Sequence record: MT710307.1
Direction: 5' to 3' (one strand)
Length of the DNA: 64,000 nucleotides
This document shows, in pieces, positions 1 to 64,000 of this stretch (position 1 is the first letter of the stretch; each line of letters begins with the position of its first letter). A program made the position numbers and the translations under genes. The notes below the pieces were generated by a model that did not search any database, was not told the origin of the DNA, and was given only the letters and a program-made list of their open reading frames with translations.

Positions 1-42
1 GCACAAGCAATGGCCACCATGTGGACGGCCTGAGGGGATGAA

Positions 43-1569
43 ATGCAACAGTATTTCGAAGTGCCGTCACTTGATGTGACCATCCGCAAGGCGGTTATTG
101 ACGGCATCGTCTATCGATTATTAAACGAATCGGGGATGGACAAGTCCGACGCAGTCTTCTTAGACTCGTTCAACACAGCCCACCAACCCGGCTCGACGCT
201 CGGTGATGCAACCGATGTGGAATACGCCTCGACCGATCGCGTCTACGTTGAAGTGGACGAAGAACGTGATGAGATGGCACGCATCAATCGCGGTGTGGGT
301 CTGAACATTGAACTGCCGTTCTTCCACGATGAAACCAACGGCATTAAAGCGTGGCCGATTCGTACCAAATACAAAGTCACCATCACCTTCCGCCGTAACG
401 CCCAGTCTGAGGACGAGCTGTTACGCTGGACAAACCGTTTGAACAGTTTACTGGACATGGGTCGCTATTCATTAGTGACGGAGTCCGAAGCCTACTTCGT
501 GATTCCTAAGCCCCTGTTCAATCTGCTTAATGCCTGTTGGGTCGCTTCTGAAACCCGTGTGCCCGTGTATCCTACGTTTAAGGAATATCTGGCTGCCAAC
601 TTCGAAGAGACGGTTGGGGTGGTGGCCAACGACAGTGGTGGTCAGCAAACGTTGATGGTGCGGTATTCACCGACCCGTGTGGAGATGGTGTACGATGTCA
701 ACCCTCCGGCATGGAATAAGGAAGAGAACCACTACGAAGCCACGATGACCGCAAACTTCGAATACGACCGTCCGGAAGAAGTCGGGTGTGTCTATCCGTA
801 CATCATCAACCAAACGCCCCTGCCGGATGTGTTCTTCCCACACATTGACCCACCGTGGATGGAAAACGAAGACGGGGTCGAGCGTAGCGACGTGCAGACG
901 TCCTTTGACGGGACGTGGTGGCAGAACGAACGGCGTGAGCTGATTCGCCTGCCGTACCTGTTGTGCCCACCCGAACAGCTCCACCGTATTCACTCCCCAC
1001 TCGAGGCAAAACTCCTGCGGATGTTTGGGACGGATGTGTGCTTCGGTGAGGAGAACATGTCGAACCCGGTGGTGATGTCAACTTCTGACTTGCCGTATGA
1101 GTGGAACCCGGTACTGCTGCCGTATATCGAGCACTGCCGCACGATTGACCCGACGGGGATGACGGGTGTGTTCCGTACCGAGCTGTTTGAAAACGGCTTA
1201 CGTATCGAACCCCGGTTGTACCACTGGCAGGATGATGAGTTCTCCTTAACCCGTGAGATGGATGTGCACAAAGCCTACTTCCTGACCGAGTCAGTGATTT
1301 ACGACTGGCGGGGATTAGACCTGTGGCCGCTCCAGAAATACCCGAAGGCCGCAGAGCTGCTCATCAAGTGGTTGTTCCCGAATCTGGACTTCCCGGATTG
1401 GTGGTGGGATTTACCGACGCTCCCGCCGAGTGCGTGGGAAGAGATAGAAGACAAAACCACCCAAGACGAGACCGGTGCAGGCACCAACCGCAAGCATTTG
1501 CTGCTGACTGTCTTTAACACCACCATCATTGCAATACGAGGTACTTCGAATGCTGCAAGCGAAGGGTAA
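43..1569 (+). CDS. Putative virion structural protein (phiKZ-like, 508 aa; possibly neck/tail-completion type)
   Basis: Long ORF with RBS (GAGGGG); first of a coupled run of large ORFs in a jumbo-phage structural region. Function inferred from context only. Confidence 0.5.
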   Translation: MQQYFEVPSLDVTIRKAVIDGIVYRLLNESGMDKSDAVFLDSFNTAHQPGSTLGDATDVEYASTDRVYVEVDEERDEMARINRGVGLNIELPFFHDETNGIKAWPIRTKYKVTITFRRNAQSEDELLRWTNRLNSLLDMGRYSLVTESEAYFVIPKPLFNLLNACWVASETRVPVYPTFKEYLAANFEETVGVVANDSGGQQTLMVRYSPTRVEMVYDVNPPAWNKEENHYEATMTANFEYDRPEEVGCVYPYIINQTPLPDVFFPHIDPPWMENEDGVERSDVQTSFDGTWWQNERRELIRLPYLLCPPEQLHRIHSPLEAKLLRMFGTDVCFGEENMSNPVVMSTSDLPYEWNPVLLPYIEHCRTIDPTGMTGVFRTELFENGLRIEPRLYHWQDDEFSLTREMDVHKAYFLTESVIYDWRGLDLWPLQKYPKAAELLIKWLFPNLDFPDWWWDLPTLPPSAWEEIEDKTTQDETGAGTNRKHLLLTVFNTTIIAIRGTSNAASEG

Positions 1570-2881
1570 GGGTAAAACCACATTCGAGCCGGTTAAGACG
1601 GAACCCGAATACCTGAATCAGGCTCAAGACGGCGTCAAGGAAAAAACCAACATCGTCACAGAGCCCACCAGAACCACTGTAGTCGATTTAGAGCGTACGC
1701 CTGCCGTTAACCTGCTTCCTGTCGTTGAAGGCTCCTCATGGCCGTTGCTGGCGTATTATCGCCGGTTAATGGGCAAGAACGACCCGAAGATGTTGTTCGA
1801 CCCGAAACAGGACACGCCGGTACAACAATACGACTGCATCCACTATCTGGAGCTGCGGGTTAACAGCCCCTTGTCGCGTGACCAAGACGGGGGCAACAAA
1901 ACCTTCACCATGTCGGGCAGTGCCACCATGGCCACGTCCGTGGTACCGAACGAGAACGACATCTTCACGGCCTCCCTTGGAGATAACCGCGTCGGTATCT
2001 TTAACGTCACCAACACCACCCGTAATTCGAACAACAAGGTTGCCACTTATTCCATCGAGTACACCCTACTCTTTGAAATGACACCTGCCCACAAAGCCAT
2101 TCTGGACAAGTGTACGGCCCACGAGTTCTATTACGTTAAGGAGCGTGCGTATACCGGCGGTGACACTTTACTCACCCCGAACGAGTACAACGCGTACTTG
2201 GCACTCGGTGAGCATGTCAAAGGGATTGAGGAGACGTACCTGCGCCGTTTCTTTAACGAGGACGCGCAAACGATTCTCTTCCCGGATGACCGTTACGGGT
2301 ATGCCTACGATGTGTTCTTGGCGCAGTTCGTGCGGGACATTGGCTTGCGTATGGTGGGTAAAGATGTGCGCATCTATCCACACCCAACCAAACCGATTCG
2401 CGATATCGAAACGTTGTTCACGGTCATCATCGCCCAACAGCCCCTGTTCCTGCAAGACGTCAATCGCAAGAACAAAGGGTTGTCGGTGCGATCGTTCCGT
2501 ACCATGCAGACGTACAACAACGTGGGGTGGTCGAAGATTGCGGTGACACGCTACTTCTCTGACGATGCACCGTTACGTCAAATGCCTGCGGAGTGGCCGA
2601 AGTTCGATAACTTTACCAGTGACGATGTGTTGCTGGAAGGGTCGAATGAAACGGTGCCGGGCTTCCTGCCGTTAACGTACACGCCCTACCTGTTGACCGA
2701 GGTGTTCTACAACGGCGGTTACAGCTCTGGACTGGAGTATGCGCTACAGCAGTACCTGAACAAACAACCGCTTTCCACAAAGCTGGCGCTGGATTTGGCA
2801 AAGCAGGTTCACAAGCTGCCGAAGAACGCGCAACTCTATTACGTACCACTGGTGTACGTATTGTTGAAATACGCGAGGTAA
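1550..2881 (+). CDS. Putative virion structural protein (about 443 aa)
   Basis: ATG at 1550 with GAGGT RBS, overlaps upstream gene end; no catalytic motif seen. Confidence 0.5.
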   Translation: MLQAKGKGKTTFEPVKTEPEYLNQAQDGVKEKTNIVTEPTRTTVVDLERTPAVNLLPVVEGSSWPLLAYYRRLMGKNDPKMLFDPKQDTPVQQYDCIHYLELRVNSPLSRDQDGGNKTFTMSGSATMATSVVPNENDIFTASLGDNRVGIFNVTNTTRNSNNKVATYSIEYTLLFEMTPAHKAILDKCTAHEFYYVKERAYTGGDTLLTPNEYNAYLALGEHVKGIEETYLRRFFNEDAQTILFPDDRYGYAYDVFLAQFVRDIGLRMVGKDVRIYPHPTKPIRDIETLFTVIIAQQPLFLQDVNRKNKGLSVRSFRTMQTYNNVGWSKIAVTRYFSDDAPLRQMPAEWPKFDNFTSDDVLLEGSNETVPGFLPLTYTPYLLTEVFYNGGYSSGLEYALQQYLNKQPLSTKLALDLAKQVHKLPKNAQLYYVPLVYVLLKYAR

Positions 2882-2884
2882 GGC

Positions 2885-3427
2885 ATGAGCACGCAGAACA
2901 AGACTGCGGCATTCCACCTGTTCCATTCGTGGGTCGGGTGGCGTATCCCGGAGTATTCTACCCTGACCGCGTATGCGACGCAGGAGTATGGTTTGTTTCT
3001 TCCTGAGGACAAACAGAAAGCCCGCGCTATCCTGTTGAACAAAAAGTTCGTGATGTACCGTCCCTTCGAGATTGCCCAGTATCTGGCAACCGGGGGTGCG
3101 TTAGACATTAACGATCCGCAAGACGGGATTAAGGTGTACGGCTGGATAATGGAGCACTTGGCGAACTGGATTAAGCATATCGAGACGCCACAGCTGATTC
3201 CACAACCTATCCCCATCGTGGGGCTGCGTGAATTCAACGTGCTCGCCAACAAACTCTTCCCCGTGGCAAACCGTTATGGTTACTTCAAAAAACCCGAAGC
3301 CACCATGGCGGATGCGGTAGCGTCGTTGTTCGGGGAAGTGAAGTTGACGCAGCAACAACACCGGTTTAACGATACGCTGATTAAACGCATCGAAGCCGGG
3401 TACCGTAAACGTGGAGGTAAACGGTAA
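2885..3427 (+). CDS. Hypothetical protein (180 aa)
   Basis: Coupled ORF, AAGG RBS, TAATG overlap with next gene. Confidence 0.7.
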   Translation: MSTQNKTAAFHLFHSWVGWRIPEYSTLTAYATQEYGLFLPEDKQKARAILLNKKFVMYRPFEIAQYLATGGALDINDPQDGIKVYGWIMEHLANWIKHIETPQLIPQPIPIVGLREFNVLANKLFPVANRYGYFKKPEATMADAVASLFGEVKLTQQQHRFNDTLIKRIEAGYRKRGGKR

Positions 3428-4731
3428 TGGCCTATGGTCGCTTTCAACAGATTGTAAACTACCACATCGCGCAAGCGGCCGGATTGCCTCCCGTCGAGTA
3501 CAACGCGGTGGTCACCGTGAGAGGGATTCCCCTGACGGTGATTCGTGTGCACTCCCTGATCCACTCCGGGAACTTCTTCGAAGACATCACGACCCTGACC
3601 CATTTGACGTTGGTGGTACCGTTCTCGCAAATGCGTATCGCCACCGCAAATTCCGACGGGGACTTAAAGGTGCAGATTACCTTGCGCAGCGCCAACCGCT
3701 TACTCGCCACGTACGCCTATCGCGGTATCGTGGTAAGCAACCGTGACCCGGACATGGAAGCCCAAACCATGTTCTCCGGTCAGTCGGATGAGAAAGCGAT
3801 TGCCTTCGTCACGTTTGAGCTGATGGATGAGTCCATCTGGTTCTTGCGTCTGCGTAACGTCAAGGTACGTCACCAAGAAACGGATGCCTTAACAGTCGCC
3901 CGTGCTATCTTGGCAGACACGCTGCCTGACTCGTCCAACGAAGGGGAAGTCTTGTCGCTTGCCTACGAGAAAGAAGAACAGCAACTTTACCGTAACATCA
4001 TTCTGCCGGACAGCACGACCTTTATGGAAGTGTTTGATAAGTTGCAAGAACGTTATGGTATCTACAGCAAAGGGTTGGGCGTCTACCAACATTTGCGTCG
4101 CTGGTATCTGTATCAATTGTGGGACGAAGAGAAGTTCAACACCGCAACCGAGAAGGTGGTCATCTATAACCTGCCCCGCGAAAAGGCAGCCCAGATAGAC
4201 AAGACCATCCACATCACGCCGGGTGTTCTGTACCTGATTACCGGTGGAGACACCACTACCGTTGTGAAGACGGACGAAAACGCTCTGAACCAAGGGACAG
4301 GTTACCGCGTCGGTTCTATCCGTGCGTTAGATAACCGTGCGTCGTCCTTTACACCGGGCGGTGTCAGTATGACCACGCCCGACAAGTTCGTCTCACAAGC
4401 GAATCCGGTGGACTACGCCGGAAAGGTGACGAATGCCCCGGTGGCCAAACAAGGCTTTACCGACAACGACAAACCGCTTCGGGCGAAGCTTGCCCGCTCA
4501 ACTGGCACCTTTATCAAAGTGACGTGGAACCGCGCTGCACACGGCCTCATTAAGCCGGGGATGGCGGTGAAGTATGTCTATGCCAATGAGTACGGCATTT
4601 ACAGTCGCTACGGTACCGTTGTGGGCGAGGTCTTCCAAGCCGGTCTGGACGGCGGGTCGATTGCCACTGCGAACCACAATACCCAATCAGAACTCACCCT
4701 CTGGTTAGGGAAACAAAAAAATACAGCATAG
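3427..4731 (+). CDS. Putative virion structural protein (434 aa), possibly baseplate hub-like
   Basis: Coupled ORF; beta-rich pattern; hub idea is inference only. Confidence 0.4.
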   Translation: MAYGRFQQIVNYHIAQAAGLPPVEYNAVVTVRGIPLTVIRVHSLIHSGNFFEDITTLTHLTLVVPFSQMRIATANSDGDLKVQITLRSANRLLATYAYRGIVVSNRDPDMEAQTMFSGQSDEKAIAFVTFELMDESIWFLRLRNVKVRHQETDALTVARAILADTLPDSSNEGEVLSLAYEKEEQQLYRNIILPDSTTFMEVFDKLQERYGIYSKGLGVYQHLRRWYLYQLWDEEKFNTATEKVVIYNLPREKAAQIDKTIHITPGVLYLITGGDTTTVVKTDENALNQGTGYRVGSIRALDNRASSFTPGGVSMTTPDKFVSQANPVDYAGKVTNAPVAKQGFTDNDKPLRAKLARSTGTFIKVTWNRAAHGLIKPGMAVKYVYANEYGIYSRYGTVVGEVFQAGLDGGSIATANHNTQSELTLWLGKQKNTA

Positions 4732-4768
4732 TGCCGTTCTATGCTAACGTAACCATAAGGACTTTGTA

Positions 4769-5566
4769 ATGAACTCAGTTTACGCCCTCCGCCTACCTGG
4801 TCAACTTATCCAGGAGATTGAAGCCCACGAACAGAAAAACTTTAGCCGCCCATCGAACCTGTGGGATCGTATCGTTAAAGTTTTACCGCGTGACGGCGAA
4901 ATCGCACTGTTGTACGTCATGGCGTCCAGCCTTGATGCCAACGTGGCTATCATTTATACCCAAAATGGTGTGGAGCAATGTCGTCAGCTGCCGATTAGTG
5001 AAAAAGGCTCTCTGGGCCAACTGCTGTTCCTGCACTGCATGACCACCCTCCCGGTTTGGTCTGCACTGCGTGGCCAGTACGATTTCGAATACATCTACTT
5101 CTACGGCCAGAAGCTGTCCAACGACATCATCGTTGGTGACCAGTCGACCTACCCGCGTTATGTTGAGCGTATCACGCCGCAAGACACCGTCGATGCCGGT
5201 GACTACGAATTCAACATGTTCCGCTTCCAGATGGTCGGCGAATCCCGTGACCCGCAGAACACCGTGGCGATGCGTGCGGCAATTCGTTGTGTGGCGCGCT
5301 CAACTACCCGTGAGCTGTCAACCAACATCAACGAGATCTTCCCGGTGCTGCAATACGGCCCACTGATCACGTTCAACTCCTACGTGCCATTCCCGTGCCA
5401 GATTCTGACACCGTACGATAACGAGTGTACACTCGGTGCGGCGAAAGAATACGGCCTGCATGCACAGGACGCTGTGATCGCCATCAGCGATGAACGTATT
5501 GTCATCAACTCACTGCAAGGTGTGCAGGTCATGGACGTGCCGCCGATGACCGTGATGGGGCAATAA
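4769..5566 (+). CDS. Hypothetical protein (265 aa)
   Basis: AAGGA RBS, phage-like codon usage, followed by hairpin. Confidence 0.75.
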   Translation: MNSVYALRLPGQLIQEIEAHEQKNFSRPSNLWDRIVKVLPRDGEIALLYVMASSLDANVAIIYTQNGVEQCRQLPISEKGSLGQLLFLHCMTTLPVWSALRGQYDFEYIYFYGQKLSNDIIVGDQSTYPRYVERITPQDTVDAGDYEFNMFRFQMVGESRDPQNTVAMRAAIRCVARSTTRELSTNINEIFPVLQYGPLITFNSYVPFPCQILTPYDNECTLGAAKEYGLHAQDAVIAISDERIVINSLQGVQVMDVPPMTVMGQ

Positions 5567-5576
5567 AAGAAAAATG

Positions 5577-5600
5577 ATCCGACCTCGCAAGGGGTCGGAT
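5577..5600. terminator. Intrinsic terminator-like hairpin (GCAA loop)
   Basis: ATCCGACCTC-GCAA-GGGGTCGGAT, A-tract upstream, T-rich downstream. Confidence 0.7.
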
Positions 5601-5701
5601 ATTCTTATTAAAATGACCTCCTAGGCGTTTAGCCATAAAGGCTGGTCATTTATTGTCTTGTGCGCTACAAGCGCTTAGAAAGCTTCTGAGGGCGTTTAAA
5701 C

Positions 5702-6106
5702 GTGATAATTGAAATGCGTAAAAGAAAAACGAAGGATAAAGTCCCGACAACACACCGGTTTGAACCGTTTACCTTCCTCCCCACCGCCGATTCAGATGCC
5801 TTGATTGTCGAGGGCATTGAAACCGATCCCATGAAGATTCGGGAGTACATCCACCGTAGACGCAGGCAGATGATCGTGCATTCGGTTATCTATTACCGGA
5901 TGGATGAAAATGTGATTCCAGACACTCTATGGCAAGAGTGGGCAAACCAACTGGCAGCCGTCCAAAATAACTATCCCCAATATACTGACCTCGGATTTCA
6001 TGATGAGTTGTTCGTGGATTGGGATGGGTCGACGGGGATGCATTTAGATTTGCCGGAATACTACGGTGTGGCACTTTCCATCATCAGAATGGCGCAGTCG
6101 TACTAA
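5702..6106 (+). CDS. Stand-alone NAD+-dependent DNA ligase domain Ia-like protein
   Basis: HSVIYYRMDENVIPDTLWQEWANQL resembles LigA N-terminal H..LYY..D.P.I.D..YD.L; no KxDG adenylation motif in the 134 aa. Confidence 0.65.
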   Translation: MIIEMRKRKTKDKVPTTHRFEPFTFLPTADSDALIVEGIETDPMKIREYIHRRRRQMIVHSVIYYRMDENVIPDTLWQEWANQLAAVQNNYPQYTDLGFHDELFVDWDGSTGMHLDLPEYYGVALSIIRMAQSY

Positions 6107-6115
6107 AAATAATCT

Positions 6116-6143
6116 CAGATATATATTACCTAGGTGAGAGTTG
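6116..6143 (+). promoter_or_regulatory. Putative early (virion RNAP) promoter
   Basis: CAGATATATATTACCTAGGTGAGAGTTG contains TATATTAC, the phiKZ early-promoter core as I recall it; identical 28-mer at 53750. Confidence 0.75.
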
Positions 6144-6182
6144 TACAATAATCCTTAACTAATTACATATCTGGAGATACCT

Positions 6183-6362
6183 ATGAATACTTTAGAACGC
6201 ATTGCTGCTGCACGCAAAGCTCGCATCACTGAAAACAACCCACACGGCTATCAGTCCGAACAACTTCGTCGCACTGATGAAGTTCTGACCCGTAGCATTA
6301 AAGAAGGCAAGAAGGTCGACGATACTCTGGCCAGCGCCATGGACCGTCTGAACAAATTCTAA
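6183..6362 (+). CDS. Small early protein (59 aa; not in ORF track)
   Basis: Hand translation MNTLERIAAARKARITENNPHGYQSEQLRRTDEVLTRSIKEGKKVDDTLASAMDRLNKF; GGAG RBS; directly after promoter. Confidence 0.75.
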   Translation: MNTLERIAAARKARITENNPHGYQSEQLRRTDEVLTRSIKEGKKVDDTLASAMDRLNKF

Positions 6363-6398
6363 TTCCACCATTTCCAATCGACTATCGAGGACCACATC

Positions 6399-6536
6399 AT
6401 GTTCAAACACAAACGCGCTATTCTGACCATCGTCGCCATCATGACCTTCGGCTCACTGTACTTATCTGTTTCTACCGACTATGACACCTGCCGCGCTAAC
6501 GGGAACTCCGTTAGTCAGTGCACTGGTCGTGGTTAA
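6399..6536 (+). CDS. Small membrane/secreted protein with Cys pair (45 aa; not in ORF track)
   Basis: MFKHKRAILTIVAIMTFGSLYLSVSTDYDTCRANGNSVSQCTGRG; GAGG RBS. Confidence 0.7.
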   Translation: MFKHKRAILTIVAIMTFGSLYLSVSTDYDTCRANGNSVSQCTGRG

Positions 6537-6546
6537 GGACATTGTA

Positions 6547-6795
6547 ATGAAAATGCCAACTCTGAAAGAAATCATTCGTGCCGGTGAAAGAGAACAAACT
6601 CGAACCGACAACGAAGTAATCAATGGTTTGGAATACGAGTTCATTCCATTCCACAGCCCACGTTACGAGCGTATCTTCGGCACCACCGAGAATCGCGACG
6701 GAACAATCAACTGGCCAGAGCCACCGAGTAGTCTCAAGCGTGTTACACGCAATGGGATGGAAGGTGTGCTCTTTCCTGTACCAAAGAAATCGTGA
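6547..6795 (+). CDS. Hypothetical protein (82 aa)
   Basis: ATG at 6547 after AAGGA; track ORF 6481 is an upstream extension. Confidence 0.7.
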   Translation: MKMPTLKEIIRAGEREQTRTDNEVINGLEYEFIPFHSPRYERIFGTTENRDGTINWPEPPSSLKRVTRNGMEGVLFPVPKKS

Positions 6796-6826
6796 AAAGG
6801 GGCCTTCGGGCTCCCTTTATTTTTTG
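6796..6826 (+). terminator. Intrinsic terminator (UUCG)
   Basis: AAAGGGGCC-TTCG-GGCTCCCTTT plus T-tract. Confidence 0.85.
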
Positions 6827-6846
6827 TTTACACAAGGACTATCAAG

Positions 6847-7563
6847 ATGACCCTGTTATTGAATCGCTTCGACCTGTCACCCCGTTACCCAACACTGCGC
6901 CATGACCCTAAACTGATTGCCGAAGTGGAAGACATCCGCTTGGCGGTATCCGAAGACCCGAACGGCGAAGACAAAGTTTTCGTGGTCATCTATAAAGGTC
7001 AGGTCATCTCTGGCGTCTCGTTCAGTAAGCCCGGCTATCCGCGCGATGAAGACAACCAACGTGAGCAACGTAACGCGGCATACACGGCGCTGAGCTATGC
7101 CTCATCTTACCTGATGGCCGTCACTCCTGTCTTTGCAGACCGGGCGGTACTGGTAGGTCGGATGGTCGCGTTGTACACCCTGACCAACATGGATGAGTTC
7201 TACAACGACGATCGCATCACGCAACGTCTGCAAGAAGACCCACGTAAAGCCCACAATGCTTCTGACTGCAAACTCGACGCCTTGGCGTTGCTGTCTGAGC
7301 TGTATCACGTCTGCCCCACCTTTGACAATAACGGCATCGTTGCCCAGTACGAAAACGTCAAACTGAACGTACTGGCTTTGTGGGGAATTGAAAAGATTCG
7401 CTACAAGCTGACCGCCAAAGGGGGGACGTATGAGCTGACCGCGTATGTCGATGTCGGCTTCGAAGAAGACAGCCGTGACACGGTTGACAATTTTATGTCG
7501 CAGTTTGAGTTCCCGCTGCAATCCATCCCTGTTGACCAGAAAGAAGAAGGAGAAGACGAATAA
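6847..7563 (+). CDS. Hypothetical protein (238 aa)
   Basis: AAGGA RBS, acidic C-terminus. Confidence 0.75.
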   Translation: MTLLLNRFDLSPRYPTLRHDPKLIAEVEDIRLAVSEDPNGEDKVFVVIYKGQVISGVSFSKPGYPRDEDNQREQRNAAYTALSYASSYLMAVTPVFADRAVLVGRMVALYTLTNMDEFYNDDRITQRLQEDPRKAHNASDCKLDALALLSELYHVCPTFDNNGIVAQYENVKLNVLALWGIEKIRYKLTAKGGTYELTAYVDVGFEEDSRDTVDNFMSQFEFPLQSIPVDQKEEGEDE

Positions 7564-7955
7564 TGCGAAAGAGTCGTCTGTTACTGGCGTTAAAGTTTTT
7601 GTTTAAAGGTAACATTTTTAAGTGTCGTCACCGTATGGGACGCGTGAAAGATTTCCTGTACGGCCCAAAGAAATACCACCTCACAGAGCCGCGTTGCCTG
7701 TGGGATGAGACACTCGACCACAAGTTCCGTGTGGTACGCTACCGCAGGGTATACTGCTGGTACGGAAGACTCTACTCACCATTTCGTCGGACTCACCACA
7801 AAGGTCTGGAGCTGGAAAACGGGGTTATCGTGCCCCATGAAACCATCGCAGATTATCTGGCCGCACTGAAAAAGGCTGATGAAGTGTTTCCCCAATTAGT
7901 CGCGAACCTGAGAAAGGCAACCGACGACTTGTGTAATTCACGCATCGAAGCCTAG
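7563..7955 (+). CDS. Hypothetical protein (130 aa)
   Basis: TAATG coupling; basic N-terminus. Confidence 0.7.
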   Translation: MRKSRLLLALKFLFKGNIFKCRHRMGRVKDFLYGPKKYHLTEPRCLWDETLDHKFRVVRYRRVYCWYGRLYSPFRRTHHKGLELENGVIVPHETIADYLAALKKADEVFPQLVANLRKATDDLCNSRIEA

Positions 7956-7960
7956 CTGTA

Positions 7961-7999
7961 CCCCCAACTTCTTCGGAGGTTGGGGTCTTTATTTATTTT
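7961..7999 (+). terminator. Intrinsic terminator (UUCG)
   Basis: CCCCAACTTC-TTCG-GAGGTTGGGG plus T-tract. Confidence 0.85.
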
Positions 8000-8069
8000 C
8001 GCAAAGAAAATAAAAGTCGGTTACTCCCCCGGCAAGGAGAGTAACCTTAATCACATTGGAGTAATCAAC

Positions 8070-8213
8070 ATGAACAACTTTCTTAACCACCTCAAGGCGA
8101 AACAGAAAAGCGCCGAGCAATACAACCAACGCGTGGCCGAGATACAACGTGCTCCAGCGCCCCGCACACGCCTTAAAGGCTTAGGGGGTGAAATAGTATT
8201 CACTAAACGGTAA
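8070..8213 (+). CDS. Small hypothetical protein (47 aa)
   Basis: GGAG RBS, ATG 8070 (MNNFLNHLKAKQKSAEQYNQR...). Confidence 0.65.
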   Translation: MNNFLNHLKAKQKSAEQYNQRVAEIQRAPAPRTRLKGLGGEIVFTKR

Positions 8214-8349
8214 TCGGTAAGATATGTAACCTAGCCGGTGTAACAGCACCGGCTAGTATTCCCACCATAGTAAGAAGCTTTATTTTTTTTGTCTCGGCAA
8301 GACACATAACTGCCCCTGCTGGAGACCGAAGTCTCCAGCTGAGTTAGGC

Positions 8350-9915
8350 TCAGAATAAATCGTCGCCCATGCCACCGGTAAAGTGGTTGATAGAGGATGC
8401 CGTCACGGTCATCTCTTTGTCGCAATCCCAAGGTAGGATGCCAACGTCTGCAAACGGTATAACAGTGTAATGATGTTTCTCATTGGTATCAATGATGGTA
8501 CGGTGTTTACCACGTTGCACTTCTAAGAAGCTGTGACCGTTGACCACACGCTTGTTGAAGTACACCTCACCATCGGCTTCGTTATCCAGACTCGTACAGT
8601 TGTCGTACAAGCCACGGCCGGGCAGGTTCTTACAGAAACCAACCGGGTCTACCGCTTTCAGACGTTTCCCTTCTGGAGAAATCTGATGCGGTGCTAACAG
8701 GAAACCGTGGTTACGCACGACCTGAATGTTTCGGGCCATACGGTAAATCTCTTTGATGTCACTGCCTGCAATCCCGTTACCGTGTCCCGCTTTGTTGATG
8801 GTGCCAAGGTAGTCAGCACGAATCCCAACAACGTGGAAGCCGTCACGTTTGTAGTCAGTGATAAGGTCGTTCAGGTAATGCACTTTGAAATCGGTGTTCG
8901 TGTGTTTCTCAAACGAGTATTCCCACCCGTTCGCACGAATCTTACCAATCAGGTAATCAGCCATTTCTTGAACATGAGCAGCACGTTCTTCATCGGTGGC
9001 CGTCTCAGGCAGGGTCATTACCGGCGCAGCGCCTTCAAAGTGACCGTAGATAGCCTGATAAGCGTAAGCGATGTTCACGTCCAGTTCGTTCTCAAGACTC
9101 AAGTCCAGAATCAATGGAGCTAAGTTACCTTTTACGTTCGCCATGACTTTTTCCGGTGTGTTAAACAACGGAACCGAGATAGCGGTCAAGAGACTAAACA
9201 GAGACTTACAGTTAAATGGCAGCGCAGGCATGAGCCACAATTCTTCGGTAATCCCTTTGTTACACCCCATCATTTGATTGATGGCTTTCCAACCGGTCTT
9301 CAAACCGTTACCGGCAACCTTACGGTTAATGTCGCTGAACGTCTTCACAAACGGTGCTCGGTCTGTGGTAATCAGCTTGTTCACCTGTGAAGGAATCTTA
9401 TTATGAGAACGTTCACCGAACGTGGCCATCGATCCCGTCAGATCTTTCAGCGCTGTCTGGAGGTCAACGCGGGTTTCTGTTCCGTTCAACACGCCAAGTG
9501 TACGACCAAGGTATTGCTTTAACTGCACGCCTTGGATTGCCTGACGCAATTGGAAATAATATTGGGAGAGGGTTTTGTTCAGATAGTCGACACGTTCTTC
9601 TTCGGCTTCCGGCAATTCCTCAGCATCCATGAATTTCACAATCACATCGTATAGAGGGCGTGTTTGCGTGGTTGCCAGTTTCAAGCGCTTCATGACATTG
9701 GTGTGGTTGTAATCCATACCACCGTCGATGACTGATGTTATAATGTCTTTGATTTCAGCTAATGCCGAGCGCTCGTCACCTTCTTCGACGTAATCGGGGA
9801 GCTTGACCTCGTGGAGCACTTTTCTTATGACGTCATGATCTTTATCGGGCTCAGACAGAAGGCTCTCTGCGTATAAGGCGGCTAAGGCTGTTATCAACAT
9901 CATTTTACTATTCAT
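8350..9915 (-). CDS. dnaB: DnaB-like replicative helicase (phiKZ-type)
   Basis: Walker A-like ALPFNCKS, Walker B IRADYLG, PHQIS and RGKHR SF4 motifs; position just before MCP as in phiKZ-like phages. Confidence 0.85.
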   Translation of the reverse strand: MNSKMMLITALAALYAESLLSEPDKDHDVIRKVLHEVKLPDYVEEGDERSALAEIKDIITSVIDGGMDYNHTNVMKRLKLATTQTRPLYDVIVKFMDAEELPEAEEERVDYLNKTLSQYYFQLRQAIQGVQLKQYLGRTLGVLNGTETRVDLQTALKDLTGSMATFGERSHNKIPSQVNKLITTDRAPFVKTFSDINRKVAGNGLKTGWKAINQMMGCNKGITEELWLMPALPFNCKSLFSLLTAISVPLFNTPEKVMANVKGNLAPLILDLSLENELDVNIAYAYQAIYGHFEGAAPVMTLPETATDEERAAHVQEMADYLIGKIRANGWEYSFEKHTNTDFKVHYLNDLITDYKRDGFHVVGIRADYLGTINKAGHGNGIAGSDIKEIYRMARNIQVVRNHGFLLAPHQISPEGKRLKAVDPVGFCKNLPGRGLYDNCTSLDNEADGEVYFNKRVVNGHSFLEVQRGKHRTIIDTNEKHHYTVIPFADVGILPWDCDKEMTVTASSINHFTGGMGDDLF

Positions 9916-9928
9916 GGAGCATCCTTCA

Positions 9929-10468
9929 ATGCGAATTCGTTTTAGCCCTGCATGGGAAGTTCAACCTAACATAGATAAAGTAGCCAGCGTTAAAAAGTTG
10001 GAATTACTCCAACCGCTGTTCTTTAACTGGTTATATGACTGTGCTCCCGTTGCATTCAGTTCAAAGCTGTTGCCGGACTGCTCGCGTGAAACCATCTACA
10101 AATCGTTGATGGCACCTCCGCTGCTTCCTGTTAAATATTATGACCAAGTGTTTGACTTGGTTAGACAAGGTTCGAAAGAGTCCCTTTCCGATTTATATGG
10201 GGAACCTTTCACCGAACAGTTGCGCTGGGCTTTTGTCCAACGTAACGATGTTATAGTGGCGTCTCTAGTTGAAGCGAAGGCCGGTCATCCGGGTTTCACT
10301 CTCAGTGACGAACGCGCCGCGAAAAAGACGTTCTGCGCAGAACTTTTTAAATATGTGCGTACCAAGACTCGCGTCGTGGATGATTCATTCAGCACGTCTA
10401 CGCAGTTTGCTGCTCATGAAGTGCTGACGCAACTCTACGCATGTCATTTATCACACAAGGTAACTTGA
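9929..10468 (+). CDS. Conserved hypothetical protein preceding MCP
   Basis: GGAG RBS, ATG 9929; stop 1 nt before MCP ATG. Confidence 0.7.
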   Translation: MRIRFSPAWEVQPNIDKVASVKKLELLQPLFFNWLYDCAPVAFSSKLLPDCSRETIYKSLMAPPLLPVKYYDQVFDLVRQGSKESLSDLYGEPFTEQLRWAFVQRNDVIVASLVEAKAGHPGFTLSDERAAKKTFCAELFKYVRTKTRVVDDSFSTSTQFAAHEVLTQLYACHLSHKVT

Positions 10469-10469
10469 A

Positions 10470-12791
10470 ATGAAAGAAACTCGAATCTCCAATCTGGAGC
10501 GACTGATTGAGCAAGGCAACACTCTGGTTGCTAACTCAGCAGTTGGCACCACCACTGCGGATCTGTGGAAAACTGTTGCAGTTGGCGAATCTGTTCGTAG
10601 TAACGCACATGCATTCTCTACCGCTGTAAACAACGCTGGCCAGGCGTATGCTGCTGTATACGGCGGTAAGCCGATGTCGCACGCGGCACAGGTTGCTTCT
10701 GCCATGATTCTTTCTGCCATGGGCAACGAAGAAGAGTTCATGTCCAAGCCTGCTCGCGAATCTGCCGACAAGCGCTGGAACAACTACATGGAAGTTGCCA
10801 TCCCTGGCCAAGCTTCCCTGAACGCTGACTACGGTAAAACGCCGCTGGTTGCGACCGAATACTACACCAACAAAGATCTGGACAAAAACCTGGGTCTGAC
10901 TTGGACTCTGAACGTCCGCGCGCTGGAAACCCAGTCTGCGTTCGCTGAGAAACTGTTCCCGACCATCACTGTTGACACCAACGACGTTGGTATCACCGTG
11001 CGTACCAAAATCACCACCGTAACCCGTGGTATTCTGAACGCGCTGCTGGCGAAAGACAGCGTCATCGACGATCGTAAACCGCTGCACAACGCACTGACCG
11101 ACCACACCGTGCTGCAAGACGATGCTATCCGCATCGTGCCGTACGTGATGGAAGATGGCGACAACGCCGAATACTTCGTGAGCGATGACATCATCGAAAA
11201 CGAAACCGTGCGTCTGGGCCGTGTGCCGCCGTACCCGACTAACTATCTGGACATCAGCAAGCTGAAAGGCAACCTGTTCCGTCTGGCAGCGCATCCGGGT
11301 ATCGTAGCTGAAGGTTACGACGAAACTGACGAAATCGCACCGGGTGCTGCACTGGGCTCGCTGCTGGTTTCTGTCCGTAAGCCGGGCGACGATGTGAAGG
11401 CTGGTAAGAAAATCATCCTGAACACTCGCGACATGCAGTTCGCAAGCTTCCAGCGTCCTCCTGAAGGTGACGGTCGTGAGCTGGTCCTCCAGTTCCGTCG
11501 TACTCAGTTCGCGCTGAACGGCGACTCTCTGGATTACAAAGGCGACGACATCCCTGCGCTGTCTGCCCTGAAACAGAGCAAGTACACCCTGCGCTACGTG
11601 ATCAACATCACCATGAGCCTGTTCACCAACGGTCAGCGCTCCGGCCAGTACGAAATCAGCGGTGCCAACCTGTCTATCGAAGACCTGGTTGATGCAACTG
11701 GTGCAGAAGTGTCGATGGATTCCGGTATCGGTAAAACCATCATGGACAACCTGAAAATCGAACTGCTGGGCTGGCGCTTCGACGGTACTCGTACCAACGA
11801 GAACCGGAGAACTCAGGGCCTGCTGCTGGACCCAGTTTGGGAACAAGAGAACTACAAGCTGCAATACGGTTCTCCGATCATGACCAAACAGCCGGTTGGC
11901 GTTGAATACGACGACGCTGAACGTCTGGATGACCTGGTGTCTGCGGTTAACATCCGTAACGAAATGCTGGCCATCACGCAGACCCTGTCTTACACCGATG
12001 CGGTTAAGCAGGCGAAAGCAACTATGGTTACGCAGTGGGATAAAACTGCTATCCGCGGTCTGGGTCGCCACTGGGTTGCTCCGTGGTACGAAGAAGTTGA
12101 CTTCAACGTTGACAAAATCGTCCAGTCTCTGGAAACTAAAGACGCGCTGATCAACGCCCGTCAGGCGCTGCTGCAACGTATCGCTGACCAGGTAACTCGT
12201 GCTATCCAGGATAGCCGTTACATGCCTGCTCTGCGTCTGTTGACTGCAAACCCGCAAGCTGTACCGAAAGTTGTGATTGCAACTGACGAACCTACTGCTG
12301 CAATGCTGCTGCTGCAAGTTGGTGAAACTCGCCTGCTGGGCGACCGTTACGACTACGAAGTTGTGACCACCAACGATGACCGCTGGCGCATCAAGAACGA
12401 GGCTGACGGTTCTTGGACTCGTCGTCTGCAATGGGTTCTGAAAGTTGACGGTGTTGAAGAAGGTTCTTACTGTGTTCTGAACTGGGGTAACCACTTCTGG
12501 TCTCCGATCATGGTAACCAACATCAACATCCAGCGTAACGGTTCTACCAGCAAAGAACTTGCTGTGCAGCCTCGTAACGCGCACATCTGCCACTGCCCGA
12601 TCACTGGTCTGATCTGGGTTAAAGGTATCACCAAACTGGTTGAGCAGAAACTGGCTTACAACGTTGTTACCACTCAAAGTGGCGACGGCGCGACCGCAGG
12701 CGGCAACGCAGGCGATGTAGCTGGTGATGCAACTACCGGTGGTGCTACCACTCAGAGCGCTGGTACTTCTACCACTGCTCCGAAAAGCTAA
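10470..12791 (+). CDS. Major capsid protein precursor (phiKZ gp120-like)
   Basis: 773 aa, extreme high-expression codon bias, propeptide with A-x-E site (VATE/Y), strong terminator after, synteny helicase-MCP-RNAP-portal. Confidence 0.9.
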   Translation: MKETRISNLERLIEQGNTLVANSAVGTTTADLWKTVAVGESVRSNAHAFSTAVNNAGQAYAAVYGGKPMSHAAQVASAMILSAMGNEEEFMSKPARESADKRWNNYMEVAIPGQASLNADYGKTPLVATEYYTNKDLDKNLGLTWTLNVRALETQSAFAEKLFPTITVDTNDVGITVRTKITTVTRGILNALLAKDSVIDDRKPLHNALTDHTVLQDDAIRIVPYVMEDGDNAEYFVSDDIIENETVRLGRVPPYPTNYLDISKLKGNLFRLAAHPGIVAEGYDETDEIAPGAALGSLLVSVRKPGDDVKAGKKIILNTRDMQFASFQRPPEGDGRELVLQFRRTQFALNGDSLDYKGDDIPALSALKQSKYTLRYVINITMSLFTNGQRSGQYEISGANLSIEDLVDATGAEVSMDSGIGKTIMDNLKIELLGWRFDGTRTNENRRTQGLLLDPVWEQENYKLQYGSPIMTKQPVGVEYDDAERLDDLVSAVNIRNEMLAITQTLSYTDAVKQAKATMVTQWDKTAIRGLGRHWVAPWYEEVDFNVDKIVQSLETKDALINARQALLQRIADQVTRAIQDSRYMPALRLLTANPQAVPKVVIATDEPTAAMLLLQVGETRLLGDRYDYEVVTTNDDRWRIKNEADGSWTRRLQWVLKVDGVEEGSYCVLNWGNHFWSPIMVTNINIQRNGSTSKELAVQPRNAHICHCPITGLIWVKGITKLVEQKLAYNVVTTQSGDGATAGGNAGDVAGDATTGGATTQSAGTSTTAPKS

Positions 12792-12812
12792 GCCTTAGGC
12801 TAACGCGGAATA

Positions 12813-12848
12813 CCCTACTCCTTCGGGAGTAGGGTTTTTCTTTTTTTT
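12813..12848 (+). terminator. Intrinsic terminator (UUCG)
   Basis: CCCTACTCC-TTCG-GGAGTAGGG plus long T-tract. Confidence 0.9.
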
Positions 12849-12861
12849 GTCTAAATTTTTT

Positions 12862-12881
12862 GAGATAGATATTATCTAAGG
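12862..12881 (+). promoter_or_regulatory. Putative early promoter
   Basis: GAGATAGATATTATCTAAGG, matches repeated motif. Confidence 0.65.
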
Positions 12882-12917
12882 GACGTAACAACCTTTTCAT
12901 TTATAAGGAGTATTATC

Positions 12918-13670
12918 GTGGATATCGATTCGTTACCGGTTGTAGAGTTTACTGGCGTAAGCAGTGTCGTTCCCGTCTTCGATGGACGTGGGTACCTTGT
13001 CACTTTTCGAAACGAGGTTAACCACCGGACGTGGTTGAATCTGGCAAGTATTAAGAAACCTATCTACATGAGCTGTGATGCTCACGCGGCATTACTCGCC
13101 TACATCGCACAACAGAAGAAAAACGCAGAGAAAAATACCGGCTGGGGTTTCAGTTCGGATTACCTGATTCTCGGCGACGTACGCTTCAGTTCGGATTATT
13201 TTAACCACGTTTACAACCGCAGTGAGGAGCGTTCTCGTTATCTTGCCGATATGTACGCGGAGTCGGCGGCGGGATTAACCTTGAATTCCCAGTACGATTG
13301 GCAACCATTACCGTGGGATTACGACGGTGCGGTGATCTCACCCTCTGCGCGTCCAGACACATCCTTGGTCGTTGCAGCCGATCAGGGAATGGTAACTTAT
13401 CTTCTCAAAGAGTTCATCGAATCGCCACATGGACACCACCATCTCCAAGGGTTGTTCAGAGAGCGCAACTACAAACGGCTGGAGAGTCCGATTGTTGAAA
13501 CGGATACAACCTTTATCGAGATTGCCGATCGCCTCCACGGAATTGCCACCACGGCAACTTTCCCCAATGAAGGTTACCAGCTTTCCGTTGAGCTTGGCTT
13601 GGGTAAACTCGATCTCGCCAAATTGAGCAAAGGTCAGATACTGAAAATGGCGTATGCACTGATGCCGTAA
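12918..13670 (+). CDS. Hypothetical early protein (250 aa)
   Basis: AAGGAG RBS, GTG start, after promoter motif. Confidence 0.75.
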   Translation: MDIDSLPVVEFTGVSSVVPVFDGRGYLVTFRNEVNHRTWLNLASIKKPIYMSCDAHAALLAYIAQQKKNAEKNTGWGFSSDYLILGDVRFSSDYFNHVYNRSEERSRYLADMYAESAAGLTLNSQYDWQPLPWDYDGAVISPSARPDTSLVVAADQGMVTYLLKEFIESPHGHHHLQGLFRERNYKRLESPIVETDTTFIEIADRLHGIATTATFPNEGYQLSVELGLGKLDLAKLSKGQILKMAYALMP

Positions 13671-13722
13671 CATTTTTACGCCAGAGGCATAGCCTATGTG
13701 CCTCTTTGAATCCACGCATTCT

Positions 13723-13743
13723 GAGATAGATATTATCTCTGTG
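13723..13743 (+). promoter_or_regulatory. Putative early promoter
   Basis: GAGATAGATATTATCTCTGTG. Confidence 0.6.
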
Positions 13744-13777
13744 AATTGACGATTGGTTTTAAAGCTGGAAGTAAATA

Positions 13778-14869
13778 ATGAAACGACATAATCTAGATAT
13801 CGCACCGGTTATCTCGAAGAAGCCTGTTCGGCATAACGCCCTCAGGAAAACCTTCACTTACGAGAATAACACCGGCACGCCAGTCTACGTTACGGATTCA
13901 ACAGGGTCGTACATTATCATTGAGCCCAAGAGAAATGTTATCTCGCCGAACGCTATCGTGGTGTATGTCACGTACAGCATTCCGGCAGGAATGGCAAACC
14001 TCATTGGCATCGCAGATACCCTACCTGCGGCTGTCTATCAGAATCTGTGTCGTGAGCTGGATAGATTTGGTGAATCCACATTGATGTACATCGTGGAAGA
14101 TCCCGTACCCATTTTACGTGGAGAAGCTATTGTATTGGAGAACTTGGGGTTATCCTTCTCGGTTCGTCCATTAGAATTAGATAAGACACCTGTTCATCGC
14201 AATGGCCAAGCGACGGAACTGACGTTAGGTATTGTTGTAGTGCAGCGCCACGATGACACACGCGTAATAAAGTGGGTGCGGTATTACAACACGATGGTTC
14301 AGGTGGTTCCAATCAAGGCGAAGTTTTACGAGCCGGGAATGTATCTGGTGATGATGAGTGGAGATATTGTAGAAGGAAGTCGACTGCTGCATTTCGACTT
14401 CGATGACCCAATGTCGCCGATGCGGGGATTTGAAACAGAAGAAGCAGCTCGCCAGTTCAGGTGGGTTACGGATGCTGTTCCTGCATTATCTGATCTCAGA
14501 AACAAACTCGAAGCGCAAATCGCCGCCAACGACTTGTCTTACGCCCAGCACAAGCAGCAGCTAGATGTTGAGCATAGGCGCAAGCTTAATGACATGACAA
14601 TCGAACGGGAGCAACAGGCCGCCCTCTTCAGGGAACTGGAGATGAAGGTTAAACAGCGAGCAGAAGAACGAAAAGACAGCTTTGATGAACGGTCTACATT
14701 ACGTAAAGACCATTACGACGAACGGTCGACTGTCAGGAAAGACCAATCGGATGAACGTAAGGAACATTACGAAAACCGTTCACAGACACGTAAAGACGCG
14801 TCTGAAACATTGAAAGCTATCCCGGCCATATTAGCAGCGGGGGTGGCTATCGTAGCGATGCTTATGTGA
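13778..14869 (+). CDS. Coiled-coil protein with 11-aa repeats and C-terminal hydrophobic anchor (363 aa)
   Basis: RKDSFDERST/RKDHYDERST/RKDQSDERKE repeats, terminal AIPAILAAGVAIVAMLM. Confidence 0.75.
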   Translation: MKRHNLDIAPVISKKPVRHNALRKTFTYENNTGTPVYVTDSTGSYIIIEPKRNVISPNAIVVYVTYSIPAGMANLIGIADTLPAAVYQNLCRELDRFGESTLMYIVEDPVPILRGEAIVLENLGLSFSVRPLELDKTPVHRNGQATELTLGIVVVQRHDDTRVIKWVRYYNTMVQVVPIKAKFYEPGMYLVMMSGDIVEGSRLLHFDFDDPMSPMRGFETEEAARQFRWVTDAVPALSDLRNKLEAQIAANDLSYAQHKQQLDVEHRRKLNDMTIEREQQAALFRELEMKVKQRAEERKDSFDERSTLRKDHYDERSTVRKDQSDERKEHYENRSQTRKDASETLKAIPAILAAGVAIVAMLM

Positions 14870-14882
14870 GAGGAGAGAATGT

Positions 14883-16652
14883 GTGTTTGCAGATGCGATA
14901 AAAGAGTTAAAGGCGTCCGGTAAGATTGTTCCCTTTAACCGCGCAGTGGCAGAAGGCGTCGGCTATGCACAAGCAAAAGATGGTATCCATGAACGGGTGT
15001 ACGGGATTCTGAAACGCGAACTCACGTACGATGCAGAAACCAACCCAAGATTGCCCATCGGGTTAGCGGTGCAACAATATCGTTTCATGTCACCATTCGA
15101 AGCCTTTATCTTTAAGGTGGCAAAGGCAGACAATCGTCAAGCACGGGGTCGTGCGCCAGTCTCCATTGCCAGAACCGATCAGTATATGATCATGGCCAAC
15201 ATCCGTATTCCGGGAGAGAACCGACTTACTGCACGTCCGATGTATCTGCCGTTTATACGTCGCGGTGGACTGATGTACTCGTGGGGTACTTTGTACCATG
15301 TTGCGCCGGTGATTCACCAACCCGGTATCTGTCGCGAGCACGGCGGTATCTTCATTAACTTCGACTTCACCCGTAAAGTCTCACTGAAATTCTGTAAGCA
15401 CTCAGTGAAGATTCTGGTTAACGGGAAAAAGGAGGAAATCTTCCTGCCGGGTACATCGAACCTCTACGTCCCTAAAACGACGCAGGGACAAGATTCCGAT
15501 GAGAAGCCTCTGTTGTATTGGTTGTTCGGTAAGTACGGCTTTAAAGAAGCTGTAGAGCGTTACACGGGCGCACGCGTTGCCATCTGGCCATCGTACAATC
15601 TCAAGTCTATCGATTTGGATAAATACGTGGTGGTGCAATCGGGTGAACCGCAGCTGGGTAAAAACATCCAGTATGCGATTGTTGTCCGTCGCGAAGATTT
15701 ACCGAGCACTGAGAAGTCGCGCTGGGATCAGAACGAACACATGCTGTTGGCGATGTGTGCAGCTTTCTACAAAGCAGCGCATTTCTACGCAGGCCGTCGT
15801 ACTGGTCGGAGTCAGCAACGTAACGCACTGGCACCACTGTTCACCTCTATCAACGAATTCGATGTTGACGGTGACATTGCCAACCTGAACTCTAAGGATA
15901 TCTGGAAGGAAATTCTGGGACGCAGTATTCAGGGTACGAAGCCTTCTGATGTGGATTTGCTGCGAAGCATGAACAGCCACTTCATGGAGTGTGAGCGTTA
16001 TGTGAACAACACGTTCCGTGCCGAACTCATGGCGGTGGACCCGGACATTGATCCAGAGATGGACATGTTCGACTTCCTGTACTACACCACCAAGATGATG
16101 GTTCGCACACGTTTGACCAAGCAGGATGATTACTCGTCCATGTACGGCAAGCGCTTAACCGTTACCGATTACCTGTTGCTGGCACCAAAAGGTTTCACCA
16201 GTACGATCTCCAACATCCGTTGGCGGTTGAGTCAGCTGGAGAACCGGACAGCCGAAAGTTGCCACGAAACCATTCGTGACGAGTTGAATAAGAAGATTGT
16301 ACCTAACCTTGTCTGTCGTGGCATCACGTCAAACGGGGGCATCAACTTCTTCAATGCGTCTACTGAATCGATGGTACTGGCGGTCTCTACGCACGCAATT
16401 GGTCAGACGGAAACAGACAGTAAACGCGGTAAGAAAGGTAAGACAGTTAACCTTAACGACCGTACCAAACACGCTTCGGCGTCGCATCTTGAATGTGGTA
16501 ACGTACACTTCATTCCGAAGTCTGCTCCGTTCAAGTCTAACATCCTCAATGCGTATATGGTGACCAGCCGCCAGCTTGTGATGATGCGTAACCCGAAACT
16601 GAAGAAAGAAATCGAAGCCGCCGAGATTGACATCGCGCAAATCGGCCGATAA
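14883..16652 (+). CDS. Non-virion RNA polymerase beta subunit, N-terminal part (phiKZ gp123-like)
   Basis: AGGAG RBS, GTG start; HASASHLECGNVHFIPKSAP resembles the beta vH.Sh.G..C region; synteny after MCP. Confidence 0.7.
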   Translation: MFADAIKELKASGKIVPFNRAVAEGVGYAQAKDGIHERVYGILKRELTYDAETNPRLPIGLAVQQYRFMSPFEAFIFKVAKADNRQARGRAPVSIARTDQYMIMANIRIPGENRLTARPMYLPFIRRGGLMYSWGTLYHVAPVIHQPGICREHGGIFINFDFTRKVSLKFCKHSVKILVNGKKEEIFLPGTSNLYVPKTTQGQDSDEKPLLYWLFGKYGFKEAVERYTGARVAIWPSYNLKSIDLDKYVVVQSGEPQLGKNIQYAIVVRREDLPSTEKSRWDQNEHMLLAMCAAFYKAAHFYAGRRTGRSQQRNALAPLFTSINEFDVDGDIANLNSKDIWKEILGRSIQGTKPSDVDLLRSMNSHFMECERYVNNTFRAELMAVDPDIDPEMDMFDFLYYTTKMMVRTRLTKQDDYSSMYGKRLTVTDYLLLAPKGFTSTISNIRWRLSQLENRTAESCHETIRDELNKKIVPNLVCRGITSNGGINFFNASTESMVLAVSTHAIGQTETDSKRGKKGKTVNLNDRTKHASASHLECGNVHFIPKSAPFKSNILNAYMVTSRQLVMMRNPKLKKEIEAAEIDIAQIGR

Positions 16653-16676
16653 GTATACTTTAAGGAGAATCATTTA

Positions 16677-18245
16677 ATGGCAATTTCATCCAGTGCAGTC
16701 GTGAAAATCATCGAAAGTCGTTTAGCGGCTGGCAATGACACGACGCTTACTGCCATCAATCAGGCCATCAGCGAACGTGGTATCAGTGCGCAGGATGCAC
16801 TGGACATCGCTATCCAGATTGGTGACATACTCCTGGGTAAGGGCGTTGCTCAAGACAAGATTGTAGAGAACATTATTTCTGCGTACAAAGCCGCTGCTTA
16901 TCAGCTGTTGCAGAAAGCCGGTATCGCGTTCCAGAGCGACCCTGGCCTACATGAACGTCTGAACAAGTTCTTCCAAGAGGTGCGGGCCATGATCAAAGCC
17001 GCAGCCCAAAGTTCCACTGGAACCTTAGGCGGGTTGGTCGGTACCGCAATTCCGGGTGCAAGTTTGTCTGTTGCTCCAAGTGCGCCAGTGACGTCTTCCC
17101 CAATCGGTGATTTGGGTGGGATTCAAGTTGGCGATGGTATCCCCGTAACTCCGGCATCTACCAGTCCGGGTCTTAGTGCAGTTAGTGCCGCGCCGCTTGA
17201 GGCGTTTGCAGAAACTCCCGCAGCCGCTAAACCTGCTGCACCACAACAACCCGCACCAAAGGTGAATCCCGTGTCAAACGCTCCGGTTAAACAGATTATC
17301 GAGGTAGAAGATTTGGAAACGTACGCAGAACATGAACTGTCAACGCCACGTACTCGCGTGTCGGTCAGTGCGAAAGATGCCAATGAGAAAGTCAACGAGT
17401 TCCTGACCACCGGTAACTGGGTTGAACCACTGGCTGATCTCCTGGCCGGGAAAACCAATGCGGTGTATTACGCGGGCGCAGATATTCTGGTGCGTGCTAA
17501 CCGTGTCACTCGCCGTTATCTGGTTAACCCGACGAAAGATGCCGAGTTCGAAACGCGTATTGCGGAGTTCACTTCGCAGCACGAATCTCAGCTGGCGCGT
17601 CTGGATGATCTCTATGGGATGGATGACCCTGAGAAAATCATTAATGCGGTAACCTCGGTTGTACAGAAGATGAAAGAGAACTTCGTCTCCTTCTACACCG
17701 ACATGCTGCGTGAAGGTGCGGCCTCTGAAATCGTGGCCTCTGAAGTAGCCCGCTTCACCAACGTTGCACTGGGCACCATGTCCATTGCGGTACACAACGC
17801 ACTGAGCCTCGGTACCAACCGTTGCCAGAGCATTCCAACTAATCCACGGATTGAGCTGGAACGTAACATGGATGACTTGGAGTTCTTCTCCGACATCCTG
17901 TACCAGAAAACCGTTGGCGATAATGGCTACACCACGGAGCCGGATTTCTTCCGTGAGCTGTTCATGATGGTGGCCTCTTCCCTGCGTAAAGTGAATGTGC
18001 GCTACAGTTCTGGTGAGCTGATCGTACGTCACGAAGTCGCAGAGATTGTGATTCCGGGTAACTACCCAACCCTGAAACGCAATAACGTGGTGGGCAAACA
18101 TTCCCTGGGTGCAACACATGACCCAGTGACTACCATCTTCGAAGAGTTCGTCCGTAACAAGCCAGAAGTGAACGTCATGCTGAAAGCCGATGAAAGTTAT
18201 CTGCTGCTGAGCACTGGCGAAAACACTGCACCGATTTATTACTAA
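16677..18245 (+). CDS. Conserved hypothetical protein (522 aa) with Ala/Pro/Ser-rich linker
   Basis: AAGGAG RBS; helical N-domain, low-complexity linker, globular C-domain. Confidence 0.75.
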   Translation: MAISSSAVVKIIESRLAAGNDTTLTAINQAISERGISAQDALDIAIQIGDILLGKGVAQDKIVENIISAYKAAAYQLLQKAGIAFQSDPGLHERLNKFFQEVRAMIKAAAQSSTGTLGGLVGTAIPGASLSVAPSAPVTSSPIGDLGGIQVGDGIPVTPASTSPGLSAVSAAPLEAFAETPAAAKPAAPQQPAPKVNPVSNAPVKQIIEVEDLETYAEHELSTPRTRVSVSAKDANEKVNEFLTTGNWVEPLADLLAGKTNAVYYAGADILVRANRVTRRYLVNPTKDAEFETRIAEFTSQHESQLARLDDLYGMDDPEKIINAVTSVVQKMKENFVSFYTDMLREGAASEIVASEVARFTNVALGTMSIAVHNALSLGTNRCQSIPTNPRIELERNMDDLEFFSDILYQKTVGDNGYTTEPDFFRELFMMVASSLRKVNVRYSSGELIVRHEVAEIVIPGNYPTLKRNNVVGKHSLGATHDPVTTIFEEFVRNKPEVNVMLKADESYLLLSTGENTAPIYY

Positions 18246-18256
18246 TCGAATCAAAC

Positions 18257-18289
18257 AGGTGACCTTCGGGTCACCTTGTTTTATTTTTT
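18257..18289 (+). terminator. Intrinsic terminator (UUCG)
   Basis: AGGTGACC-TTCG-GGTCACCT plus T-tract. Confidence 0.85.
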
Positions 18290-18309
18290 AACTACCAGTG
18301 GTGAAAAAC

Positions 18310-18576
18310 ATGTTAACTGTTGATATCCTGAATCATGAAGGTAAGAAACTGTTTGACTTTGATCTCAATGTCAACGGTGCCGTCATGACAAAATTCGCAG
18401 AAGCCTGCGACAAACACAAAACGTCCGTGGTGAATAACAAACGTACTGTGCGTTATTCCATGGTGAGAAAAGAACTGGAAGCGTGTCTGCGCGGGACAAC
18501 TAATGCGTACTTACTGGCGCGGCTCCACACACTCGACCCCCACTTTACCTTCATTACTCACGATTATTATAGATAA
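18310..18576 (+). CDS. Small hypothetical protein, probable paralogue of next gene
   Basis: ATG 18310 (GTG 18298 possible); aligns by eye with 18600..18905. Confidence 0.65.
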   Translation: MLTVDILNHEGKKLFDFDLNVNGAVMTKFAEACDKHKTSVVNNKRTVRYSMVRKELEACLRGTTNAYLLARLHTLDPHFTFITHDYYR

Positions 18577-18599
18577 CGTGATACACGCTGAGGTGTAAG

Positions 18600-18905
18600 A
18601 TGGTCAAGTTGCTTGTAATCGAGTTAAATCAGTACCGGGATGTGTTGCATCGGTTCGAGCTGCCTGACAACGTAGCGACTACCGCGTTCTTGGAACGCTT
18701 CCGGGGTACCAGAACAGCCGTCTATGGTGGTCGTCGCTGGACGGTCTATTATAACGTACGTGGTGCGCTCACAGACGCGTTAACCGCAGGGAAGGTAAAG
18801 GAGACAACCGCATTTTTAAAAGCCTACGAGAAAGACCCGCTGGCGATTGGTATCATGCTGGCCGAGAAAGAACAGATCGGACGTCCTGCTCAATCGGACG
18901 AATAA
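18600..18905 (+). CDS. Small hypothetical protein (101 aa)
   Basis: GAGGT RBS. Confidence 0.7.
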   Translation: MVKLLVIELNQYRDVLHRFELPDNVATTAFLERFRGTRTAVYGGRRWTVYYNVRGALTDALTAGKVKETTAFLKAYEKDPLAIGIMLAEKEQIGRPAQSDE

Positions 18906-18910
18906 AAAAG

Positions 18911-18959
18911 AGCAAACTCCTACCCGTGAAGGTAGGAGTTGCGCTACTTATTTTTTTTT
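18911..18959. terminator. Bidirectional terminator between convergent genes
   Basis: GCAAACTCCTACC-CGTGAA-GGTAGGAGTTGC flanked by A- and T-tracts. Confidence 0.8.
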
Positions 18960-18964
18960 GCTAT

Positions 18965-21703
18965 TTAGACGTTTTCATCTTCCGGATTAATATCCAGAGG
19001 ATCGCCACCATCACCAGCATCGCCATTATCCCCAGCGTTGTTTCCATCGTCAGGGTTAAGAGCGTCATCTGGATTATCGTCTGGATTGTCATCGGGGTTA
19101 TCATCCGGGTTGTCGTCAGGATTATCATCCAGCGGGTTATCGTCTGGGTTATCGTCCAACGGATTGTCATCCAATGGATTATCACCACCACCCCCACCAA
19201 AGTTATCATCCCCGCCACCATCACCACCCATGTCGCGCTGCTTAGCCAACGTCTCAATCTTACCAGCCGTTGTTTTGCCGAGCTGCATGATAGTGTTTGA
19301 AGCTTCACGGATTTCGTCACTGATCATCTTCACGGTCTCAGCACGTTTCTCTTTATCGTAAATCAGGTCGAAGAATTCATTCTCGATACCTTGTTTACGC
19401 AGCCACGTACGAACGTAGAAGTTCTTCACCATAGTCTTAATGGTGTTGGCATCCAGAGAGATACCCGCATCCTGCAACATCGTGGTGATATCATCCGTTA
19501 CCACCAAGTCAGCCAGCTTCTCAATGAACTCTGTGCGTTTGTCGAACAGTTCCATTTGTGAAGAAGCCGCAGACGTATCCGGTGGTGGCAGTGTGACTTT
19601 GATACCGTTGATAAACTGACGCATGTACATAGACGCTTTCGCCACGTACTGATCTTCAGAGGTATCCGGCTCTTTGTCTTTGATGTACTCCACACAGGCT
19701 TTCAGCAGTTCGGCTTGCAGGCTTGGTGAGGACAGCGTGGACGTCACAACATAACGGGTCAGTGGTTTTTGCAGAATCTCTTGCTTCTTCATGATCTTCT
19801 GGGTGACCAGTAGAGACTTGGAGAAGATTTGAGAGGCAAACTCGATGTTATCCGGCGTCAGTACCAAATCCGGGTCAACGTCAGCGATGTGACAGGTACG
19901 ACGCAGTAACTGCTCGTCGAGTTCCTTATCAGGCGCTTTGTAGTCCGGTGTGGTGTCCGACACAGACACTTTGCTGCTCGGGTAGTAGTCGTTCCCCTCA
20001 ACGTTGAACGCGATCCCTGAGTTGGTTGCCATTGACCAGATGTCATCCATGTTCCCCCACATCGGCTGGCGACGGTTAAAGGAGTTCAGGATATCGGACT
20101 TCATGCGGGCAACCGTTTCTTCCCCGTTCATGGCATCCGGTGACAACTGAATGTCGTACTGCATGTGGCGAGCCGAGTTCAGGATAGAGGTGTTCATCGT
20201 CGCGAACAGCAGCGCCATACGCACAGACGAGATAATGAAAGAACGCTCAGTGATAGACACACCAAAGCCGTCTTCATCAAAGTCGGTAGCGAAGTAGCAC
20301 AGGTTCTCAGCCGGAATGTACACCACCTGCGTGTGACGTTTGGCCAGATGGCGCGTCAGCATGATACGGCCAAAGGTTTCTGACACGTTCATGTCCAGCT
20401 CAGCACCACCTAACGCATCACCCAGCGCAACCGCTAACTGGTTTTCAGCAATCTCACCGAAACGGCTAATCAGACGGTTAGCAATCTCAGGCGTTACCTT
20501 CGCGTTACCTTCGCCCATCCCGATGGCAGAACGGTTAATGATGGAGTCGACCATCCCGTCATTATTCAGGTAGTTCATGAAGTTCGCATCGCCGTACAGA
20601 GACGAACGCGCGTTAATGAAGTTACCCAACTCATCGACGATGGCCAGATAGCCGATCGGGTTCATCACGTCATCACCCAATACCAGTGGCATGGTGGATT
20701 CGGCAGGCAGAACACGCTCGGTGTATTCAACGTGGTTCACGTCGTCCATCATCGGCTTCTGCATCTCGCCGTACATCATGGTTTGTGGCGTGGTGCGATA
20801 CGTTTCGTTCAGGTCGGCGATATTGATGCCGTCGTATTTGCGGTCTTGGCTCTCTTTGAAGGCATCCGCTTCAAAAGTCCCGGCCCCGGTAGGCGTTTGA
20901 GGCTTTTCATATGCAGTCTGTTCCAACTGCCCGTAGAAGGACGCCGAGGCGTTCTCGCGCGCAACACGACGGACGGTTTCCGGCATCAAGAAAACGTTGG
21001 GGTTGTCAGTCAGCGTCAGTTTGATAGAAGCCATGTCACCGGCTTTCTTTGAATCGAACATCGCGTCCAGTTTAATCTCGATAGTCTGCGGACCGTCAGG
21101 ACGCGTACGCCCATTCAGTATGCTTTCAATCCCAACTTTACGCTCATCCGGCTTAGAAATCTTACCGAGGATGCCGCGCTGCTGATTAAAGAAATCAATG
21201 CGCTGGTTCTTGACAGATTCCTGTGCGACCCTCGTGTCCAACCCAAACAGTTTATCAAACCCTGAGTCGGAGAGCAGAAGTACCGGCGTTGCACCTTTGA
21301 ATTTAAGGGCATCGTAAATCCACTTGTACAGCTTAGTCGGCAGCTGACGTTTGTTGTCGTGGAACTCACGTTCGATGCGTACCATCTCCTGACGCAGGTC
21401 AAGAGGCATCTCGGCTACGCAATCGTAAATAAGACTGGTGTTCACCAGGTCTTTCGACGACAACAGAGAAGAGGTGGCGATAGTGACAATCGTTTCGAGT
21501 TCAGGCAATGCCTGATAGATACGCTGTGCGTTCTTCGCTGTACGAATACGCGAACTGGCGATACCTGTCAGTTCTGAGCGAGTTGGTGTGGTGCCTCCCT
21601 CCTCGCGCTTACCGCGCTCTTGCGAACCGCTTGGGCCGGTTGCCTTGCGCAGGATGGCGCTAACTGCTGGGTCGCGCGCCTGTAACTTACTAATATCGTC
21701 CAT
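18965..21703 (-). CDS. Portal protein (phiKZ-like), with acidic DDNP-repeat tail
   Basis: 912 aa, minus strand, position and size match my recollection of phiKZ gp129/SPN3US gp81 portal; long acidic disordered C-tail is portal-like. Confidence 0.7.
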   Translation of the reverse strand: MDDISKLQARDPAVSAILRKATGPSGSQERGKREEGGTTPTRSELTGIASSRIRTAKNAQRIYQALPELETIVTIATSSLLSSKDLVNTSLIYDCVAEMPLDLRQEMVRIEREFHDNKRQLPTKLYKWIYDALKFKGATPVLLLSDSGFDKLFGLDTRVAQESVKNQRIDFFNQQRGILGKISKPDERKVGIESILNGRTRPDGPQTIEIKLDAMFDSKKAGDMASIKLTLTDNPNVFLMPETVRRVARENASASFYGQLEQTAYEKPQTPTGAGTFEADAFKESQDRKYDGINIADLNETYRTTPQTMMYGEMQKPMMDDVNHVEYTERVLPAESTMPLVLGDDVMNPIGYLAIVDELGNFINARSSLYGDANFMNYLNNDGMVDSIINRSAIGMGEGNAKVTPEIANRLISRFGEIAENQLAVALGDALGGAELDMNVSETFGRIMLTRHLAKRHTQVVYIPAENLCYFATDFDEDGFGVSITERSFIISSVRMALLFATMNTSILNSARHMQYDIQLSPDAMNGEETVARMKSDILNSFNRRQPMWGNMDDIWSMATNSGIAFNVEGNDYYPSSKVSVSDTTPDYKAPDKELDEQLLRRTCHIADVDPDLVLTPDNIEFASQIFSKSLLVTQKIMKKQEILQKPLTRYVVTSTLSSPSLQAELLKACVEYIKDKEPDTSEDQYVAKASMYMRQFINGIKVTLPPPDTSAASSQMELFDKRTEFIEKLADLVVTDDITTMLQDAGISLDANTIKTMVKNFYVRTWLRKQGIENEFFDLIYDKEKRAETVKMISDEIREASNTIMQLGKTTAGKIETLAKQRDMGGDGGGDDNFGGGGGDNPLDDNPLDDNPDDNPLDDNPDDNPDDNPDDNPDDNPDDALNPDDGNNAGDNGDAGDGGDPLDINPEDENV
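19065..19185 (-). repeat. Coding tandem repeat, 12/15-bp units encoding DDNP(L)
   Basis: GGATTATCGTCT/GGATTGTCATCG/GGGTTATCATCC... synonymous variants of one unit. Confidence 0.9.
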
Positions 21704-21718
21704 TGGGGTCTCCGGAAA

Positions 21719-23902
21719 ATGCAGAGGTTCAATATCTTTAGAGACCAGTCCATCCAGTTGGCGATGTCTTTGATTTTTAAATCAGAAGCCATTGCTGAGC
21801 AGATGAATCTGGCTATAACCGAGAATGGCGGTTATGTGTCGAATGACCGCACAACGTGGCGGTACTACCTGCATTTGGCAGGTCGTCGACATGAAATCGA
21901 CAAACCGATTTTGTTTAAATCGGTCGAAAGCGGCGAGGAAATAGAGCTTACGGTGGCCAACTTGGCTATTCATAAGAAAACCTCGAACGTCTATCGTTCC
22001 AACACCGAGTATATCGAAAACCTCATCGAGGCGTATCCCGACTACGCGGTCTATATAAAAGGTGTCTTTTGGCCTGTGAGTTTGGAACGGGCCGTCTCCC
22101 TAAATGATTGCAGTATCATGTACTACGACTCGAAGTATGTCGAAGCGCAAGAGCAGTCATTGATTCACGATTTAGAAGCCAAGATTCGTGCCACACACGT
22201 CCGATATTTTGCCCAAGGATGGCGTGTACACAACGATGCGTTCGTGCTGGCGTTCTACGACATGCTCTACCCTATGTTGCCTGCCTTTATCATGCAGCTG
22301 CGACATGAGAAGCAGTTCACCGTTGAAACGCACAGCTACTACGTTACTGAGTTCTTGGCTTCGCACCAAGAGCTGCACGAGTTTATTCCTTACCTAACTC
22401 AGAAACAGATGTTCACGCTGTACCGTAACATCCGTTATTGGGAACGCAACTCCGGCAAGAAAGAAATCTTCGATTGGATGGTGGAGACCCTCCTCACCGG
22501 TTGGAGTATGCCTGCCGTGGCGTACAATGTTGGCCAGTTAATTCATGACCCCACCACTGGGTCAGATGAAGACTTAACGCCGAAGCCGACAGGGTACCAG
22601 CAAGCTCTAAACTATAAAGAGCGTACGTCTGGCCGTGATTTGGATTTGGTTGCAACCGCTGACCTCATCCAGAAAGAGTTGTCGTTGGCCTCCGAAAACG
22701 GCCAACACCAAGTTGAGTACCAGACAGACCTAGACACTCGCCTGGGCCTGACGCAATATCCTAACCTGTCCACGAAGCTTGTCGAAGTGACCGCCATTGA
22801 CCCCGAAGCGATTGAGCGTTGGGAGTATATGCACGGCCTCTTTAATGAGTGGTTGCACTTAACGGCCAGTGGAAAGTACAACATTTATCACGACATCCTT
22901 AACCCGACCAACGGGGACACGTTGAAGCTCTCGTCTAAAGAGTTGTTCGCGCTGTACCTGTATGCCGGGTTCAAAGGTTTCTCCAATATTGAGTTGACCA
23001 CCATCCCTGCGTTCCATGCCATGGACGTCCAGATTAAACGCTGGATTACCCCGGAAGAAATGCACAACGCAATCTACCCAGAGAGCTGGGCTGGGCGTTA
23101 CGATGGTATGGTTAACTATTTCGCTGACACACAGTACGAGGTCATCGGGTCGCTGACGAGCAACGATGAGTTGTTCGATGCAATCTCCACGATGTTAGAT
23201 AATAAACGTAAGCGCTACAGTTATGTTTATAACCGTCGTAAGATTCCTGACCGTGCAGCGGGCTTGCAACTGTTTGCTTACATGTATCGCAGCTATCGTT
23301 GCGACTTGGAACTGCCGTATACGGACTATGAAGAGTTCTTCAGAACGTACGGAATCGACCACACATTGATTTCGAATGAGACGTGGCAGGACATTGCAAC
23401 CGATGCGTTCAATATTGCAACAAACATGGAGAACCGGGCGGTTCTGTCTCAGGGTGAGATTCAGCGTGCAATGGTAAGGTTGATGAGTAAGCTCTCATCG
23501 TACACCATCCACTTTGCTGCACGTATGGCGTCTGACTCGTACGACATTACCGATCCTATCACACCGATTCTTGGGGACATACCGGCTTCCGCACACGCGT
23601 CGATGTCGGTTGACCATCCCCATACCGGGGTGCAGGATGTGGCTGTGAAGTCGAAGATGTCCACCTCAACACCGCTCGCGGTGATGCCCGATATCGTCGC
23701 CTTAAAAGCACCCCGTCGTTTGCGATACCAAATGGATATCGCTATGGGTATTCAGGTAACGATGCATCAGCATCAGGTGGTTAACATTTCTGAGCCGTTA
23801 GTGGGCGTGGACGTTACTGAAAACGTAAAAGACAAAGCCTACTTGAGCGATAAGATTGGGAAGCGTGCCCTCGATGGCTTTATTAAGGGCGAGTATTTCT
23901 AA
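21719..23902 (+). CDS. Putative virion structural protein (727 aa; baseplate-type)
   Basis: Divergent from portal; conserved-type phiKZ structural gene by context. Confidence 0.55.
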   Translation: MQRFNIFRDQSIQLAMSLIFKSEAIAEQMNLAITENGGYVSNDRTTWRYYLHLAGRRHEIDKPILFKSVESGEEIELTVANLAIHKKTSNVYRSNTEYIENLIEAYPDYAVYIKGVFWPVSLERAVSLNDCSIMYYDSKYVEAQEQSLIHDLEAKIRATHVRYFAQGWRVHNDAFVLAFYDMLYPMLPAFIMQLRHEKQFTVETHSYYVTEFLASHQELHEFIPYLTQKQMFTLYRNIRYWERNSGKKEIFDWMVETLLTGWSMPAVAYNVGQLIHDPTTGSDEDLTPKPTGYQQALNYKERTSGRDLDLVATADLIQKELSLASENGQHQVEYQTDLDTRLGLTQYPNLSTKLVEVTAIDPEAIERWEYMHGLFNEWLHLTASGKYNIYHDILNPTNGDTLKLSSKELFALYLYAGFKGFSNIELTTIPAFHAMDVQIKRWITPEEMHNAIYPESWAGRYDGMVNYFADTQYEVIGSLTSNDELFDAISTMLDNKRKRYSYVYNRRKIPDRAAGLQLFAYMYRSYRCDLELPYTDYEEFFRTYGIDHTLISNETWQDIATDAFNIATNMENRAVLSQGEIQRAMVRLMSKLSSYTIHFAARMASDSYDITDPITPILGDIPASAHASMSVDHPHTGVQDVAVKSKMSTSTPLAVMPDIVALKAPRRLRYQMDIAMGIQVTMHQHQVVNISEPLVGVDVTENVKDKAYLSDKIGKRALDGFIKGEYF

Positions 23903-23927
23903 TCTATTGACATAAGCGAGAAATTGT

Positions 23928-24452
23928 ATGCCGTATCGTATCGACCTATCGAAACCACCCCACGAAATACTGGTGAATCGCATCAACTACGTCTGGGGTA
24001 CTTCTTATAGACCAGACCAGGTTGAATTCAACAGTCGTGGCGCATGGCCGCTGACGAAAGAAGAACGACGTGCCCGTGGCGTCGAATCTAAAATCGCGGC
24101 ACGATTTAAAAACGGGGTAATGGGCTTTCAGGAGTTCCACCTTACCCGTGCCGACCTGACCGAACTGCTGGAAGGGGTTGTGGTAGAAGTTCCGATGGGT
24201 ATTACGTGGAGCCACTACCTCGTCCCTTACATCATTGATGAGTTAGGTTTACAGTTGGGGCCGTACGATTTGGTGATTGAACCGTTAGAGGGGGATTTCA
24301 CCACGTACGTTGCACGCATCGAACCACACCACCCTTCGTTCAAAGGGACGATTGACATTAAGTTCGTTGACCCGACCCCACGTAAGTTAACCGACCTCGT
24401 CACGAAATACAAACTTGACGGATTCCGCGTAGGAGAATTTTTCGATGGCTAA
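23928..24452 (+). CDS. Putative structural protein (174 aa) sharing features with the LIN..N tail paralogue family
   Basis: ILVNRINYVWG N-terminus, HLTRADLTELL, and terminal LDGF resemble the N-domain of the 56669-64000 paralogues. Confidence 0.5.
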   Translation: MPYRIDLSKPPHEILVNRINYVWGTSYRPDQVEFNSRGAWPLTKEERRARGVESKIAARFKNGVMGFQEFHLTRADLTELLEGVVVEVPMGITWSHYLVPYIIDELGLQLGPYDLVIEPLEGDFTTYVARIEPHHPSFKGTIDIKFVDPTPRKLTDLVTKYKLDGFRVGEFFDG

Positions 24453-25329
24453 TACCAAGGTGTATGACGGTAAGTTGTCCACAGCGACACTTAGCGCCAT
24501 GCGTTTAGCAAGTGCGTTGATTTGTGGTGCCGATGTAAAGTACCCACAGAACTCGACGCTCAATGAGTTTTTCAAACTGATGACCGGTAAGCTGCCTGAC
24601 CCCACGGTACGACCCAGTCTGAAGTATATGTCCATCGGCTTCGCAGGTCACAAATCCATCAAGGTGAAAACCATTGACAGTTTTGTGCCTGTTGCGAAAA
24701 GTCCTACTGCGTCGGGGATGTTCAGTCACGTACCGTTTGTGTTGCGTACCCTTGATAACGACCTGAGTGATGAACAGCGTAAAGATTATGCGTTCCGTAC
24801 TCAAGTCAACGTCGAAGGCCGTAACTACTGGGCGTATTACCTGAAGCGTCTGGATATGCGTTCGGTGCAGACGACCGACCTCGAAACGATCCGTGAAAAC
24901 GGCGTACCGAAGACGGAAGACTTCGTCTACAAAGACAGCGACCTGAACCCAATTCCAAAAGACCTGCCGGACTACGACTACGATGACGACAGCACTGTCC
25001 AAATCCCAGACGGTCGTTATGTTCAGTCAGGTTGCGACATTGTTATCAACTGGTCGGAGTTCGACATTCAGGAATACCTGAACGTAGCCGCCATCATGTT
25101 GGGCGATGCCGGTTCTGCTATCGTGTCTGAAATCGCGCTGTGTTCTGGTGTGGACTTCACCACCGGTGGCCAGTCTGCGACCGGTTCACCGTTCTCGTAC
25201 GAAGAAGCCATTGGGGTACAGGTTCTGTATCACATCAGCCTCTTTACTAACCTTGCACAAACCAACGACCAGCTGGGTCTGACGATTCGTGTGGGTCAGC
25301 CTGCGCCGTTCTATCTGGGACAAGCGTAA
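24445..25329 (+). CDS. Putative virion structural protein (294 aa)
   Basis: AGGAG RBS, coupled; context. Confidence 0.55.
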   Translation: MANTKVYDGKLSTATLSAMRLASALICGADVKYPQNSTLNEFFKLMTGKLPDPTVRPSLKYMSIGFAGHKSIKVKTIDSFVPVAKSPTASGMFSHVPFVLRTLDNDLSDEQRKDYAFRTQVNVEGRNYWAYYLKRLDMRSVQTTDLETIRENGVPKTEDFVYKDSDLNPIPKDLPDYDYDDDSTVQIPDGRYVQSGCDIVINWSEFDIQEYLNVAAIMLGDAGSAIVSEIALCSGVDFTTGGQSATGSPFSYEEAIGVQVLYHISLFTNLAQTNDQLGLTIRVGQPAPFYLGQA

Positions 25330-25979
25330 TGTTGATACCTGAACCGCGTCTCCCGGACAACATGGTGCGGATTGTGGGTGTCGACCCCGGCACCTCACAT
25401 CTCGGGTTAGCGGTTCTGGATTGGGAATATGGCACAGAGCAAGCCGAAGTGGTGTGGGCAGAAACCCTGCACGTCAAAGACCCGACACACGACTCCTCGT
25501 TTGGAGAAACGGTAGGGCGACGTGATGCTCGCATGATACAACTCGAAGCCTTATTCGAGGAGTTCCTTCGGTTAGCTCGACCGACGTTCCTTGCAACAGA
25601 AACCCCGTTCATGAAACGGGGTAAGCTTTCCGCCTATGAGTCCGGTGTTGAATTGCAATTGATGTTGCGCCGTTCCCTGTGGCGCGTCTTTCCGACGAAA
25701 GTCATTCACGGTTATCACCCCATTATTGTGAAATCTTATGTTGGTGTTGATGCGAGAGGCACTGATAAGGAAGACATGAAACGTGCAGTCCAAAAACTGT
25801 ACGCGAACCACACTCATGTCGACCTCAGTACCTTAGACGAACACAGTAACGATGCCGTCGCTGTGTGCAATATCTTCGTGAGGCTTTCACTGCTCAACTT
25901 AAACAGTCTCCTGCCGCCCAAAGAGAAGAAACCGAAAGGCTCCTTTTCCAAACGTCGGCGTAAACGGAAAAGGGGTTAA
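25329..25979 (+). CDS. ruvC: RuvC-like Holliday junction resolvase
   Basis: IVGVDPGTSHLG (D), LATETP (E), HSNDAVAV (D) RNase H-fold catalytic motifs. Confidence 0.85.
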   Translation: MLIPEPRLPDNMVRIVGVDPGTSHLGLAVLDWEYGTEQAEVVWAETLHVKDPTHDSSFGETVGRRDARMIQLEALFEEFLRLARPTFLATETPFMKRGKLSAYESGVELQLMLRRSLWRVFPTKVIHGYHPIIVKSYVGVDARGTDKEDMKRAVQKLYANHTHVDLSTLDEHSNDAVAVCNIFVRLSLLNLNSLLPPKEKKPKGSFSKRRRKRKRG

Positions 25980-25981
25980 CC

Positions 25982-26536
25982 ATGTCACTGTCTCAACAGG
26001 ATGCTACCGCCCAAGCGTTAGATGTCCTTATTCAAGCGGGCACCAACAAGCTCAGCATTGAAGAGGCCAGTAAAGTGAAAGACGCGGCTGCTGCTCTTGG
26101 GCATGCGGATATCATCGATGTCACCAAGCCTGCCAGCGTCATACTGTCTGCTCTGCGTCCGATGTTAATCGCGCAGATTGGCCAGTTGGCAGACAACCTC
26201 GAACAGCGTGCTGTCAGTGCTGTAGAGGGGCTGGATGCGAAGTATGGCAAAGAAACCATGATGACTTTGTGGCCGAACTTTGGTCGTGGGGTGAAGTTCA
26301 TCGTGATGCTGTTAGCGTTGGCGACCGTTGCCATTGCGGGGTACCTTGCGTACTACACCATGCACACGCCAGAAATGGACTCCATGGATGTGGCTATCGT
26401 GGGGCTTACTCCACTGTTTGGTCTGGCGGTGTTCTGCACCTGGCCTATCAAAACACTGGCGTACAGTTCGATGACGATTGCAGCCAAAGTCGTTGAGGCG
26501 AAACTCCAGAAAAAAGCGACCGCAGCCAAGTCGTAA
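25982..26536 (+). CDS. Membrane protein, 2 predicted TM helices (184 aa)
   Basis: VKFIVMLLALATVAIAGYLAYY and VAIVGLTPLFGLAVFCTWPI. Confidence 0.7.
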   Translation: MSLSQQDATAQALDVLIQAGTNKLSIEEASKVKDAAAALGHADIIDVTKPASVILSALRPMLIAQIGQLADNLEQRAVSAVEGLDAKYGKETMMTLWPNFGRGVKFIVMLLALATVAIAGYLAYYTMHTPEMDSMDVAIVGLTPLFGLAVFCTWPIKTLAYSSMTIAAKVVEAKLQKKATAAKS

Positions 26537-26539
26537 GTC

Positions 26540-26574
26540 TCTCGCCCTTCGGGGCGAGATCTTTTCTTTTTTTT
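26540..26574 (+). terminator. Intrinsic terminator (UUCG)
   Basis: TCTCGCCC-TTCG-GGGCGAGA plus T-tract. Confidence 0.85.
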
Positions 26575-26618
26575 GTCTTAATACGCGAGTTGTAATTTAT
26601 GTGAAAACGATTAGGGGG

Positions 26619-27248
26619 ATGACCATGAATCTATTACAGATGCGCGTTCGCACGGCACTGATATCTGCGACGGGGGTTCTGAACGCAATACCGAAGTTGC
26701 CTAAAATAGTGCTCGGTGATGAAATCAGAAAGCGGCTTATTGTCAGTATGCTTGAAGAACAGACGTGGGCGAAGTACAGAACACTTCCTGCGGGTTATTC
26801 TCACGTAAGGCCACCGTATGTGGGTCAAACGTTAGAGCTGCTTAAAACGCTGTTTAAGAGCGCTACTGAGGACGACGTTTATCACGCTTATCGGTGTCTG
26901 GCAAACGCGACAGAGAAACTGCTCGCCCGGAGCTACGGTTTGTGGCCGGAAGGTTTCCCCGAAGAGGGACTCGACAGCGGTTACCCCGGCGGTGCACTGT
27001 TGTTTGACCATGGGGTGTCTTACCGGTTCTACAAGAACTACATCCTTGCAGTTTGGTTAAGACCAACGGTAGACATGAAGGAAATGTCAGTTGCTTCCTA
27101 CATCGACTTCATTTACACACATTGCGGCGACATCGACGTCAAGGGTTATACGGTGCGTGAATTGACACAATCGTTACCTATCGGGGATTTCCTCAGTGAT
27201 GTGCACACCGATTATTTGGAGAGGAAACTATGCTCTACATCGAAGTGA
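26619..27248 (+). CDS. Hypothetical protein (about 209 aa)
   Basis: AGGGGG RBS, ATG 26619 or 26625. Confidence 0.7.
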   Translation: MTMNLLQMRVRTALISATGVLNAIPKLPKIVLGDEIRKRLIVSMLEEQTWAKYRTLPAGYSHVRPPYVGQTLELLKTLFKSATEDDVYHAYRCLANATEKLLARSYGLWPEGFPEEGLDSGYPGGALLFDHGVSYRFYKNYILAVWLRPTVDMKEMSVASYIDFIYTHCGDIDVKGYTVRELTQSLPIGDFLSDVHTDYLERKLCSTSK

Positions 27249-27706
27249 GTCCGGATAAGGTCTCCGGTGACCTGTTCCCCGGATTACGTAAGTGGATTGA
27301 TGACCAGAACGAACACCGGGGTCAGTCCATCCGTGTGGTTATGGCAGTGGAAGATGACATCCCGATGGGTGTGATGGCGTATGCCAATGGCCAGATACTC
27401 TACATCTACGTACCGGAAGAATCGCGCCGGGGTGGTGTTGGTACGGCACTACTGAAACGCGCGGTGCTGGAAAGTAAGGGTTCAGTCGTCAGCGCAAAGG
27501 TGCATCCGTCGAATGTTGATGGATTATGTTTCATGCTCAAGTGCGGCTTCGCTATTGATGGTGTCGTGATCGGTTTGGATAATGTACGTTATCATCGTAT
27601 GACGAATAACATCGTCGTTGTACATACGCCGCCGGAGGAAAAGCACTTAGAAACGTTTGTGACGAATGTGCCGATATTTTTATCGATGGCGGAAGGTAAT
27701 TTCTAG
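27230..27706 (+). CDS. GNAT-family acetyltransferase
   Basis: IYVPEESRRGGVGTALL (motif A); VHPSNVDGLCFMLKCGF (motif B). Confidence 0.8.
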   Translation: MLYIEVSPDKVSGDLFPGLRKWIDDQNEHRGQSIRVVMAVEDDIPMGVMAYANGQILYIYVPEESRRGGVGTALLKRAVLESKGSVVSAKVHPSNVDGLCFMLKCGFAIDGVVIGLDNVRYHRMTNNIVVVHTPPEEKHLETFVTNVPIFLSMAEGNF

Positions 27707-27722
27707 CCGCGAGATTATAACA

Positions 27723-28208
27723 ATGTTACGTGTTGTGTACGAGACACGGTGCTTGGACGATGTCCAATCAAAGCCCGTTTGTCACGCTGAAATCGTGCCC
27801 GCTTCGGCGGTGGACTTAAAAGCGTCCACACTTCGGGGCGTGCCGGTGAAGTTTACACAGTGTGACGAACATCGCGAGAACAAACCTTATAAGACTATAC
27901 CGGCAATGCGGCCCAGTACGCGTAAAAGTTATGCCGACTTAAAGCAAAGACTTTATCGGCATTACCGTCGGAGTGCTTGGAAACAGTTAGTGATGTTAGT
28001 CATTGACGATTTCATTAAGAACCTCGATTGGGAAGAAGTGCTTAAAGAGGCGGGCTTCCGCACTCATTCTTTCACGTACCACTGGCATCAATTCAAAAAA
28101 CAGTACGACCACGAACTTCGTTGGTCACCTGCAACCCGAAAGATGTTTGCGCGTCTTGAGGGGCAGGACTGGCTCCTACCGTATATGGAAGAGGACAAAA
28201 AAACATGA
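27723..28208 (+). CDS. Hypothetical protein (161 aa)
   Basis: ATG 27723, coupled to next gene. Confidence 0.65.
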   Translation: MLRVVYETRCLDDVQSKPVCHAEIVPASAVDLKASTLRGVPVKFTQCDEHRENKPYKTIPAMRPSTRKSYADLKQRLYRHYRRSAWKQLVMLVIDDFIKNLDWEEVLKEAGFRTHSFTYHWHQFKKQYDHELRWSPATRKMFARLEGQDWLLPYMEEDKKT

Positions 28209-28597
28209 TGCGCATTGTAGCAGCTTTTATTTTAACGGTTATTTCGTTTACAGTTTCTGCAAACTTTAATCCCTACGTAATGGAAGGGTTCAAACCTTCC
28301 AATCCGGGGGATGTCCGTGTGAAGTTTACCGAGTTGGATAATCCGACCACGGTAGCGGAGCACGGCGGGTTTGCTGTCGTGAATACAGGCCGGTCAGAAA
28401 AATGCCCCGCAGGGGGTTTTTATCTGGTTAACCTGACTCGCAAGACATATCAGTTCGTCGATGCGGGTTCCTGTCAAAAGGATATTCGTGTGTCATTGTC
28501 TGGCCCATACCCAGACAAACTTTCAGTCGTGACGGAGATTTTGACGTTCACTTACAAGGACATCGTCACGGCCCGATACCCACTCTACAGTTATTGA
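28205..28597 (+). CDS. Secreted/periplasmic protein with signal peptide and 2 Cys (130 aa)
   Basis: MMRIVAAFILTVISFTVSA signal; C67 and C90. Confidence 0.7.
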   Translation: MMRIVAAFILTVISFTVSANFNPYVMEGFKPSNPGDVRVKFTELDNPTTVAEHGGFAVVNTGRSEKCPAGGFYLVNLTRKTYQFVDAGSCQKDIRVSLSGPYPDKLSVVTEILTFTYKDIVTARYPLYSY

Positions 28598-28604
28598 GTG
28601 GCTT

Positions 28605-28638
28605 TCTCTCCCTTCGGGGAGAGATCATTTTATTTTTT
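28605..28638 (+). terminator. Intrinsic terminator (UUCG)
   Basis: TCTCTCCC-TTCG-GGGAGAGA plus T-tract. Confidence 0.85.
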
Positions 28639-28672
28639 AAGTCACCGGTGAATGCTATAGGAGGTGTCAATC

Positions 28673-29275
28673 ATGACCAAAATCTATCGCATTGCTGTAA
28701 TCGGTTCACGGGAAACAGAAGAAGCGACCATGAGCGAAATGTACATGGCGTTGCTGCGTGGGTTCAATATGCTGCACCACAGGGGTTACAAGATTCTGTA
28801 CAGTAGTGGCGGGTGCTGGAAAGGGCCTGACCAGTTACAGTTTAGGTTTGCCCAACAGTGGGCGAATACCATTGACCAAGACACCGGTAAGAAGGTCGTC
28901 TGGGACGACGAGTTCATCTGTTACTTAGCCGATGACAAGAAGATGGGTTGGCTGCCGGGATTGCACCGTAACGTCGACTTCCGTGTAATCGCACAGGACG
29001 AACGCTACCGCGATATCGTGCGAAAGTTACACTCTTACCCTGATAAGCTAAAAGAATTCGCCTGGGCGCTTCATGGGCGCAATTTGAACATCATTATGGG
29101 GGATAATCTGGATACGCCGGTGGACGCCGTCTATTATTCGGCTCCGTTGGATAAACACGGCAACCCAACGGGCGGTACCGCCATGGGTGTGAAGTACGCC
29201 ATGGAGTGTGGCATCCCTTGTTATAACCACGGATACGATGCCCGCAAGTGGCTGGAGACCGTGCGTTTATTATGA
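28673..29275 (+). CDS. SLOG-superfamily (DprA/Smf-like) protein
   Basis: IAVIGSRET, SSGGCWKGPD, GRNLNIIMG, GGTAMGVKYAMECGIP. Confidence 0.75.
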   Translation: MTKIYRIAVIGSRETEEATMSEMYMALLRGFNMLHHRGYKILYSSGGCWKGPDQLQFRFAQQWANTIDQDTGKKVVWDDEFICYLADDKKMGWLPGLHRNVDFRVIAQDERYRDIVRKLHSYPDKLKEFAWALHGRNLNIIMGDNLDTPVDAVYYSAPLDKHGNPTGGTAMGVKYAMECGIPCYNHGYDARKWLETVRLL

Positions 29276-29302
29276 CCCGGCCGCATACCTGAGGAAGCCA
29301 CT

Positions 29303-29575
29303 ATGAAACCCTATCCACTTTGGAAACGTCTGTTCTACGCTTTCTTCCCTGCGAAGGAAGTCAAGCCCAAAGAAATCATCTTCACGTACGACCGCACAGA
29401 GGAAGAGTTCTGGGCGATGTTGAATAAAGAGTATCCGGGGTGGACTGCTATCTTTCCGTTCATGGAACGTAACGAACCACGCGTGGTTCACTACCATGCA
29501 GTGGATGGGGATCTTGTGGCTATCTGTGTACGCTGGCCAAACCGTAACTATTACTACACCGTGCAGGTGTCTTAA
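29303..29575 (+). CDS. Hypothetical protein (90 aa)
   Basis: GAGG RBS. Confidence 0.65.
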   Translation: MKPYPLWKRLFYAFFPAKEVKPKEIIFTYDRTEEEFWAMLNKEYPGWTAIFPFMERNEPRVVHYHAVDGDLVAICVRWPNRNYYYTVQVS

Positions 29576-29584
29576 CGAAGGGGT

Positions 29585-30757
29585 GTGGCCATGTCGTCAC
29601 CAGATTTAGATTTTATCACACTGTGTGAGGACTTCGACACAGTGGTTGCCTTGGAGTCCATAGGGGCGGGAATGAATAACCCGATGATGCGCTCTATTGC
29701 TTTGCGATGGAACGTGTTAGATGAAGCTGAGGCAGAGTGGGAAGAAGCTGTTGCCCGTGAGTCCAATGCGATGATGGAACGTGCGCAGGCGGTAGCCGAC
29801 GGTGCTGCACAAGGCAGTATTGCGAAGAAGGTTGCCAAAGACGCCGGTAAGGCTGCGGTGGGTGTGGGGATGGGTGCTGCCCGTCTGGCCGGTAAAGGGA
29901 CTGTTAAGGGCGCGAAAGCCGCAGGTAAAGGTGCTAAACACCTTTCGAGCAAACTGCTGGATAAATTCAAAGAGTGGGCAGAACACTACGGTCCTATCTT
30001 TAAAGAGAAAATCGCGGACATGACGTCGAAGTCCACCACGATGGAAAAGCGTCGCCAGAAGCTCGAGTCCAAACTGCACACGGCGGAGATTCACCCGCAA
30101 GACGTGCGCGTCCTGACGTGGGCAAGCTGCGTCTGTTACGAAGACAAGCCTGACCTTGCCAAATGTATCGAGCTGTCGAACCACAGTGAGGCGATGGCTG
30201 CCGCGGTGAAAGAGTACACCGTGAAAGTTGACCAGACCAAACTGGTTGTCGACCGCCGTAAGAAGAACGATGATGGCACGCTGGATAAAATTGGCTATCC
30301 GTCAAACGCCGCGATTCACCGCGCTTCAGGTCTCCTCGGTCGTTTTACCGAGAACGACGTCAAGGCTCGCCCGTTGGCCGGTAACGTTATCATTGTTACC
30401 CGTGGGTTCGGTGCAAAAGAGAAAGTGGAGTTTGCCGTTGCCCGTGAAGCCAAAATCGGTGGCAAGTTCGAAACACTGTCTAAGGCCGAATGTGAAAAAG
30501 CATTAGAGGCCGTTAAGCGCATTGCGCAAGCGCTCGAAGACCGCAGTGCTAAGCGTGGCGTCTTCAGCTACACCGGCATCTATGAAAACATGGAAAAGCT
30601 GCGTGAGCACATGAAGGATTTGGACGGGAACGAGCTGCGTGCCGTTACACTCCAGTTCAAGAACGCCATGGCCGTCGAAGATGCGTTTACAACAGCGCTT
30701 GTTCGTGTAGGCGATGGTCTGCTCAATTGGGTGCAGGCGTCCATTAAGGCGGGTTAA
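29585..30757 (+). CDS. Putative internal head protein with A-x-E propeptide (390 aa)
   Basis: VALES and VARES sites in an acidic N-terminal region, Ala/Lys-rich body typical of phiKZ-like head proteins. Confidence 0.6.
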   Translation: MAMSSPDLDFITLCEDFDTVVALESIGAGMNNPMMRSIALRWNVLDEAEAEWEEAVARESNAMMERAQAVADGAAQGSIAKKVAKDAGKAAVGVGMGAARLAGKGTVKGAKAAGKGAKHLSSKLLDKFKEWAEHYGPIFKEKIADMTSKSTTMEKRRQKLESKLHTAEIHPQDVRVLTWASCVCYEDKPDLAKCIELSNHSEAMAAAVKEYTVKVDQTKLVVDRRKKNDDGTLDKIGYPSNAAIHRASGLLGRFTENDVKARPLAGNVIIVTRGFGAKEKVEFAVAREAKIGGKFETLSKAECEKALEAVKRIAQALEDRSAKRGVFSYTGIYENMEKLREHMKDLDGNELRAVTLQFKNAMAVEDAFTTALVRVGDGLLNWVQASIKAG

Positions 30758-30759
30758 GC

Positions 30760-31236
30760 ATGAAAGTCGTTTTAGTTTCTAAGTTAACATCCCGGCTGGG
30801 TCAGAAGTTCCACGCCGAGTTAACCGATTTGCACAACAGTCTCTATAACGACCAGCAGGCCCGTCTTAAAGACCTGAATGGCCGAAGCGGCTTTAATGAA
30901 ATCGATGATGTCTCCGAAGTCTGGAGTGAAGGACAACAGGCTGCCGTAGCTGTAGACGACGAAGGTTGTGCGGTGGGGTTCCTGTCCTTCTCTATTCAGA
31001 CCGGTCGGTCGAACATGGGCAGTAAGTGGTTGTGGATTTACAACTTCTATGTCAACAACGACCAGCGTGGTAAAGGTGTCGGTCTCCTGCTGATGAACGC
31101 GGTACGCGACCACGGGAAAGCCAAAGGTTGTGGTTTCATGCAGCTCTACGTGCTGGACAATAACCAGCAAGCGATTGCGATGTACCAGAAGTTTGGTTTT
31201 CGCACCGAATATCGGGATATGGTGAAGGAGATTTAA
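30760..31236 (+). CDS. GNAT-family acetyltransferase
   Basis: FYVNNDQRGKGVGLLLM; LYVLDNNQQAIAMYQKFGF. Confidence 0.9.
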   Translation: MKVVLVSKLTSRLGQKFHAELTDLHNSLYNDQQARLKDLNGRSGFNEIDDVSEVWSEGQQAAVAVDDEGCAVGFLSFSIQTGRSNMGSKWLWIYNFYVNNDQRGKGVGLLLMNAVRDHGKAKGCGFMQLYVLDNNQQAIAMYQKFGFRTEYRDMVKEI

Positions 31237-31842
31237 ATGGCAACTGTTCGCAATGTGCCCCATCAGGAGGGCCGTCATTATACGTTTGGTGTGAAGCGGC
31301 ATTTCCTCGGTTTCCGTCCGGGATGGAAAGTGGTTCGCGTTGCGGGCAGTTTCTGGCAACTCCCACCTAACGTGTTGAAGCATTACTCGGCAGAGCAGAT
31401 ACAACATTTCCTCACACTGGCGGACTGGAGACAGAAAGACTCCTTTAACCGTATCAAGTGTAATGAAATTGGTAAGTCTCGGAATGCAACCGAGCGGGGT
31501 GTTTACTGGACGGGACAAAACGCATTTCAAACGGGTGGCTTTGTTGGCCCAACGGAAGTGCGCGAAGTCGAAGGGCAACTGGACGGCAGAACATTTATCG
31601 GACTGCACATCCACTGTCCTGATTCCCCTCAGTATGACTACCTGCTTGTTACCGATAAAGATGTGACCTTCTCGACGTTCTACAAGTACCTCTTGTTTTA
31701 CAGCGATAAGATCTATTTCTACGCGTTCAATCGTGATACGCCGTGGGATATCGGTTTCCCTTACTTACGCCTACGGAGTAAAGAGGCATGTTCTATCGAG
31801 AACTTCAACAGTATACCGACGCTTTGCAAAGAAGCGAGCTAA
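31237..31842 (+). CDS. Hypothetical protein (201 aa)
   Basis: AAGGAG RBS; abuts GNAT stop. Confidence 0.7.
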   Translation: MATVRNVPHQEGRHYTFGVKRHFLGFRPGWKVVRVAGSFWQLPPNVLKHYSAEQIQHFLTLADWRQKDSFNRIKCNEIGKSRNATERGVYWTGQNAFQTGGFVGPTEVREVEGQLDGRTFIGLHIHCPDSPQYDYLLVTDKDVTFSTFYKYLLFYSDKIYFYAFNRDTPWDIGFPYLRLRSKEACSIENFNSIPTLCKEAS

Positions 31843-32156
31843 AGCACGACAGTAACTTTGATGATGTCACGGATGTCCTTTCTCAATTTAAAGACCTCGT
31901 GGTAACCGTTAAGACTGACCCAATCGGTGAGCAGTCGCGGGGGTTAGACCTTGTGATTGCCAACGAACATGGGCGGTTCCATTTGCGTTTCCGTTACAGT
32001 AAGGATTTTTTACTCACCTTATTGTGTCACGTTGAAACGAATGGCCAGCGACACAAAGTGCGTTGGTGGGACGATTATTCTAAGTTCGAGTACGCAGAAG
32101 CAGAACACCGCCAAACCGTATACGACTTTATGCGAGCCGTAATTAACGGATTTTGA
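31788..32156 (+). CDS. Hypothetical protein (122 aa)
   Basis: GAGG RBS; 55-nt overlap with previous gene. Confidence 0.6.
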   Translation: MFYRELQQYTDALQRSELKHDSNFDDVTDVLSQFKDLVVTVKTDPIGEQSRGLDLVIANEHGRFHLRFRYSKDFLLTLLCHVETNGQRHKVRWWDDYSKFEYAEAEHRQTVYDFMRAVINGF

Positions 32157-32166
32157 GAGAGCGAAA

Positions 32167-32766
32167 ATGCCTGAGATGATCTTAGACTCGCTTTTCCTGA
32201 TTACCAATGCGTACATTGATAAGAATGGTAAACTGCCGGTGCGTATCTGCGTCCGGCGCAGCGGCGTGAGCCGTCTGTATCACATTACCAAAGTCTTAGA
32301 CATTGCGTGTAAAGTGACCGGGATGAAGCGACCGAAAACCCTGAACAACTTCAAACACGTTCAAGGTATTTTACACAAAGCCATGTGTGACATGCACCGT
32401 AAGCGTCGTCACTCACCGTACCATCCATTAACGCGGGCATCAGGAGGTGACGTGGAGTATCGTGAGAACATCGTTAACCTGCGTCCGGGTTATTGCAATG
32501 TTGCGGGGTTAGGCGCACAACGCCTGCGGAACATCATTCAGGGCAAGAACGCTGAACCGACCCCGCAGGAAGCAGAACACGCGATGTCGATGTTGCGGGC
32601 TGCTGAACTCGTGGTAGTGGATACCGAAGTTGAAGCGTACCGTATGCAGTTCTTCTTGACTGAACGCGGGCTAACGGCTTTGGTGGTCTACGGTGAAACG
32701 GCTGACAAGCTGAGCCTGCCGAGCACAGATGGCGTCTGGTCGAAACCGACCGTTGAGCATCTGTAA
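32167..32766 (+). CDS. Hypothetical protein (199 aa)
   Basis: ORF followed by terminator. Confidence 0.7.
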   Translation: MPEMILDSLFLITNAYIDKNGKLPVRICVRRSGVSRLYHITKVLDIACKVTGMKRPKTLNNFKHVQGILHKAMCDMHRKRRHSPYHPLTRASGGDVEYRENIVNLRPGYCNVAGLGAQRLRNIIQGKNAEPTPQEAEHAMSMLRAAELVVVDTEVEAYRMQFFLTERGLTALVVYGETADKLSLPSTDGVWSKPTVEHL

Positions 32767-32770
32767 TGTT

Positions 32771-32808
32771 TACCCACCCTTCGGGGTGGGTTTACTCTAT
32801 CTTTTTTT
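32771..32808 (+). terminator. Intrinsic terminator (UUCG)
   Basis: ACCCACCC-TTCG-GGGTGGGT plus T-tract. Confidence 0.8.
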
Positions 32809-32828
32809 GAATAGATATTATTTAGGTG
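32809..32828 (+). promoter_or_regulatory. Putative early promoter
   Basis: GAATAGATATTATTTAGGTG. Confidence 0.6.
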
Positions 32829-32921
32829 AGATGACAATAGTTATCTTTTTTACAACAGATACTCTAAGTATGCCGTAGTGCGTCGGTTAAAACGCATCAA
32901 CTAACCTAAGAGAGAAATACC

Positions 32922-33680
32922 ATGACTGTTAAAGCTGAGAAAAAAGAGTTCCTGTCCGTATCTACCCCAGATGGGCAATACCGCTATGTGTTTTTATACA
33001 ATGCGGATTCTGTCGGTAATCACGGACTTCCCCGTTCACTCGAGCATAAGCTCATCGGCACCAAAACTGGCGGTACGGTTGTTCCCGGCGGTTTCGAAGT
33101 GTTTGCACCGAATGCAACACGCGAGGACGTTATTCGCGAAATGCTTTCGGCGATGCGTAACATCTCGGCTAAGATGTTCTTTAAGCAGGTTGCACGGAAA
33201 CCGCATCTTATTGATGCGTGGAAGGAATTCGATTTAGAGGCTCTGCGTGAAGAAGCTTCGCGGTATGTTTCCATTGAAGAGTGCATCAACGCATTTTTCA
33301 GTGAGGTGATGAAAACCGAACGGTTGGTTAGAAGGCCGTCGGAAGTAGAGCAGTTCTATCGTAAAGTCAGTAGCACTGAAAACCTCCGGGCTAACTTCAA
33401 TGATATTGAGTTGCGTGTGACACGCCGTATGTCTCTGCTTTTCACCGATAAGAGTGCGATGCGAATTATGCTATCGTATTCCCTGACACCGCCAGCAGGT
33501 CTTCCGAGGAATGACGATTTCGACGTGCGTGGACTCAGCTTCACTAACAACTACTCGTTAGCGGAATGGCCATCACTTAATCGCTTCTTTAATGATCCTA
33601 CAATCAAGCCAGTCATCGAAGCATGGATTGAACACACTTGGACTCCCGAGATGAAGGAAGCCAAGAAAATCGAGTGGTAA
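32922..33680 (+). CDS. Hypothetical early protein (252 aa)
   Basis: Monocistronic unit between promoter motif and terminator. Confidence 0.75.
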   Translation: MTVKAEKKEFLSVSTPDGQYRYVFLYNADSVGNHGLPRSLEHKLIGTKTGGTVVPGGFEVFAPNATREDVIREMLSAMRNISAKMFFKQVARKPHLIDAWKEFDLEALREEASRYVSIEECINAFFSEVMKTERLVRRPSEVEQFYRKVSSTENLRANFNDIELRVTRRMSLLFTDKSAMRIMLSYSLTPPAGLPRNDDFDVRGLSFTNNYSLAEWPSLNRFFNDPTIKPVIEAWIEHTWTPEMKEAKKIEW

Positions 33681-33693
33681 GAATCTAATAACT

Positions 33694-33729
33694 CAGGCAT
33701 CCTTCGGGGTGCCTGCTTTATTTTTTTTG
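33694..33729 (+). terminator. Intrinsic terminator (UUCG)
   Basis: CAGGCATCC-TTCG-GGGTGCCTG plus T-tract. Confidence 0.85.
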
Positions 33730-33792
33730 TTCGATTACAGCAAGTGTACATTATGTGTACAGAACACTTAAAGCTTTAATGGGGAAAACGTA

Positions 33793-34434
33793 ATGACAGC
33801 CATTACCGCGGCCTTCGATGGTCACGATTATGCTGGGAAGTCTACGATGGTGCAGAAAGTTCGCGCTGTCTTAGAAGGTCTCGGTCTGCGAGTGAAGGTG
33901 GTTAACCACCCGTGTGCGGATACCGAGACAGGGCAGTTTGCTCGCCGTCAGTTAGTGACTGGTGTGGCGGATGCTCTGGTTGCACGGGCAATGTGTCAGG
34001 ATTTCGAATACACACTGCAATACGTCGTACCCCAATACGACGTGGTTTTGCTTGACCGTTGGGCACCCGTGACAATCGCGAACCAAGGTGACGAGGGCCG
34101 TCAGGAAGTCTTCCGCTCTGGTGTGTGTAACCAACCGGGCTCACCCCAGATTTATATCTCGATGGAAGTCGGTTTTGAAACCGCCAAACTCCGTCGTGAC
34201 AAACGTCTGGCTGAGAAAGGGTTGGACTGGGATGATGCGGTCAGTGGTAAGATGTTCGAGTCGGAAGAAGCGTGGGATGCGTATCGCGATCGCTATCGTT
34301 ATGCGTTCCAGATTCTGACCGAGGGCGGGGATAAGTTCCAGTGGCTGAAGTTTGACGAACAGTCTGACCAAGTTACGGCACCGCTCACCATCGCGACCGC
34401 AATCGCAGTGGCGTACGTGAACAAACTAAAATAA
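33793..34434 (+). CDS. tmk: Thymidylate (dTMP) kinase
   Basis: P-loop FDGHDYAGKST, VVNHP, LLDRW. Confidence 0.85.
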   Translation: MTAITAAFDGHDYAGKSTMVQKVRAVLEGLGLRVKVVNHPCADTETGQFARRQLVTGVADALVARAMCQDFEYTLQYVVPQYDVVLLDRWAPVTIANQGDEGRQEVFRSGVCNQPGSPQIYISMEVGFETAKLRRDKRLAEKGLDWDDAVSGKMFESEEAWDAYRDRYRYAFQILTEGGDKFQWLKFDEQSDQVTAPLTIATAIAVAYVNKLK

Positions 34435-34441
34435 GAAAGAC

Positions 34442-34476
34442 CCCTCTTACCTTCGGGTAAGAGGGTTTTATTTTTT
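34442..34476 (+). terminator. Intrinsic terminator (UUCG)
   Basis: CCCTCTTACC-TTCG-GGTAAGAGGG plus T-tract. Confidence 0.85.
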
Positions 34477-34510
34477 ACACCAACCGATAGTCCTATGCTT
34501 TATTCCACAA

Positions 34511-34536
34511 AATCTCAGATAGATATCATCTAGGTG
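34511..34536 (+). promoter_or_regulatory. Putative early promoter
   Basis: AATCTCAGATAGATATCATCTAGGTG. Confidence 0.65.
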
Positions 34537-34582
34537 GACATTGAAATCAATGTCTTATTGTACCCACAAGGAGAATCAAACA

Positions 34583-34933
34583 ATGCGTTATATTCACGAT
34601 GCTACTCGCAATGCTAAAAACAAGTTCGTCAACCAAATGAGCTTCATCATTGAAAAGATTGTTGAAGACGGTGTGACCCAGCGTGAACTTGCTGACGTTG
34701 CGAAAGTCTCACCGGGCGTCATTAGCAACATCAAATTCGGTCGCGTCGACCGTGTTTCATTTGACGTCGTTAAGCGTGTCGCCGATGCCCTGCGTCTGGA
34801 ATATACAATCACCGTAACGTCCCGCTTTGGTAAGGCTACCGAAACTGTGACCGTACAAACCGGTTATGAATATATGAGACTCAATGCCGCATGGCAGGGT
34901 CACCAGGCTAAGTCCGTCCGTATCGCACACTAA
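34583..34933 (+). CDS. XRE/Cro-C1 helix-turn-helix regulator
   Basis: VTQRELADVAKVSPGVISNIKFGRVDRVSFDVVKRVADAL; AAGGAG RBS. Confidence 0.85.
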   Translation: MRYIHDATRNAKNKFVNQMSFIIEKIVEDGVTQRELADVAKVSPGVISNIKFGRVDRVSFDVVKRVADALRLEYTITVTSRFGKATETVTVQTGYEYMRLNAAWQGHQAKSVRIAH

Positions 34934-34944
34934 TCGAGGTTACC

Positions 34945-35415
34945 ATGAAAGCAATTTATGCCGCTGGTAAGACCCAGCACATTATCGCCCCACACGACGA
35001 ATGTTGCCCGCACCTCCATCCGTGGCAAATCGCCCCGTACTACACCGCGCAAATCGTCGGCCCTATCCGTACAGTGTTCTACACCTGTAAGTCGTGCCAC
35101 GAAGCGTTACAGAACGAAATCGCGCAGAACTTCATCCTCTGCAACGATTGCCGTAAACCGATGGCACCGGAAGAAGTGATTTGCTGGTCACCGTATGACA
35201 CCAATCCTGCTGAACCGACCATCTATCTGTGCAAAGACTGTGAGTGTGGTACGAAACATTTCGACCGTGTCGAGTACGACCGTGCGAACTTCGTACAAAG
35301 CTATCCGGTGAAACAACGTAATCTCCGCCTACTCGCCACAAGCGATGCCGGAATGAACATGCGTTATATCCCGGAGCCGATTCGTCGTCGTGTCGACCAA
35401 CACATCCAGTCGTAA
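34945..35415 (+). CDS. Cys-rich putative Zn-binding protein (156 aa)
   Basis: CCPH, CKSC, CNDC, CKDCEC. Confidence 0.65.
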   Translation: MKAIYAAGKTQHIIAPHDECCPHLHPWQIAPYYTAQIVGPIRTVFYTCKSCHEALQNEIAQNFILCNDCRKPMAPEEVICWSPYDTNPAEPTIYLCKDCECGTKHFDRVEYDRANFVQSYPVKQRNLRLLATSDAGMNMRYIPEPIRRRVDQHIQS

Positions 35416-35420
35416 AGTAT

Positions 35421-35449
35421 AAGGGGGTCTTTCCCCCTTCTTATTTTTT
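35421..35449 (+). terminator. Intrinsic terminator
   Basis: AAGGGGG-TCTTT-CCCCCTT plus T-tract. Confidence 0.7.
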
Positions 35450-35508
35450 GCCTTTTTACGCAACTTCCCTTTCCTGTGAATAACAAGAATTTGTTGCGGG
35501 GGAAATCG

Positions 35509-36516
35509 ATGCAATCGATAGCGCAATCAACCATCATTAAACCGTCGGTCGAACCGACAGAACAGCAAATCAACATCACCATTGAGCGTCTCACTTGGGG
35601 TAGCGAAAAAGCACGCGAGTATTATCATGCCTTTGGGTCACGTACCATTCCGATTAAACGGTTGAACGTTATCCTCAAAAATCCACAGTACCAAGTCTTC
35701 GGTTTACGCAACGACAGACATAAGCCACTCGGGTATGTCTCGGTCATTACCACCATGGGTGATGAAACCCTCATCATTCATCATGCAGAAGAGATTATTT
35801 CTAAGTCTCTTAACAAAGTGGCAATGATGATGTTGTTGGATCATGTCGGGTGTCGCTATGCAATGACGGTTGACGGGTCGTCTGATAACTTCGACTTCCG
35901 CAACCGCATGGGCTTTAAGCTGATTGAAAACAACTGGATGGTGAACTGTAAACCGTACGAGAAACTTCCCATCGATAAACGGATTGTGGATGTCTCTGGT
36001 TTAGAGTCACTCAGCGAACAACAGCTTGAGCAACTTACCGGTTTAATCCGCTACACCATCTACCGCGAAGGACAGACCGATCCGTTTGGTCGGGAAATCT
36101 TCCGTGAAGTGTTGCCAGAGTCGGTTGTTGAACGTGGCCGCACCAGTCAGTATAAAACACTGGTCTGGATGGATGCAGGGGATATCCTCGGTGTCGCACA
36201 ACTCCAATACGCTCAATGGGGTGAGATTATCCTGAGTGGGGTTGGGGTTGATGGTTCCCATACGGGCAAGCGCATCGGGCGCAATCTGGTTGCTGCGGCA
36301 ATACAGAAAGCGGGTATGTCTCACGAGCATCTGATGGCCACTACCTTTGCAGACAATGGGCCAATGAACCATCTGTTTGGAAACCTCTTAGGTTGGGATA
36401 TGTTGCCGGGGTCAATTGGCGTGGAGCTGGTTGAGAACGCGGTAAGCTGGAAGAAGTCGAAGAAGTATCTGGGTGCGACAGCCGGTCACGGTGCCCCAGT
36501 GTACAAAGGGGATTGA
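35509..36516 (+). CDS. Tandem GNAT-domain protein (C-terminal domain intact)
   Basis: VGVDGSHTGKRIGRNLV and TFADNGPMNHLFGNLLGW in C-half; N-half has a GNAT-like pattern ending FRNRMGF. Confidence 0.7.
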   Translation: MQSIAQSTIIKPSVEPTEQQINITIERLTWGSEKAREYYHAFGSRTIPIKRLNVILKNPQYQVFGLRNDRHKPLGYVSVITTMGDETLIIHHAEEIISKSLNKVAMMMLLDHVGCRYAMTVDGSSDNFDFRNRMGFKLIENNWMVNCKPYEKLPIDKRIVDVSGLESLSEQQLEQLTGLIRYTIYREGQTDPFGREIFREVLPESVVERGRTSQYKTLVWMDAGDILGVAQLQYAQWGEIILSGVGVDGSHTGKRIGRNLVAAAIQKAGMSHEHLMATTFADNGPMNHLFGNLLGWDMLPGSIGVELVENAVSWKKSKKYLGATAGHGAPVYKGD

Positions 36517-36517
36517 G

Positions 36518-37339
36518 ATGCGTTCTATTTTAAAATGGGTCGGTGGAAAGAAGCGAATCATCCAACCCCTGCGTAAGGTGTTCGGTGACGTCGATTGTTT
36601 CGTCGAGCCGTTCGTGGGCGCAGGGTCGGTATTCATGAACACCAACTTCCCGAAGTACATTCTCTCTGACTACAATCCCGACTTGGTTGCGGTGCTTCGT
36701 TCTGCGATGGAAGCCCCGGATGATTTGGTGGAAGCTTGTGAGCAACTCTGGACTAACGGGTGTGACCCTGAGGTCTATGATGCGCGACGGGCGATACTCA
36801 ATGACCGTGAGAACGTCACTGTCGAAGACACCATTGACCGGGCAGCTATCTTCATTTACCTGAACCGTCACGGTTACAACGGGTTGTGTCGCTACAACAA
36901 GTCAGGCGGGTATAACGTCCCTTATGGCGACCACCCAACCAAGCCGTATCTGCCAAAAGAAGAAATCCATGCGTTCTGGAAACGCTGCACCGAATCTGAA
37001 GTAGACTTACGCTGCTGTGGCTTTGAGGAGACGATTATCAATGCACCGAAAGGTTCACTGATTTACGCCGACCCTCCGTACATACCCAGCTCGAAAACTT
37101 CTTCGTTCGCGCAGTACCATAAATCCTCCTTTAACCAACAACATCAACGTCAATTGGCTAAGCTTCTAAAAGAAGCGCACCTCCGTGGTTGTCGTGTAGT
37201 CTTGTCGAACTCTGATACGCTGCTCACCAAAGACATCTACTACGGCTTCCAATGGCAGACTGTAGAGGTGGGGCGGTATTTGGGATCGAAGGCTGAAACC
37301 CGTGGACGTGTGAACGAGCTGATTGGTGTTCTGGAGTAA
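36518..37339 (+). CDS. dam: DNA adenine methyltransferase (Dam/D12 class)
   Basis: ILKWVGGK, FVEPFVGAGSV, YLNRHGYNGLCRYNKSGGYNVPYG, IYADPPY, VVLSNS. Confidence 0.92.
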   Translation: MRSILKWVGGKKRIIQPLRKVFGDVDCFVEPFVGAGSVFMNTNFPKYILSDYNPDLVAVLRSAMEAPDDLVEACEQLWTNGCDPEVYDARRAILNDRENVTVEDTIDRAAIFIYLNRHGYNGLCRYNKSGGYNVPYGDHPTKPYLPKEEIHAFWKRCTESEVDLRCCGFEETIINAPKGSLIYADPPYIPSSKTSSFAQYHKSSFNQQHQRQLAKLLKEAHLRGCRVVLSNSDTLLTKDIYYGFQWQTVEVGRYLGSKAETRGRVNELIGVLE

Positions 37340-37341
37340 CC

Positions 37342-38136
37342 ATGCACCTGTTATCGTATCCACCTGTGTACGAACGACCTGTCCTCCTCAATGGTCGAGA
37401 GGTTGAAGTTGAACGTATTTGGCAAGGCATTAAACAAACCCATCCGTTAGCGATGGACGAGGAGCATTATCTGGTGGTGTCTAACACACGCCAGACACTC
37501 CTTGTATTAAGTGGCGAACGTCACGGTGATGTGTTCCATATTCTCAATATGGTGCCGATGACCGACAAGCCCTTTTACCAGTGGAAAAACCTCATGCGTC
37601 AACTCGAAGTGGTTCACTTCGATGTGGTATTAGACCCAAGTGCTCACGTCGAGCACGGGATATGCCAGGCCATGGGACTTGAGTTCGTGACAAAGCGTGT
37701 GAAGTTTACCCCGTTTGATGTTTCGCGTTTCAACACGCGTGCGCCGATGATTCATCGTCAGGAGAACTGTTCTCTTGATGACATGGAGCGTGTGTGTCAG
37801 ATAACGAAGAAATCACTGCCGGGGTATAAGCACGTCTTAAAGGAAGTGGCGTTCGGTTTTATGGAAACGTTGGTGCGCAAACAAAACGACAAGATTACGT
37901 CGGTGTTGTTTGTTACCCAGACGCCTAATACCGTAACCGTCGCTAACTACGTTTCTGTGTTTCATCAACAGGACAGGCAGTATGCGCAGGACTTCTCGGA
38001 GTTCTTCCGCTACTTGCTGAAACTGTGTGGGACACAGAAGAAGTCGTTATATATCTCGCTGGACGCTAAGGCAGAGATACCGACTTACGATGGTATCACT
38101 CATGAGGTGGTGACACATCATTACACGATTGCTTAG
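37342..38136 (+). CDS. Hypothetical protein, possible degenerate tandem GNAT fold (264 aa)
   Basis: Two-domain beta/alpha pattern, ICQAMGLEF motif-B-like; acetyl-CoA loop not recognisable. Confidence 0.4.
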   Translation: MHLLSYPPVYERPVLLNGREVEVERIWQGIKQTHPLAMDEEHYLVVSNTRQTLLVLSGERHGDVFHILNMVPMTDKPFYQWKNLMRQLEVVHFDVVLDPSAHVEHGICQAMGLEFVTKRVKFTPFDVSRFNTRAPMIHRQENCSLDDMERVCQITKKSLPGYKHVLKEVAFGFMETLVRKQNDKITSVLFVTQTPNTVTVANYVSVFHQQDRQYAQDFSEFFRYLLKLCGTQKKSLYISLDAKAEIPTYDGITHEVVTHHYTIA

Positions 38137-38143
38137 GAGGGTT

Positions 38144-38905
38144 ATGAGAGAGATAACGAAAGAGGTGCTAGATGGCACGTATGACCAACCGCTCGGGCGT
38201 GGTGTATTAGACTGGCGTATCTTAGATCTGGCCCCCATGGAAACAAAACACATTGTTGAAGTGGGGCGTTGGCGTGTGTACCTAAAACGTCATCGTATCG
38301 AGGAAACGGCACTGCTGATTTCCGTTGACCGCTTTGGGGAGGTGGAAGAACCACTGAATCTGCTTCCCGATGTGCTGGATGTCAAAGCAGTCTTTGCTTA
38401 CTCGACGACGACTGCGGATGAAGCCCTTAAACGAATAGGGTTTGATCTGCACGCAGTGAAGTATATCATCCCGCCACGCGAGGGCATCAGGCCACCGCCG
38501 AAGATGATTGAAAACTGCCTGTTGACGGACCAAGAAGCGGCGTCCTTTAAACTGGCCGCCATTGAAGAAGAAAGCATCCGTAAAGCGGCGGAAGCGTACG
38601 GTATGGGAACAGCTGCGTTTCATCGTGTTGATTTTGGGCACGGACGTACGGCAGTTGCGCTTATCAATATCGTCGATGAACATGCCACACTGCTGACGCA
38701 TTGGGCAAGTGACTTCCAATCGCAAATGACGGTTGCTGACATCTTTAACTACATTGCCTCCTGCCAGAAGAACGGCGGGGAGTACGTGGTTAACCGTCAA
38801 ACGTTCGATGACCCAACCCCTCTGGTGGAAACGCTGGAAACCCTCAACACCTCAACACGCGGTGTTTATATTATCACAAAAGGAGTATCTGCCCATGCAA
38901 ACTAG
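38144..38905 (+). CDS. Hypothetical protein, possible degenerate tandem GNAT fold (253 aa)
   Basis: AGGAGG RBS; EALKRIGFD motif-B-like; two-domain layout like upstream gene. Confidence 0.4.
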   Translation: MREITKEVLDGTYDQPLGRGVLDWRILDLAPMETKHIVEVGRWRVYLKRHRIEETALLISVDRFGEVEEPLNLLPDVLDVKAVFAYSTTTADEALKRIGFDLHAVKYIIPPREGIRPPPKMIENCLLTDQEAASFKLAAIEEESIRKAAEAYGMGTAAFHRVDFGHGRTAVALINIVDEHATLLTHWASDFQSQMTVADIFNYIASCQKNGGEYVVNRQTFDDPTPLVETLETLNTSTRGVYIITKGVSAHAN

Positions 38906-39191
38906 CATTAATCGTTCTGTCGCGCGTTCTAAAGAAGTGGTTTACGATGTGGTCTCTGGTGAAAAGACCCTGTTCCGTGCGGTGATTGTCGAGAACAACG
39001 AACTGCTCGTGGTCTATCCGGGTGGTGAGTTCTCTAAAGCGGAAAAAGTGGCACTGGATAAACTCATCACCAAAGCGAAACACCGCGACGGGATTTCTAT
39101 CCACCGTGTGGTCAATGGACGCGAGTTAGTGGAGAACGGCAAAGACTTAGAGGTGCGTCCCGTGAGCACCCAAGTCAACGCCTTTGTATGA
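38895..39191 (+). CDS. Hypothetical protein (98 aa)
   Basis: AAGGAG RBS, ATG 38895. Confidence 0.7.
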   Translation: MQTSINRSVARSKEVVYDVVSGEKTLFRAVIVENNELLVVYPGGEFSKAEKVALDKLITKAKHRDGISIHRVVNGRELVENGKDLEVRPVSTQVNAFV

Positions 39192-39218
39192 CACCACTAA
39201 CGTTATAGAGGAATCGCA

Positions 39219-39719
39219 ATGGATGTTATCGATTTCGAACAGCTTCCACAGCACGACTTCGACCTCGGCGTCCGTGACATGGATTGCGGCTTCGAAGAAA
39301 AGGCGCGTGCGCTGTTCCAGAAATACGGCGAACTGATTATGGGCACCGACCATCCAGACATCACACTGGATGAGTTCGAGAAACTGATCGTTGGTCTCAT
39401 CACGACCCGTGCACAGGACAGAGCGTTGCTGAACGAGTTGAACTTTACCACCGTGTCCCCCGCGGATGCTGCCGGTATCTTGTCGCAGTCTATCGTTCCG
39501 AACGATGAGATTCTCGACAAGGTTGCTGCGCTACGTGGCCCGTTCGACACAGCGGTAGAAGACTATGCGCAGCAGTTAGCAGAATCGGAATACGCGATGG
39601 TCGCCCCTGAGGGTGAACAGTTGCCATCTGATGAGCAAACTGAAACTGCCCGTCTGCGTCTTGCGCGATATGTCATTACCAGTGTGCTGGTTGATGACCG
39701 TGAAGATTGTCAGCTCTAA
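39219..39719 (+). CDS. Acidic hypothetical protein (166 aa)
   Basis: GAGG RBS; terminator follows. Confidence 0.75.
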   Translation: MDVIDFEQLPQHDFDLGVRDMDCGFEEKARALFQKYGELIMGTDHPDITLDEFEKLIVGLITTRAQDRALLNELNFTTVSPADAAGILSQSIVPNDEILDKVAALRGPFDTAVEDYAQQLAESEYAMVAPEGEQLPSDEQTETARLRLARYVITSVLVDDREDCQL

Positions 39720-39727
39720 TGAAATGG

Positions 39728-39757
39728 CCTCACCTTCGGGTGAGGTTTATTTTTTTT
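39728..39757 (+). terminator. Intrinsic terminator (UUCG)
   Basis: CCTCACC-TTCG-GGTGAGG plus T-tract. Confidence 0.85.
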
Positions 39758-39817
39758 GCCTTTTTACAGAATAGCACCTATCTATGTCAAACCAAATAAC
39801 CCTGAGGATTAAAAGCA

Positions 39818-40153
39818 ATGTGGCTTAGCGCAATTCACCGTGATTTACCAAAAATCGTTGACTTCGGTACCAGTGTGACTGGCGACCCGAATGTCGAACC
39901 GGTACAAATCGATGTGGGTCTGGCGAAGTTCGACCGCATGGAAGAAGGACAGTTCGTGGTTCTCGATGCCGAAGAGAACGAATACATGCTGTTCCACCCG
40001 GAAGTGGATGCCTCAGGCATCGTTGACGGTGTGTGGTTAGCATCGTGGCACGATAAGTCCACAGACAAGTGGATGTGGGCGCTAGCGAAACAGGTCGGCG
40101 AGAATTCCTTCGTACTGGATACCAATCACCATGTCGAACCCATTCCACACTGA
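39818..40153 (+). CDS. Hypothetical protein (111 aa)
   Basis: GAGG RBS. Confidence 0.7.
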   Translation: MWLSAIHRDLPKIVDFGTSVTGDPNVEPVQIDVGLAKFDRMEEGQFVVLDAEENEYMLFHPEVDASGIVDGVWLASWHDKSTDKWMWALAKQVGENSFVLDTNHHVEPIPH

Positions 40154-40460
40154 TATCCGTGATGAGCTGTCGACAAACGACTACCTCATCCGAATGCAGT
40201 CTGCGTTCCAGCGCCCGTTAGGCGGGCCAATGGAAGCCCGACAAACACTGGCACAAGTCATCGGTGTCGATGACACAGCCGTGCACTTTACGAACATTGA
40301 AACGAAAGTCGATTTCACGATGCCGTTGAACGTGTTCTTACTGGTGCCCGCCGTCGGGATGTTTGTAGAGATTAACCGGGTACATCACCGTATCTTCTGT
40401 TGGCCTGATGCGCGCGACGGGAGAAAGGGTGACGCCGTGCAGCTGCAAATCCGCCTGTAA
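40131..40460 (+). CDS. Hypothetical protein (109 aa)
   Basis: Overlaps previous gene by 23 nt. Confidence 0.6.
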   Translation: MSNPFHTDIRDELSTNDYLIRMQSAFQRPLGGPMEARQTLAQVIGVDDTAVHFTNIETKVDFTMPLNVFLLVPAVGMFVEINRVHHRIFCWPDARDGRKGDAVQLQIRL

Positions 40461-40472
40461 CGTATTACTTTT

Positions 40473-40494
40473 CAGATAGATATTATCTAGGGGA
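40473..40494 (+). promoter_or_regulatory. Putative early promoter
   Basis: CAGATAGATATTATCTAGGGG. Confidence 0.65.
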
Positions 40495-40539
40495 GAAGAT
40501 TGTTTTCTCCCCCACATTTTAATCTATAAGGAGTATCTC

Positions 40540-41124
40540 ATGTACAATTACGTTGTGTTGGGCCGCAAAGGTAGCATCGTCAGATTCGTCTTTAAATCTG
40601 ACCCGCCCGCCAAGCCGCGCGCGTTGGATTTAGCGGGCTTCGATTATAAAGGCATCCGCAAAGGCGTACAGCTGCACTTCGACGGTGATGTGAAACCGGA
40701 GAACCTTTTGTATTCTGGCGATGTGAAACCGAGAAAGCTTGTGGCTATCGGTAAGAAGAAACCCGCGAAGACTGCAAAAGAAAGCAAAAAGGCACCGAAG
40801 GTTGACCCGATCTTCGTCGTTATTAAACGCGTGAAACAGGTCATCGAATATAAGATCTGCGGGGACGAGTCTGCGGAGCTGTTGAACGAGACTCTGAAGA
40901 TTAGCCTCGCTGGTTACGACTACAGAAAGCTGCGTAAGGACATGACCTTCCAGTTTGAAGGTGGTAAGGTTGCAGCGGAGAACATCCGCTACTGGCCGTT
41001 CCGCGGCACTTCAAATAAGCTGCCGTTGCCGAAGCTTGAAGAAGTTGCACCTAAAGCGAAATCCGCTGCGGTGTCTAAGCGCGGTGCCACACCCAACGTG
41101 TCTATCCTGCGTAAGCACTTCTGA
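40540..41124 (+). CDS. Basic early protein with internally duplicated domain (194 aa)
   Basis: LAGFDYKGIRKGVQLHFDG..KPENLLY versus LAGYDYRKLRKDMTFQFEG..AAENIRY. Confidence 0.75.
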   Translation: MYNYVVLGRKGSIVRFVFKSDPPAKPRALDLAGFDYKGIRKGVQLHFDGDVKPENLLYSGDVKPRKLVAIGKKKPAKTAKESKKAPKVDPIFVVIKRVKQVIEYKICGDESAELLNETLKISLAGYDYRKLRKDMTFQFEGGKVAAENIRYWPFRGTSNKLPLPKLEEVAPKAKSAAVSKRGATPNVSILRKHF

Positions 41125-41131
41125 TCAGTAC

Positions 41132-41168
41132 GTCCTACTCCTTCGGGAGTAGGACTGTTTTATTTTTT
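41132..41168 (+). terminator. Intrinsic terminator (UUCG)
   Basis: GTCCTACTCC-TTCG-GGAGTAGGAC plus T-tract. Confidence 0.9.
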
Positions 41169-41179
41169 AAGGACTGTCG

Positions 41180-41707
41180 ATGACTACTTTTATTGCGGGC
41201 AAGAACTACCTCGCCGCAGACCGTGCGGTAATGAAAAACCGAATGGTATTTGAAGATGCGAAGATTCGCACTATCAAAGGGCGCATCGCGTACTTCTTTG
41301 GTTCAGAGCATCCCACGCCAGACGAACGCAAGTTGCTGGAAAAGCATATCTACGATTACATCTTCGGTAAGCAGAAAGCCCAAGAGGCAGCAGAGCTGTG
41401 GTTGCTGCACTTCATGGAAAGCAATACGCTGGTTGTGATGACCCGCAAGAAGACGCTGACCTTCAGTGCTATCTCACGGCTTGCTGCGTGGTCGCCGGAG
41501 CTGGGTGCCCCAACCCGCCATACAGGACTTACTGTAACCGAAGACCTGCTTGAAACACCTGTCGTTTATGGCTCGGGTGCAGAGTTGGCACGGGCAGGAT
41601 GGGCATGCGGATTACCGCCTGAGAACATCATTCTCATGGTACAGAAAATAGACCCGATGTCAGGGCATGGCTGCGATGTGGTTTACAGAGAGGACTTGCG
41701 AAAATGA
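41180..41707 (+). CDS. HslV/proteasome-beta-like Ntn threonine peptidase
   Basis: M-TT start, LAAD, AKI (catalytic Lys equivalent), YGSG, and D-P-M-SG near C-end, the canonical order in Thr proteases. Confidence 0.7.
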   Translation: MTTFIAGKNYLAADRAVMKNRMVFEDAKIRTIKGRIAYFFGSEHPTPDERKLLEKHIYDYIFGKQKAQEAAELWLLHFMESNTLVVMTRKKTLTFSAISRLAAWSPELGAPTRHTGLTVTEDLLETPVVYGSGAELARAGWACGLPPENIILMVQKIDPMSGHGCDVVYREDLRK

Positions 41708-42252
41708 GTACCGTTTCTATTGCTGGTTTCGTTGTGAATGGTGTGGTCTACGTCAACACCGCTGTTCAATCCATGCACCTGATGGCACCGTACAACCCCG
41801 AGGCGGGGTTCGATAAACTCGGGTGGTGGTTCCCGAACGACGGACAAGAAAAAATCAGTGACATCTTGGTTAATGGGGACGATTGCGAACGCCATGAGGA
41901 CATTACCTACTCCGGTAGTGTGCTGCGTCACGATGGTCGATTCTACGATGTTAAATTGGCCGGGCCAAACTATCGATTAACTTTCCTCCATCAACCAACC
42001 TCCGTGATGGTCTTTCCAGCCGATACGGAATCGGCGTTTGTGGCGACCTTTATCGAGCACCTGTCCATGCACCCCGATTTGGACACCGAAGGGCCTGAGT
42101 GGAGTGCAGAGCGTATCACGAAGATATTGTCGTGCTTCGGAGGCTGCCACAACTTCATCCCTTTCATGACTCTGGATGAACTCAAAGCCAAAGTCCAAGC
42201 GATGCCAGAGTGTAAATTAGCGCCCTTCCCCCGCCAAAGAAAGCCGGAATAA
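41704..42252 (+). CDS. Hypothetical protein, possible degenerate Ntn-fold partner (182 aa)
   Basis: ATGA-coupled to peptidase, similar size, MSTVSIAGFVVNGVVYVNT resembles the S1-S2 strands; GSG and D..SG absent. Confidence 0.35.
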   Translation: MSTVSIAGFVVNGVVYVNTAVQSMHLMAPYNPEAGFDKLGWWFPNDGQEKISDILVNGDDCERHEDITYSGSVLRHDGRFYDVKLAGPNYRLTFLHQPTSVMVFPADTESAFVATFIEHLSMHPDLDTEGPEWSAERITKILSCFGGCHNFIPFMTLDELKAKVQAMPECKLAPFPRQRKPE

Positions 42253-42313
42253 GAACGCGCAGATTTATAACAACATCACCCCTTTTAATGACAAACACAA
42301 GAGGATTATCATC

Positions 42314-42925
42314 ATGCAATCTGTAGCTCATGCGTTATCCCCAGTTACGTTTCCAAAGTTCACCGGTCTGCAAGTCTACATGTTGCAAGCCACCGCAGGG
42401 ACGCTCGCCGATGTAGCGCCTGAAGGTTATCGTGACCTCGTTAGCAACATGCTGAAAGATGGTAACATTCCTGCGGACACACAGGTCTGGCTGACGGTTG
42501 ATGAGTCGAACGTCAAAGCCGGTAAGAAGCAACGTCGTGGCGGTGCACACATCGATGGCAACTACGACCTCTTTGCGGGTGACTGGTGCACCGGTAGTTC
42601 TGGCTGGTTAAACGGGGTGCCGGGACGTGAACTGACGCTTGAAGAACACCATCGCAGTTATCAGGAGTTCGGTGGTGGGATGCTGATTGCCTCCAACCAT
42701 GCAGCCTGTCAGGTGTGGGAAGGGGAAGTGAACGGTATTCCTGGTCAAGGTGGCGACTGTGAGCATCTTCGTGACCAACTGGAAACGCTCCCGACCTATC
42801 TGATGGAAAGTAACCGAACGTACCTGACGAACTCACAGTGTGTGCACGAGTCGTTACCATTAAAAGTTGACTTTCCACGTCAGCTTGTGCGCATCACCCT
42901 GTCCGAGCAGTACAAATTTAACTAA
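42314..42925 (+). CDS. 2OG-Fe(II) dioxygenase-like protein
   Basis: RRGGAHIDG (HxD), CVHESLP (distal His), RQLVRIT (2OG-binding Arg). Confidence 0.7.
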   Translation: MQSVAHALSPVTFPKFTGLQVYMLQATAGTLADVAPEGYRDLVSNMLKDGNIPADTQVWLTVDESNVKAGKKQRRGGAHIDGNYDLFAGDWCTGSSGWLNGVPGRELTLEEHHRSYQEFGGGMLIASNHAACQVWEGEVNGIPGQGGDCEHLRDQLETLPTYLMESNRTYLTNSQCVHESLPLKVDFPRQLVRITLSEQYKFN

Positions 42926-42951
42926 TCTAAAACCACAAAGAGAATCAGAAC

Positions 42952-43614
42952 ATGGCGAAGCAAAAGAAAGTACGGAACAAAAAATATAACCCGCAGCAAG
43001 CCCACGCAGAAACAGCCCGTATGGTGGTACAAAACTCATTAGCACGTATCTCCTTTATTGGTGCGTCTAACCGTCGTATTCAACCGTACGGCGGCCGCGG
43101 CTTCCAATTCACCGTCAGTCGTCCGGTACGGGTAACGGTCAGTGCAGCATTGGCTGAAACACTGTTCGAAGACCCACGGACATGGTCGGTGTGGATGGCG
43201 CATTATGCTGTTAATGCGGAAGGTGCCGTGGATGTGGAGTCTGGCGTTCTTCGCTTAGACGAATATACCTTGACTGACTTCACGGAAAACGTAGACAAGT
43301 TAGTGGAGCACATGAAACCTGAACACATGATGGATAACCCGGACTACGTGGGCTATGCATTCTTTGCTTCACCGAATGAGCGTTACGATTTCACGCACGA
43401 CACCACGGACGAACGTTTGATTGAAAACTTCATGGCGTCGGGTGTGTTAGAGAAAGAGAACCATCTTCCGCAACACGTTCTGAATGTTACCAAAGAAGAA
43501 CTTATTATCATGCTCATGGCAGACCACGCCAAGTTTGATACCAACATCAGTATTCACCAGCGCGGCGAAGGTGATGATTACCAAGTCGCAAATAAGCAAG
43601 TTATCGGAGAGTAA
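42952..43614 (+). CDS. Hypothetical protein with basic KKVRNKKYNP N-terminus (220 aa)
   Basis: ORF in operon upstream of HslU. Confidence 0.7.
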   Translation: MAKQKKVRNKKYNPQQAHAETARMVVQNSLARISFIGASNRRIQPYGGRGFQFTVSRPVRVTVSAALAETLFEDPRTWSVWMAHYAVNAEGAVDVESGVLRLDEYTLTDFTENVDKLVEHMKPEHMMDNPDYVGYAFFASPNERYDFTHDTTDERLIENFMASGVLEKENHLPQHVLNVTKEELIIMLMADHAKFDTNISIHQRGEGDDYQVANKQVIGE

Positions 43615-43617
43615 GAA

Positions 43618-44184
43618 ATGAAGTTCTGGGAGCGCTTTTGTCGCTTGTTTAAAGATGTCCCTGAGGCCCAGTCCGACGGTGACCGTTATACCCAAATCGT
43701 GCGTGACTACTTCAATGCAGGTAATCACAACGTCGTGGAACTCTGTGATGCCATTGGCATGACACCGCGCTCACTGTACTTTGCGGTTAACGACGACAAC
43801 GTCCGGGCGAACATTCTGCCCCGCCTCCCTGAAAAGATGCGGATGGAATTGCGTGATGAGCTGACCGCGCGTGCGTTCAGTCGTCAGGCCGTCTCGTTAA
43901 TTCGTCCGAGCACCGCGAAGTACGATTTTGACAACCTCAATGAGTTACTGGCACACGTACACGAATTGTTCGAAACCTACCGCATCGAACGTGGCGAGAA
44001 AGTGGACCCCTCTATCAAGGCGTACATCCACTCTCTTACACCGCGTACGGTGCGTATTGCCTTCGTAGGCAGTGGTCACGAATTCAATGTGGGTATCATT
44101 GAAGGTATTAACGTTGTGCAGCAAAACCTGCTTATGGTGAATTATGGAAAACTTAACGCCCGTGGAAATCGTCAATGTTTTTAA
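43618..44184 (+). CDS. Hypothetical protein (188 aa)
   Basis: GGAG RBS; 41-nt overlap with HslU. Confidence 0.7.
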   Translation: MKFWERFCRLFKDVPEAQSDGDRYTQIVRDYFNAGNHNVVELCDAIGMTPRSLYFAVNDDNVRANILPRLPEKMRMELRDELTARAFSRQAVSLIRPSTAKYDFDNLNELLAHVHELFETYRIERGEKVDPSIKAYIHSLTPRTVRIAFVGSGHEFNVGIIEGINVVQQNLLMVNYGKLNARGNRQCF

Positions 44185-45877
44185 CCGTTATGTCCACGGT
44201 CAAGAACTGGCGAAAAAGATGTTGGCGATTGCTCTGCGTAACCGCGTACGGGTAGCATTGCTACCCCTCGGTGAACGTAACAGCGTTCGTAAACAGAATC
44301 TGTTGTTACTGGGGCCAACTGGCTGCGGTAAAACGGCGCTGATGCGCGTACTGAAAACGCAGTTTGGGTTACCTGTCTTAGAGCAGGACATGACGGGCTT
44401 CTCCGAGACGGGCTACGTGGGGCGTAATCTCAATACCGTGGGGACGGACTTACAAACCCTCACGCGTACAATCGCTTTGCCGGACTGGTACGTAGAAATG
44501 CGCACCGGAATGCAACTCGAAAAAGACGAGCAGCGCTATACCCGCGAAGAACTCAAAGCGTTAGAAGAGAAAGAGTACGAAGTGGAAAGTGCTGCACGCC
44601 AAGCGGAATGGGAAGCAGGACGTGATGCTAAAAAGCAACACGAACAAACCCTGAAAGACTTGGGCGTGTTCCCGGACGATGATACGTACAACCATTATCG
44701 CATGGTCTATTACATGCGTGCGTTTTTGGTGGGGTATCATGCACTAAAGAACCTGCCGTACGATGTCATTGATTTCGCGGATATCGAAATGATTCATGGG
44801 CAGAAGCTCATTGATGTCGCGAAGACTGTGGTTGGCCTTGTCGAGAAAATGGCGGGTAGACCGATCAACAGTATCGATGACCTCAATGAGGATCTCAGCG
44901 ACCGCACCGATGAGATGATGGAGAACAACCCCGCGTTGTTAGGCGAGTTCATGGGACTGATGGCCTACAACGAAGTGCTGGAAGCCATTATGGAACTTGG
45001 CACCGATCGCCTCAGCAGTAACCCAGTGGCGGCCTGTGTCTCCTCTGGTGACTGGTACGACGTCGCGCACTCTTTCGATGAAGCTGATGAACGTGACATC
45101 CCGCCCGGCATTGCTTGGCGTCCGATGGACTTCACGGAGTTTGCGCTCTACATCTGTGTGATGTTGGTGCGTGACCCGGAAGGTCTGGAGGAAGTCTTCG
45201 AAGACTGTGATGACTTCACCCGCTTTGCCGACAAGAAACTTTGGAGCTACACCGTCCCTAAACCGGAAGTGGTGCAGCCTAAAGGGAAGCGCAATGTGTT
45301 GTCGAAGAAAGACCTCGACAAGGTGGCGAACTGTAACGGTCGCGACTTCGTGGAGAATTTCGGTGTGGTGTTCTTAGATGAGATTGACAAACTCATTGAA
45401 ACGGATACCACGGGACGGACACATGTCTCCCGCAGTGGTGTGCAGCGCAGTCTGCTCAAGATGGTAGAAGGTGGCCTCTATGCTGGGATTGACACCACGA
45501 ACATTTTGTTTATTGGTGCTGGTTCGTTCGCAGAAGCCCCAGTGACCAAACTGATGCCAGAGTTGCAAGGTCGGTTTACGTTGCGTGCGGAAATGGAACC
45601 ACTTGACAAAGAAGCGATGATCGCAATTTGTCGAATGGACAGCAGCGAGTTCCATGCGATGGTGCGTCTCTTGCGAATCGAAGGGGTGAAAGTCAATTAC
45701 GACCTTGACACCTTTGAGTACATTGCAGAGAAAACCGTTGAAGCAAACTCGGTCGATGACCTCGGTGCACGCCGTTTAGCCGCGATTGTCGAAGCGTTGT
45801 TCCAAGATGCGTTGTACGAACCCAACAAATACACCGACAAAGGTTATGACCTGACTGGTCAGAACCTAAGGAAGTAA
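44144..45877 (+). CDS. hslU: HslU (ClpY)-like AAA+ ATPase
   Basis: TPVEIV..GQELAKKMLAIALRNR, GPTGCGKT, GYVG pore loop, VFLDEIDK, GVQRSLL..VEG, PELQGRF, GARRL. Confidence 0.92.
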   Translation: MENLTPVEIVNVFNRYVHGQELAKKMLAIALRNRVRVALLPLGERNSVRKQNLLLLGPTGCGKTALMRVLKTQFGLPVLEQDMTGFSETGYVGRNLNTVGTDLQTLTRTIALPDWYVEMRTGMQLEKDEQRYTREELKALEEKEYEVESAARQAEWEAGRDAKKQHEQTLKDLGVFPDDDTYNHYRMVYYMRAFLVGYHALKNLPYDVIDFADIEMIHGQKLIDVAKTVVGLVEKMAGRPINSIDDLNEDLSDRTDEMMENNPALLGEFMGLMAYNEVLEAIMELGTDRLSSNPVAACVSSGDWYDVAHSFDEADERDIPPGIAWRPMDFTEFALYICVMLVRDPEGLEEVFEDCDDFTRFADKKLWSYTVPKPEVVQPKGKRNVLSKKDLDKVANCNGRDFVENFGVVFLDEIDKLIETDTTGRTHVSRSGVQRSLLKMVEGGLYAGIDTTNILFIGAGSFAEAPVTKLMPELQGRFTLRAEMEPLDKEAMIAICRMDSSEFHAMVRLLRIEGVKVNYDLDTFEYIAEKTVEANSVDDLGARRLAAIVEALFQDALYEPNKYTDKGYDLTGQNLRK

Positions 45878-45879
45878 TA

Positions 45880-46077
45880 ATGCTTGCGATCATCGTAGCA
45901 ATTATCATTGGCTTTTTGATGCTCAGTGTATTGGGTATCTGGATTGCCAAAGTTTCTATACGGTATCACTGGCCGTGGTGGGTTATGTTAGTAGTGGCGC
46001 TGGCACTCGGCGGTCTTCTCGGCAACGTTTACTTTAACTTCGTTATTGTACCACTTTATCAAAATATCGGAAATTGA
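45880..46077 (+). CDS. Small 2-TM membrane protein (65 aa)
   Basis: Two hydrophobic stretches. Confidence 0.7.
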   Translation: MLAIIVAIIIGFLMLSVLGIWIAKVSIRYHWPWWVMLVVALALGGLLGNVYFNFVIVPLYQNIGN

Positions 46078-46081
46078 GAAC

Positions 46082-46555
46082 ATGGAAAAGAAAACTGAAC
46101 GTAACTTGATTGAAATCACAGGCAAGGGCGAAGACAACAACGGCAAGTTCTACTCGGTCGTGTTGTTAGACCAAACCAGAATGAATGCAAACGGTAACCA
46201 ATATAACGGTGATATTGCACATCTGGTGCGGGGTATCAAACGTATGCCGCGACTGTTCTGTGAAATTGACCCGTACCACGATTACCGTTTTCAGTACCCG
46301 GTAAGCGATGACCGTTCTGTGTCCGGACCATGCACCATTGATAACCGCAACGTTTGCGCATCTATCGAAAACATCCGTCACGATAAGATGAACAAGCGTG
46401 TATCCGCCGAGTTGCGTCCGTGGGGACCACATGCCTCTATGGTGCGTGATTTGATGGATGGGGTAAACCAGAACGTGACCTTCGGGATGCGTGCACTGGC
46501 AACCCCTGATGGCAAGATTGATAAAGTCATCACATGGGATTTATTACCAGAATGA
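46082..46555 (+). CDS. Prohead-protease-like protein (phiKZ gp175/T4 gp21 fold), probably inactive
   Basis: NANGNQY, FCEIDP (vs GExGHP), RPWGPH...NVTFGMRA (vs NVxFSxR), ITWD. Confidence 0.6.
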   Translation: MEKKTERNLIEITGKGEDNNGKFYSVVLLDQTRMNANGNQYNGDIAHLVRGIKRMPRLFCEIDPYHDYRFQYPVSDDRSVSGPCTIDNRNVCASIENIRHDKMNKRVSAELRPWGPHASMVRDLMDGVNQNVTFGMRALATPDGKIDKVITWDLLPE

Positions 46556-46752
46556 ATATCGCCGAACTGTTCTACTGGGTTACCATGGTGTTAAGCGGGT
46601 ATTTCCTTATCGTGATTGCCATTGACATGGTTAAGGATTTACTCAAGGGCGACCTGATGGGTGTGCTCGTTTTGATCGTGTTTGCTATCATCATCTGGAA
46701 CGTCCACCGTTGGGCGTTCGTAAGACTGGTGCCGTTGCAGACATTGTTCTAA
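46552..46752 (+). CDS. Small 2-TM membrane protein (66 aa)
   Basis: ATGA coupling; two hydrophobic helices. Confidence 0.7.
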   Translation: MNIAELFYWVTMVLSGYFLIVIAIDMVKDLLKGDLMGVLVLIVFAIIIWNVHRWAFVRLVPLQTLF

Positions 46753-46764
46753 TGAAAAAAAGCT

Positions 46765-46785
46765 CAGATAGATATTATCTTGATG
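46765..46785 (+). promoter_or_regulatory. Putative early promoter
   Basis: CAGATAGATATTATCTTGATG. Confidence 0.65.
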
Positions 46786-46858
46786 AGCTTTCCATTATTA
46801 GTTCCAAGGAAGGTGCGTTTTACAATTACAATAAATTAAAATAAATAAGGAGTCCATC

Positions 46859-47035
46859 ATGGATAAAATTTATATCGTTACAGCAATCCTCTTCACAATC
46901 GCTTGCTTACTCAGCTGGCGCGTATCATCCAACATGAAACGTCGTAAGTGCCCACCGGGTGCACTCGCGTTTGGTGTTCAAGCCTGTGTTTATGGTTTTG
47001 TGGCCATCTACACCGGTGCGAAGTATTTCATCTAG
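46859..47035 (+). CDS. Small early 2-TM membrane protein (58 aa; not in ORF track)
   Basis: MDKIYIVTAILFTIACLLSWRVSSNMKRRKCPPGALAFGVQACVYGFVAIYTGAKYFI; AAGGAG RBS. Confidence 0.75.
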   Translation: MDKIYIVTAILFTIACLLSWRVSSNMKRRKCPPGALAFGVQACVYGFVAIYTGAKYFI

Positions 47036-47040
47036 CAGTA

Positions 47041-47072
47041 AAAAGGGCACGGAAGTGTCCTTTTTCTTTTTT
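47041..47072 (+). terminator. Intrinsic terminator (GGAA loop)
   Basis: AAAAGGGCAC-GGAA-GTGTCCTTTT plus T-tract. Confidence 0.8.
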
Positions 47073-47092
47073 CGTAAAATAAGGAGTATCAA

Positions 47093-48157
47093 ATGCCACG
47101 TCTCTTAGCGTTCACCGGTGGAGTTGATTCCACATGGGTGTTACAGAAGTTAATTCAACAACCGTCTGCGGATGGCGGTGAAGTAATCCATCCGGTCTAC
47201 ATGGATTTCTATCAAGGTTCTCCGGCAGCCATTGTCGAGTTCCTGCTGGGCAGCGAAATTGCTCTGCGGCTGTTAAAGCACAACAAAGACAATTATAAAG
47301 AGCCGCTGGAGTGGCGCTCACCTCCGCTGCAAATCTTCACGAGCTGTATCATCGGTCGTTCAAGCGGAAATGAAAGTCGCCTGATTCAACAGGGTAACAC
47401 TGTGTTGGGTTTGGCACACCTGATGAATGCGGTGCAAGCACGCCATCCGGGGTCTACCGCCTTAACCGGTTGGAACAAAGCCGACTTCATTGAAAGCAGT
47501 GCGCTGCAAGGTGAGTGGTCGGAAGAAGACTACTTGCGCCTGAAGAAACTCTACAGTGAAATGATGTTCTTCCAAGACCATCACTATCGCTGTTCTCCGC
47601 TTCTCACCCCGGCGTGGGATATGGAGAAGAAAGACATGTGGGATGCACTCCCGGCTGATGTGCAAGAACTGATCACTGTGTGTTCAACCTACATGTTTAA
47701 GATTTACCATGTTAAGTCCGAGAACGCGCTGTACATCTCCTGTAACCCAGAACACTTCGGTAAGTCTGTGCGGTATCTGGCCCGTGGGATTAACCTCACG
47801 GCAGCGTGGCGTATCGCGATTGATGACGAGTTCCATCGTCGACTCAACACGGACAATGTCCCGAGTAACCACTTCGCTGGAAGCTTCCCCAGTGAGCTGC
47901 TGTCCTCATCAGAAACAAGACACCGACCATCGTTGCGTATGCGTTCCGATGACCGTAACCTGCAAATCGAAGCCTACAGTATCGATGAGTGGAAAACGAA
48001 GTTTGACCATGTAGAAGATATGCTAAAGGTGGAACGTGAGCGAGAACAAGCCGAGTACCGCGCCCAGCGAGAAAAAGAGAAAGCTGAAAATCCGGACAGT
48101 CCAAATCGCGAAGTGGCGGAAGGCGAAGTCGCTGCATCCAGCAGTGTCGCTGATTGA
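47093..48157 (+). CDS. PP-loop ATP pyrophosphatase, QueC-like (divergent)
   Basis: N-terminal LLAFTGGVDSTW PP-loop, PVYMDFYQ, TGWNKAD, LLTPAWDMEKKDMW; canonical QueC Zn cysteines only partly present. Confidence 0.65.
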   Translation: MPRLLAFTGGVDSTWVLQKLIQQPSADGGEVIHPVYMDFYQGSPAAIVEFLLGSEIALRLLKHNKDNYKEPLEWRSPPLQIFTSCIIGRSSGNESRLIQQGNTVLGLAHLMNAVQARHPGSTALTGWNKADFIESSALQGEWSEEDYLRLKKLYSEMMFFQDHHYRCSPLLTPAWDMEKKDMWDALPADVQELITVCSTYMFKIYHVKSENALYISCNPEHFGKSVRYLARGINLTAAWRIAIDDEFHRRLNTDNVPSNHFAGSFPSELLSSSETRHRPSLRMRSDDRNLQIEAYSIDEWKTKFDHVEDMLKVEREREQAEYRAQREKEKAENPDSPNREVAEGEVAASSSVAD

Positions 48158-48461
48158 TGTCACGGTCAAATCCGGTATCAAAGCCTTAGCCCCAACGTGG
48201 GACTTTTTGATGGAGTACAAGAACTCCGACAAAGGCCCCGAGGCTGAGGATGCCTACACGAAAAAATATAAAAGCAGAATCCAACAACTCAAACAGGATG
48301 ACCCTGATGTGATGTTGGAACTGCTGTATCAGGATGAGATTATTCTGATGTGTTATTGCCCGGCCGGGAAGTTCTGTCACCGGCTTTTATTAGTTGATGA
48401 GTTCAAAGCCTTAGGCGATGAACATAATGTCGAAGTAATCTACGAAGGAGAAATAACATGA
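48036..48461 (+). CDS. DUF488-like protein
   Basis: IDVTVKSG..LAPTWDFLMEYK and ILMCYCPAGKFCHRLLL; overlaps QueC-like gene by 122 nt. Confidence 0.7.
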   Translation: MSENKPSTAPSEKKRKLKIRTVQIAKWRKAKSLHPAVSLIDVTVKSGIKALAPTWDFLMEYKNSDKGPEAEDAYTKKYKSRIQQLKQDDPDVMLELLYQDEIILMCYCPAGKFCHRLLLVDEFKALGDEHNVEVIYEGEIT

Positions 48462-48853
48462 GTTTTGATATCAAGAACGACACCCTGCGCATCATTGTTC
48501 CGGTCGGCACCATTCCCGGTCGTGAAATCCCGCTGTTCGAAAATGCCACAGCGCTCGCGAAAGAAGCGTTCGAAGCCGCAGGCTTTGAGAAAGTAGAACT
48601 GGTTGAGAAACCGGCAGCGTTCTTTACCCGCGCTTACAGCGACAGCGGTTGTGGTTGGGCAGCACTGTACAACTACGGTCTGGTACTGCGTTCTTCATTT
48701 ACCCCGTACGTCACACTGGAAGAGTTGCAGAAACATGCCGCCATCATTAACGTCTGGCATGACATCTTCAGCCACAAAATCCCAACGGATACGCTGATTA
48801 AGTTTTCCCCGACCCTGACCATGGTTGCCGTTAACGATTTGGCCAATAAATAA
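48458..48853 (+). CDS. Hypothetical protein (131 aa)
   Basis: AAGGAG RBS, ATGA coupling. Confidence 0.7.
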   Translation: MSFDIKNDTLRIIVPVGTIPGREIPLFENATALAKEAFEAAGFEKVELVEKPAAFFTRAYSDSGCGWAALYNYGLVLRSSFTPYVTLEELQKHAAIINVWHDIFSHKIPTDTLIKFSPTLTMVAVNDLANK

Positions 48854-48878
48854 CTTAGCACCCACAAGGAGTATCAAC

Positions 48879-49778
48879 ATGCAAGCTCAGTTTATCCGCG
48901 TACCATTGTTTTCGAAAAATACCATCTCCGATAACATCGTTATTCAGAACATCATCGATACTACCAATCGGTTGTACGCGTTAGCAAAAGACAAGTTCCC
49001 ACACATCGAGGGGTACAGTGTTCCCGAGGAAACCCGCACCTACGTGCTTATGGAAAAGTATGCACGCCCTGCTTATCGGGCACTGGCTTCACTCGCACCA
49101 GATGCAGAAGAAGCAAAAGATATTATTGCTATTCTTCATGAACTGTATTGCGGTATTGCCGCCGATGACCCGGTTAGGATCGTGCCGACACCTGCAATGT
49201 TGTTAGCAGTCGAGCGACAACATCTTGAATCAGATATGTACATGAGATCTGTTTTAGAAAATAAACCGGGGATGGTTCGTAGACAACTGCGTAATAACGC
49301 GGTCGTTGATGATCCTATCAATAAAGACATCACCCTTATCACCGCCACGGAATTGCCAGAAGAAATGCGGCAGGCCATTGTCAGTGCCATGGCGAAATAC
49401 AATTTGGGCAGAAACACCATACTGTCCGGTAACGATCGCAACCTCATTACCGGTTCGGCAAGTTTCGACCTGAACTATCTCGGCGGCGGCAAGTGGGAAG
49501 CGGAAATCCACATTGTGGGACAAGCTGTTTCTGCGCAAGTCTGGCAACTGATTATCGAACGTCTGAAAGCGGGTAGTGATTCAACCGAAGACAAGTACAC
49601 CGTCGACGGCGATAAGATGGTTATCGAGCTGGCGCAGATGGTACCCCGTCAAAACCTGAGCGACACGGTTATCCACTTGGTCACCAACGGCATGAAAAAT
49701 ACCATCGCTCATGTCATGTTGGATGTCTGTAAGCGCCGTTACGAGAACGAAATTGTTCTTCGTCCCCTGAACAAATAA
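48879..49778 (+). CDS. Hypothetical protein (299 aa)
   Basis: AAGGAG RBS, ATG 48879. Confidence 0.75.
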   Translation: MQAQFIRVPLFSKNTISDNIVIQNIIDTTNRLYALAKDKFPHIEGYSVPEETRTYVLMEKYARPAYRALASLAPDAEEAKDIIAILHELYCGIAADDPVRIVPTPAMLLAVERQHLESDMYMRSVLENKPGMVRRQLRNNAVVDDPINKDITLITATELPEEMRQAIVSAMAKYNLGRNTILSGNDRNLITGSASFDLNYLGGGKWEAEIHIVGQAVSAQVWQLIIERLKAGSDSTEDKYTVDGDKMVIELAQMVPRQNLSDTVIHLVTNGMKNTIAHVMLDVCKRRYENEIVLRPLNK

Positions 49779-49802
49779 GCAGTCCCCACAAGGAGTATAA
49801 AA

Positions 49803-50321
49803 ATGGAAATGAACTTTTACACCAAGCGCGAGTTAACGCACCTCGCGATGTTAAAACAGCCGGGTATGGCCATTGACCCGGAAATCAAGATTGACCCGCT
49901 CAAAGAAGAAATCGCATTGAGCTACCCGGAAGCCGAGTGGAACGACTGGTACTGCAAGGTGAAGATGGTGTCTTACGCGCTGCTGGAGCTGGCTCGCTAT
50001 AACACCTGCAAACGTTTGCAAGGTTGGGTCTGGTATGTGCCCCGTACGCCGTCTCAGTTAGCCTTTGAGACAAATCCCGAAGAGAAGGTAGCTATCCGCC
50101 CGGTTATCCACCCTGAGCGCTTAGACGTCCATCTGGAAGCGATTTGGAACCGTCCGCGTACGGAGCTGGCAGAAATCATTCGCATTATCCAGCGGGTTGA
50201 GATGCCGGGACTGACGTGGGTAACATGGGACTCGGTTGATGTCAACAAAAACTTCTGGGTATTAAGCTGGGTCGGTGGGCCGTTCCATAACCACAACCAT
50301 ATCTACCTGAACCGGAGATAG
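49803..50321 (+). CDS. Hypothetical protein (172 aa)
   Basis: AAGGAG RBS. Confidence 0.75.
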   Translation: MEMNFYTKRELTHLAMLKQPGMAIDPEIKIDPLKEEIALSYPEAEWNDWYCKVKMVSYALLELARYNTCKRLQGWVWYVPRTPSQLAFETNPEEKVAIRPVIHPERLDVHLEAIWNRPRTELAEIIRIIQRVEMPGLTWVTWDSVDVNKNFWVLSWVGGPFHNHNHIYLNRR

Positions 50322-50325
50322 TCCA

Positions 50326-50601
50326 ATGCTTGACCGTCTGCTCTCCTTGATTAACAAACGCCAGCGTGATCTCTTTCAGCGTAACCTGCGTCTGGAAGAA
50401 CAAAAGCTGGAAGCGGAACAGCGTGTCCGTACGCTGGAAAAGATGGTGTTGGAAATAACCGACGTCGCGGTATCGCACTGCGTGGTGATAAAAGCCGGTG
50501 TCGATCGCAGCGACGGCCCCTCCATTCGTCTGTCGACTGACACGCTTCATCAGCGCATGGTGGGGTATCGTACCAAAGTCAAAGAACTGGATTATTTCTG
50601 A
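50326..50601 (+). CDS. Hypothetical coiled-coil protein (91 aa)
   Basis: GGAG RBS. Confidence 0.7.
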   Translation: MLDRLLSLINKRQRDLFQRNLRLEEQKLEAEQRVRTLEKMVLEITDVAVSHCVVIKAGVDRSDGPSIRLSTDTLHQRMVGYRTKVKELDYF

Positions 50602-50927
50602 TGAAAGATGTAACACCTTTTGATGCCAAGTCACTCGGTGGGATGTCGCCAGAGCAATCACTTTCCTACCTCGCAAGGGGTGGGAAGATTCTGGATGACA
50701 CCGACACAGCTGACCGACTGTTAACCATGATGGTGCCCCTGCGTGATAACTACTACGAGATTGTGCCGTTGGCAACCGAGTATGTGGTGCGTACACCGGG
50801 GCGTGAATACGAAGCATTGAGAGCGCCTCGCACTGTAGGTGGGGTGATTCTATTGATGCGTAACTTTAACGACGCTGTAGAGCGCTGTGGGCTGTATATC
50901 GCCACAGGTGGAACAGGACACTTCTAA
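50601..50927 (+). CDS. Hypothetical protein (108 aa)
   Basis: TGATG coupling. Confidence 0.65.
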   Translation: MKDVTPFDAKSLGGMSPEQSLSYLARGGKILDDTDTADRLLTMMVPLRDNYYEIVPLATEYVVRTPGREYEALRAPRTVGGVILLMRNFNDAVERCGLYIATGGTGHF

Positions 50928-51346
50928 TGTTTGGATGGCTTTCACGACTGTGGCGTTTGAAGCAGGAAAACGCCGAGCTAAAAGAATTGGTGGCAACGCT
51001 GCGGGAACTCAATGAAACTGATGAACGTATGCTTGCGTCCACCATGGCGTCCTTAAATGATGACATGATGCGTGGTCATGCATGGACGGAAACTTACTGC
51101 TGGCACGTTTGTCGGATGAACGAGGCCACACGGAAGTACATCAAAGAATACGAGGAGTCGTATCAAAGTATCGCCAAAGAACGAAACATCCACATTAATC
51201 ACGAACCGATACCGACGTTCGATTTCCCGACCCCGCCACCGGGCGAAATTGTTGTACGTCCTCGTGATAAGTACCGTACGCCGATTCGTGGCACAATAGA
51301 GATTAAAGATCTCAGCACGTATATTCAACCAAAAAAGGAACAGTGA
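50927..51346 (+). CDS. Hypothetical protein (139 aa)
   Basis: TAATG coupling. Confidence 0.65.
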   Translation: MFGWLSRLWRLKQENAELKELVATLRELNETDERMLASTMASLNDDMMRGHAWTETYCWHVCRMNEATRKYIKEYEESYQSIAKERNIHINHEPIPTFDFPTPPPGEIVVRPRDKYRTPIRGTIEIKDLSTYIQPKKEQ

Positions 51347-51765
51347 TGTATCAACTGACATTGTCAAACGGTTTAACAGTTAGCTTAGTCCAACCCACGG
51401 TTGAAGACGTGCGTAAGTTCACCCACAATCAGCGCGATGCGCGTACGTCGCAGACCATGTGGATTCTCAGTGAAAACGGCGAGTTCATCTTACCGAAATT
51501 TGTGAAATCAGAGCGTGGTGAACATCTCGCGATTAACCGTTTCCTTGACCGGATGCAAAAGGTCGGTGCCGAATACGGGTTAGCCGTTTGTACCGCAGAG
51601 CTGCCTGATGACCTCGTGTTAATGTCTGATGACCTGATGCACCTGTCGGTTGAGTATCTGGCGCTTATCGACAACTACTGTAAGAACCCCAACGCTCGCG
51701 CATTCATCCAGATGTCGAACATGGCGTCACATCTCTGGAACGTGCACCACCGCAAGAAACACTAA
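51343..51765 (+). CDS. Hypothetical protein (140 aa)
   Basis: AAGGA RBS, GTGA coupling. Confidence 0.65.
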   Translation: MMYQLTLSNGLTVSLVQPTVEDVRKFTHNQRDARTSQTMWILSENGEFILPKFVKSERGEHLAINRFLDRMQKVGAEYGLAVCTAELPDDLVLMSDDLMHLSVEYLALIDNYCKNPNARAFIQMSNMASHLWNVHHRKKH

Positions 51766-51789
51766 GAGTAACCTAAAAGGAGTATTAAA

Positions 51790-53106
51790 ATGTTGAAACC
51801 TCGTAAAGCAAAAACCGGTCTGGTAATCGTTACTCGCTATTCTGCGGGACTCCGTGGATTCCCAGAAGGGTTTGCGGTGTACGTGGGCAAGAAATTTGTT
51901 CGCTACATCGATGGCGTAGAAGTCGGTGAGATTGTAGGGCCGTTGGGCGCACCTACCTTACCGGTCTTTGACCTGCCGAAAATCACCCGTGTGATGTATC
52001 GCCAATTACAGAATATGTTCTGTCGGGCGACCATCGGCATGGGTACCAAGTATTACGGTCTGCGTAAACTCCCGCAAGTCGCCAAGAAGAAAGAGACCTA
52101 CATGGAAGAGTTGCAGGAGTCGTTGTTCGGTAAACCGGACTACAGCCACATCGGGATTAACGCTCGTAACGACGAAGGCAATATATCCACGATGGACAGA
52201 CTGACCCGCAAGATTGCAAACAACCCCGGCGTCTCGGGTGCGTTTGATAGCCGGTTAGCGGGACTGCGTGATCAGGCTGTGGGTGAGTTGGGTGTGTCCG
52301 GTTCGTTACTAACCAGCGACCTGAGTCTGCGTTCTATTGCGCTGGAGATGGCGCAGTACAATGTAAAGTTGGCATTGAGCAAACTCAACTTTTCTAACGT
52401 CAAGGTGCTGTACACCAGTGATGTGTTGAAGGACGTTGAGAACGAACTTCGTACGTGTATGGATGATCGCAAACACATCAATCGCATGATGGAGCTTCGT
52501 GAAACGTTACCGCTGGCAGGTACGTACACCCTCGTCGACGATTTGATTAAGTTACCGATTATGTCACAACTGACCGAGGCTATCTGTGCAGCGGGTAAAC
52601 GTGCCATGGCGGAACTGTCACCAGAAGACTTCGCTAAGTTGAACGACCCGACACCAGAAACGTTGGTCGACTGGCTGATTCTGTTTGGTTCTCTGAACCA
52701 ACCGAAAACGCTGGATTATCTCTCGACGTTAAATCCGGGCGGGTTGGAGATTTCCCACGAAAAAGCGCAATTGTTGTACGGCGGCCTGCGTGACCCCGCC
52801 GGGGTTAACGAAGGTGACGTGGCAGCGGCCCGGACGATTATGTTAGCCCGTACGATTAGCCCGCAGCTCCACGACCCGTATTCCTTCGCTCGTGCTTTAC
52901 GCAACGGCGAGCCGGTGATGTACATGGATCTCGAAAAGCCGTTGGACTTGTCCAAACTCGACGAGCTGATGATCAAGAAGGACGATCTGGCAGGCATGAC
53001 GGCCAACTACATCAAACCACGTCAAACGGGTAAAGGGAAACACTTCGTCATCGATTCTCTCCCACGCGAAAACAGTTTACTGAAGGACGAAGACGACAAT
53101 GCTTAA
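51790..53106 (+). CDS. Hypothetical protein (438 aa)
   Basis: AAGGAG RBS. Confidence 0.75.
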   Translation: MLKPRKAKTGLVIVTRYSAGLRGFPEGFAVYVGKKFVRYIDGVEVGEIVGPLGAPTLPVFDLPKITRVMYRQLQNMFCRATIGMGTKYYGLRKLPQVAKKKETYMEELQESLFGKPDYSHIGINARNDEGNISTMDRLTRKIANNPGVSGAFDSRLAGLRDQAVGELGVSGSLLTSDLSLRSIALEMAQYNVKLALSKLNFSNVKVLYTSDVLKDVENELRTCMDDRKHINRMMELRETLPLAGTYTLVDDLIKLPIMSQLTEAICAAGKRAMAELSPEDFAKLNDPTPETLVDWLILFGSLNQPKTLDYLSTLNPGGLEISHEKAQLLYGGLRDPAGVNEGDVAAARTIMLARTISPQLHDPYSFARALRNGEPVMYMDLEKPLDLSKLDELMIKKDDLAGMTANYIKPRQTGKGKHFVIDSLPRENSLLKDEDDNA

Positions 53107-53680
53107 ACCGAAGAAGCGTAAAGACCGTGTGTACCTGATGCGGGCAACGAACGGTGGTTACGTGGTACGCAGTGAAACAAAACGTCGTGTATTAACCCAA
53201 GACGCCATTGACGGTATCTTGCTGGTCTATAGCCCGGTGTATAACTATCCATCTGCCAACTGTGTAGTACGCTCAGTTTTGGATATGGTTTATCGTAACA
53301 AACGTAAACACACCATGGCGCATGAGTTCTCTTTGAAAACTTTTATGCCAAGCCCGGAAAAGTTTCACATTCAGACTGACGGTGTGATGTGTCGCGAGTT
53401 GAACTGGAGCGAGTTGTCAGCGGGTTGGGTGAAACCGGTTATTTCGGAGAGCGCAAAAGCAGCCATCAAAGATTTGGAAATCAAAGGGGTTGAGCTGAAA
53501 CGCTCAAAGATGTCCCCTGAGAACATCCAGATGATGGTTAAGGAGTTTGGTGATATCGCAGAGCGGGATATGATTGAACGGTTCCTGCGTAACGAACACC
53601 CAACGCCTGAGCAGATTGAAGAAGCGCAACGTCTCGGCGGTTTGATGTTGCACCGCGCGTTAGAAAAAGCGAAGTGTTAA
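53099..53680 (+). CDS. Hypothetical protein (193 aa)
   Basis: Coupled; N-terminus similar to previous gene. Confidence 0.7.
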   Translation: MLKPKKRKDRVYLMRATNGGYVVRSETKRRVLTQDAIDGILLVYSPVYNYPSANCVVRSVLDMVYRNKRKHTMAHEFSLKTFMPSPEKFHIQTDGVMCRELNWSELSAGWVKPVISESAKAAIKDLEIKGVELKRSKMSPENIQMMVKEFGDIAERDMIERFLRNEHPTPEQIEEAQRLGGLMLHRALEKAKC

Positions 53681-53689
53681 AAGACGGTG

Positions 53690-53727
53690 CCCTACTCCTT
53701 CGGGAGTAGGGTTTCTTCTTTTTTTGT
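53690..53727 (+). terminator. Intrinsic terminator (UUCG)
   Basis: CCCTACTCC-TTCG-GGAGTAGGG plus T-tract. Confidence 0.9.
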
Positions 53728-53749
53728 TTACTCGTACTAAAAAATATTT

Positions 53750-53777
53750 CAGATATATATTACCTAGGTGAGAGTTG
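53750..53777 (+). promoter_or_regulatory. Putative early promoter (identical to 6116..6143)
   Basis: CAGATATATATTACCTAGGTGAGAGTTG. Confidence 0.75.
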
Positions 53778-53829
53778 AGTAATAATCTTCTCTTAATCAT
53801 CCTATTAATAGACTATCGAGGAATATACC

Positions 53830-54255
53830 ATGAACACTATCATCACTCTGAACGACACCATCCGTGAAGCTGCTCGCCGTAACCCAGCTTCCCTGTTAAC
53901 CGTTATCGGCATGTACGCTTCAACCGGCCGCGTCAACGATATCTCGATTGAGCAGTTGGACGAAGCGGTTAATCATGCAATTGACGGTGGCCGTAACAAA
54001 CCAATACCTGTTCGCGAACAATTCGAAAGTGACATTTCGTTTAACGACCAGTACAATCAACATACCATCATTCGTGCATTGTCAACCAAACTCTGCTACG
54101 GCTTTACTGCGGATAACATCCCAGGCATGATTGATGAAATGTACGAACGTATGGAAAGCCATGAAGAAGTGTGGGATGCCTACACAGCCATCAGCGAATC
54201 CACCCGTCGGATGGAAGAAGCTTTCATGGACAAAGCGAAAACCGAACTGTTCTAA
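53830..54255 (+). CDS. Hypothetical early protein (141 aa)
   Basis: GAGG RBS after promoter. Confidence 0.75.
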   Translation: MNTIITLNDTIREAARRNPASLLTVIGMYASTGRVNDISIEQLDEAVNHAIDGGRNKPIPVREQFESDISFNDQYNQHTIIRALSTKLCYGFTADNIPGMIDEMYERMESHEEVWDAYTAISESTRRMEEAFMDKAKTELF

Positions 54256-54264
54256 CGAACGCCT

Positions 54265-54289
54265 ACCCCTACCCATAACGGGTAGGGGT
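54265..54289 (+). other. Hairpin without U-tract (possible mRNA stabiliser or processing site)
   Basis: ACCCCTACCC-ATAAC-GGGTAGGGGT between two early genes. Confidence 0.5.
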
Positions 54290-54325
54290 TAACTTATCTT
54301 AAAATATAAATACTGGAGAATCACC

Positions 54326-54544
54326 ATGCGCAACTTATTCACTACTAACAAAGCTATCGTTGAAACTAAAACTGCTGGTAAGAAAGAAGACATGCTGGAC
54401 CTGCTGCTGAAACTGAACGGCGATGAGCTGTCTGCGGTTATGGCTGAGATGAAGAAAGGCGACCCTATGGTCAGCAAAGTCGAAGCCGTCTACGACCGCA
54501 AGTCTGATGGCAAAATGAAAAGCACCATGCTGTTCATGTGCTAA
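54326..54544 (+). CDS. Small hypothetical protein (72 aa)
   Basis: GGAG RBS; high-expression codon usage. Confidence 0.75.
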   Translation: MRNLFTTNKAIVETKTAGKKEDMLDLLLKLNGDELSAVMAEMKKGDPMVSKVEAVYDRKSDGKMKSTMLFMC

Positions 54545-54547
54545 GGG

Positions 54548-54627
54548 TAAATGATGCGACAACCAATACGCTGACTCTCGGGTAACCGGGAGTCGGCTGA
54601 GGCGCGCGTGTCATTTATTTTTTTTTT
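54548..54627 (+). terminator. Extended two-tier stem-loop followed by U-tract
   Basis: Outer TAAATGATGCG/CGTGTCATTTA; inner CTGACTCTCGG-GTAA-CCGGGAGTCGG. Confidence 0.6.
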
Positions 54628-54726
54628 GATTTTTTCCCGTGGTTGACACACTCTTCTTTTTTCTTGTCGGATAAGCGGCAAAATGCTATGGACGTCACCC
54701 CTTCACTTACATGAGGAACATGCACC

Positions 54727-56532
54727 ATGGTTATCACTGCTACTGCTTCTGACCGTTGTGCATCAATTGGCGCGTTACGCGCGAGCGAACCGGTTTTCCC
54801 TGGGCAACGTATTGATTTGAAAGAATATCGTCAAGGCTCCGGCTTTGGTGGTGGTTTCTTTATTCACGACGACACCGACACGTCTACCCCTGACGATGGC
54901 GGCTATTGTGTTGTCACCCCTAAAGGTGCCCGCTGGAAACGTGCACTGAACTCCCTGCATGAGCTGAATATTTGTCACTTCGGCGCAGAAGGGAACGGAG
55001 TCGATACCGCAGACGCGTTCGCGCGAATGATGGCCTTCTCCCAAAAGAACATTCCGGGTATGGGCGTGCAGTATCCGACCGGTACCTTTAAACTGTCGAA
55101 ATTCACCAACACAAAAGAACTGGGACGCTTCCGTGTCGCCGGTGCTCCGATTGACGCTGACTACGGTTACTTCACGGGCACCACGCTTTACGGTAACAAC
55201 GACCAAGAAGGGTTTATCCTGGATATCGTTGCACGCCGTACGGCTATTTCGAATATCAACTTCGAAGGTGCGGTGGATATCACCGTAGCGACCAACAAGA
55301 AGGTCGCTGGCAAGATGGGCTTCCTGCGCAACACTTGTCCGGGCGGTCAGTACGTCCGCGTCAGTAACTGGACCAGTTCGTTTGTAGGTGGTATCACCTT
55401 TAGCATCCTCGATGCACTGGACACCAAGTTCGACCAGTTCTACGTGTCCAAGCACACCAACACCTTCATCTACGGTCGTTGGTCTGGCCAGACGTGGGGC
55501 GTGTGGGATCACGAGACTGCCATTGAGCTGAGCAACTTTAACATCCAAAGTTGTACTGGCCCACATGCACTTGACCTGCCGCGTGCGACCCAGTCGCAAA
55601 TCACCAACGGTTGGATTGAACACACCGAGAACCCAGGCGACCTGTCTGACGGCCATTGGCTGATTGACAACTTCTCGATTGAAGACTCGGGCAAAATGCT
55701 GATTCAAAACGCACGCCTGACACGTCACCACATCAACCTGCAAGGGACGAGTGGTTTCGATAAAGGCACGGGCGCATCGAATTGGCCGGGTCTGTCTGGT
55801 TACGAGAAAGGTGACCTGCAACTCGAATACCACGGTATTGAAGCAGCGGGTTCTATCGCTGCAAAATACTTTGCACCAATCGGTCGCATGGATAACAACA
55901 AAGGGTCTTCGCAGTGGTTCTATCTGGGCAGCATCCGCACCACCGGTGTGGGTGAGAACGTCAAGATTACCCTGCAAGGTACCCGTGGTTATAACGGCGT
56001 GAATGCCAGCGAAACCCGTCTGGGTGGCGGTGGTAGTGCACACGGTGCAGGCATCATCAGTATCAAAACTGTGTCGTCTAACTACGCTGATGTGCAATGG
56101 GATGGCGAAGGCTCTTGTCCGGTGAAGAACGTGAAGTTCACCAAACCGTTCAAGAACACCTGTCACCTGTTCGTTGAGCTGTTCGACTGGACGCGTTACA
56201 TTTCGCCGAAAGTCGAAGTTACCTCGAAGTCACGCTTTGAAGCCGGTGTTCCATTCGACTTCAACTTCGTGGGTACAACGATTACGCTTGAAGAGATGCA
56301 AGCCATGGCTGATGCACAGACGGTCGCTGCGGGTAACACCGTGACACTGAACGATGCCATCACCGGGATGTATCTGGGTGCCAAAAACGGTATCGGTTGG
56401 AATGGCAACGGTGAACTGCTGTTACGCTTCGCCCTGACCAACGGCTACCTGCCGGTGCGGATTACTGACCCGGTCACTGAACGTGTAACCCAAGGTTACA
56501 TCAAAGTGGAATCGAGCATTCCGAGCAATTGA
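54727..56532 (+). CDS. amsF: AmsF/WceF-like beta-helix EPS-modifying enzyme / tailspike-like depolymerase
   Basis: N-terminal GGGFF..DDGG..RWKR tailspike module; CPGGQY, WDHETAIELSNFN, LPRATQSQITNGWIEHTENPGDLSDGHW match Erwinia AmsF as I recall it. Confidence 0.7.
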   Translation: MVITATASDRCASIGALRASEPVFPGQRIDLKEYRQGSGFGGGFFIHDDTDTSTPDDGGYCVVTPKGARWKRALNSLHELNICHFGAEGNGVDTADAFARMMAFSQKNIPGMGVQYPTGTFKLSKFTNTKELGRFRVAGAPIDADYGYFTGTTLYGNNDQEGFILDIVARRTAISNINFEGAVDITVATNKKVAGKMGFLRNTCPGGQYVRVSNWTSSFVGGITFSILDALDTKFDQFYVSKHTNTFIYGRWSGQTWGVWDHETAIELSNFNIQSCTGPHALDLPRATQSQITNGWIEHTENPGDLSDGHWLIDNFSIEDSGKMLIQNARLTRHHINLQGTSGFDKGTGASNWPGLSGYEKGDLQLEYHGIEAAGSIAAKYFAPIGRMDNNKGSSQWFYLGSIRTTGVGENVKITLQGTRGYNGVNASETRLGGGGSAHGAGIISIKTVSSNYADVQWDGEGSCPVKNVKFTKPFKNTCHLFVELFDWTRYISPKVEVTSKSRFEAGVPFDFNFVGTTITLEEMQAMADAQTVAAGNTVTLNDAITGMYLGAKNGIGWNGNGELLLRFALTNGYLPVRITDPVTERVTQGYIKVESSIPSN

Positions 56533-56537
56533 TTTGT

Positions 56538-56575
56538 GTAGGGCACTTCGGTGCCCTACCTTTCTTTCTTTTTTT
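56538..56575 (+). terminator. Intrinsic terminator (UUCG)
   Basis: GTAGGGCAC-TTCG-GTGCCCTAC plus T-tract. Confidence 0.9.
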
Positions 56576-56668
56576 GTCATGACAAACGGCACCTTTATTA
56601 TGCTGGCAGGGGGTCTACGTTATTGCGGTAACGCGGGCCTTTGTAAACCTTACAACCGAGTTAACGCG

Positions 56669-57463
56669 ATGTCTTTTAAATCCAAACAGAATCTGCTAAA
56701 ACTCATCAACAAAGAGAACAAAATCTCCCCGGAGCTGACGTTCGATGATGTTGATATCTCTCTGCCGGAGGTGGTTTCAGTCGATGGCCGTGATTCGAAG
56801 GTAATTCTGACTTCGAAGTTATCGGGCGACGCGGGTGAGCAAATGGAGGTGTTTTATCACCGCCGTGACTTACCCGACTATATACTGGGCGATGTGACGT
56901 TCGATAGAGAAGATGTGTTCACTACACACGACTTTATTCCTGCGCTTAATCAACGCTACGGCTTGAATCTGCTTCCGGACGACCTGGAAGACTTGCCCGT
57001 CTCAGGCAATGCGCACACTGTTATCGCAGAAGCGCTTTCGCATGAATGGCGTGGGCAGGTTACCCTTAATATCGTCGTTGGGGTGCCGTTAGCCGATGTG
57101 ATACCAAATACGCAGTTGGATGGTTTGCTTTACCCTGACCACCAAGACGTGAGTGTGGGTCAAGCCTCACTCTACTCGTATGACGTTGACGCATCCTCGC
57201 TTAAATCGTGGATTCCTTCACTGCAAGCTGGTAACGCCGACATGGCCGCTTTTGCGAAAGCGTTCTCAACGGTTGTACCGGAACTGTGGGTTGGAACGAA
57301 CGATGCGGTGCCTTACAACCTTCAACAGGCGGGTTACTTGTATTACAAAGAAACCGCCAAAGTGGTCGGTGCGAACCCCGCGTTTAAATACGTCTTAGGG
57401 TTGGAGCTGAGCCCACTGTGTACCAACTTCCAAGGTACGCTGAACCTGTACTTTAACAACTAG
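56669..57463 (+). CDS. Tail/baseplate paralogue 1 (phiKZ gp131-like family)
   Basis: SKQNLLKLINKEN, YHRRDL, LNQRYGL, LDGLLYP, YSY, terminal LYFNN. Confidence 0.7.
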   Translation: MSFKSKQNLLKLINKENKISPELTFDDVDISLPEVVSVDGRDSKVILTSKLSGDAGEQMEVFYHRRDLPDYILGDVTFDREDVFTTHDFIPALNQRYGLNLLPDDLEDLPVSGNAHTVIAEALSHEWRGQVTLNIVVGVPLADVIPNTQLDGLLYPDHQDVSVGQASLYSYDVDASSLKSWIPSLQAGNADMAAFAKAFSTVVPELWVGTNDAVPYNLQQAGYLYYKETAKVVGANPAFKYVLGLELSPLCTNFQGTLNLYFNN

Positions 57464-57472
57464 GGGGTATAA

Positions 57473-58318
57473 GTGTCTATCTACGATAAGCCCTCACGGG
57501 AAATGTTGTTAGAGGCGATTAACCGGGATAATAACCTGACGGGGAGCAAAGCCCTGACATGGAATCAAATTGCGTCCGGTTTTCCCGAGGTCATCCAGTC
57601 AGAAGGCGCGCAACGGAACACCCGCGTTTTACTGTACGGCCTGAACGGACAGGGATATAAAGGCAACGTCACGATCGAATACGACCGTATCGATATGCCG
57701 ACGTTGTTCCGCGGTGTAGTGCCGGTGGTGATTACCGACCCCGTTGGTAAGCTCTCCGAACTGCTGCCGTTTCTGAATGAAAAATATGGACTTTCATTAA
57801 TCCCGGACGATATCGTCGACCAGTCTGTTAAAGACTTAGGCGAAAGCTGGGTATTGGATGTAGAAGTCAAAAACGGCTGTCTGGCATGGCAGGGTGGGTT
57901 CACACTTCGTTTTGCGAAGTTCGTGCCTAACCTCAAGGATGTTGTGACCGATGTTGACCTGAGTGTCATCATTGCTCCGTTTACGCTCGGCCCCAAGCCG
58001 CAAGCGGAATACGTGGCGTACGGTTACGACTGGACAGAAATCAAAACCACCCTCACCACAGATTGGATTTACAACCGCACGTTGACTGCGGCGGATGCCG
58101 ACCTGTTGAATGAAGTGGTGCCTTTGAATTTTGTTAACGTTCCCCCGGCAAATGTGAAGCCCGGACAGATTAACCTGAACGGTGCGCTGTACAAAGGTGT
58201 TGTTGCTGTTGTCCCCAAAGGGAAGTACGACGAGTCGTACAGTCGCGCTGCGATTATTACCCTTGCGAATACCAGCAACTACACTGGCGACATTATCCTT
58301 CACTTCCTACCGGTATAA
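57473..58318 (+). CDS. Tail/baseplate paralogue 2
   Basis: LLEAINRDN, RNT, YDRIDM, LNEKYGL, YGYDWT, ILHF. Confidence 0.7.
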   Translation: MSIYDKPSREMLLEAINRDNNLTGSKALTWNQIASGFPEVIQSEGAQRNTRVLLYGLNGQGYKGNVTIEYDRIDMPTLFRGVVPVVITDPVGKLSELLPFLNEKYGLSLIPDDIVDQSVKDLGESWVLDVEVKNGCLAWQGGFTLRFAKFVPNLKDVVTDVDLSVIIAPFTLGPKPQAEYVAYGYDWTEIKTTLTTDWIYNRTLTAADADLLNEVVPLNFVNVPPANVKPGQINLNGALYKGVVAVVPKGKYDESYSRAAIITLANTSNYTGDIILHFLPV

Positions 58319-58327
58319 GGATACGCC

Positions 58328-59182
58328 ATGCCTATCTTAGCCACAGCGGAACAGCTCATTCTGGCGGAGCTGAATGTCGAGAACAAACTCGACTTAAAAG
58401 AAACTGACGTTGTCTTTGGTGTACCACAGATACCGACAGAGCCGGATGATGTTACTCTTGCCAACGGACACAATGCAATGGTGCGTGTCACTGCGACACC
58501 GCTTGCCAATGCCGTGGGTTACACCAAAGTGTTCTACGACCGTCTTGCCTTCGATGAAATGTTCACCGGACTGGATGGCGTGCAACCGTTGGTGGTACCT
58601 GCCCGTTTGGACACGGTGTTTACCTCGCATGATGTCATCCCGCTGATTAATCAGTATTACGGATTAAAGCTGCGGACGACAGATGTTGAGCGGACAGATA
58701 TCGATCGCACCGCGTGGGTCGTTCGGTTGGTGGCCCATCCTGAGTCTTTAGGGTGGATTGGTGAGTTGGATGTGAAGTTAACGCCGGGTGATGCTTTGAT
58801 CCCGAGTAACTTCGACCCCGACACATTGAATCCGTACTCTTACCCGTATTTCAACACCAGAGTCGGGCAAGGGGCGGTGTACAGCTACCCATGGCGATTT
58901 GACGATTACGCGACGGAGTTACGTAACTTTGGCATTAATGCTACTGATACGTTCCGTACCCGTATGGCGCAAATCATGAAGACTGTGACCGGTGACGGTT
59001 GGATTGTTTACCGTAACCCGATTGAGTATAACCTGAAGGAAGCGGAGATTGTCTACAATGGCAAGAACAGCCCCGCTTATCCGACAAACCCGTCGTACGA
59101 CAACGTGCTGGTCATCAAACTCTCGTTGTATTGCATCAATCTCGGTGGGGAAATGTACATCCACTACAACGACCCTGAATAA
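58328..59182 (+). CDS. Tail/baseplate paralogue 3
   Basis: ILAELNVEN, YDRLAF, INQYYGL, GQGAVYSY, YIHYN. Confidence 0.7.
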   Translation: MPILATAEQLILAELNVENKLDLKETDVVFGVPQIPTEPDDVTLANGHNAMVRVTATPLANAVGYTKVFYDRLAFDEMFTGLDGVQPLVVPARLDTVFTSHDVIPLINQYYGLKLRTTDVERTDIDRTAWVVRLVAHPESLGWIGELDVKLTPGDALIPSNFDPDTLNPYSYPYFNTRVGQGAVYSYPWRFDDYATELRNFGINATDTFRTRMAQIMKTVTGDGWIVYRNPIEYNLKEAEIVYNGKNSPAYPTNPSYDNVLVIKLSLYCINLGGEMYIHYNDPE

Positions 59183-59202
59183 GCCTCCTAAAGGACGTTA
59201 GA

Positions 59203-60117
59203 ATGAAACCTTTAAACAAAACCTCCGACCTTCTGGTTCTGGATCTCATCAACGAGAAAAACCAGCAAGCGAACCTGCCGCTGTCGAAAATCATCCTGAA
59301 CACCCCGGTGGTAAATGACGGTGATGACAAAGCAGACCGCAATACCCGCATGACCGTAAAGGCCCGTAAGAACTCTGGCTACATCGGTACACAGGACGTG
59401 ACGTATGACCGCCTGGACGGTGAAAAGCTGTTCCTGAACGTGACTGCGTATCTGGACGTGAAAGAGCCGAAAACCACGACCGACCTGCTGGCCAAACTGA
59501 ACGAACAGTACGGTCTGAAAATCACCGAAGATGACATCATCGCGGCAACCATCCCAGACGGTACTAACCCACCGCTGACCAACCCGGACGATCCCGATCC
59601 AATCCCGGTTGACCACCTCGTGCAGTTCAAAGACGAGTGCTACGCCTACCTCGGTAACATCCCGGTGAAAATCGGTGCGAAACCACAGGTTGGTGAGCGT
59701 CTGAGTCTCGTTATTACCCAGACTCAGCTGGACGGTCTGAAATACCCAGACCTGCCGCAGGATGGCAAAGGTCAGGCGTACATCTACTCCTACGGCGTAG
59801 ACTGCTCTCCGATCTCCAAATTCCTGAACGCACAGGCTCCGGGTGTGCTGGCGAACGATACCGCCTTTGCGGTTGAGCTGAACAAAGTTGTACCTGAGCT
59901 GTGGATTTCCGAAGACGCCCTGAAGGACTACAACCTGAAAGGTTCTGACGTGAAATACGTAGGCCCGACTGACGACGACGGTACCGCAACCGGTACCGAT
60001 CCGAAGGTGCCAGTCGCAGGTGCTAACCAGAACTACAGCCACGTTATGTTGCTGGAGCTGGACGACACCAAATGCTCTAACTTCACCGGTACCATGTTCT
60101 TGCACTTCAACGCTTAA
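59203..60117 (+). CDS. Tail/baseplate paralogue 4 (highly expressed)
   Basis: VLDLINEKN, RNT, YDRLD, LNEQYGL, LDGLKYP, GQAYIYSY, FLHFNA. Confidence 0.7.
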   Translation: MKPLNKTSDLLVLDLINEKNQQANLPLSKIILNTPVVNDGDDKADRNTRMTVKARKNSGYIGTQDVTYDRLDGEKLFLNVTAYLDVKEPKTTTDLLAKLNEQYGLKITEDDIIAATIPDGTNPPLTNPDDPDPIPVDHLVQFKDECYAYLGNIPVKIGAKPQVGERLSLVITQTQLDGLKYPDLPQDGKGQAYIYSYGVDCSPISKFLNAQAPGVLANDTAFAVELNKVVPELWISEDALKDYNLKGSDVKYVGPTDDDGTATGTDPKVPVAGANQNYSHVMLLELDDTKCSNFTGTMFLHFNA

Positions 60118-60123
60118 CGGCGT

Positions 60124-60167
60124 GCTGGGAGGAGGCCAATCCTCCTCCTAGCTCCGTTTTCTTTTTT
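60124..60167 (+). terminator. Intrinsic terminator
   Basis: GCTGGGAGGAGG-CCAAT-CCTCCTCCTAGC plus T-tract. Confidence 0.75.
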
Positions 60168-60186
60168 ATCTGCCGAGGAGTCTGCT

Positions 60187-61026
60187 ATGGCGATTTATAG
60201 TCAGTCTCAGCGACAATATCTGTACGATGCGATTAACGCGGAGAACCCCGGTGCGATTACACCCGCTGGGTTTGCTAATGCCCTGATTGGGGAACCGCGG
60301 GCGATTACACCGACAGTGAATGGTGGTGCCAATACTGAGATTACCCTGCGGGGACGTCAAGGTCGTGGTTACGTTGGCGGACAAACCTACCGCTACACTC
60401 GCCTGTCGTTGAATGACTTGTTCAAGAACATCGTGCCACAGGTAACATCCCCCAACGCATACGGGTATCTATATACCGAAGCGTCGAAACTGGCGTTCGT
60501 GCAAAACGTGAACGCACGCTACGGGTTAAACCTCGAGCCGGGTGATATTCCTGATGTGTACGTGTATCTGAACCAAAAGAACACCGTGAATGTGTTGAAG
60601 ACCTGCGTGCAATACACCGGAGGGTTTACCTTCCAGTCCGTGCGCGGTAAGAACAGTCTGGAAGAAGCTATTCTGGATGACATCTTAAACGAGATGATGC
60701 ATCCCATCACGACAGCGGATAAGAAACTTTGTGCGACGCTGCTTTCCTACGGGTTTGACTTCACCGATGAGCCGCAGGTTATGCAAGCGTTTGTCAATGG
60801 CCGTATGGATGTCGGTGCAAACTTCACCAGTGGTGCATCTGATAACCTGATTACGCTTTTGACCAGTCGGGGACTTCCGGCGTTCGACTACACGAAAGCC
60901 ACGATTACACGTCTAAAAACGACGGCCGAAAGCCGTGCGAATACTGCCTACGATAATGTGCTTGTTATCACAGGGTACACCGACGGTTCTGTGGGTGGCG
61001 ATTGGCTGCTGCACTACAACAACTAG
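60187..61026 (+). CDS. Tail/baseplate paralogue 5
   Basis: LYDAINAEN, YTRLSL, VNARYGL, LSYGFDFT, LLHYNN. Confidence 0.7.
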   Translation: MAIYSQSQRQYLYDAINAENPGAITPAGFANALIGEPRAITPTVNGGANTEITLRGRQGRGYVGGQTYRYTRLSLNDLFKNIVPQVTSPNAYGYLYTEASKLAFVQNVNARYGLNLEPGDIPDVYVYLNQKNTVNVLKTCVQYTGGFTFQSVRGKNSLEEAILDDILNEMMHPITTADKKLCATLLSYGFDFTDEPQVMQAFVNGRMDVGANFTSGASDNLITLLTSRGLPAFDYTKATITRLKTTAESRANTAYDNVLVITGYTDGSVGGDWLLHYNN

Positions 61027-61035
61027 GAATAAACC

Positions 61036-61923
61036 ATGGCAATTTATCAACCCTCTAAGGATGTTCTGCTGGCGGCGATTAATGCCCAGAACTCCATTAA
61101 GGTGAAGCTCACTGACATTGTGTACAGTGCGCCCAAAGACATCAGCGGGACTGACAAAGGCATCACCACCAACCGTAACACCCAAGTTAAAGTGACAGCG
61201 GATGGCGTGGTGGGTTCGACTTGGTCGGGTAAGAAAAACGTTTACTACAGCCGTCGCAACTTAGCTGACCTGCTTATCCTCTTGGGTGACAGTATCTACA
61301 TCGGTCCGTCAAACAAAACGCTGTTTGCGGCGATTCCGGCGATGAACCTGCGTTACGGGTTTGTGTTTGAAGAAGTCGACTTCGTTGATGCTCCTATCGA
61401 GTGGAACAACGAACTGACCGAAGGCACTGTCCGTCTGCGTGCTAACGCTACATCCCTCGGCTGGTACGGTCAGGCTGACTTCAAAGTCCTGAAAGGCGAC
61501 GAATCGCTGCCGTCGAAAGTAACCACCAATGTCCTGTCTGGTCTGAAATACCCGAACGGTCAGATGGGTTCCGAAGTGGTCAATGCGACCATGGCAGAAG
61601 TCTACTCGTATCCGTTCGACTTCACGCTGTCACACGACAAGCTGATCGCGTTGCCAATTGGCGTTGCAACAGGCGACACTCTGTCTACGCTGGTCAATGT
61701 GATGAACTCGGTTACGGGCGGTGCGTGGGATACCACCAACGGCGCAACGTGGGGTCTGTCAGGTGCCGAGATTCTGTCTATCGGCCCGAACGACGCAACC
61801 ACCATGCCAACCAACAGCAAGTACCAGAAAGTGTTGAGGCTGAAAGTGCCTGCTACCAACACCGCGGTCGTGGGTACCATGTATCTGCAATTCAATAAAC
61901 CTGATGACCCGAACGAGGTGTAA
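61036..61923 (+). CDS. Tail/baseplate paralogue 6
   Basis: LLAAINAQN, RNT, YSRRNL, MNLRYGF, LSGLKYP, YSYPFDFT, YLQFN. Confidence 0.7.
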   Translation: MAIYQPSKDVLLAAINAQNSIKVKLTDIVYSAPKDISGTDKGITTNRNTQVKVTADGVVGSTWSGKKNVYYSRRNLADLLILLGDSIYIGPSNKTLFAAIPAMNLRYGFVFEEVDFVDAPIEWNNELTEGTVRLRANATSLGWYGQADFKVLKGDESLPSKVTTNVLSGLKYPNGQMGSEVVNATMAEVYSYPFDFTLSHDKLIALPIGVATGDTLSTLVNVMNSVTGGAWDTTNGATWGLSGAEILSIGPNDATTMPTNSKYQKVLRLKVPATNTAVVGTMYLQFNKPDDPNEV

Positions 61924-61926
61924 TCC

Positions 61927-62769
61927 ATGTCACTGAACTATGGTAAAATCTCTGACCTTCTGGTCTTCGATTTGATTAACCGCGACAACCCCGGCCTGCC
62001 GTATCCTGTCGATGCAAGCAACGTTATCATCGAGAAGATTACGCAGGTGACCCCAAGTGCTGCTACGAACAACCGTAACACGTCTGCTCGTTTGCGCGGG
62101 CAACAGCAAGCGGGTTTCCGTGACACCATCACGGTGTATTACGATCGTATCAATATCGATCGTATTCTGCCGTGGTGGAAGCTCGGCAGCACCACTCGTA
62201 CCGCCACCGCGATTGTAAACTTCACTGCGGCGACCACACACGAGCTGTTGCCATCGTTTCTCGATAAGTACGGGATTAACCTTCAACCGAAGGATATCCA
62301 AAACACGTCGTTGCCGTATGCAAATAATCCAAACCAAGCGTATAACTACAACATCAGCATTCTCGCCACGTCACCTGCTTATGTCGGTTCGTCAGTGGGT
62401 CGTCTGGATCGTGGTTTACCGGTGTTGGATACGTCGATTACGATTGATGTCTTGTCGGAACTGAACCACCCGATTCCGTTGTCGAATCAGAAGTGTGTGG
62501 ATTTACACACCTACGGTATCGACTTCACGGCGTACAAGAATATGCTGACGGTAAGCGCGGCAGGGTTGCCGAACTGGGCAGGGTTGCGTGCGGTGTTAGA
62601 CTCGTTAGGTGTCCCGGCGTATTCTGCGCCGCTGAACAGTAACTACGTGTCCGACGTTGCAACCAGCACTGCGCAATATGCCAATAAGGATTTTGACCGT
62701 GTGGTGATTCAGACCGGTATTGATGAGGCCGGAGCAAAAGGCGTCGCGTACTACCACTACAACAACTAA
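61927..62769 (+). CDS. Tail/baseplate paralogue 7
   Basis: VFDLINRDN, RNT, YDRINI, LDKYGI, TYGIDFT, YYHYNN. Confidence 0.7.
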   Translation: MSLNYGKISDLLVFDLINRDNPGLPYPVDASNVIIEKITQVTPSAATNNRNTSARLRGQQQAGFRDTITVYYDRINIDRILPWWKLGSTTRTATAIVNFTAATTHELLPSFLDKYGINLQPKDIQNTSLPYANNPNQAYNYNISILATSPAYVGSSVGRLDRGLPVLDTSITIDVLSELNHPIPLSNQKCVDLHTYGIDFTAYKNMLTVSAAGLPNWAGLRAVLDSLGVPAYSAPLNSNYVSDVATSTAQYANKDFDRVVIQTGIDEAGAKGVAYYHYNN

Positions 62770-62773
62770 AACG

Positions 62774-62800
62774 GAAGGGCCGCTTGGCCCTTCTTTTTTT
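62774..62800 (+). terminator. Intrinsic terminator
   Basis: GAAGGGCC-GCTT-GGCCCTTC plus T-tract. Confidence 0.8.
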
Positions 62801-62826
62801 GTTCGCGGTGGTTATTAGGAGCCATT

Positions 62827-64000
62827 ATGCAATTCTATTCCGAAGCGGCGTTGCAACTTATTTACCGTCAGGTAAACCGCGATAACCCGAATCTCCCAGT
62901 GCCCATTAATGATGATACTGTCGCAGTTGTCGGCACTGTCAAAGCGAACGGGAGTGGTGCGGTACGCAACAGCAGCATTACCGTAGTAGGGAAGCCGGGT
63001 CGAGGGTACTACGGTAAAACCGTGTTGCAATTTGACCGTGTCCGGCTACCCTATATGTTCTTCTCCACCCTTCGGCCAATGATTTATTTGCCGAAAACAG
63101 TAAAGACATTACAGGCGGCCCTGCCGTACATTAACAGTACGCTGGGAATCGCGTTGACGGTTGAGGATTTGGCCACACCGACAACTATCTTGACACCGAC
63201 TGCCACCTCAACCGACATCTCAATCGGTATCTCAGGTAACTCACCGGGTTTCCTCGGCCCACTCCATTTCAGCTACCAGTTGGAACGCGGCAAGTATTAC
63301 GGTGCGTCAGGGCCAGGGTCGAAGTATCTGCTCTTGGGTGATGAGAACTTTGGATTCTTTGGCAAAGTCGACACCACGGAGATGTTCACCAACTTAGAAC
63401 TCTGGAATGTTACATTCGCGGGCAAAGGCACGACGGCACAACGTCAACTCTTTGTGGAGGGATGGTTCAAATTCTTCTATAAAGGGAAAGTGATCTACAT
63501 GCCACAGGCCCCAACCGCCAGTAACCTGAGTTGGAACGACCTGTACAACTTGGGGTACATGTACGGTATCGATGGGGTGGGGAGTTATCCGACGACCACA
63601 CCGGTAAGCCAATTAAAGCAAATCAGCTTGAAAAAGGCGGGTGTGACATCGTACTTCCTTTTACGCACCCCAAGAGCATCGATGTCCGAGCCGGATGGTT
63701 ATTTCGTGGGACGTCCGGGAAGTGGTAACTACGCAGGCACAGAATTAGACCTGTTAACCCGCCTGTTTACCGGCGGTGCGTGGGGTAATGAGAACGGAAC
63801 GCAGTGGGGGCAGTGGTGTATGATGCAGGACACCATCAGCAACAACACGGCAAACAACTTCCGTATCTCTACCATGACCGGGACTAACTGGTCGGTCGGC
63901 TCGAAGTCGGGTGCCGGATCATCGCAGTATTGGTGGCCTGTACTGGAGTTGGTTGACCTCAATAACTCGCTTGTGCCACTTGAGTCGGTCGTCGGTCGTC
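62827..64000 (+). CDS. Tail/baseplate paralogue 8 with a different C-terminal domain (runs off window)
   Basis: Hand translation MQFYSEAALQLIYRQVNRDNPNLP..RNS..GKPGRGYYG..FDRVRL; later GFFGKV..WFKFFYKGK..SWNDLYNLGYMYG; open to window end; AGGAG RBS. Confidence 0.7.
   Translation, partial: MQFYSEAALQLIYRQVNRDNPNLPVPINDDTVAVVGTVKANGSGAVRNSSITVVGKPGRGYYGKTVLQFDRVRLPYMFFSTLRPMIYLPKTVKTLQAALPYINSTLGIALTVEDLATPTTILTPTATSTDISIGISGNSPGFLGPLHFSYQLERGKYYGASGPGSKYLLLGDENFGFFGKVDTTEMFTNLELWNVTFAGKGTTAQRQLFVEGWFKFFYKGKVIYMPQAPTASNLSWNDLYNLGYMYGIDGVGSYPTTTPVSQLKQISLKKAGVTSYFLLRTPRASMSEPDGYFVGRPGSGNYAGTELDLLTRLFTGGAWGNENGTQWGQWCMMQDTISNNTANNFRISTMTGTNWSVGSKSGAGSSQYWWPVLELVDLNNSLVPLESVVGR

What the first reader, a model, noticed from the sequence alone, without database searches (positions are those of the whole stretch)
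35509..38905. Dam methylase sandwiched among GNAT-fold genes: possible adenine hypermodification or acylation operon
Seen: tightly coupled unit tandem-GNAT, dam, two similar two-domain proteins (gaps of 1, 2 and 7 nt). Established: Mu Mom is a GNAT-fold adenine-modifying enzyme whose expression depends on Dam; a nucleus-forming phage already shields replicating DNA. Inference: the unit may add or elaborate an adenine modification protecting virion or just-injected DNA, or couple methylation with acetylation of host proteins. GNAT assignment of 37342 and 38144 is weak.
Basis: partly seen in the sequence, partly recalled or inferred. Interest (0 to 1): 0.72.

Follow-up and report, generated by a model that had tools for sequence, protein, structure and literature searches.

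The report
Dam methylase inside tandem-GNAT gene array
A giant Salmonella phage carries an ordinary GATC DNA methylase gene inside a row of fast-evolving acetyltransferase-fold genes, but a related phage group keeps the row without any methylase, so a joint exotic DNA modification looks unlikely.

Summary
The window is Salmonella jumbo phage pSal-SNUABM-04 (Machinavirus, an SPN3US relative). Four co-directional genes are separated by 1, 2 and 7 nt: gp107 (GNAT), gp108 (Dam), gp109 and gp110.

The unit is larger than reported. It is a six-gene operon (gp107 to gp112, 35509-39719). It is bounded by two terminator hairpins, each followed by the same TTTGCCTTTTTAC motif.

Dam is a standard orphan GATC methyltransferase. 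It has DPPY and FxGxG motifs and keeps the E. coli Dam base-contact residues.

AlphaFold models of gp109 (pLDDT 92) and gp110 (pLDDT 79.5) best match tandem-GNAT structures such as VipF and ORF14 (Foldseek E 4e-12 and 2e-8). Only the C-terminal domain of gp107 keeps a recognisable acetyl-CoA loop.

None of the three matches the Mom family.

The GNAT-Dam-gp109 order is kept in Seoulvirus, Machinavirus and Wellingtonvirus. Derbicusvirus has the same array in the same place (GNAT, GNAT, GNAT-like, gp111-like) with no dam. The complete Derbicus genome has no Dam at all.

Best reading: dam sits in a diversifying array of tandem-GNAT paralogues and works independently of them. This is a useful annotation, not a new system.

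GATC is strongly depleted across the whole clade.

The parts
35421..35439 (+). Terminator-like GC hairpin with a T-run, ending the upstream unit (gp106).
   Evidence: Terminator scan and sequence. A hairpin plus T-run sits at the same position in 8 relatives.
35447..35459 (+). Promoter-like motif TTTGCCTTTTTAC, about 50 nt upstream of the gp107 start. Core is (C/T)TTTTTAC(A/G).
   Evidence: There are two exact copies in the window, each just after a terminator. The core TTTTTAC is conserved upstream of the GNAT gene in all 8 relatives, although the flanks have diverged. The function is inferred. Jumbo-phage early promoters are AT-rich motifs of about 10 nt (PMC7598289).
35509..36516 (+). gp107, a 335-aa two-domain GNAT protein. 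The N-terminal domain (about aa 1-160) is degenerate. The C-terminal domain (about aa 165-300) is a GNAT with an acetyl-CoA loop.
   Evidence: PF00583 at E 3.1e-8, 34.3 bits against a cutoff of 20.7, residues 210-295. The PDB profile search gives nourseothricin/streptothricin acetyltransferases, NAA30 and VipF. The Kwan orthologue matches the gp109 model at E 2.9e-14 over 274 columns. hhalign against the gp109 family gives E 3.6e-4.
36259..36288 (+). gp107 beta4-alpha3 cofactor loop, HTGKRIGRNL. G257, R258 and L260 are invariant.
   Evidence: Alignment A8. SPN3US (HRKRGIGRRL) and L012 (HRGRGIGRTL) carry the canonical R-x-x-G-x-G form. pSal deviates at two positions.
36518..37339 (+). gp108, an orphan Dam-family N6-adenine DNA methyltransferase. 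Predicted target is GATC.
   Evidence: PF02086 at 5.4e-52. TIGR00571 at 236.9 bits against a cutoff of 114.85. Best PADLOC model is 'orphan methyltransferase'. E. coli Dam at 4.7e-58 over residues 2-271.
36605..36628 (+). Dam S-adenosylmethionine-binding motif EPFVGAGS (FxGxG).
36875..36928 (+). Dam DNA-recognition segment YNGLCRYN...YNVPYG. It contains the equivalents of E. coli Y119, N120, L122, R124 and P134.
   Evidence: Alignment to 4gol/2g1p. The roles of these residues are described in PMC4417163.
37070..37081 (+). Dam catalytic motif DPPY.
37342..38136 (+). gp109, a 264-aa tandem-GNAT-fold protein (domain 1 about aa 1-124, domain 2 about aa 137-264) with no canonical CoA loop.
   Evidence: The AF2 model has pLDDT 92 and pTM 0.82. 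Foldseek against PDB: VipF 6wqb at 3.6e-12, ORF14 2wpw, MAB_4324, MshD, Eis and MprF. All of the top 50 are GNAT-type. The independent BFVD model of the same protein matches at TM 0.98. There is no Pfam hit.
38144..38905 (+). gp110, a 253-aa tandem-GNAT-fold protein (domains about aa 21-109 and 122-245). Its N-terminal 40 aa are conserved. It has no canonical CoA loop.
   Evidence: The AF2 best model has pLDDT 79.5 and pTM 0.71. The other four models score 47-63. Foldseek against PDB: VipF at 1.7e-8, 2wpw, 3tt2 and 3frm. There is no meaningful Pfam hit.
38895..39191 (+). gp111, a 98-aa protein of unknown function. It overlaps the end of gp110 by 11 nt. Its orthologues close the array in every relative, including the dam-less Derbicus.
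   Evidence: phrog_7896. No Pfam or PDB match.
39219..39719 (+). gp112, a 166-aa protein of unknown function and the last gene of the unit.
   Evidence: phrog_8221. It is 45-46% identical to its SPN3US and Wellington orthologues.
39726..39747 (+). Terminator-like hairpin with a T-run, ending the operon. The second TTTGCCTTTTTAC copy follows at 39755-39767.

Best explanation
This is one conserved transcription unit of SPN3US-like, probably nucleus-forming, jumbo phages. The order is promoter-like motif, gp107, gp108 (dam), gp109, gp110, gp111, gp112, terminator.

gp108 is an ordinary orphan Dam enzyme. It puts N6-methyl on the adenine of the few GATC sites left in the phage genome. My inference is that the phage needs its own copy because its DNA replicates inside a protein shell that excludes host enzymes such as host Dam. 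Methylated GATC would protect progeny DNA from nucleases that cut unmethylated GATC. The clade-wide avoidance of GATC lowers exposure further.

gp107, gp109 and gp110 are very diverged paralogues of one two-domain (tandem) GNAT family. The family also includes a third downstream family in SPN3US and ChrisDB, and gp102 to gp104 of Derbicus.

gp107 keeps an acetyl-CoA-binding C-terminal domain. It is most likely an active N-acetyltransferase acting on a protein or a small amine. Its nearest sequence neighbours are streptothricin acetyltransferases and protein N-terminal acetyltransferases.

gp109 and gp110 have lost the canonical cofactor loop. They are either non-canonical acyltransferases or substrate-binding pseudoenzymes.

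The array evolves fast and varies in copy number. That pattern fits a host-takeover or counter-defence family. dam lies inside the array by insertion (or was lost from it in Derbicusvirus) and shares its promoter, but it does not need the GNATs, nor they it.

Shown here: gene structure, folds, motifs, synteny and the absence of Dam in Derbicus. Inferred: early timing, nuclear location of Dam, substrates, and independence of function.
For: - Operon bounds and conserved promoter-like motif.
- Dam identity and residues.
- Tandem-GNAT folds.
- gp107 active-type loop and PDB neighbours. The NCBIfam hits to STAT and MshD are weak.
- Relation of gp107 to gp109.
- Variable array composition, where A, B and C are the three downstream tandem-GNAT-like families (A = gp109, B = SPN3US gp159 / ChrisDB gp123, C = gp110): SPN3US has GNAT-Dam-A-B, ChrisDB has A-B-C, pSal and Wellington have A-C, and L012 has A only.
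- Fast divergence between pSal and SPN3US: GNAT 29% and gp109 28% identity, against Dam 53%, gp111 47%, gp112 46% and TMP kinase 43%.
- Derbicus and Phobos carry TMP kinase, GNAT, GNAT, gp104 and the gp111 orthologue with no dam.
- Dam homologue in the complete Derbicus genome: none. The best tblastn E is 0.38, against 1e-93 for the positive control. No methyltransferase is annotated there.
- Restriction-enzyme partner for Dam in the operon: none detected. There are no nuclease hits in Pfam, NCBIfam or PADLOC.
- GATC depletion: O/E 0.31-0.40 in the window and 0.16-0.57 in relatives.
Against: - The GNAT-Dam-gp109 order and shared promoter are kept in every dam-bearing relative, even where the GNAT-fold proteins have diverged to 18-28% identity (Dam itself stays about 50%). 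That would also be expected of a functional module. Because these genomes are collinear over the whole region, synteny cannot separate the two readings.
- No substrate is known for any of the GNAT proteins.
- Loss of the canonical CoA loop in gp109 and gp110 was judged from sequence placed on predicted secondary structure, not from a bound-ligand model.
- The gp110 model is only moderately confident.
- Early expression and nuclear import of Dam are not shown.
- Derbicus infects a Dam-positive host, so host m6A could in principle substitute for a phage Dam.
Confidence: 0.55

Rival explanations
1. The GNAT-fold proteins and Dam form a DNA hypermodification module. This would be either Mom-like N6-acylation of adenine or further elaboration of m6A, protecting virion or newly injected DNA.
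For: Mom is a GNAT-superfamily enzyme that acylates N6 of adenine, and jumbo phages do carry Mom-type systems (PMC7824862). The GNAT-fold genes share a promoter with dam and abut it in four lineages. gp109 and gp110 lack the canonical acetyl-CoA loop, so an unusual donor or acceptor is possible.
Against: There is no hit to Pfam Mom PF25680, and hhalign against Mu Mom gives probability 0.1%. A Mom structure matches only at the level of any single GNAT domain (E 4.5e-3, TMq 0.24). The closest folds are tandem GNATs acting on proteins or small molecules. Derbicusvirus keeps the array with no dam anywhere in its genome. With GATC this depleted, few target sites remain for such a system.
Confidence: 0.07
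2. A coupled protein-level module. The GNAT proteins acetylate, or bind and regulate, Dam itself or host proteins that read GATC methylation, such as host Dam, MutH or SeqA. Methylation and acetylation would then act together on one pathway.
For: The genes are co-transcribed and probably translationally coupled, with 1-7 nt gaps and SD sites. The order is conserved in dam-bearing genera. gp107's sequence neighbours include protein N-terminal acetyltransferases such as NAA30, RimI and ARD1.
Against: The GNAT array exists without a phage Dam in Derbicusvirus. The number and type of GNAT paralogues vary freely while Dam stays constant. There is no co-variation or interaction evidence.
Confidence: 0.1
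3. gp109 and gp110 are catalytically dead GNAT-fold pseudoenzymes. They would act as binders, for example decoys or inhibitors of a host defence or toxin, or specificity subunits for gp107. Only gp107 would be an enzyme.
For: Neither domain of gp109 or gp110 has an R/Q-x-x-G-x-G/A loop. The gp109 family has very few conserved polar residues: only M1, G112 and L166 are invariant, with R119 and H260 nearly so. There are no Pfam GNAT hits. The families evolve fast and turn over.
Against: Many active GNAT relatives lack the consensus loop, including the aminoacyl-tRNA-dependent Fem and MprF types, and these appear among the fold hits. Absence of a motif was judged without a ligand-bound model. The strongly conserved residues in gp110 (E33, T34, K35, H36, Q192, D199, Y203) could form an active site.
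Confidence: 0.2
4. gp109 and gp110 are aminoacyl-tRNA-dependent transferases of the Fem, MprF or L/F-transferase type. These are tandem-GNAT enzymes that do not use CoA.
For: Foldseek hits of gp109 include aminoacyl-phosphatidylglycerol synthase/MprF at about E 2e-7 and an aminoacyl-tRNA-dependent peptide synthase. BFVD lists a FemAB family protein at 8e-5. The CoA loop is absent.
Against: These hits rank below the CoA-dependent tandem GNATs (VipF, ORF14, MshD) and have lower TM-scores, 0.36-0.39 against about 0.5. There is no sequence match to the Fem or DUF2156 families.
Confidence: 0.05

Closest known systems
E. coli / gamma-proteobacterial Dam (orphan GATC N6-adenine methyltransferase; PDB 2g1p, 4gol) and phage-borne Dam copies such as P1 Dmt and P2-like prophage Dam
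   Same: Full-length alignment at E 5e-58. DPPY and FxGxG motifs are present, as are the equivalents of K9, Y119, N120, L122, R124 and P134. No partner endonuclease was found.
   Different: It is encoded by a jumbo phage of a chimallin-bearing clade whose genome is about threefold depleted in GATC. It sits inside a GNAT-paralogue array. E. coli R137 and Y138 are replaced by D and H. Activity and specificity are untested.
Tandem-GNAT proteins: Legionella VipF (6wqb, 7wx7), clavulanate ORF14 (2wpw), MAB_4324 (7q3a), mycothiol synthase MshD (2c27), Eis
   Same: These are the best fold matches for both gp109 and gp110, with two GNAT domains in one chain of about 250-330 aa. The gp107 C-terminal domain also hits VipF and ORF14 by sequence profile.
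   Different: Sequence identity is only 8-13%. TM-scores are about 0.5, so the domain orientation differs. gp109 and gp110 lack the acetyl-CoA loop. The resemblance is of fold only, and no shared substrate or role is implied.
Phage Mu Mom (Pfam PF25680), a GNAT-superfamily adenine N6-acyl DNA modification enzyme
   Same: It belongs to the GNAT superfamily, is phage-encoded, and has a link to Dam biology.
   Different: Mom is a single-domain protein. None of gp107, gp109 or gp110 shows a sequence or profile match to it. Mom's link to Dam is transcriptional control by host Dam, not gene adjacency.
Phage GNAT enzymes that modify host or defence proteins, such as phiKMV-group Rac (cited in PMC7824862) and the anti-CRISPR acetyltransferase AcrVA5 (from my own knowledge, not checked here)
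   Same: Phage-encoded GNAT proteins used for host takeover or counter-defence. Iyer et al. predict the same role for the many jumbo-phage GNATs.
   Different: Those are single-domain enzymes with known targets. Here there is an array of two-domain paralogues, mostly without a cofactor loop, and no target is known.

Membership tests
Dam family (PF02086 / TIGR00571) | Whole-protein profile score above the curated cutoffs. | tested here: met
   PF02086 at 177.5 bits against 22. TIGR00571 at 236.9 bits against 114.85.
Dam family (PF02086 / TIGR00571) | Catalytic DPPY motif and FxGxG AdoMet-binding motif. | tested here: met
   DPPY at aa 185-188 and EPFVGAGS at aa 30-37.
Dam family (PF02086 / TIGR00571) | GATC-reading residues of E. 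coli Dam: R124, Y119, N120, L122, P134 and K9. | tested here: met
   All are conserved in the pairwise HMMER alignment. Their roles are given in PMC4417163. Y138 is replaced by H and R137 by D.
Dam family (PF02086 / TIGR00571) | Methylation of GATC adenine in DNA. | not testable with these tools
   Needs DpnI/MboI digests or SMRT sequencing.
Type II restriction-modification system | A cognate endonuclease encoded next to the methyltransferase. | tested here: not met
   The neighbours are GNAT-fold or small proteins with no nuclease hits. The best PADLOC model is 'orphan methyltransferase'.
GNAT superfamily (gp107 C-terminal domain) | Pfam GNAT profile score above the gathering threshold. | tested here: met
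   PF00583 at 34.3 bits against 20.7. PF13673 at 27.1 bits against 23.6.
GNAT superfamily (gp107 C-terminal domain) | R/Q-x-x-G-x-G/A pyrophosphate-binding loop between beta4 and alpha3. | tested here: inconclusive
   The orthologues are canonical: SPN3US has RKRGIG and L012 has RGRGIG. pSal has TGKRIG, with only the last G kept. G257, R258 and L260 are invariant.
Tandem-GNAT fold (gp107 N-terminal domain) | A GNAT fold in the N-terminal half. | tested here: inconclusive
   There is no Pfam hit in 7 orthologues. Support is indirect: the Kwan orthologue aligns to the gp109 model over 274 columns (E 2.9e-14), and hhalign aligns both domains in register (E 3.6e-4).
Tandem-GNAT fold (gp109) | Two GNAT-type alpha/beta domains by structure comparison. 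| tested here: met
   pLDDT 92. The top 50 PDB hits are all GNAT-type, best at 3.6e-12.
Tandem-GNAT fold (gp110) | Two GNAT-type alpha/beta domains by structure comparison. | tested here: met
   The best model has pLDDT 79.5, although the other four score 47-63. Top PDB hits are tandem GNATs, best at 1.7e-8.
Active acyl-CoA N-acyltransferase (gp109, gp110) | A recognisable CoA pyrophosphate-binding loop and conserved catalytic residues. | tested here: not met
   The beta4-alpha3 segments carry no G-x-G/A. There is no Pfam GNAT hit. Cofactor binding itself cannot be tested here.
Mom family (PF25680) | A sequence-profile match to Mom. | tested here: not met
   Mu Mom scores 2.4e-75. gp107, gp109 and gp110 give no hit at E up to 1. 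hhalign probability is about 0.1%.
Mom family (PF25680) | Production of N6-acyl adenine in DNA. | not testable with these tools
   Needs nucleoside LC-MS.

The most novel reading that the evidence does not exclude
The tandem-GNAT array and Dam act together on DNA. At least one of the cofactor-loop-less paralogues (gp109 or gp110) would use a non-CoA donor to add a new adduct at or near GATC adenines. Alternatively, it would acylate the packaged or injected nucleoprotein so that the genome survives the interval before the phage nucleus forms. The dam-less Derbicusvirus array would then be a variant relying on host methylation.
Probability: 0.06. Interest if true: 0.75.

Novelty: new member of a known kind. 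Interest (0 to 1): 0.3.

Why it matters
- Two 'hypothetical proteins' conserved across SPN3US-like jumbo phages get a fold-level annotation. They belong to a fast-diversifying tandem-GNAT family, which makes them candidates for host-takeover or counter-defence functions. These can be tested by ordinary knockouts, localisation and acetylome work.
- The attractive 'Dam plus GNAT means new DNA modification' idea is largely removed, because a sister genus keeps the array without Dam.
- One modest, testable question remains. Do these probably nucleus-forming phages carry their own Dam because host Dam is excluded from the shell, and why is GATC about three- to fivefold depleted across the clade whether or not Dam is present?

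Tried and rejected
- **Pairwise and profile comparisons among the downstream families (A = gp109, B = SPN3US gp159 / ChrisDB gp123, C = gp110).** hhalign probabilities were only 0.5-2.5%. Homology among them cannot be shown by sequence. Family B was not modelled.
- **HMM searches of all window ORFs with the four family profiles.** No further paralogues were found. The only near-hit was the gp110 profile against gp109, E 0.047.
- **Pfam on gp107 N-terminal halves.** Nothing.
- **Scan of bacterial genomes with the gp107 alignment.** The call returned an error because the alignment has no sufficiently conserved stretch. Distribution outside phages was therefore not examined.
- **Protein searches of the big databases.** Only narrow families turned up: 2, 3, 9 and 11 proteins. 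All contigs examined were collinear jumbo-phage genomes, so synteny is not independent evidence of functional coupling.
- **A wider promoter consensus (TTATTTTTT).** It gave only 6 sites and was abandoned.
- **gp111 and gp112.** No Pfam, NCBIfam, PADLOC or PDB signal.
- **An NPPY motif in Derbicus.** It lies in the annotated helicase gp38 and was dismissed as chance.
- **Literature.** There is no mention of SPN3US gp104 to gp108 in the two SPN3US virion papers searched. The supplement of one of them does not mention gp104 to gp106. This is absence of evidence only.

Full report
**Identity of the window**

Bases 35000-39500 of the window are 100% identical to Salmonella phage pSal-SNUABM-04 (MT710307.1, 239.6 kb, genus Machinavirus). 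Window coordinate plus 62000 gives the record coordinate. Erwinia phages Machina, Huxley and Parshik are 96% identical. The record annotates the four genes as gp107 'putative GCN5-related N-acetyltransferase', gp108 'putative DNA adenine methylase', and two hypothetical proteins, gp109 and gp110.

The relatives are SPN3US-like jumbo phages. SPN3US has a diverged chimallin homologue (PMC9365700). Calling this a nucleus-forming phage is therefore reasonable, but it is an inference for this particular phage.

**The observation**

The four ORFs and their 1, 2 and 7 nt gaps are exactly as described. Each start is preceded by a Shine-Dalgarno-like site.

The unit is larger than the finding. gp111 overlaps the end of gp110 by 11 nt, and gp112 follows after 27 nt. 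The block is bracketed by two intrinsic-terminator-like hairpins, at 35421-35439 and 39726-39747. Each hairpin is followed a few bases later by the identical 13-mer TTTGCCTTTTTAC.

In eight relatives the region upstream of the GNAT gene has the same layout: stop codon, GC hairpin, T-run, (C/T)TTTTTAC(A/G), then about 45 nt to the ATG. The core motif is kept although the flanks have diverged. Jumbo phages with their own RNA polymerases have AT-rich motifs of about 10 nt upstream of early operons (PMC7598289). I therefore read this as a discrete, probably early, six-gene operon. The timing is inferred, not shown.

**Dam**

- gp108 scores 5e-52 on PF02086.
- It passes the NCBIfam dam model.
- Its best PADLOC model is 'orphan methyltransferase'.
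- It aligns end to end with E. coli Dam structures at E 5e-58.
- DPPY and the FxGxG AdoMet motif are present.
- The equivalents of E. coli K9, Y119, N120, L122, R124 and P134 are all conserved. R124 sets the C:G requirement at position 4, and Y119 intercalates (PMC4417163).
- No nuclease partner is detectable in the operon.

The expected product is plain m6A at GATC.

**The flanking genes**

Sequence methods see a GNAT only in the C-terminal half of gp107. The profile search against PDB gives streptothricin/nourseothricin acetyltransferases, NAA30, RimI-type enzymes and VipF.

The cofactor loop of gp107 is canonical in SPN3US and in the metagenomic relative L012. It is partly altered in pSal.

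gp109 and gp110 have no Pfam hit and belong to very narrow families. I built alignments of 13 and 11 sequences and modelled both proteins:

| Protein | pLDDT / pTM | Best Foldseek hit in PDB |
|---|---|---|
| gp109 | 92 / 0.82 | VipF, 3.6e-12 |
| gp110 | 79.5 / 0.71 (best of five; the rest are poor) | VipF, 1.7e-8 |

For both models the top PDB hits are tandem-GNAT proteins. After Legionella VipF come the clavulanate ORF14, MAB_4324, 3frm, 3tt2, MshD and Eis.

The viral structure library gave three useful results:
- Its own independent model of gp109 matches at TM 0.98.
- The Kwan orthologue of gp107 is the first hit outside gp109's own family, at 2.9e-14 over 274 columns.
- A Derbicus GNAT matches at 6e-13.

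hhalign of the gp107 and gp109 families aligns both domains in register (E 3.6e-4, probability 37%).

So gp107, gp109 and gp110 are three very diverged two-domain GNAT paralogues. The evidence for an N-terminal GNAT domain in gp107 is indirect. Neither domain of gp109 or gp110 shows the R/Q-x-x-G-x-G/A loop.

**Linkage to dam in relatives**

A, B and C below are my labels for the three downstream tandem-GNAT-like families: A is the gp109 family, B is SPN3US gp159 / ChrisDB gp123, and C is the gp110 family.

| Phage or contig | Gene order at the locus |
|---|---|
| SPN3US (Seoulvirus) | GNAT, Dam, A, B, gp111-like |
| ChrisDB | GNAT, Dam, A, B, C, gp111-like |
| pSal / Machina | GNAT, Dam, A, C, gp111 |
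| Wellington, pEa_SNUABM_11 | GNAT, Dam, A, C-like, gp111-like |
| Metagenomic contig L012 (the most distant relative) | GNAT, Dam, A, small protein |

The GNAT-Dam-A core is constant, while the other paralogues come and go. All of these genomes are collinear across the whole region (TMP kinase, HTH protein and so on), so this is not independent evidence of functional coupling.

The GNAT paralogues are the fastest-evolving genes here. They are 24-29% identical between genera, against 51-53% for Dam and 36-56% for gp111, gp112 and gp113.

**The decisive comparison: Derbicusvirus**

In Derbicus and Phobos the same locus reads TMP kinase, gp102, gp103, gp104, gp105:
- gp102 is in the gp107 family and has a Pfam GNAT hit.
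- gp103 is a second gp107-like protein with a canonical RLKGIG loop (sequence).
- gp104 has no Pfam hit. It has weak links to gp103 and to the gp110 profile.
- gp105 is a clear gp111 orthologue (E 2e-14).

There is no dam in that array. I fetched the whole 223,950-bp Derbicus genome. No methyltransferase is annotated. tblastn with pSal Dam finds nothing better than E 0.38, while the Wellington positive control gives 1e-93.

So the tandem-GNAT array, closed by the gp111 orthologue, is maintained without any phage Dam.

**Mom**

- Pfam has a Mom family, PF25680. Mu Mom scores 2.4e-75 on it.
- None of the three GNAT-fold proteins hits it.
- Profile comparison with Mu Mom gives probability 0.1%.
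- A phage Mom model is only a weak single-domain match to gp109 (E 4.5e-3, TMq 0.24).
- Mu's dependence on Dam is regulatory and does not predict adjacency.

**Interpretation**

The best-supported reading is that an ordinary orphan Dam lies inside a diversifying array of tandem-GNAT paralogues and shares their promoter. The two kinds of protein do different jobs.

gp107 is probably an active acetyl-CoA-dependent N-acetyltransferase. gp109 and gp110 are either non-canonical transferases or binding pseudoenzymes. Their fast evolution and copy-number turnover fit host takeover or counter-defence. Iyer et al. make the same prediction for jumbo-phage GNATs in general (PMC7824862).

The likely purpose of Dam is to methylate the remaining GATC sites of a genome that replicates where host Dam cannot reach. 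This is an inference.

I give this reading 0.55. Of the rest:
- 0.10 goes to a coupled protein-level module.
- 0.20 and 0.05 go to the pseudoenzyme and aminoacyl-tRNA variants for gp109 and gp110. These do not conflict with the main reading.

**GATC depletion (side observation)**

- GATC is the most depleted 4-bp palindrome in the window. There are 100 sites, against 250 expected from base composition or 327 from a Markov model.
- It is depleted in every relative's locus, with O/E 0.16-0.57.
- In the whole Derbicus genome there are 194 sites against 940 expected (O/E 0.21), with no Dam present.
- GATC avoidance is therefore a clade trait that does not depend on the phage Dam.

**Verdict**

The fold assignment is confirmed. 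The exotic functional inference is not supported. This is a new annotation of members of known kinds and is of modest interest.

Noticed in passing
whole window; also L001-L012, L014, L015 and the Derbicus genome (L014, L016-L020): GATC is about three- to fivefold under-represented. The window has 100 sites against 250-327 expected. Relatives' loci have O/E 0.16-0.57. The dam-less Derbicus genome has 194 against 940. CTAG is also depleted in the window (20 sites, O/E 0.36).
   Followed up: partly
window 33694-33740, 34442-34480, 35421-35459, 39726-39767, 41132-41170: A recurring intergenic layout: GC hairpin (often with a TTCG loop), T-run, then a (C/T)TTTTTAC-type motif. It is conserved upstream of the GNAT gene in 8 relatives. 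It is a candidate clade-specific promoter overlapping the terminators.
   Followed up: partly
window 29585-30757 and 30760-31236: A phiKZ-type internal head (ejection) protein gene is followed at 2 nt by a small single-domain GNAT gene. The same pair occurs in the metagenomic contig L012 and in Derbicus and Phobos (gp96-gp97).
   Followed up: no
BFVD hits to the gp109 model (Huxley A0A1B2IDM8, Kwan A0A1B2IE03 and A0A1B2IBG0, about 213-215 aa): More proteins of about 214 aa from these phages match the tandem-GNAT model at E 1e-7 to 2e-6. The GNAT-like family may therefore be larger than the operon. I could not place them in the window by sequence.
   Followed up: partly
window 38144-38263 (gp110 residues 1-40): The N-terminal 40 residues (MREIT..GRG..WR..ETKHIVE) are the most conserved part of the gp110 family. 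The model is nevertheless unconfident for residues 1-20. This could be an interaction or targeting segment.
   Followed up: no
L003:6571-6849 (SPN3US orthologue of gp111) versus Dam residues about 200-250: There is a weak blastp match between the small gp111-family protein and the C-terminal part of Dam (E 0.001 and 0.009 in a tiny database). It is probably chance.
   Followed up: no
P0016 (285 aa, from the representative search): It matches the gp109 profile in 11 separate stretches, all to profile positions around 40-79. It may be a repeat protein built from one GNAT hairpin, or an artefact.
   Followed up: no
L014:3827-5447 (Derbicus): In Derbicus the thymidylate kinase gene abuts the first GNAT gene with a 1-nt gap. 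In pSal two genes and several terminators lie between them.
   Followed up: no
window 41180-41707 and downstream: An HslV-like peptidase gene is annotated here. An HslU-like ATPase is annotated at the corresponding place in ChrisDB and Derbicus. This comes from the record annotation only.
   Followed up: no

Follow-up and report, generated by a model that had tools for sequence, protein, structure and literature searches.

A co-inherited HslV-like gene pair and a tail-less HslU-like unfoldase in one gene block of a Salmonella jumbo phage

Introduction

Does a jumbo phage encode a dedicated ATP-dependent protease, or do the genes that resemble its parts have separate histories? The question arises from ORFs 116–124 of the Salmonella jumbo phage pSal-SNUABM-04 (Machinavirus, MT710307.1), within a 64,000-nt window of that record, the whole stretch of DNA analysed here. 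A first-pass annotation had read these nine genes as one proteolysis module that combined an HslV-like peptidase, a coupled look-alike and an HslU ATPase with accessory proteins perhaps acting as adaptors or membrane anchors. Phage proteasome homologues have been catalogued and published, yet no partner, substrate or role is known for any of them; Fuchs et al. (2021) described the phage homologues PPH, AAH and CPH and did not note a phage unfoldase (PMC8665760).

HslV-like and HslU-like annotations are likewise already public. The suspicion that such a protease partner tends to remain a hypothetical protein is only half borne out, as the GenBank record notes an HslV match for ORF116, the genome paper of 2020 calls it HslV, and the phage pEa_SNUABM_43 is annotated with both an HslV-like and an HslU-like protein. 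The published record wrongly credits pSal-SNUABM-04 with HslV but "no HslU". New here are a conserved partner gene of the peptidase, gp117, and the missing docking tail of the HslU-like protein.

Results

Both catalytic parts lie in one terminator-bounded block

All nine plus-strand ORFs were borne out at their given coordinates, with 100% identity to ORFs 116–124 of the record (Table 1). A strong terminator-like hairpin was found upstream of them, as the first-pass annotation had it, and the next such hairpin follows ORF125. By contrast, the promoter placed at 46765 was not recovered: a scan for sigma-70-like sites was negative there, promoters of the phage's own RNA polymerase being outside the reach of such a scan, and an inverted repeat occupies about 46755–46792. 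One tightly packed, terminator-bounded gene block encodes both an HslV-like N-terminal-threonine (Ntn) peptidase with a complete active site, gp116, and an HslU-clade unfoldase, gp121, with four genes between them.

Table 1 Features of the gene block in pSal-SNUABM-04 (positions in the window)
Feature	Coordinates	Strand	Remarks
Intrinsic-terminator-like hairpin	41132..41155	+	10-bp stem, TTCG loop, T-run; closes upstream gene, block start
gp116, HslV/proteasome-beta-like Ntn peptidase	41180..41707	+	175 aa, N-terminus MTT
gp117, non-catalytic partner of gp116	41704..42252	+	182 aa; ATGA start overlap with gp116
gp118, jumbo-phage family phrog_8970	42314..42925	+	203 aa
gp119, phrog_6965	42952..43614	+	Conserved basic N-terminus MAKxKKxRNKKY
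gp120, phrog_11712	43618..44184	+	41-nt overlap with start of HslU-like gene
gp121, HslU-clade AAA+ unfoldase	44144..45877	+	577 aa; record label "putative DnaA"
gp122	45880..46077	+	65 aa; two hydrophobic segments
gp123, truncated S80 prohead protease paralogue (SPN3US gp117 family)	46082..46555	+	PF20034, phrog_7478
gp124	46552..46752	+	66 aa; two hydrophobic segments; ATGA overlap with gp123
gp125, small hydrophobic protein	46859..47035	+	58 aa; last gene ahead of terminator 47040..47065
Terminator-like hairpin	47040..47065	+	11-bp stem and T-run; next after 41132..41155, block end

gp116 is a remote HslV homologue

The assignment of gp116 as an Ntn threonine peptidase holds. Its AF2 model (pLDDT 89.9) was placed by Foldseek among HslV/proteasome-beta folds, the best 50 PDB matches all being HslV, 20S subunits or BPH (top E = 3.5e-7, TM about 0.55–0.60), and the model carries both helix H1 (residues 47–62) and helix H2 (residues 65–79). 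The sequence matched phrog_1040, "peptidase HslV family" (E = 7.5e-10), with ~14–21% identity and TM ~0.58 to solved HslVs; a PDB sequence-profile search yielded no HslV match, and no Pfam or NCBIfam model was hit, TIGR03692 included, so that the cut-off of the HslV family model was not reached. The family is small and separate, with 23 representatives among 1.84 billion proteins. Across these 23 sequences T2, T3, D14, G131, G133 and D158 are invariant and K28 nearly so, and S132 (of G131-S132-G133) and D166 are also conserved. The conserved residues align with the catalytic columns of Salmonella HslV, and equivalents of the HslV set (N-terminal Thr, Asp17, Lys33, Gly-Ser-Gly including Ser129, and Asp166) are present throughout. 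Family alignment and predicted fold together confirm gp116 as a remote HslV homologue with a complete set of active-site residues.

gp116 and gp117 are inherited together

The next gene had been called a coupled look-alike of gp116. The coupling stands, in the form of an ATGA overlap, but the likeness does not: profiles of the gp117 and gp116 families show no similarity (hhalign probability 0.1–0.3), and the AF2 model of gp117 (pLDDT 85.3) stayed below significance in Foldseek against the PDB (best E = 0.12, TM ~0.3). Among its 50 best, weak PDB matches, 49 were 20S subunits or connectase, and in BFVD it matched a "Proteasome subunit beta" of CcrBL9 (E = 0.16, TMt 0.50); BFVD relatives of gp117 occur in Derbicus, PhiEaH1, RP12 and RSF1. 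The conserved N-terminal Thr/Ser nucleophile is absent from the gp117 family. A gp117-family gene lies directly downstream of the HslV-like gene in nine of ten lineages, the two reading frames mostly overlapping or abutting; the truly co-inherited unit is gp116 plus gp117. At two loci, L034 and L035, the pair adjoins capsid genes.

gp121 is an HslU-like unfoldase without the HslV-docking tail

The record mis-annotates ORF121, which is confirmed as HslU-like and not DnaA, in agreement with the first-pass reading of an HslU ATPase. Its best matches were PDB HslU chains (E = 6e-48), and it matched TIGR00390 at E = 1e-58 with 199.4 bits, short of the equivalog cut-off of 362.45. The AAA+ module is complete, comprising Walker A (GPTGCGKT), the pore-1 loop (GYVG), Walker B (DEIDK), sensor-2 (GARR) and an Arg finger. 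The I-domain position between Walker A and B is occupied by a phage-specific insertion of ~290 aa that is unrelated in sequence.

In bacterial HslUV, the C-terminal tail of HslU inserts between HslV subunits, binding and activating HslV (PMC6429459, PMC4106860). The alignment of gp121 with TIGR00390 stops at profile position 419 of 441, and the BLASTP alignment with host HslU ends at residue 418 of 443, leaving ~25 C-terminal residues missing. The aligned HslU-like proteins of the SPN3US supergroup all terminate shortly after host residue 418 (of 443), while that of phage RAY bears a longer, unrelated C-terminal extension in place of the docking tail; the HslV-docking tail is absent from all aligned phage HslU-likes. 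A Salmonella genome contains hslVU, with a full C-terminal tail on HslU.

The remaining genes of the block

In the gp118 family (26 sequences), R74, R75, G77, H79, W98, C149, H178, R189 and R193 are invariant and D81 nearly so. This HxD...H...R pattern would fit a 2OG/Fe(II) oxygenase at the level of the motif, and the earlier assignment to that class was not confirmed: none of the 26 members had a Pfam match, and no PDB profile matched. Among the fetched syntenic loci, gp118 occurs in Machina-type phages and Caitlin only. gp119, for which a PDB search gave no match, is the neighbour with the widest synteny, occurring at loci that have HslU as well as at loci that lack it, and in most loci it sits between the pair and the HslU-like gene. 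gp120 lies immediately 5′ of the HslU-like gene in Caitlin and Wellington.

Downstream of gp121, gp122 and gp124 each have the two hydrophobic segments expected of the 2-TM proteins first proposed, and gp123 was likewise upheld as an apparently inactive prohead-protease paralogue. It matched Peptidase_S80 (PF20034; E = 2.6e-7, 30.5 bits against a cut-off of 23.4) over profile positions 83–175 of 229 only. S80 prohead proteases (phiKZ gp175, SPN3US gp245) use His-Ser-Asp as catalytic residues (PMC5694885). In gp123 the catalytic Ser column holds Gly (FGMR, against FSLR in gp249, the phage's real prohead protease), and His is missing from its aligned column. Alignment with gp249 also shows that the C-terminal prohead-targeting region is lacking. 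Ali et al. (2017) described the SPN3US gp117 family as MEROPS S80 prohead-protease paralogues (PMC5694885); like its members, gp123 is short, C-terminally truncated and followed by a small gene, an arrangement seen in SPN3US gp117/gp118, Kwan gp144 and Stratton gp135, whereas Machina and Caitlin each have two copies (PMC5694885). SPN3US gp117 has an aligned Ser (S-126; PMC5694885), in contrast to the Gly of gp123. A second, 242-aa paralogue is kept in pEa_SNUABM_43 and has been lost from pSal-SNUABM-04.

The pair and the HslU-like gene occur independently

Co-conservation of the nine genes as a module largely fails, the HslV-like gene going with gp117 and not with HslU. A complete relative of 222,441 bp, an Enterobacter element, encodes the pair plus another HslV-like gene, and hmmsearch picked up no HslU-like gene in it with a threshold as lax as E<=10. 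The pair was also found without HslU at L012/13/16, L030, L032, L034 and L035; for the incomplete contigs (L030–L032, L034 and L035) this absence refers to the ~2–10 kb of downstream sequence covered. Conversely, an HslU-like gene is present and the pair missing in Caitlin, SPN3US-like phage 1252, Wellington and RAY, and in Wellington- and RAY-type phages this absence rests on tblastn, which very divergent HslV-like genes may escape. The HslU-like gene is inherited independently of gp116 and gp117, and the presence of gp118, gp120 and gp122–gp124 varies among relatives. In four lineages (the Machina core, Derbicusvirus, L027 and L036), the pair and the HslU-like gene stand 2–3 kb apart in the same orientation within one packed block.

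Comparison with known systems

Compared with bacterial HslVU (ClpQY), gp116 shares the Ntn fold, the N-terminal Thr and the matching Asp, Lys, Gly-Ser-Gly and Asp columns, and gp121 follows the domain order of HslU, its I-domain position lying between Walker A and B, and has GYVG and GARR. By contrast, the phage genes are non-adjacent and not co-conserved, gp121 lacks the HslV-activating tail, has an unrelated I-domain and scores 199 bits against 362 for the hslU equivalog, gp116 does not match TIGR03692, and bacterial HslV has no counterpart of gp117, the near-constant partner gene of gp116.

Like PPH, AAH and CPH, gp116 is a phage-encoded, compact group-I proteasome-like Ntn protein with no known dedicated unfoldase. 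PPH has ~140 residues and no helix H2 (PMC8665760), a published description that sets it apart from gp116, with its 175 residues and both H1 and H2 in the model; the gp116 family is moreover almost always paired with gp117-like genes. The same phage also encodes a second, PPH-like HslV homologue, gp001 (ORF001 of the record), whose type is conserved across the SPN3US supergroup and also occurs in 40–50-kb Klebsiella, Proteus and E. coli phages in which no HslU was detected.

RAY gp116 is an HslU-family protein located in the phage nucleus and an accessory rather than core gene (Prichard et al. 2023). Its match to the phage HslU profile (E = 1.2e-43) makes it a distant homologue of gp121, but the ~32% identity is confined to the AAA+ parts, and it differs in its I-domain and its long, unrelated C-terminal extension. 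An HslV-like partner was not detected in RAY by tblastn, the search that very divergent genes may escape.

Discussion

Since the pair and the unfoldase are separable in relatives and the unfoldase is tail-less, they look like separately inherited parts rather than one proven machine. We therefore favour, at a probability of roughly 55%, the reading that the block, which lies in the non-structural region of an SPN3US-like jumbo phage, is not one integrated machine but a mosaic made up of accessory units with separate inheritance. Against it stands the fact that in four lineages the HslU-like gene is close to the pair and shares its orientation within a tightly packed block, an arrangement expected of a functional partnership.

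From the folds, motifs, gene linkage and distribution we infer how such units might be assembled, and what their partners and substrates might be. In the first unit, removal of Met1 would expose the gp116 Thr as nucleophile, with the Asp, Lys, Gly-Ser-Gly and Asp residues in place, and gp116 and the translationally coupled, non-catalytic gp117 may assemble into a self-compartmentalising peptidase particle that would degrade proteins or peptides during infection. In the second unit, gp121, with its motor and pore loop intact, may select substrates through its enlarged, phage-specific I-domain. As each unit also exists where the other is missing, gp121 is most likely mainly a stand-alone unfoldase or remodeller, and the gp116/gp117 peptidase most likely acts without a phage ATPase, or with host HslU. 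Where both units occur, they could cooperate, but only via a non-canonical interface. The third unit would consist of gp123, a dead prohead-protease paralogue by its Ser-to-Gly change, together with small membrane proteins.

Under the module first proposed, gp121 would instead join gp116, and perhaps gp117, in an HslUV-like ATP-dependent protease dedicated to the phage; the unknown proteins encoded in between would serve as adaptors, the 2-TM proteins would anchor it, and it would break down host defence proteins or remodel phage assemblies. Part of that proposal stands, as both catalytic parts are intact in one terminator-bounded block, and the two are neighbours in four lineages, mostly with gp119 between them. 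Yet HslU is missing from a complete genome that carries the pair, many phages have HslU and no pair, and the HslU-like protein has no tail for HslV docking and activation. The roles of adaptor and membrane anchor find no support either, with gp118, gp120 and gp122–gp124 variable and gp119 also present where HslU is absent. We consider a dedicated phage HslUV unlikely.

Alternatively, gp116/gp117, and gp001 with them, could use host HslU, either retargeting it to substrates chosen by the phage or titrating it from host HslV, and gp121 would then be functionally unrelated. HslV-like genes do occur in phages or elements without their own HslU, such as the small Klebsiella, Proteus and E. coli phages and the Enterobacter element; a Salmonella genome encodes HslU with its full tail, and PPH was described with no phage unfoldase noted (PMC8665760). 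However, gp116 resembles solved HslVs so distantly that the pockets for the HslU tail may be lost, and BPH and other homologues function without any unfoldase (PMC8665760). We rate this explanation as rather improbable. Least probable, at long odds, is that gp116 is a non-degradative Ntn enzyme, such as a site-specific processing enzyme or ligase that would target a single phage or host protein, gp117 being its substrate or specificity subunit: the proteasome-like superfamily does include non-degradative members such as connectase (PMC8665760), which recurs among the weak structural matches of gp117, and the pair adjoins capsid genes at two loci, but gp116 itself is structurally closest to HslV and 20S subunits rather than to connectase, and its full proteasome-type residue set is conserved.

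We speculate, against the odds as we see them, that gp116 as a beta-like catalytic subunit and gp117 as a strongly diverged, dead subunit of the same fold could form a two-subunit proteasome-like particle, comparable to the alpha and beta subunits of the 20S proteasome and of independent origin in jumbo phages, which in some lineages would be fed by the tail-less HslU-like protein via a new docking mode.

The phage proteasome homologues thus gain a jumbo-phage HslV-like family that almost always comes with a gp117 gene and sometimes lies beside an HslU-type unfoldase without the canonical docking tail. Whether gp116 and gp117 form a hetero-oligomeric peptidase bears on how protein turnover is controlled during infection by large phages, and it matters for host takeover, counter-defence and the phage nucleus whether such a particle acts by itself or together with either the phage HslU-like protein or host HslU.

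Layout of the gene block

The 5.6-kb block is 100% identical to Salmonella phage pSal-SNUABM-04 (MT710307.1; 239,626 bp, Machinavirus; window position = record position − 62,000), and the nine plus-strand ORFs described by the first-pass annotation lie where it had placed them, corresponding to record ORFs 116-124 (gp116-gp124). The genes are tightly packed, with ATGA overlaps between gp116 and gp117 and between gp123 and gp124, a 41-nt overlap between gp120 and gp121, and strong terminator-like hairpins at both limits. At 46765, where a promoter had been placed, no sigma-70-type promoter was found; the gap 3′ of gp124 contains an inverted repeat there (46755-46792, AAGCTCA...TGAGCTT), which might act as a regulatory hairpin or terminate transcription weakly. 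Phages of this kind transcribe with their own RNA polymerases. DNA-modification genes flank the block, with genes for a 354-aa QueC/ExsB-like protein and for a DUF488 protein just downstream (window 47093-48461, record ORF126-127) and a Dam-type methylase upstream (record ORF108). The DUF488 gene also lies 3′ of the HslU position in many relatives, including those without HslU.

Table. Coordinates and assignments of the principal features of the block
Feature	Position	Strand	Assignment and basis
Hairpin	41132-41155		strong, terminator-like; upstream limit of the block
gp116	41180-41707	+	predicted proteasome-type Ntn peptidase; PHROG 1040, predicted fold
gp117	41704-42252	+	partner of gp116, by gene linkage
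gp121	44144-45877	+	HslU-clade, by PDB sequence matches and TIGR00390
gp125			small hydrophobic gene, last before the downstream hairpin
Hairpin	47040-47065		strong, terminator-like; downstream limit of the block, after gp125

A divergent HslV-like peptidase and its linked partner

The gp116 protein matched PHROG 1040 ("peptidase HslV family") end to end (E=7.5e-10), while direct sequence and profile searches gave no HslV match in Pfam, NCBIfam or the PDB, so that PHROG 1040 and the predicted fold are the sole signs of the homology. Profile searching was exhaustive over 1.84 billion representatives and returned only 23 relatives, whose alignment shows invariant T2, T3, D14, G131, G133, D158 and D166 and an almost invariant K28; when Salmonella HslV was added, gp116 residues shared columns with its Thr1, Asp17, Lys33, Gly-Ser-Gly and C-terminal Asp. 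The AlphaFold2 model was confident (pLDDT 89.9), and HslV, 20S proteasome subunits and BPH account for all of its 50 best PDB matches (TM 0.55-0.60, best E=3.5e-7). These alignments and the model argue for a proteasome-type Ntn peptidase, as the first-pass annotation had proposed, and the lack of an Ntn fold that would have refuted its proposal was not seen.

For gp117, described earlier as a coupled look-alike of gp116, the coupling by ATGA overlap was seen and the likeness was not. Local and global profile-profile comparison of the two families gave no signal, whether or not Salmonella HslV and ORF001 (a second HslV-like protein of the phage, see below) were added, and the notion of a sequence look-alike was dropped; nor does the gp117 family have a conserved N-terminal Thr or Ser. 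No PDB match to the gp117 model (pLDDT 85.3) reached significance, the best having E=0.12 and a TM of about 0.3. Among its 50 best, weak matches, 49 were 20S subunits or connectase, a phage "proteasome subunit beta" appeared among the weak BFVD matches, and the gp117 and gp116 models run through their secondary-structure elements in parallel order. A degenerate proteasome-like fold for gp117 is possible.

What does tie the two genes together is their linkage. Related loci were retrieved with a 9-member gp116 alignment. In HMM searches of every fetched locus, a gp117-family gene lay directly 3′ of the gp116-family gene in nine of ten lineages (E-values from 1e-83 to 4e-3), with reading frames that overlap or abut in most: the Machina core, Derbicusvirus (CR5, Phobos, Derbicus), an IMG/VR group (L012/13/16) and the loci L027, L030, L031, L032, L034 and L036, with L035 as the exception. 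We conclude that gp117 is a true partner of gp116, even though a look-alike relationship is not demonstrable.

The cassette appears to move between genome regions: two other jumbo-phage lineages, on contigs of 271 kb and 35 kb, have the HslV-like gene (L034:10001-11046 and L035:10001-10561) outside the replication-side region, a few genes downstream of a gene for the phiKZ-type major capsid protein, and in L034 it is followed by a gp117-like partner.

Outside the window, about 100 kb away, the phage encodes another HslV/PPH-like Ntn peptidase of more canonical type (ORF001, L010:1-474; 157 aa, start MTTIAYDG, GSGG motif). Phages of the Machina, Caitlin, phiEaH2 and SPN3US types conserve ORF001, and genes of its type also occur in Klebsiella, Proteus and E. 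coli phages of 40-50 kb, a distribution which indicates that phage HslV-like proteins are common without a phage HslU. The phage proteasome homologues PPH, AAH and CPH have been described (Fuchs et al. 2021, PMC8665760), and the HslV match of ORF116 is already noted in the GenBank record; records of relatives carry "putative heat shock protein / HslU", and both HslV-like and HslU-like appear as annotations in pEa_SNUABM_43. Our literature search found no paper on the gp116-gp117 pairing or on a tail-less HslU.

gp121 belongs to the HslU clade and lacks the HslV-binding tail

Sequence matches place gp121 in the HslU clade, not with DnaA, in agreement with the first reading of the block. In PDB sequence searches, HslU chains (E=6e-48) outranked ClpX as its best matches, and it matched TIGR00390 hslU at E=1e-58, with a score of 199 bits that lies below the equivalog cut-off of 362. 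The motor motifs are kept (Walker A, GYVG pore loop, Walker B and sensor-2 GARR), and some 290 aa of unrelated sequence fill the I-domain position. The alignment ends at residue 418 of 443 in Salmonella HslU (profile position 419 of 441), and the aligned SPN3US-supergroup homologues, from pEa_SNUABM_43, Caitlin, phage 1252, Wellington, CR5 and Phobos, all stop there too, exactly or to within a few residues. gp121 and these homologues are therefore without the C-terminal tail, by which HslU binds and activates HslV (PMC6429459, PMC4106860).

The GenBank record names ORF121 a "putative DnaA protein", which the HslU matches contradict. The genome paper reported HslV at ORFs 1 and 116 and detected no HslU (PMC7823757), a statement that is wrong because ORF121 had been called DnaA. 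In phage RAY, the HslU homologue (RAY gp116) is encoded by an accessory gene and is found in the phage nucleus.

Remaining genes of the block

The gp118 family (46 members, largely on jumbo-phage-sized contigs) has an invariant HxD...H...R pattern, yet it gave no Pfam match (26 members) and no PDB profile match, reducing the proposed 2OG oxygenase to a motif-level guess; among the fetched syntenic loci, gp118 occurred only in Machina-type phages and Caitlin. The most widespread neighbour is gp119 (phrog_6965), found also where HslU is absent, whose profile had no match in the PDB. gp119 (N-terminus at window 42952-43000) and its homologues in L012, L027 and L007 begin with a strongly basic peptide, MAKxKKxRNKKY..., followed by a conserved domain with invariant R76, W78 and W81; the basic N-terminus could be a nucleic-acid-binding or targeting tail.

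The prohead-protease paralogue gp123, of the SPN3US gp117 family described by Ali et al. 2017 (PMC5694885), was rightly called apparently inactive: aligned with gp249, the S80 prohead protease of the phage, it has Gly in the catalytic Ser column, with catalytic residues taken from the same study, and is missing the C-terminal targeting region. Caitlin and Wellington have gp120 and an S80 paralogue; in Wellington the S80 paralogue lies on the opposite flank of HslU, and in Caitlin it is present in long (258-aa) and short copies. Erwinia phage pEa_SNUABM_43 has an extra 242-aa S80 paralogue (L002:8902-9630), flanked by the 2-TM gene and the gp123 homologue, which is absent from pSal-SNUABM-04 (window 46077-46082), a recent gain or loss within the genus.

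The peptidase pair and HslU occur independently

The pair has an HslU-like gene as a neighbour in the Machina core, Derbicusvirus, L027 and L036. HslU-like genes without the pair occur in Caitlin and ChrisDB-type phages, the SPN3US-like phage 1252, Wellington and Kwan-type phages, and RAY, and unrelated phrog_7413 proteins often take the equivalent position in phages of this class. These 150-aa proteins (Caitlin, phage 1252, Wellington) were considered as diverged HslV-like proteins and rejected, having neither an N-terminal Thr nor matching motifs. RAY gp117 and gp118, from two 179-aa genes directly 3′ of RAY HslU, were likewise rejected as a hidden HslV pair; they belong to unrelated PHROGs and matched neither the gp116 nor the gp117 profile.

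Conversely, no HslU-like gene was found in the roughly 2-10 kb of downstream sequence that had been fetched for the pair in L012/13/16, L030, L032 and L034, or for the gp116-family gene in L035. The complete circular NZ_CP134650.1 (222,441 bp), an L012-type jumbo phage, encodes gp116-like, gp117-like and second HslV-like proteins, and neither of the HslU profiles nor any single HslU sequence detected an HslU-like protein among all its 637 ORFs at E<=10.

NZ_CP134650.1 (L038-L043) was deposited as Enterobacter ludwigii "plasmid unnamed1"; the genome is that of a jumbo phage, with an S80 prohead protease, tail fibres, a family B DNA polymerase and DnaB. Proteins closely related to its HslV-like protein (the P0010 cluster) are encoded on 110-224-kb contigs in many isolate assemblies of Salmonella, E. 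coli and Shigella, which suggests that a jumbo phage is stably carried in enterobacterial isolates, in a carrier state or by pseudolysogeny.

The first-pass annotation had read the nine genes as one HslUV-like proteolysis module, for which co-conservation is the decisive test. Its observations were largely right and its interpretation only partly so: co-conservation mostly fails, the pair and the HslU-like gene each occurring without the other, while gp118, gp120 and the S80 paralogue vary between relatives, and such an integrated machine now seems unlikely. That gp116 and gp117 would instead use the host HslU strikes us as more doubtful still. We favour, with a probability of roughly 0.55, a mosaic of three units, which would comprise a conserved two-gene peptidase cassette (gp116 and gp117), an independently inherited tail-less HslU-type unfoldase (gp121), and a dead prohead-protease paralogue (gp123) with small membrane proteins. 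Cooperation of gp116/gp117 with gp121 would be incompatible with the canonical docking mode; it is possible in pSal-SNUABM-04, but the peptidase family does not require it.

Follow-up and report, generated by a model that had tools for sequence, protein, structure and literature searches.

A predicted HslV-branch threonine peptidase of the jumbo phage pSal-SNUABM-04, its constant gene partner gp117, and a tail-less HslU-like ATPase encoded downstream

HslV (ClpQ; MEROPS T1B) is the peptidase component of bacterial HslUV and forms a dodecamer of two stacked hexameric rings; in that system, hslV directly precedes hslU within a single operon. The C-terminal tail of HslU reportedly inserts between HslV subunits and activates HslV (Sousa et al. 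2000; Ramachandran et al. 2002). Homologues of the proteasome have also been described in phages, where Fuchs, Alva & Lupas (2021) distinguished the forms PPH, AAH, and CPH (PMC8665760). In that account, PPH is about 140 aa long and lacks helix H2; Anbu measures about 230 to 240 aa and has a long C-terminal coiled-coil helix; connectase has neither H1 nor H2 and carries an S3/S4 helical insertion; and BPH has a long acidic pore loop (PMC8665760). In the searchable literature, we found no experimental or biochemical characterization of any phage HslV-like protein.

The locus analyzed here belongs to the Salmonella jumbo phage pSal-SNUABM-04 (MT710307.1, 239.6 kb; genus Machinavirus, family Chimalliviridae). 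Unless stated otherwise, coordinates refer to the window, the whole 64,000-nucleotide stretch of this record that was analyzed, in which a position equals the record position minus 62000. Positions 40500 to 46600 are 100% identical to MT710307.1 and 85 to 94% identical to the Erwinia phages Parshik, Huxley, and Machina and the pEa_SNUABM series. The HslV-like identity of ORF116 was already public before this analysis: a GenBank note on its coding sequence reads “protease_HslV (cd01913); proteasome (PF00227)”, the pSal-SNUABM-04 genome paper calls ORF116 HslV-like and states that the phage has no HslU, the orthologues in pEa_SNUABM_43 are annotated as HslV-like and HslU-like, and RefSeq calls the Derbicusvirus relatives “peptidase HslV family”. 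Added here are a constant partner gene, gp117; a tail-less, insertion-bearing HslU-family ATPase annotated as “DnaA”; and a contig in which the gene pair occurs with no HslU-like gene in 56 kb.

ORF116 (gp116; QOC54576.1) occupies positions 41180 to 41707 on the plus strand and encodes a predicted HslV-family N-terminal-threonine peptidase of 175 aa without a propeptide. The ATG at 41180 is the earliest possible start and lies just three codons past the upstream stop; a Shine-Dalgarno-like AAGGA (41169 to 41173, plus strand) lies 7 nt 5′ of it. Between gp115 and gp116 is a terminator-like hairpin on the plus strand (41132 to 41155) with a 10-bp stem, a TTCG loop, and a T-run. Because this strong hairpin ends the upstream gene gp115, gp116 appears to be the first gene of a new same-strand block.

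The first-pass annotation of this DNA had recognized five motifs in the order in which they occur in proteasome beta subunits, and we find each of them at its place: in Met1 numbering, MTT at residues 1 to 3, LAAD at 11 to 14, AKI at 27 to 29, YGSG at 130 to 133, and DPMSG at 158 to 162. The candidate catalytic residues in this numbering are Thr2, Asp14, Lys28, Gly41, Ser132, Asp158, and Ser161, Gly41 being the equivalent of Gly47 in an alignment column that is not clean; in mature numbering, with Met removed, the series reads Thr1, Asp13, Lys27, Ser131, and Asp157/Ser160. The D..SG element had been judged more proteasome-like than HslV-like, and its D-x-x-S-G spacing indeed equals that of Asp166/Ser169/Gly170 in proteasome beta, whereas E. 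coli HslV has “GDICIYTN” there. Thr1, whose conservation had been left for checking, proved invariant among the gp116 homologues (n = 25). In an alignment of these proteins, which range from 22 to 98% identity, the invariant positions are T2, T3, D14, G131, G133, D158, and D166. A register-free check found in all 25 a Thr-Thr start, an Asp as mature residue 13, a Lys with a hydrophobic residue after it at 27 to 32, a G-S/T-G, and a D-x-x-S/T-S/T/G; the start is M-T-T in 24, and one is called as M-K-L-T-T. As judged from the aligned sequences, the motif pattern of gp116 is not a product of chance, given its retention in 25 homologues.

In the profile search that the first-pass annotation had suggested, direct comparisons were weak. 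gp116 has no match to Pfam PF00227 at E<=1, none to NCBIfam, including its HslV models, and, as a single sequence, none in the PDB; when 18 more remote homologues were scanned, only 1 reached PF00227. Among the PHROGs, gp116 matches the “peptidase HslV family” at 7.5e-10; 23 of the 25 members of the gp116 family match it, with a best E value of 9.9e-35. Searched against the PDB, a 25-sequence profile finds HslV and proteasome chains: its best match, nearly full length, is HslV from T. brucei (4hnz, 2.6e-7), and 23 of the 24 matches listed, including all below E 0.9, are HslV or proteasome alpha or beta chains. When the family was aligned with E. coli HslV by hhalign, its Thr1, Asp, and Lys fell on Thr1, Asp17, and Lys33; the family has two deletions there, one of 4 residues and one of 2. 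The family is rare. A word-indexed search recovered 6 proteins and an exhaustive profile search of 1.84 billion representatives recovered 23; a word-indexed search with the A2 alignment added one further protein only, IMG/VR yielded one locus (98% identity) and no others, and tblastn with P0017, aimed at a larger gp116 family, returned no phage record.

Structure prediction, also among the suggested checks, gave a proteasome/HslV Ntn fold of the alpha-beta-beta-alpha type, with elements in the order strand/H1-H2/strand/H3-H4. The AlphaFold2 model of gp116 built on the 25-sequence alignment (pLDDT 89.5, pTM 0.83) contains six N-terminal strands, H1 (residues 47 to 62), H2 (65 to 79), a second sheet, helices at 134 to 142 and 147 to 157 (H3-H4), and a last strand, as well as an extra low-confidence hairpin at approximately residues 99 to 115. 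The loop after H2 is very short (residues 80 to 82), and a short loop has been linked to regulation by an unfoldase gatekeeper (Fuchs et al., PMC8665760). In a Foldseek comparison with the PDB, the best 50 matches were all HslV or 20S beta (probability 1.0, E 2.5e-7 to 1e-5, TM 0.5 to 0.6); the TM to HslV is only 0.55 to 0.60, with approximately 14 to 22% identity in the structural alignments. Against a viral library, the model retrieved many jumbo-phage proteins, a few of them named “proteasome subunit beta”, “ATP-dependent protease subunit”, or “Ntn hydrolase”.

The model and the profile searches bear on two readings in which gp116 would not be a protease of this kind. In the first, the motifs would be accidental and the protein would have another fold, for example one resembling YbgJ/PxpB. 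A 7-sequence A1 profile had matched YbgJ (5dud_B) over residues 81 to 158 at E 0.0045, and the first, shallow model of gp116, from seven sequences, was poor (pLDDT 64), with PDB matches to HslV and proteasome beta at a TM of 0.3. The YbgJ match is absent with the 25-sequence profile, and the confident model fits only HslV and proteasome beta; this reading is refuted by the deeper profile, the model, and Foldseek, and we give it practically no credence. [quoted passage not shown] The gp116 model contains H1 and H2 and has no S3/S4 insertion, unlike connectase, and the full catalytic set is invariant, contrary to what a silent subunit would suggest; we regard this alternative as highly improbable. 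With profiles, fold searches, and residue conservation in agreement on the proteasome-beta/HslV-like identity first proposed, we assign gp116 with high confidence, from its alignment and model, to the HslV branch of Ntn threonine peptidases as a catalytically equipped member.

The tightest genomic link of gp116 is to gp117 (41704 to 42252, plus strand), a conserved partner of 182 aa whose start codon shares bases with the gp116 stop (ATGA). When all fetched loci were scanned with HMMs, a gp117-type ORF lay directly 3′ of the gp116-type gene in 10 of 10 cases, namely, the window, pEa_43, CR5, Phobos, and six metagenomic contigs, with gp116-type identity as low as about 25%. These loci span at least five divergent lineages, and the 4-nt overlap is kept in most. 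Because the two genes, as a translationally coupled pair, form a conserved unit, gp117 is probably an obligatory partner of gp116, acting as an assembly factor, regulator, gate, or adaptor. We considered gp117 as a second, alpha-type proteasome-like subunit, and hhalign ruled this out, finding no homology to the HslV family (probability 0.1 to 0.2%). Searches of gp117 against Pfam, PHROG-annotated families, PADLOC, and the PDB gave no significant match. The sole lead is a nonsignificant resemblance of profile positions 62 to 100 to the RAD23 ubiquitin-like domain (E 0.13); if it were real, gp117 could serve a viral proteasome-like protease as its ubiquitin-like adaptor or tag.

Three ORFs, gp118, gp119, and gp120 (42314 to 44184, plus strand), lie between the protease pair and the ATPase. 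In Caitlin, which has no gp116 or gp117, ORFs resembling gp118 to gp120 precede the HslU-like gene, a resemblance judged by length and order alone. The first-pass annotation had placed an hslU-type gene 2.4 kb downstream of gp116, and an HslU-like ORF does start at 44144, 2436 nt past the gp116 stop. It is on the same strand as gp116, with four ORFs in the interval, and in this interval we found no strong terminator and none comparable to the hairpin at 41132 to 41155.

This ORF, ORF121 (gp121; 44144 to 45877, plus strand), encodes a 577-aa protein that GenBank names “putative DnaA protein” and that we identify as an HslU-family AAA+ ATPase and a predicted unfoldase. It matches the hslU model TIGR00390 at 1e-58 (199 bits, under the 362-bit cutoff) and HslU chains in the PDB at up to 6e-48, in two blocks comprising residues 1 to 106 and 393 to 577. 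It also aligns with E. coli HslU at GPTGCGKT (Walker A), the GYVG pore loop, DEIDK (Walker B), and GARRL (sensor-2). The TIGR00390 match, the PDB chains, and the aligned motifs thus agree with the earlier naming of this neighbor as an HslU-family ATPase. By these similarities ORF121 is HslU-like, not DnaA, which makes the published claim of an HslV without an HslU in pSal-SNUABM-04 wrong. In place of the I domain, at the I-domain site, gp121 has a nonhomologous insertion of approximately 290 aa, for which neither Pfam nor the PDB gave a match. The C terminus is also unusual. gp121 ends in ...DLTGQNLRK, and the E. coli HslU alignment stops at ...DLSGQNI (residue 418), whereas E. coli HslU runs approximately 23 residues further, to ...EDLSRFIL. 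Since gp121 stops at about residue 420 of E. coli HslU, it has no docking tail; the HslU-like proteins of CR5 and Phobos run just 4 residues further than gp121 at this end, and the canonical tail is missing there also.

Several further observations concern this part of the genome. The C termini of gp116 (...EDLRK, 41693 to 41704) and gp121 (...QNLRK, 45863 to 45874) are alike, and the CR5 proteins end similarly. We set these shared ...LRK ends aside as a signal; the likeness is probably a coincidence, because the gp116 end matches ...EELSYKA of E. coli HslV. Downstream of gp121, the ORF at 46046 to 46555, annotated as a virion structural protein, matches Peptidase_S80 (phiKZ-type prohead protease) and the PHROG “head maturation protease”. 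Just ahead of this ORF, pEa_SNUABM_43 carries an additional gene of 729 nt, “prohead core protein protease”, that is absent from pSal-SNUABM-04. A few genes downstream, at 47093 to 48157 (record 109093 to 110157), GenBank notes a QueC/ExsB-domain protein followed by a DUF488 protein; these genes could relate to 7-deazaguanine modification of DNA or tRNA.

With the docking tail missing from gp121, textbook HslU-HslV activation is not simply transferable to gp116 and gp121, and a noncanonical link between gp116 and its tail-less HslU-like neighbor is plausible. The missing tail can also be taken as a sign that gp116 and gp117 form a self-contained, ATP-independent peptidase module, as has been proposed for BPH and other HslU-less proteasome homologues, with gp121 acting as an unrelated, stand-alone unfoldase or chaperone, for example, in the phage nucleus. 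The distribution of the genes can be cited on both sides. The 19 phage records that contain a gp116-type gene all appear among the HslU-like matches as well, and the HslU-like gene lies 2.2 to 2.5 kb downstream on the same strand in the five Machinavirus/Derbicusvirus loci that were read or scanned, which argues against a module independent of the ATPase. In favor of such a module, locus L007 has the gp116/gp117 pair with no HslU/ClpX-like ORF within 8 kb, and ENA contig k141_430250 (67 kb) has the pair with no HslU/ClpX-like ORF in positions 1 to 56022, although metagenomic contigs are incomplete genomes. The latter contig comes from a distant phage, and genes near the pair encode thymidylate synthase, an SNF2 helicase with an intein, a GroEL-like protein, and several radical-SAM proteins. 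The converse arrangement, an HslU-like gene without a gp116-type gene, is found in several genera (Caitlin, Wellington, SPAsTU, and RAY).

RAY deserves separate mention, as its gp116 was localized with phage DNA in the nucleus (PMC10299810). This protein is a more distant HslU-like ATPase (phmmer 7.9e-28 to gp121), and its neighbors include no HslV-like or gp117-like gene. A nuclear HslU-like protein without an HslV-like neighbor fits a stand-alone unfoldase; being HslU-like, RAY gp116 says little about gp116 of pSal-SNUABM-04. Also against the ATP-independent module is the very short post-H2 loop of gp116, which is like that of gated HslV and unlike BPH. Taken together, we consider it possible but rather unlikely that the pair works independently of an ATPase.

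The activating tail that gp121 lacks is present in the HslU of Salmonella and Erwinia, and host HslU might instead activate gp116. The resulting hybrid protease would differ in its cleavage or regulation, and gp121 would have some other task. A second HslV-like protein of this phage is relevant here. ORF1, outside the window at positions 1 to 474 of record MT710307.1, encodes 157 aa with an M-T-T start and is a paralogue of gp116 (hhalign probability 95%, C-terminal third); by eye, it seemingly has one helix after the first sheet and is more PPH-like than gp116. Genes of the ORF1 type are widely conserved in SPN3US-like jumbo phages and occur also in Klebsiella phages of approximately 48 kb, none of which are among the HslU-like matches, which means that not every phage HslV-like protein can depend on an ATPase encoded by the phage. 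This favors activation by the host. Against it, structural alignments give gp116 an identity to HslV of only about 14%, and the invariant coupling to gp117 would be left unexplained; we judge host activation of gp116 very unlikely. ORF1 could itself be the real partner of the phage ATPase, which would count against gp116 in that role.

We therefore favor, as the likely explanation of the whole locus, an HslV-branch peptidase, gp116, with gp117 as its partner and gp121 as a probable noncanonical feeder. Among the proteasome-like Ntn hydrolases, gp116 would be a divergent member of the HslV branch that is made without a propeptide. Once methionine aminopeptidase had cleaved off Met1, Thr1 would be free to act both as the nucleophile and as the general base, as it does in E. 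coli HslV, and the active site would be completed by Asp13 and Lys27 (Asp17 and Lys33 in the proteasome), the G-S-G serine (proteasome Ser129), and the D-x-x-S pair (proteasome Asp166/Ser169). As in HslV, gp116 subunits would most likely be arranged in stacked rings, with the active sites inside, where unfolded polypeptides would be degraded. gp121 probably feeds substrates to gp116 through a noncanonical contact, because it is without the HslV-activating C-terminal tail. The likely role would be to degrade selected proteins, of the host or of the phage itself, in an ATP-dependent way while this nucleus-forming phage infects the cell. The Chimalliviridae are nucleus-forming jumbo phages, in which DNA is walled off from the host and the placement of proteins is controlled; a viral proteasome-like protease with its own unfoldase would permit the removal of chosen host or phage proteins, such as defense factors or stage-specific regulators. 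A bolder version, which we hold to be unlikely, is an undescribed two-gene module in which an HslV-like threonine peptidase depends on gp117, gp117 possibly replaces the HslU tail as activator or gate, and the HslU-like ATPase docks through a new interface. What remains of interest in the locus is gp117, the absence of a docking tail, and the misannotated HslU.

How does this locus compare with the described systems? Among the relatives named by Fuchs et al., the phage-borne homologues share with gp116 a Group-I (HslV-like) character, compactness, carriage by tailed phages, and conserved active-site residues (PMC8665760). gp116 has 175 aa and both H1 and H2 and so does not fit the description of PPH. 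The gp116 model has none of the described Anbu, connectase, or BPH elements, and Anbu chains stood far down the list for the 7-sequence model and are absent from the best 50 for the 25-sequence model. With 20S beta subunits, gp116 shares the Ntn fold, the Thr1/Asp17/Lys33/Ser129/Asp166/Ser169 pattern, and the D-x-x-S-G spacing, and human, yeast, and archaeal beta chains are among its best fold matches. It differs from them in having no propeptide and no C-terminal H5/S12, the chain stopping after the last strand, and in having no alpha-type partner. The word “minimal” in the first-pass annotation is apt in relation to 20S beta subunits; it does not hold against E. coli HslV, which is of equal length (176 codons).

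The closest likeness in cellular systems is to HslV. gp116 and E. coli HslV match in length (175 aa and 176 codons) and in an M-T-T start without a propeptide, and HslV, like gp116, contains the G-S-G-G motif, has its helices paired as H1/H2 and H3/H4, and has a post-H2 loop that is very short. HslV also provides the best profile and fold matches, and an HslU-family gene follows downstream on the same strand. Compared with HslV, the first hairpin of gp116 is shorter by 4 residues and its Asp-Lys spacing by 2 (Asp13/Lys27 versus 17/33), the D-x-x-S-G spacing is of the proteasome type, there is an extra hairpin at approximately residues 99 to 115, and the protein falls under the Pfam and NCBIfam thresholds. 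Compared with HslUV as a system, four genes separate gp116 from the ATPase, and the ATPase is without the activating C-terminal tail. Among phages, the Derbicusvirus proteins CR5_121 and Phobos gp123 (“peptidase HslV family”) differ in that BLASTP to gp116 aligns the C-terminal third only (40% over 45 aa) and in that the ATPase insertion is larger still (687 aa). They nonetheless belong to the same subfamily as gp116 (A2 HMM, 1e-43), and their loci have the same gene order: a protease, a partner of approximately 182 aa, several small ORFs, and an HslU-domain protein ending in ...LRK.
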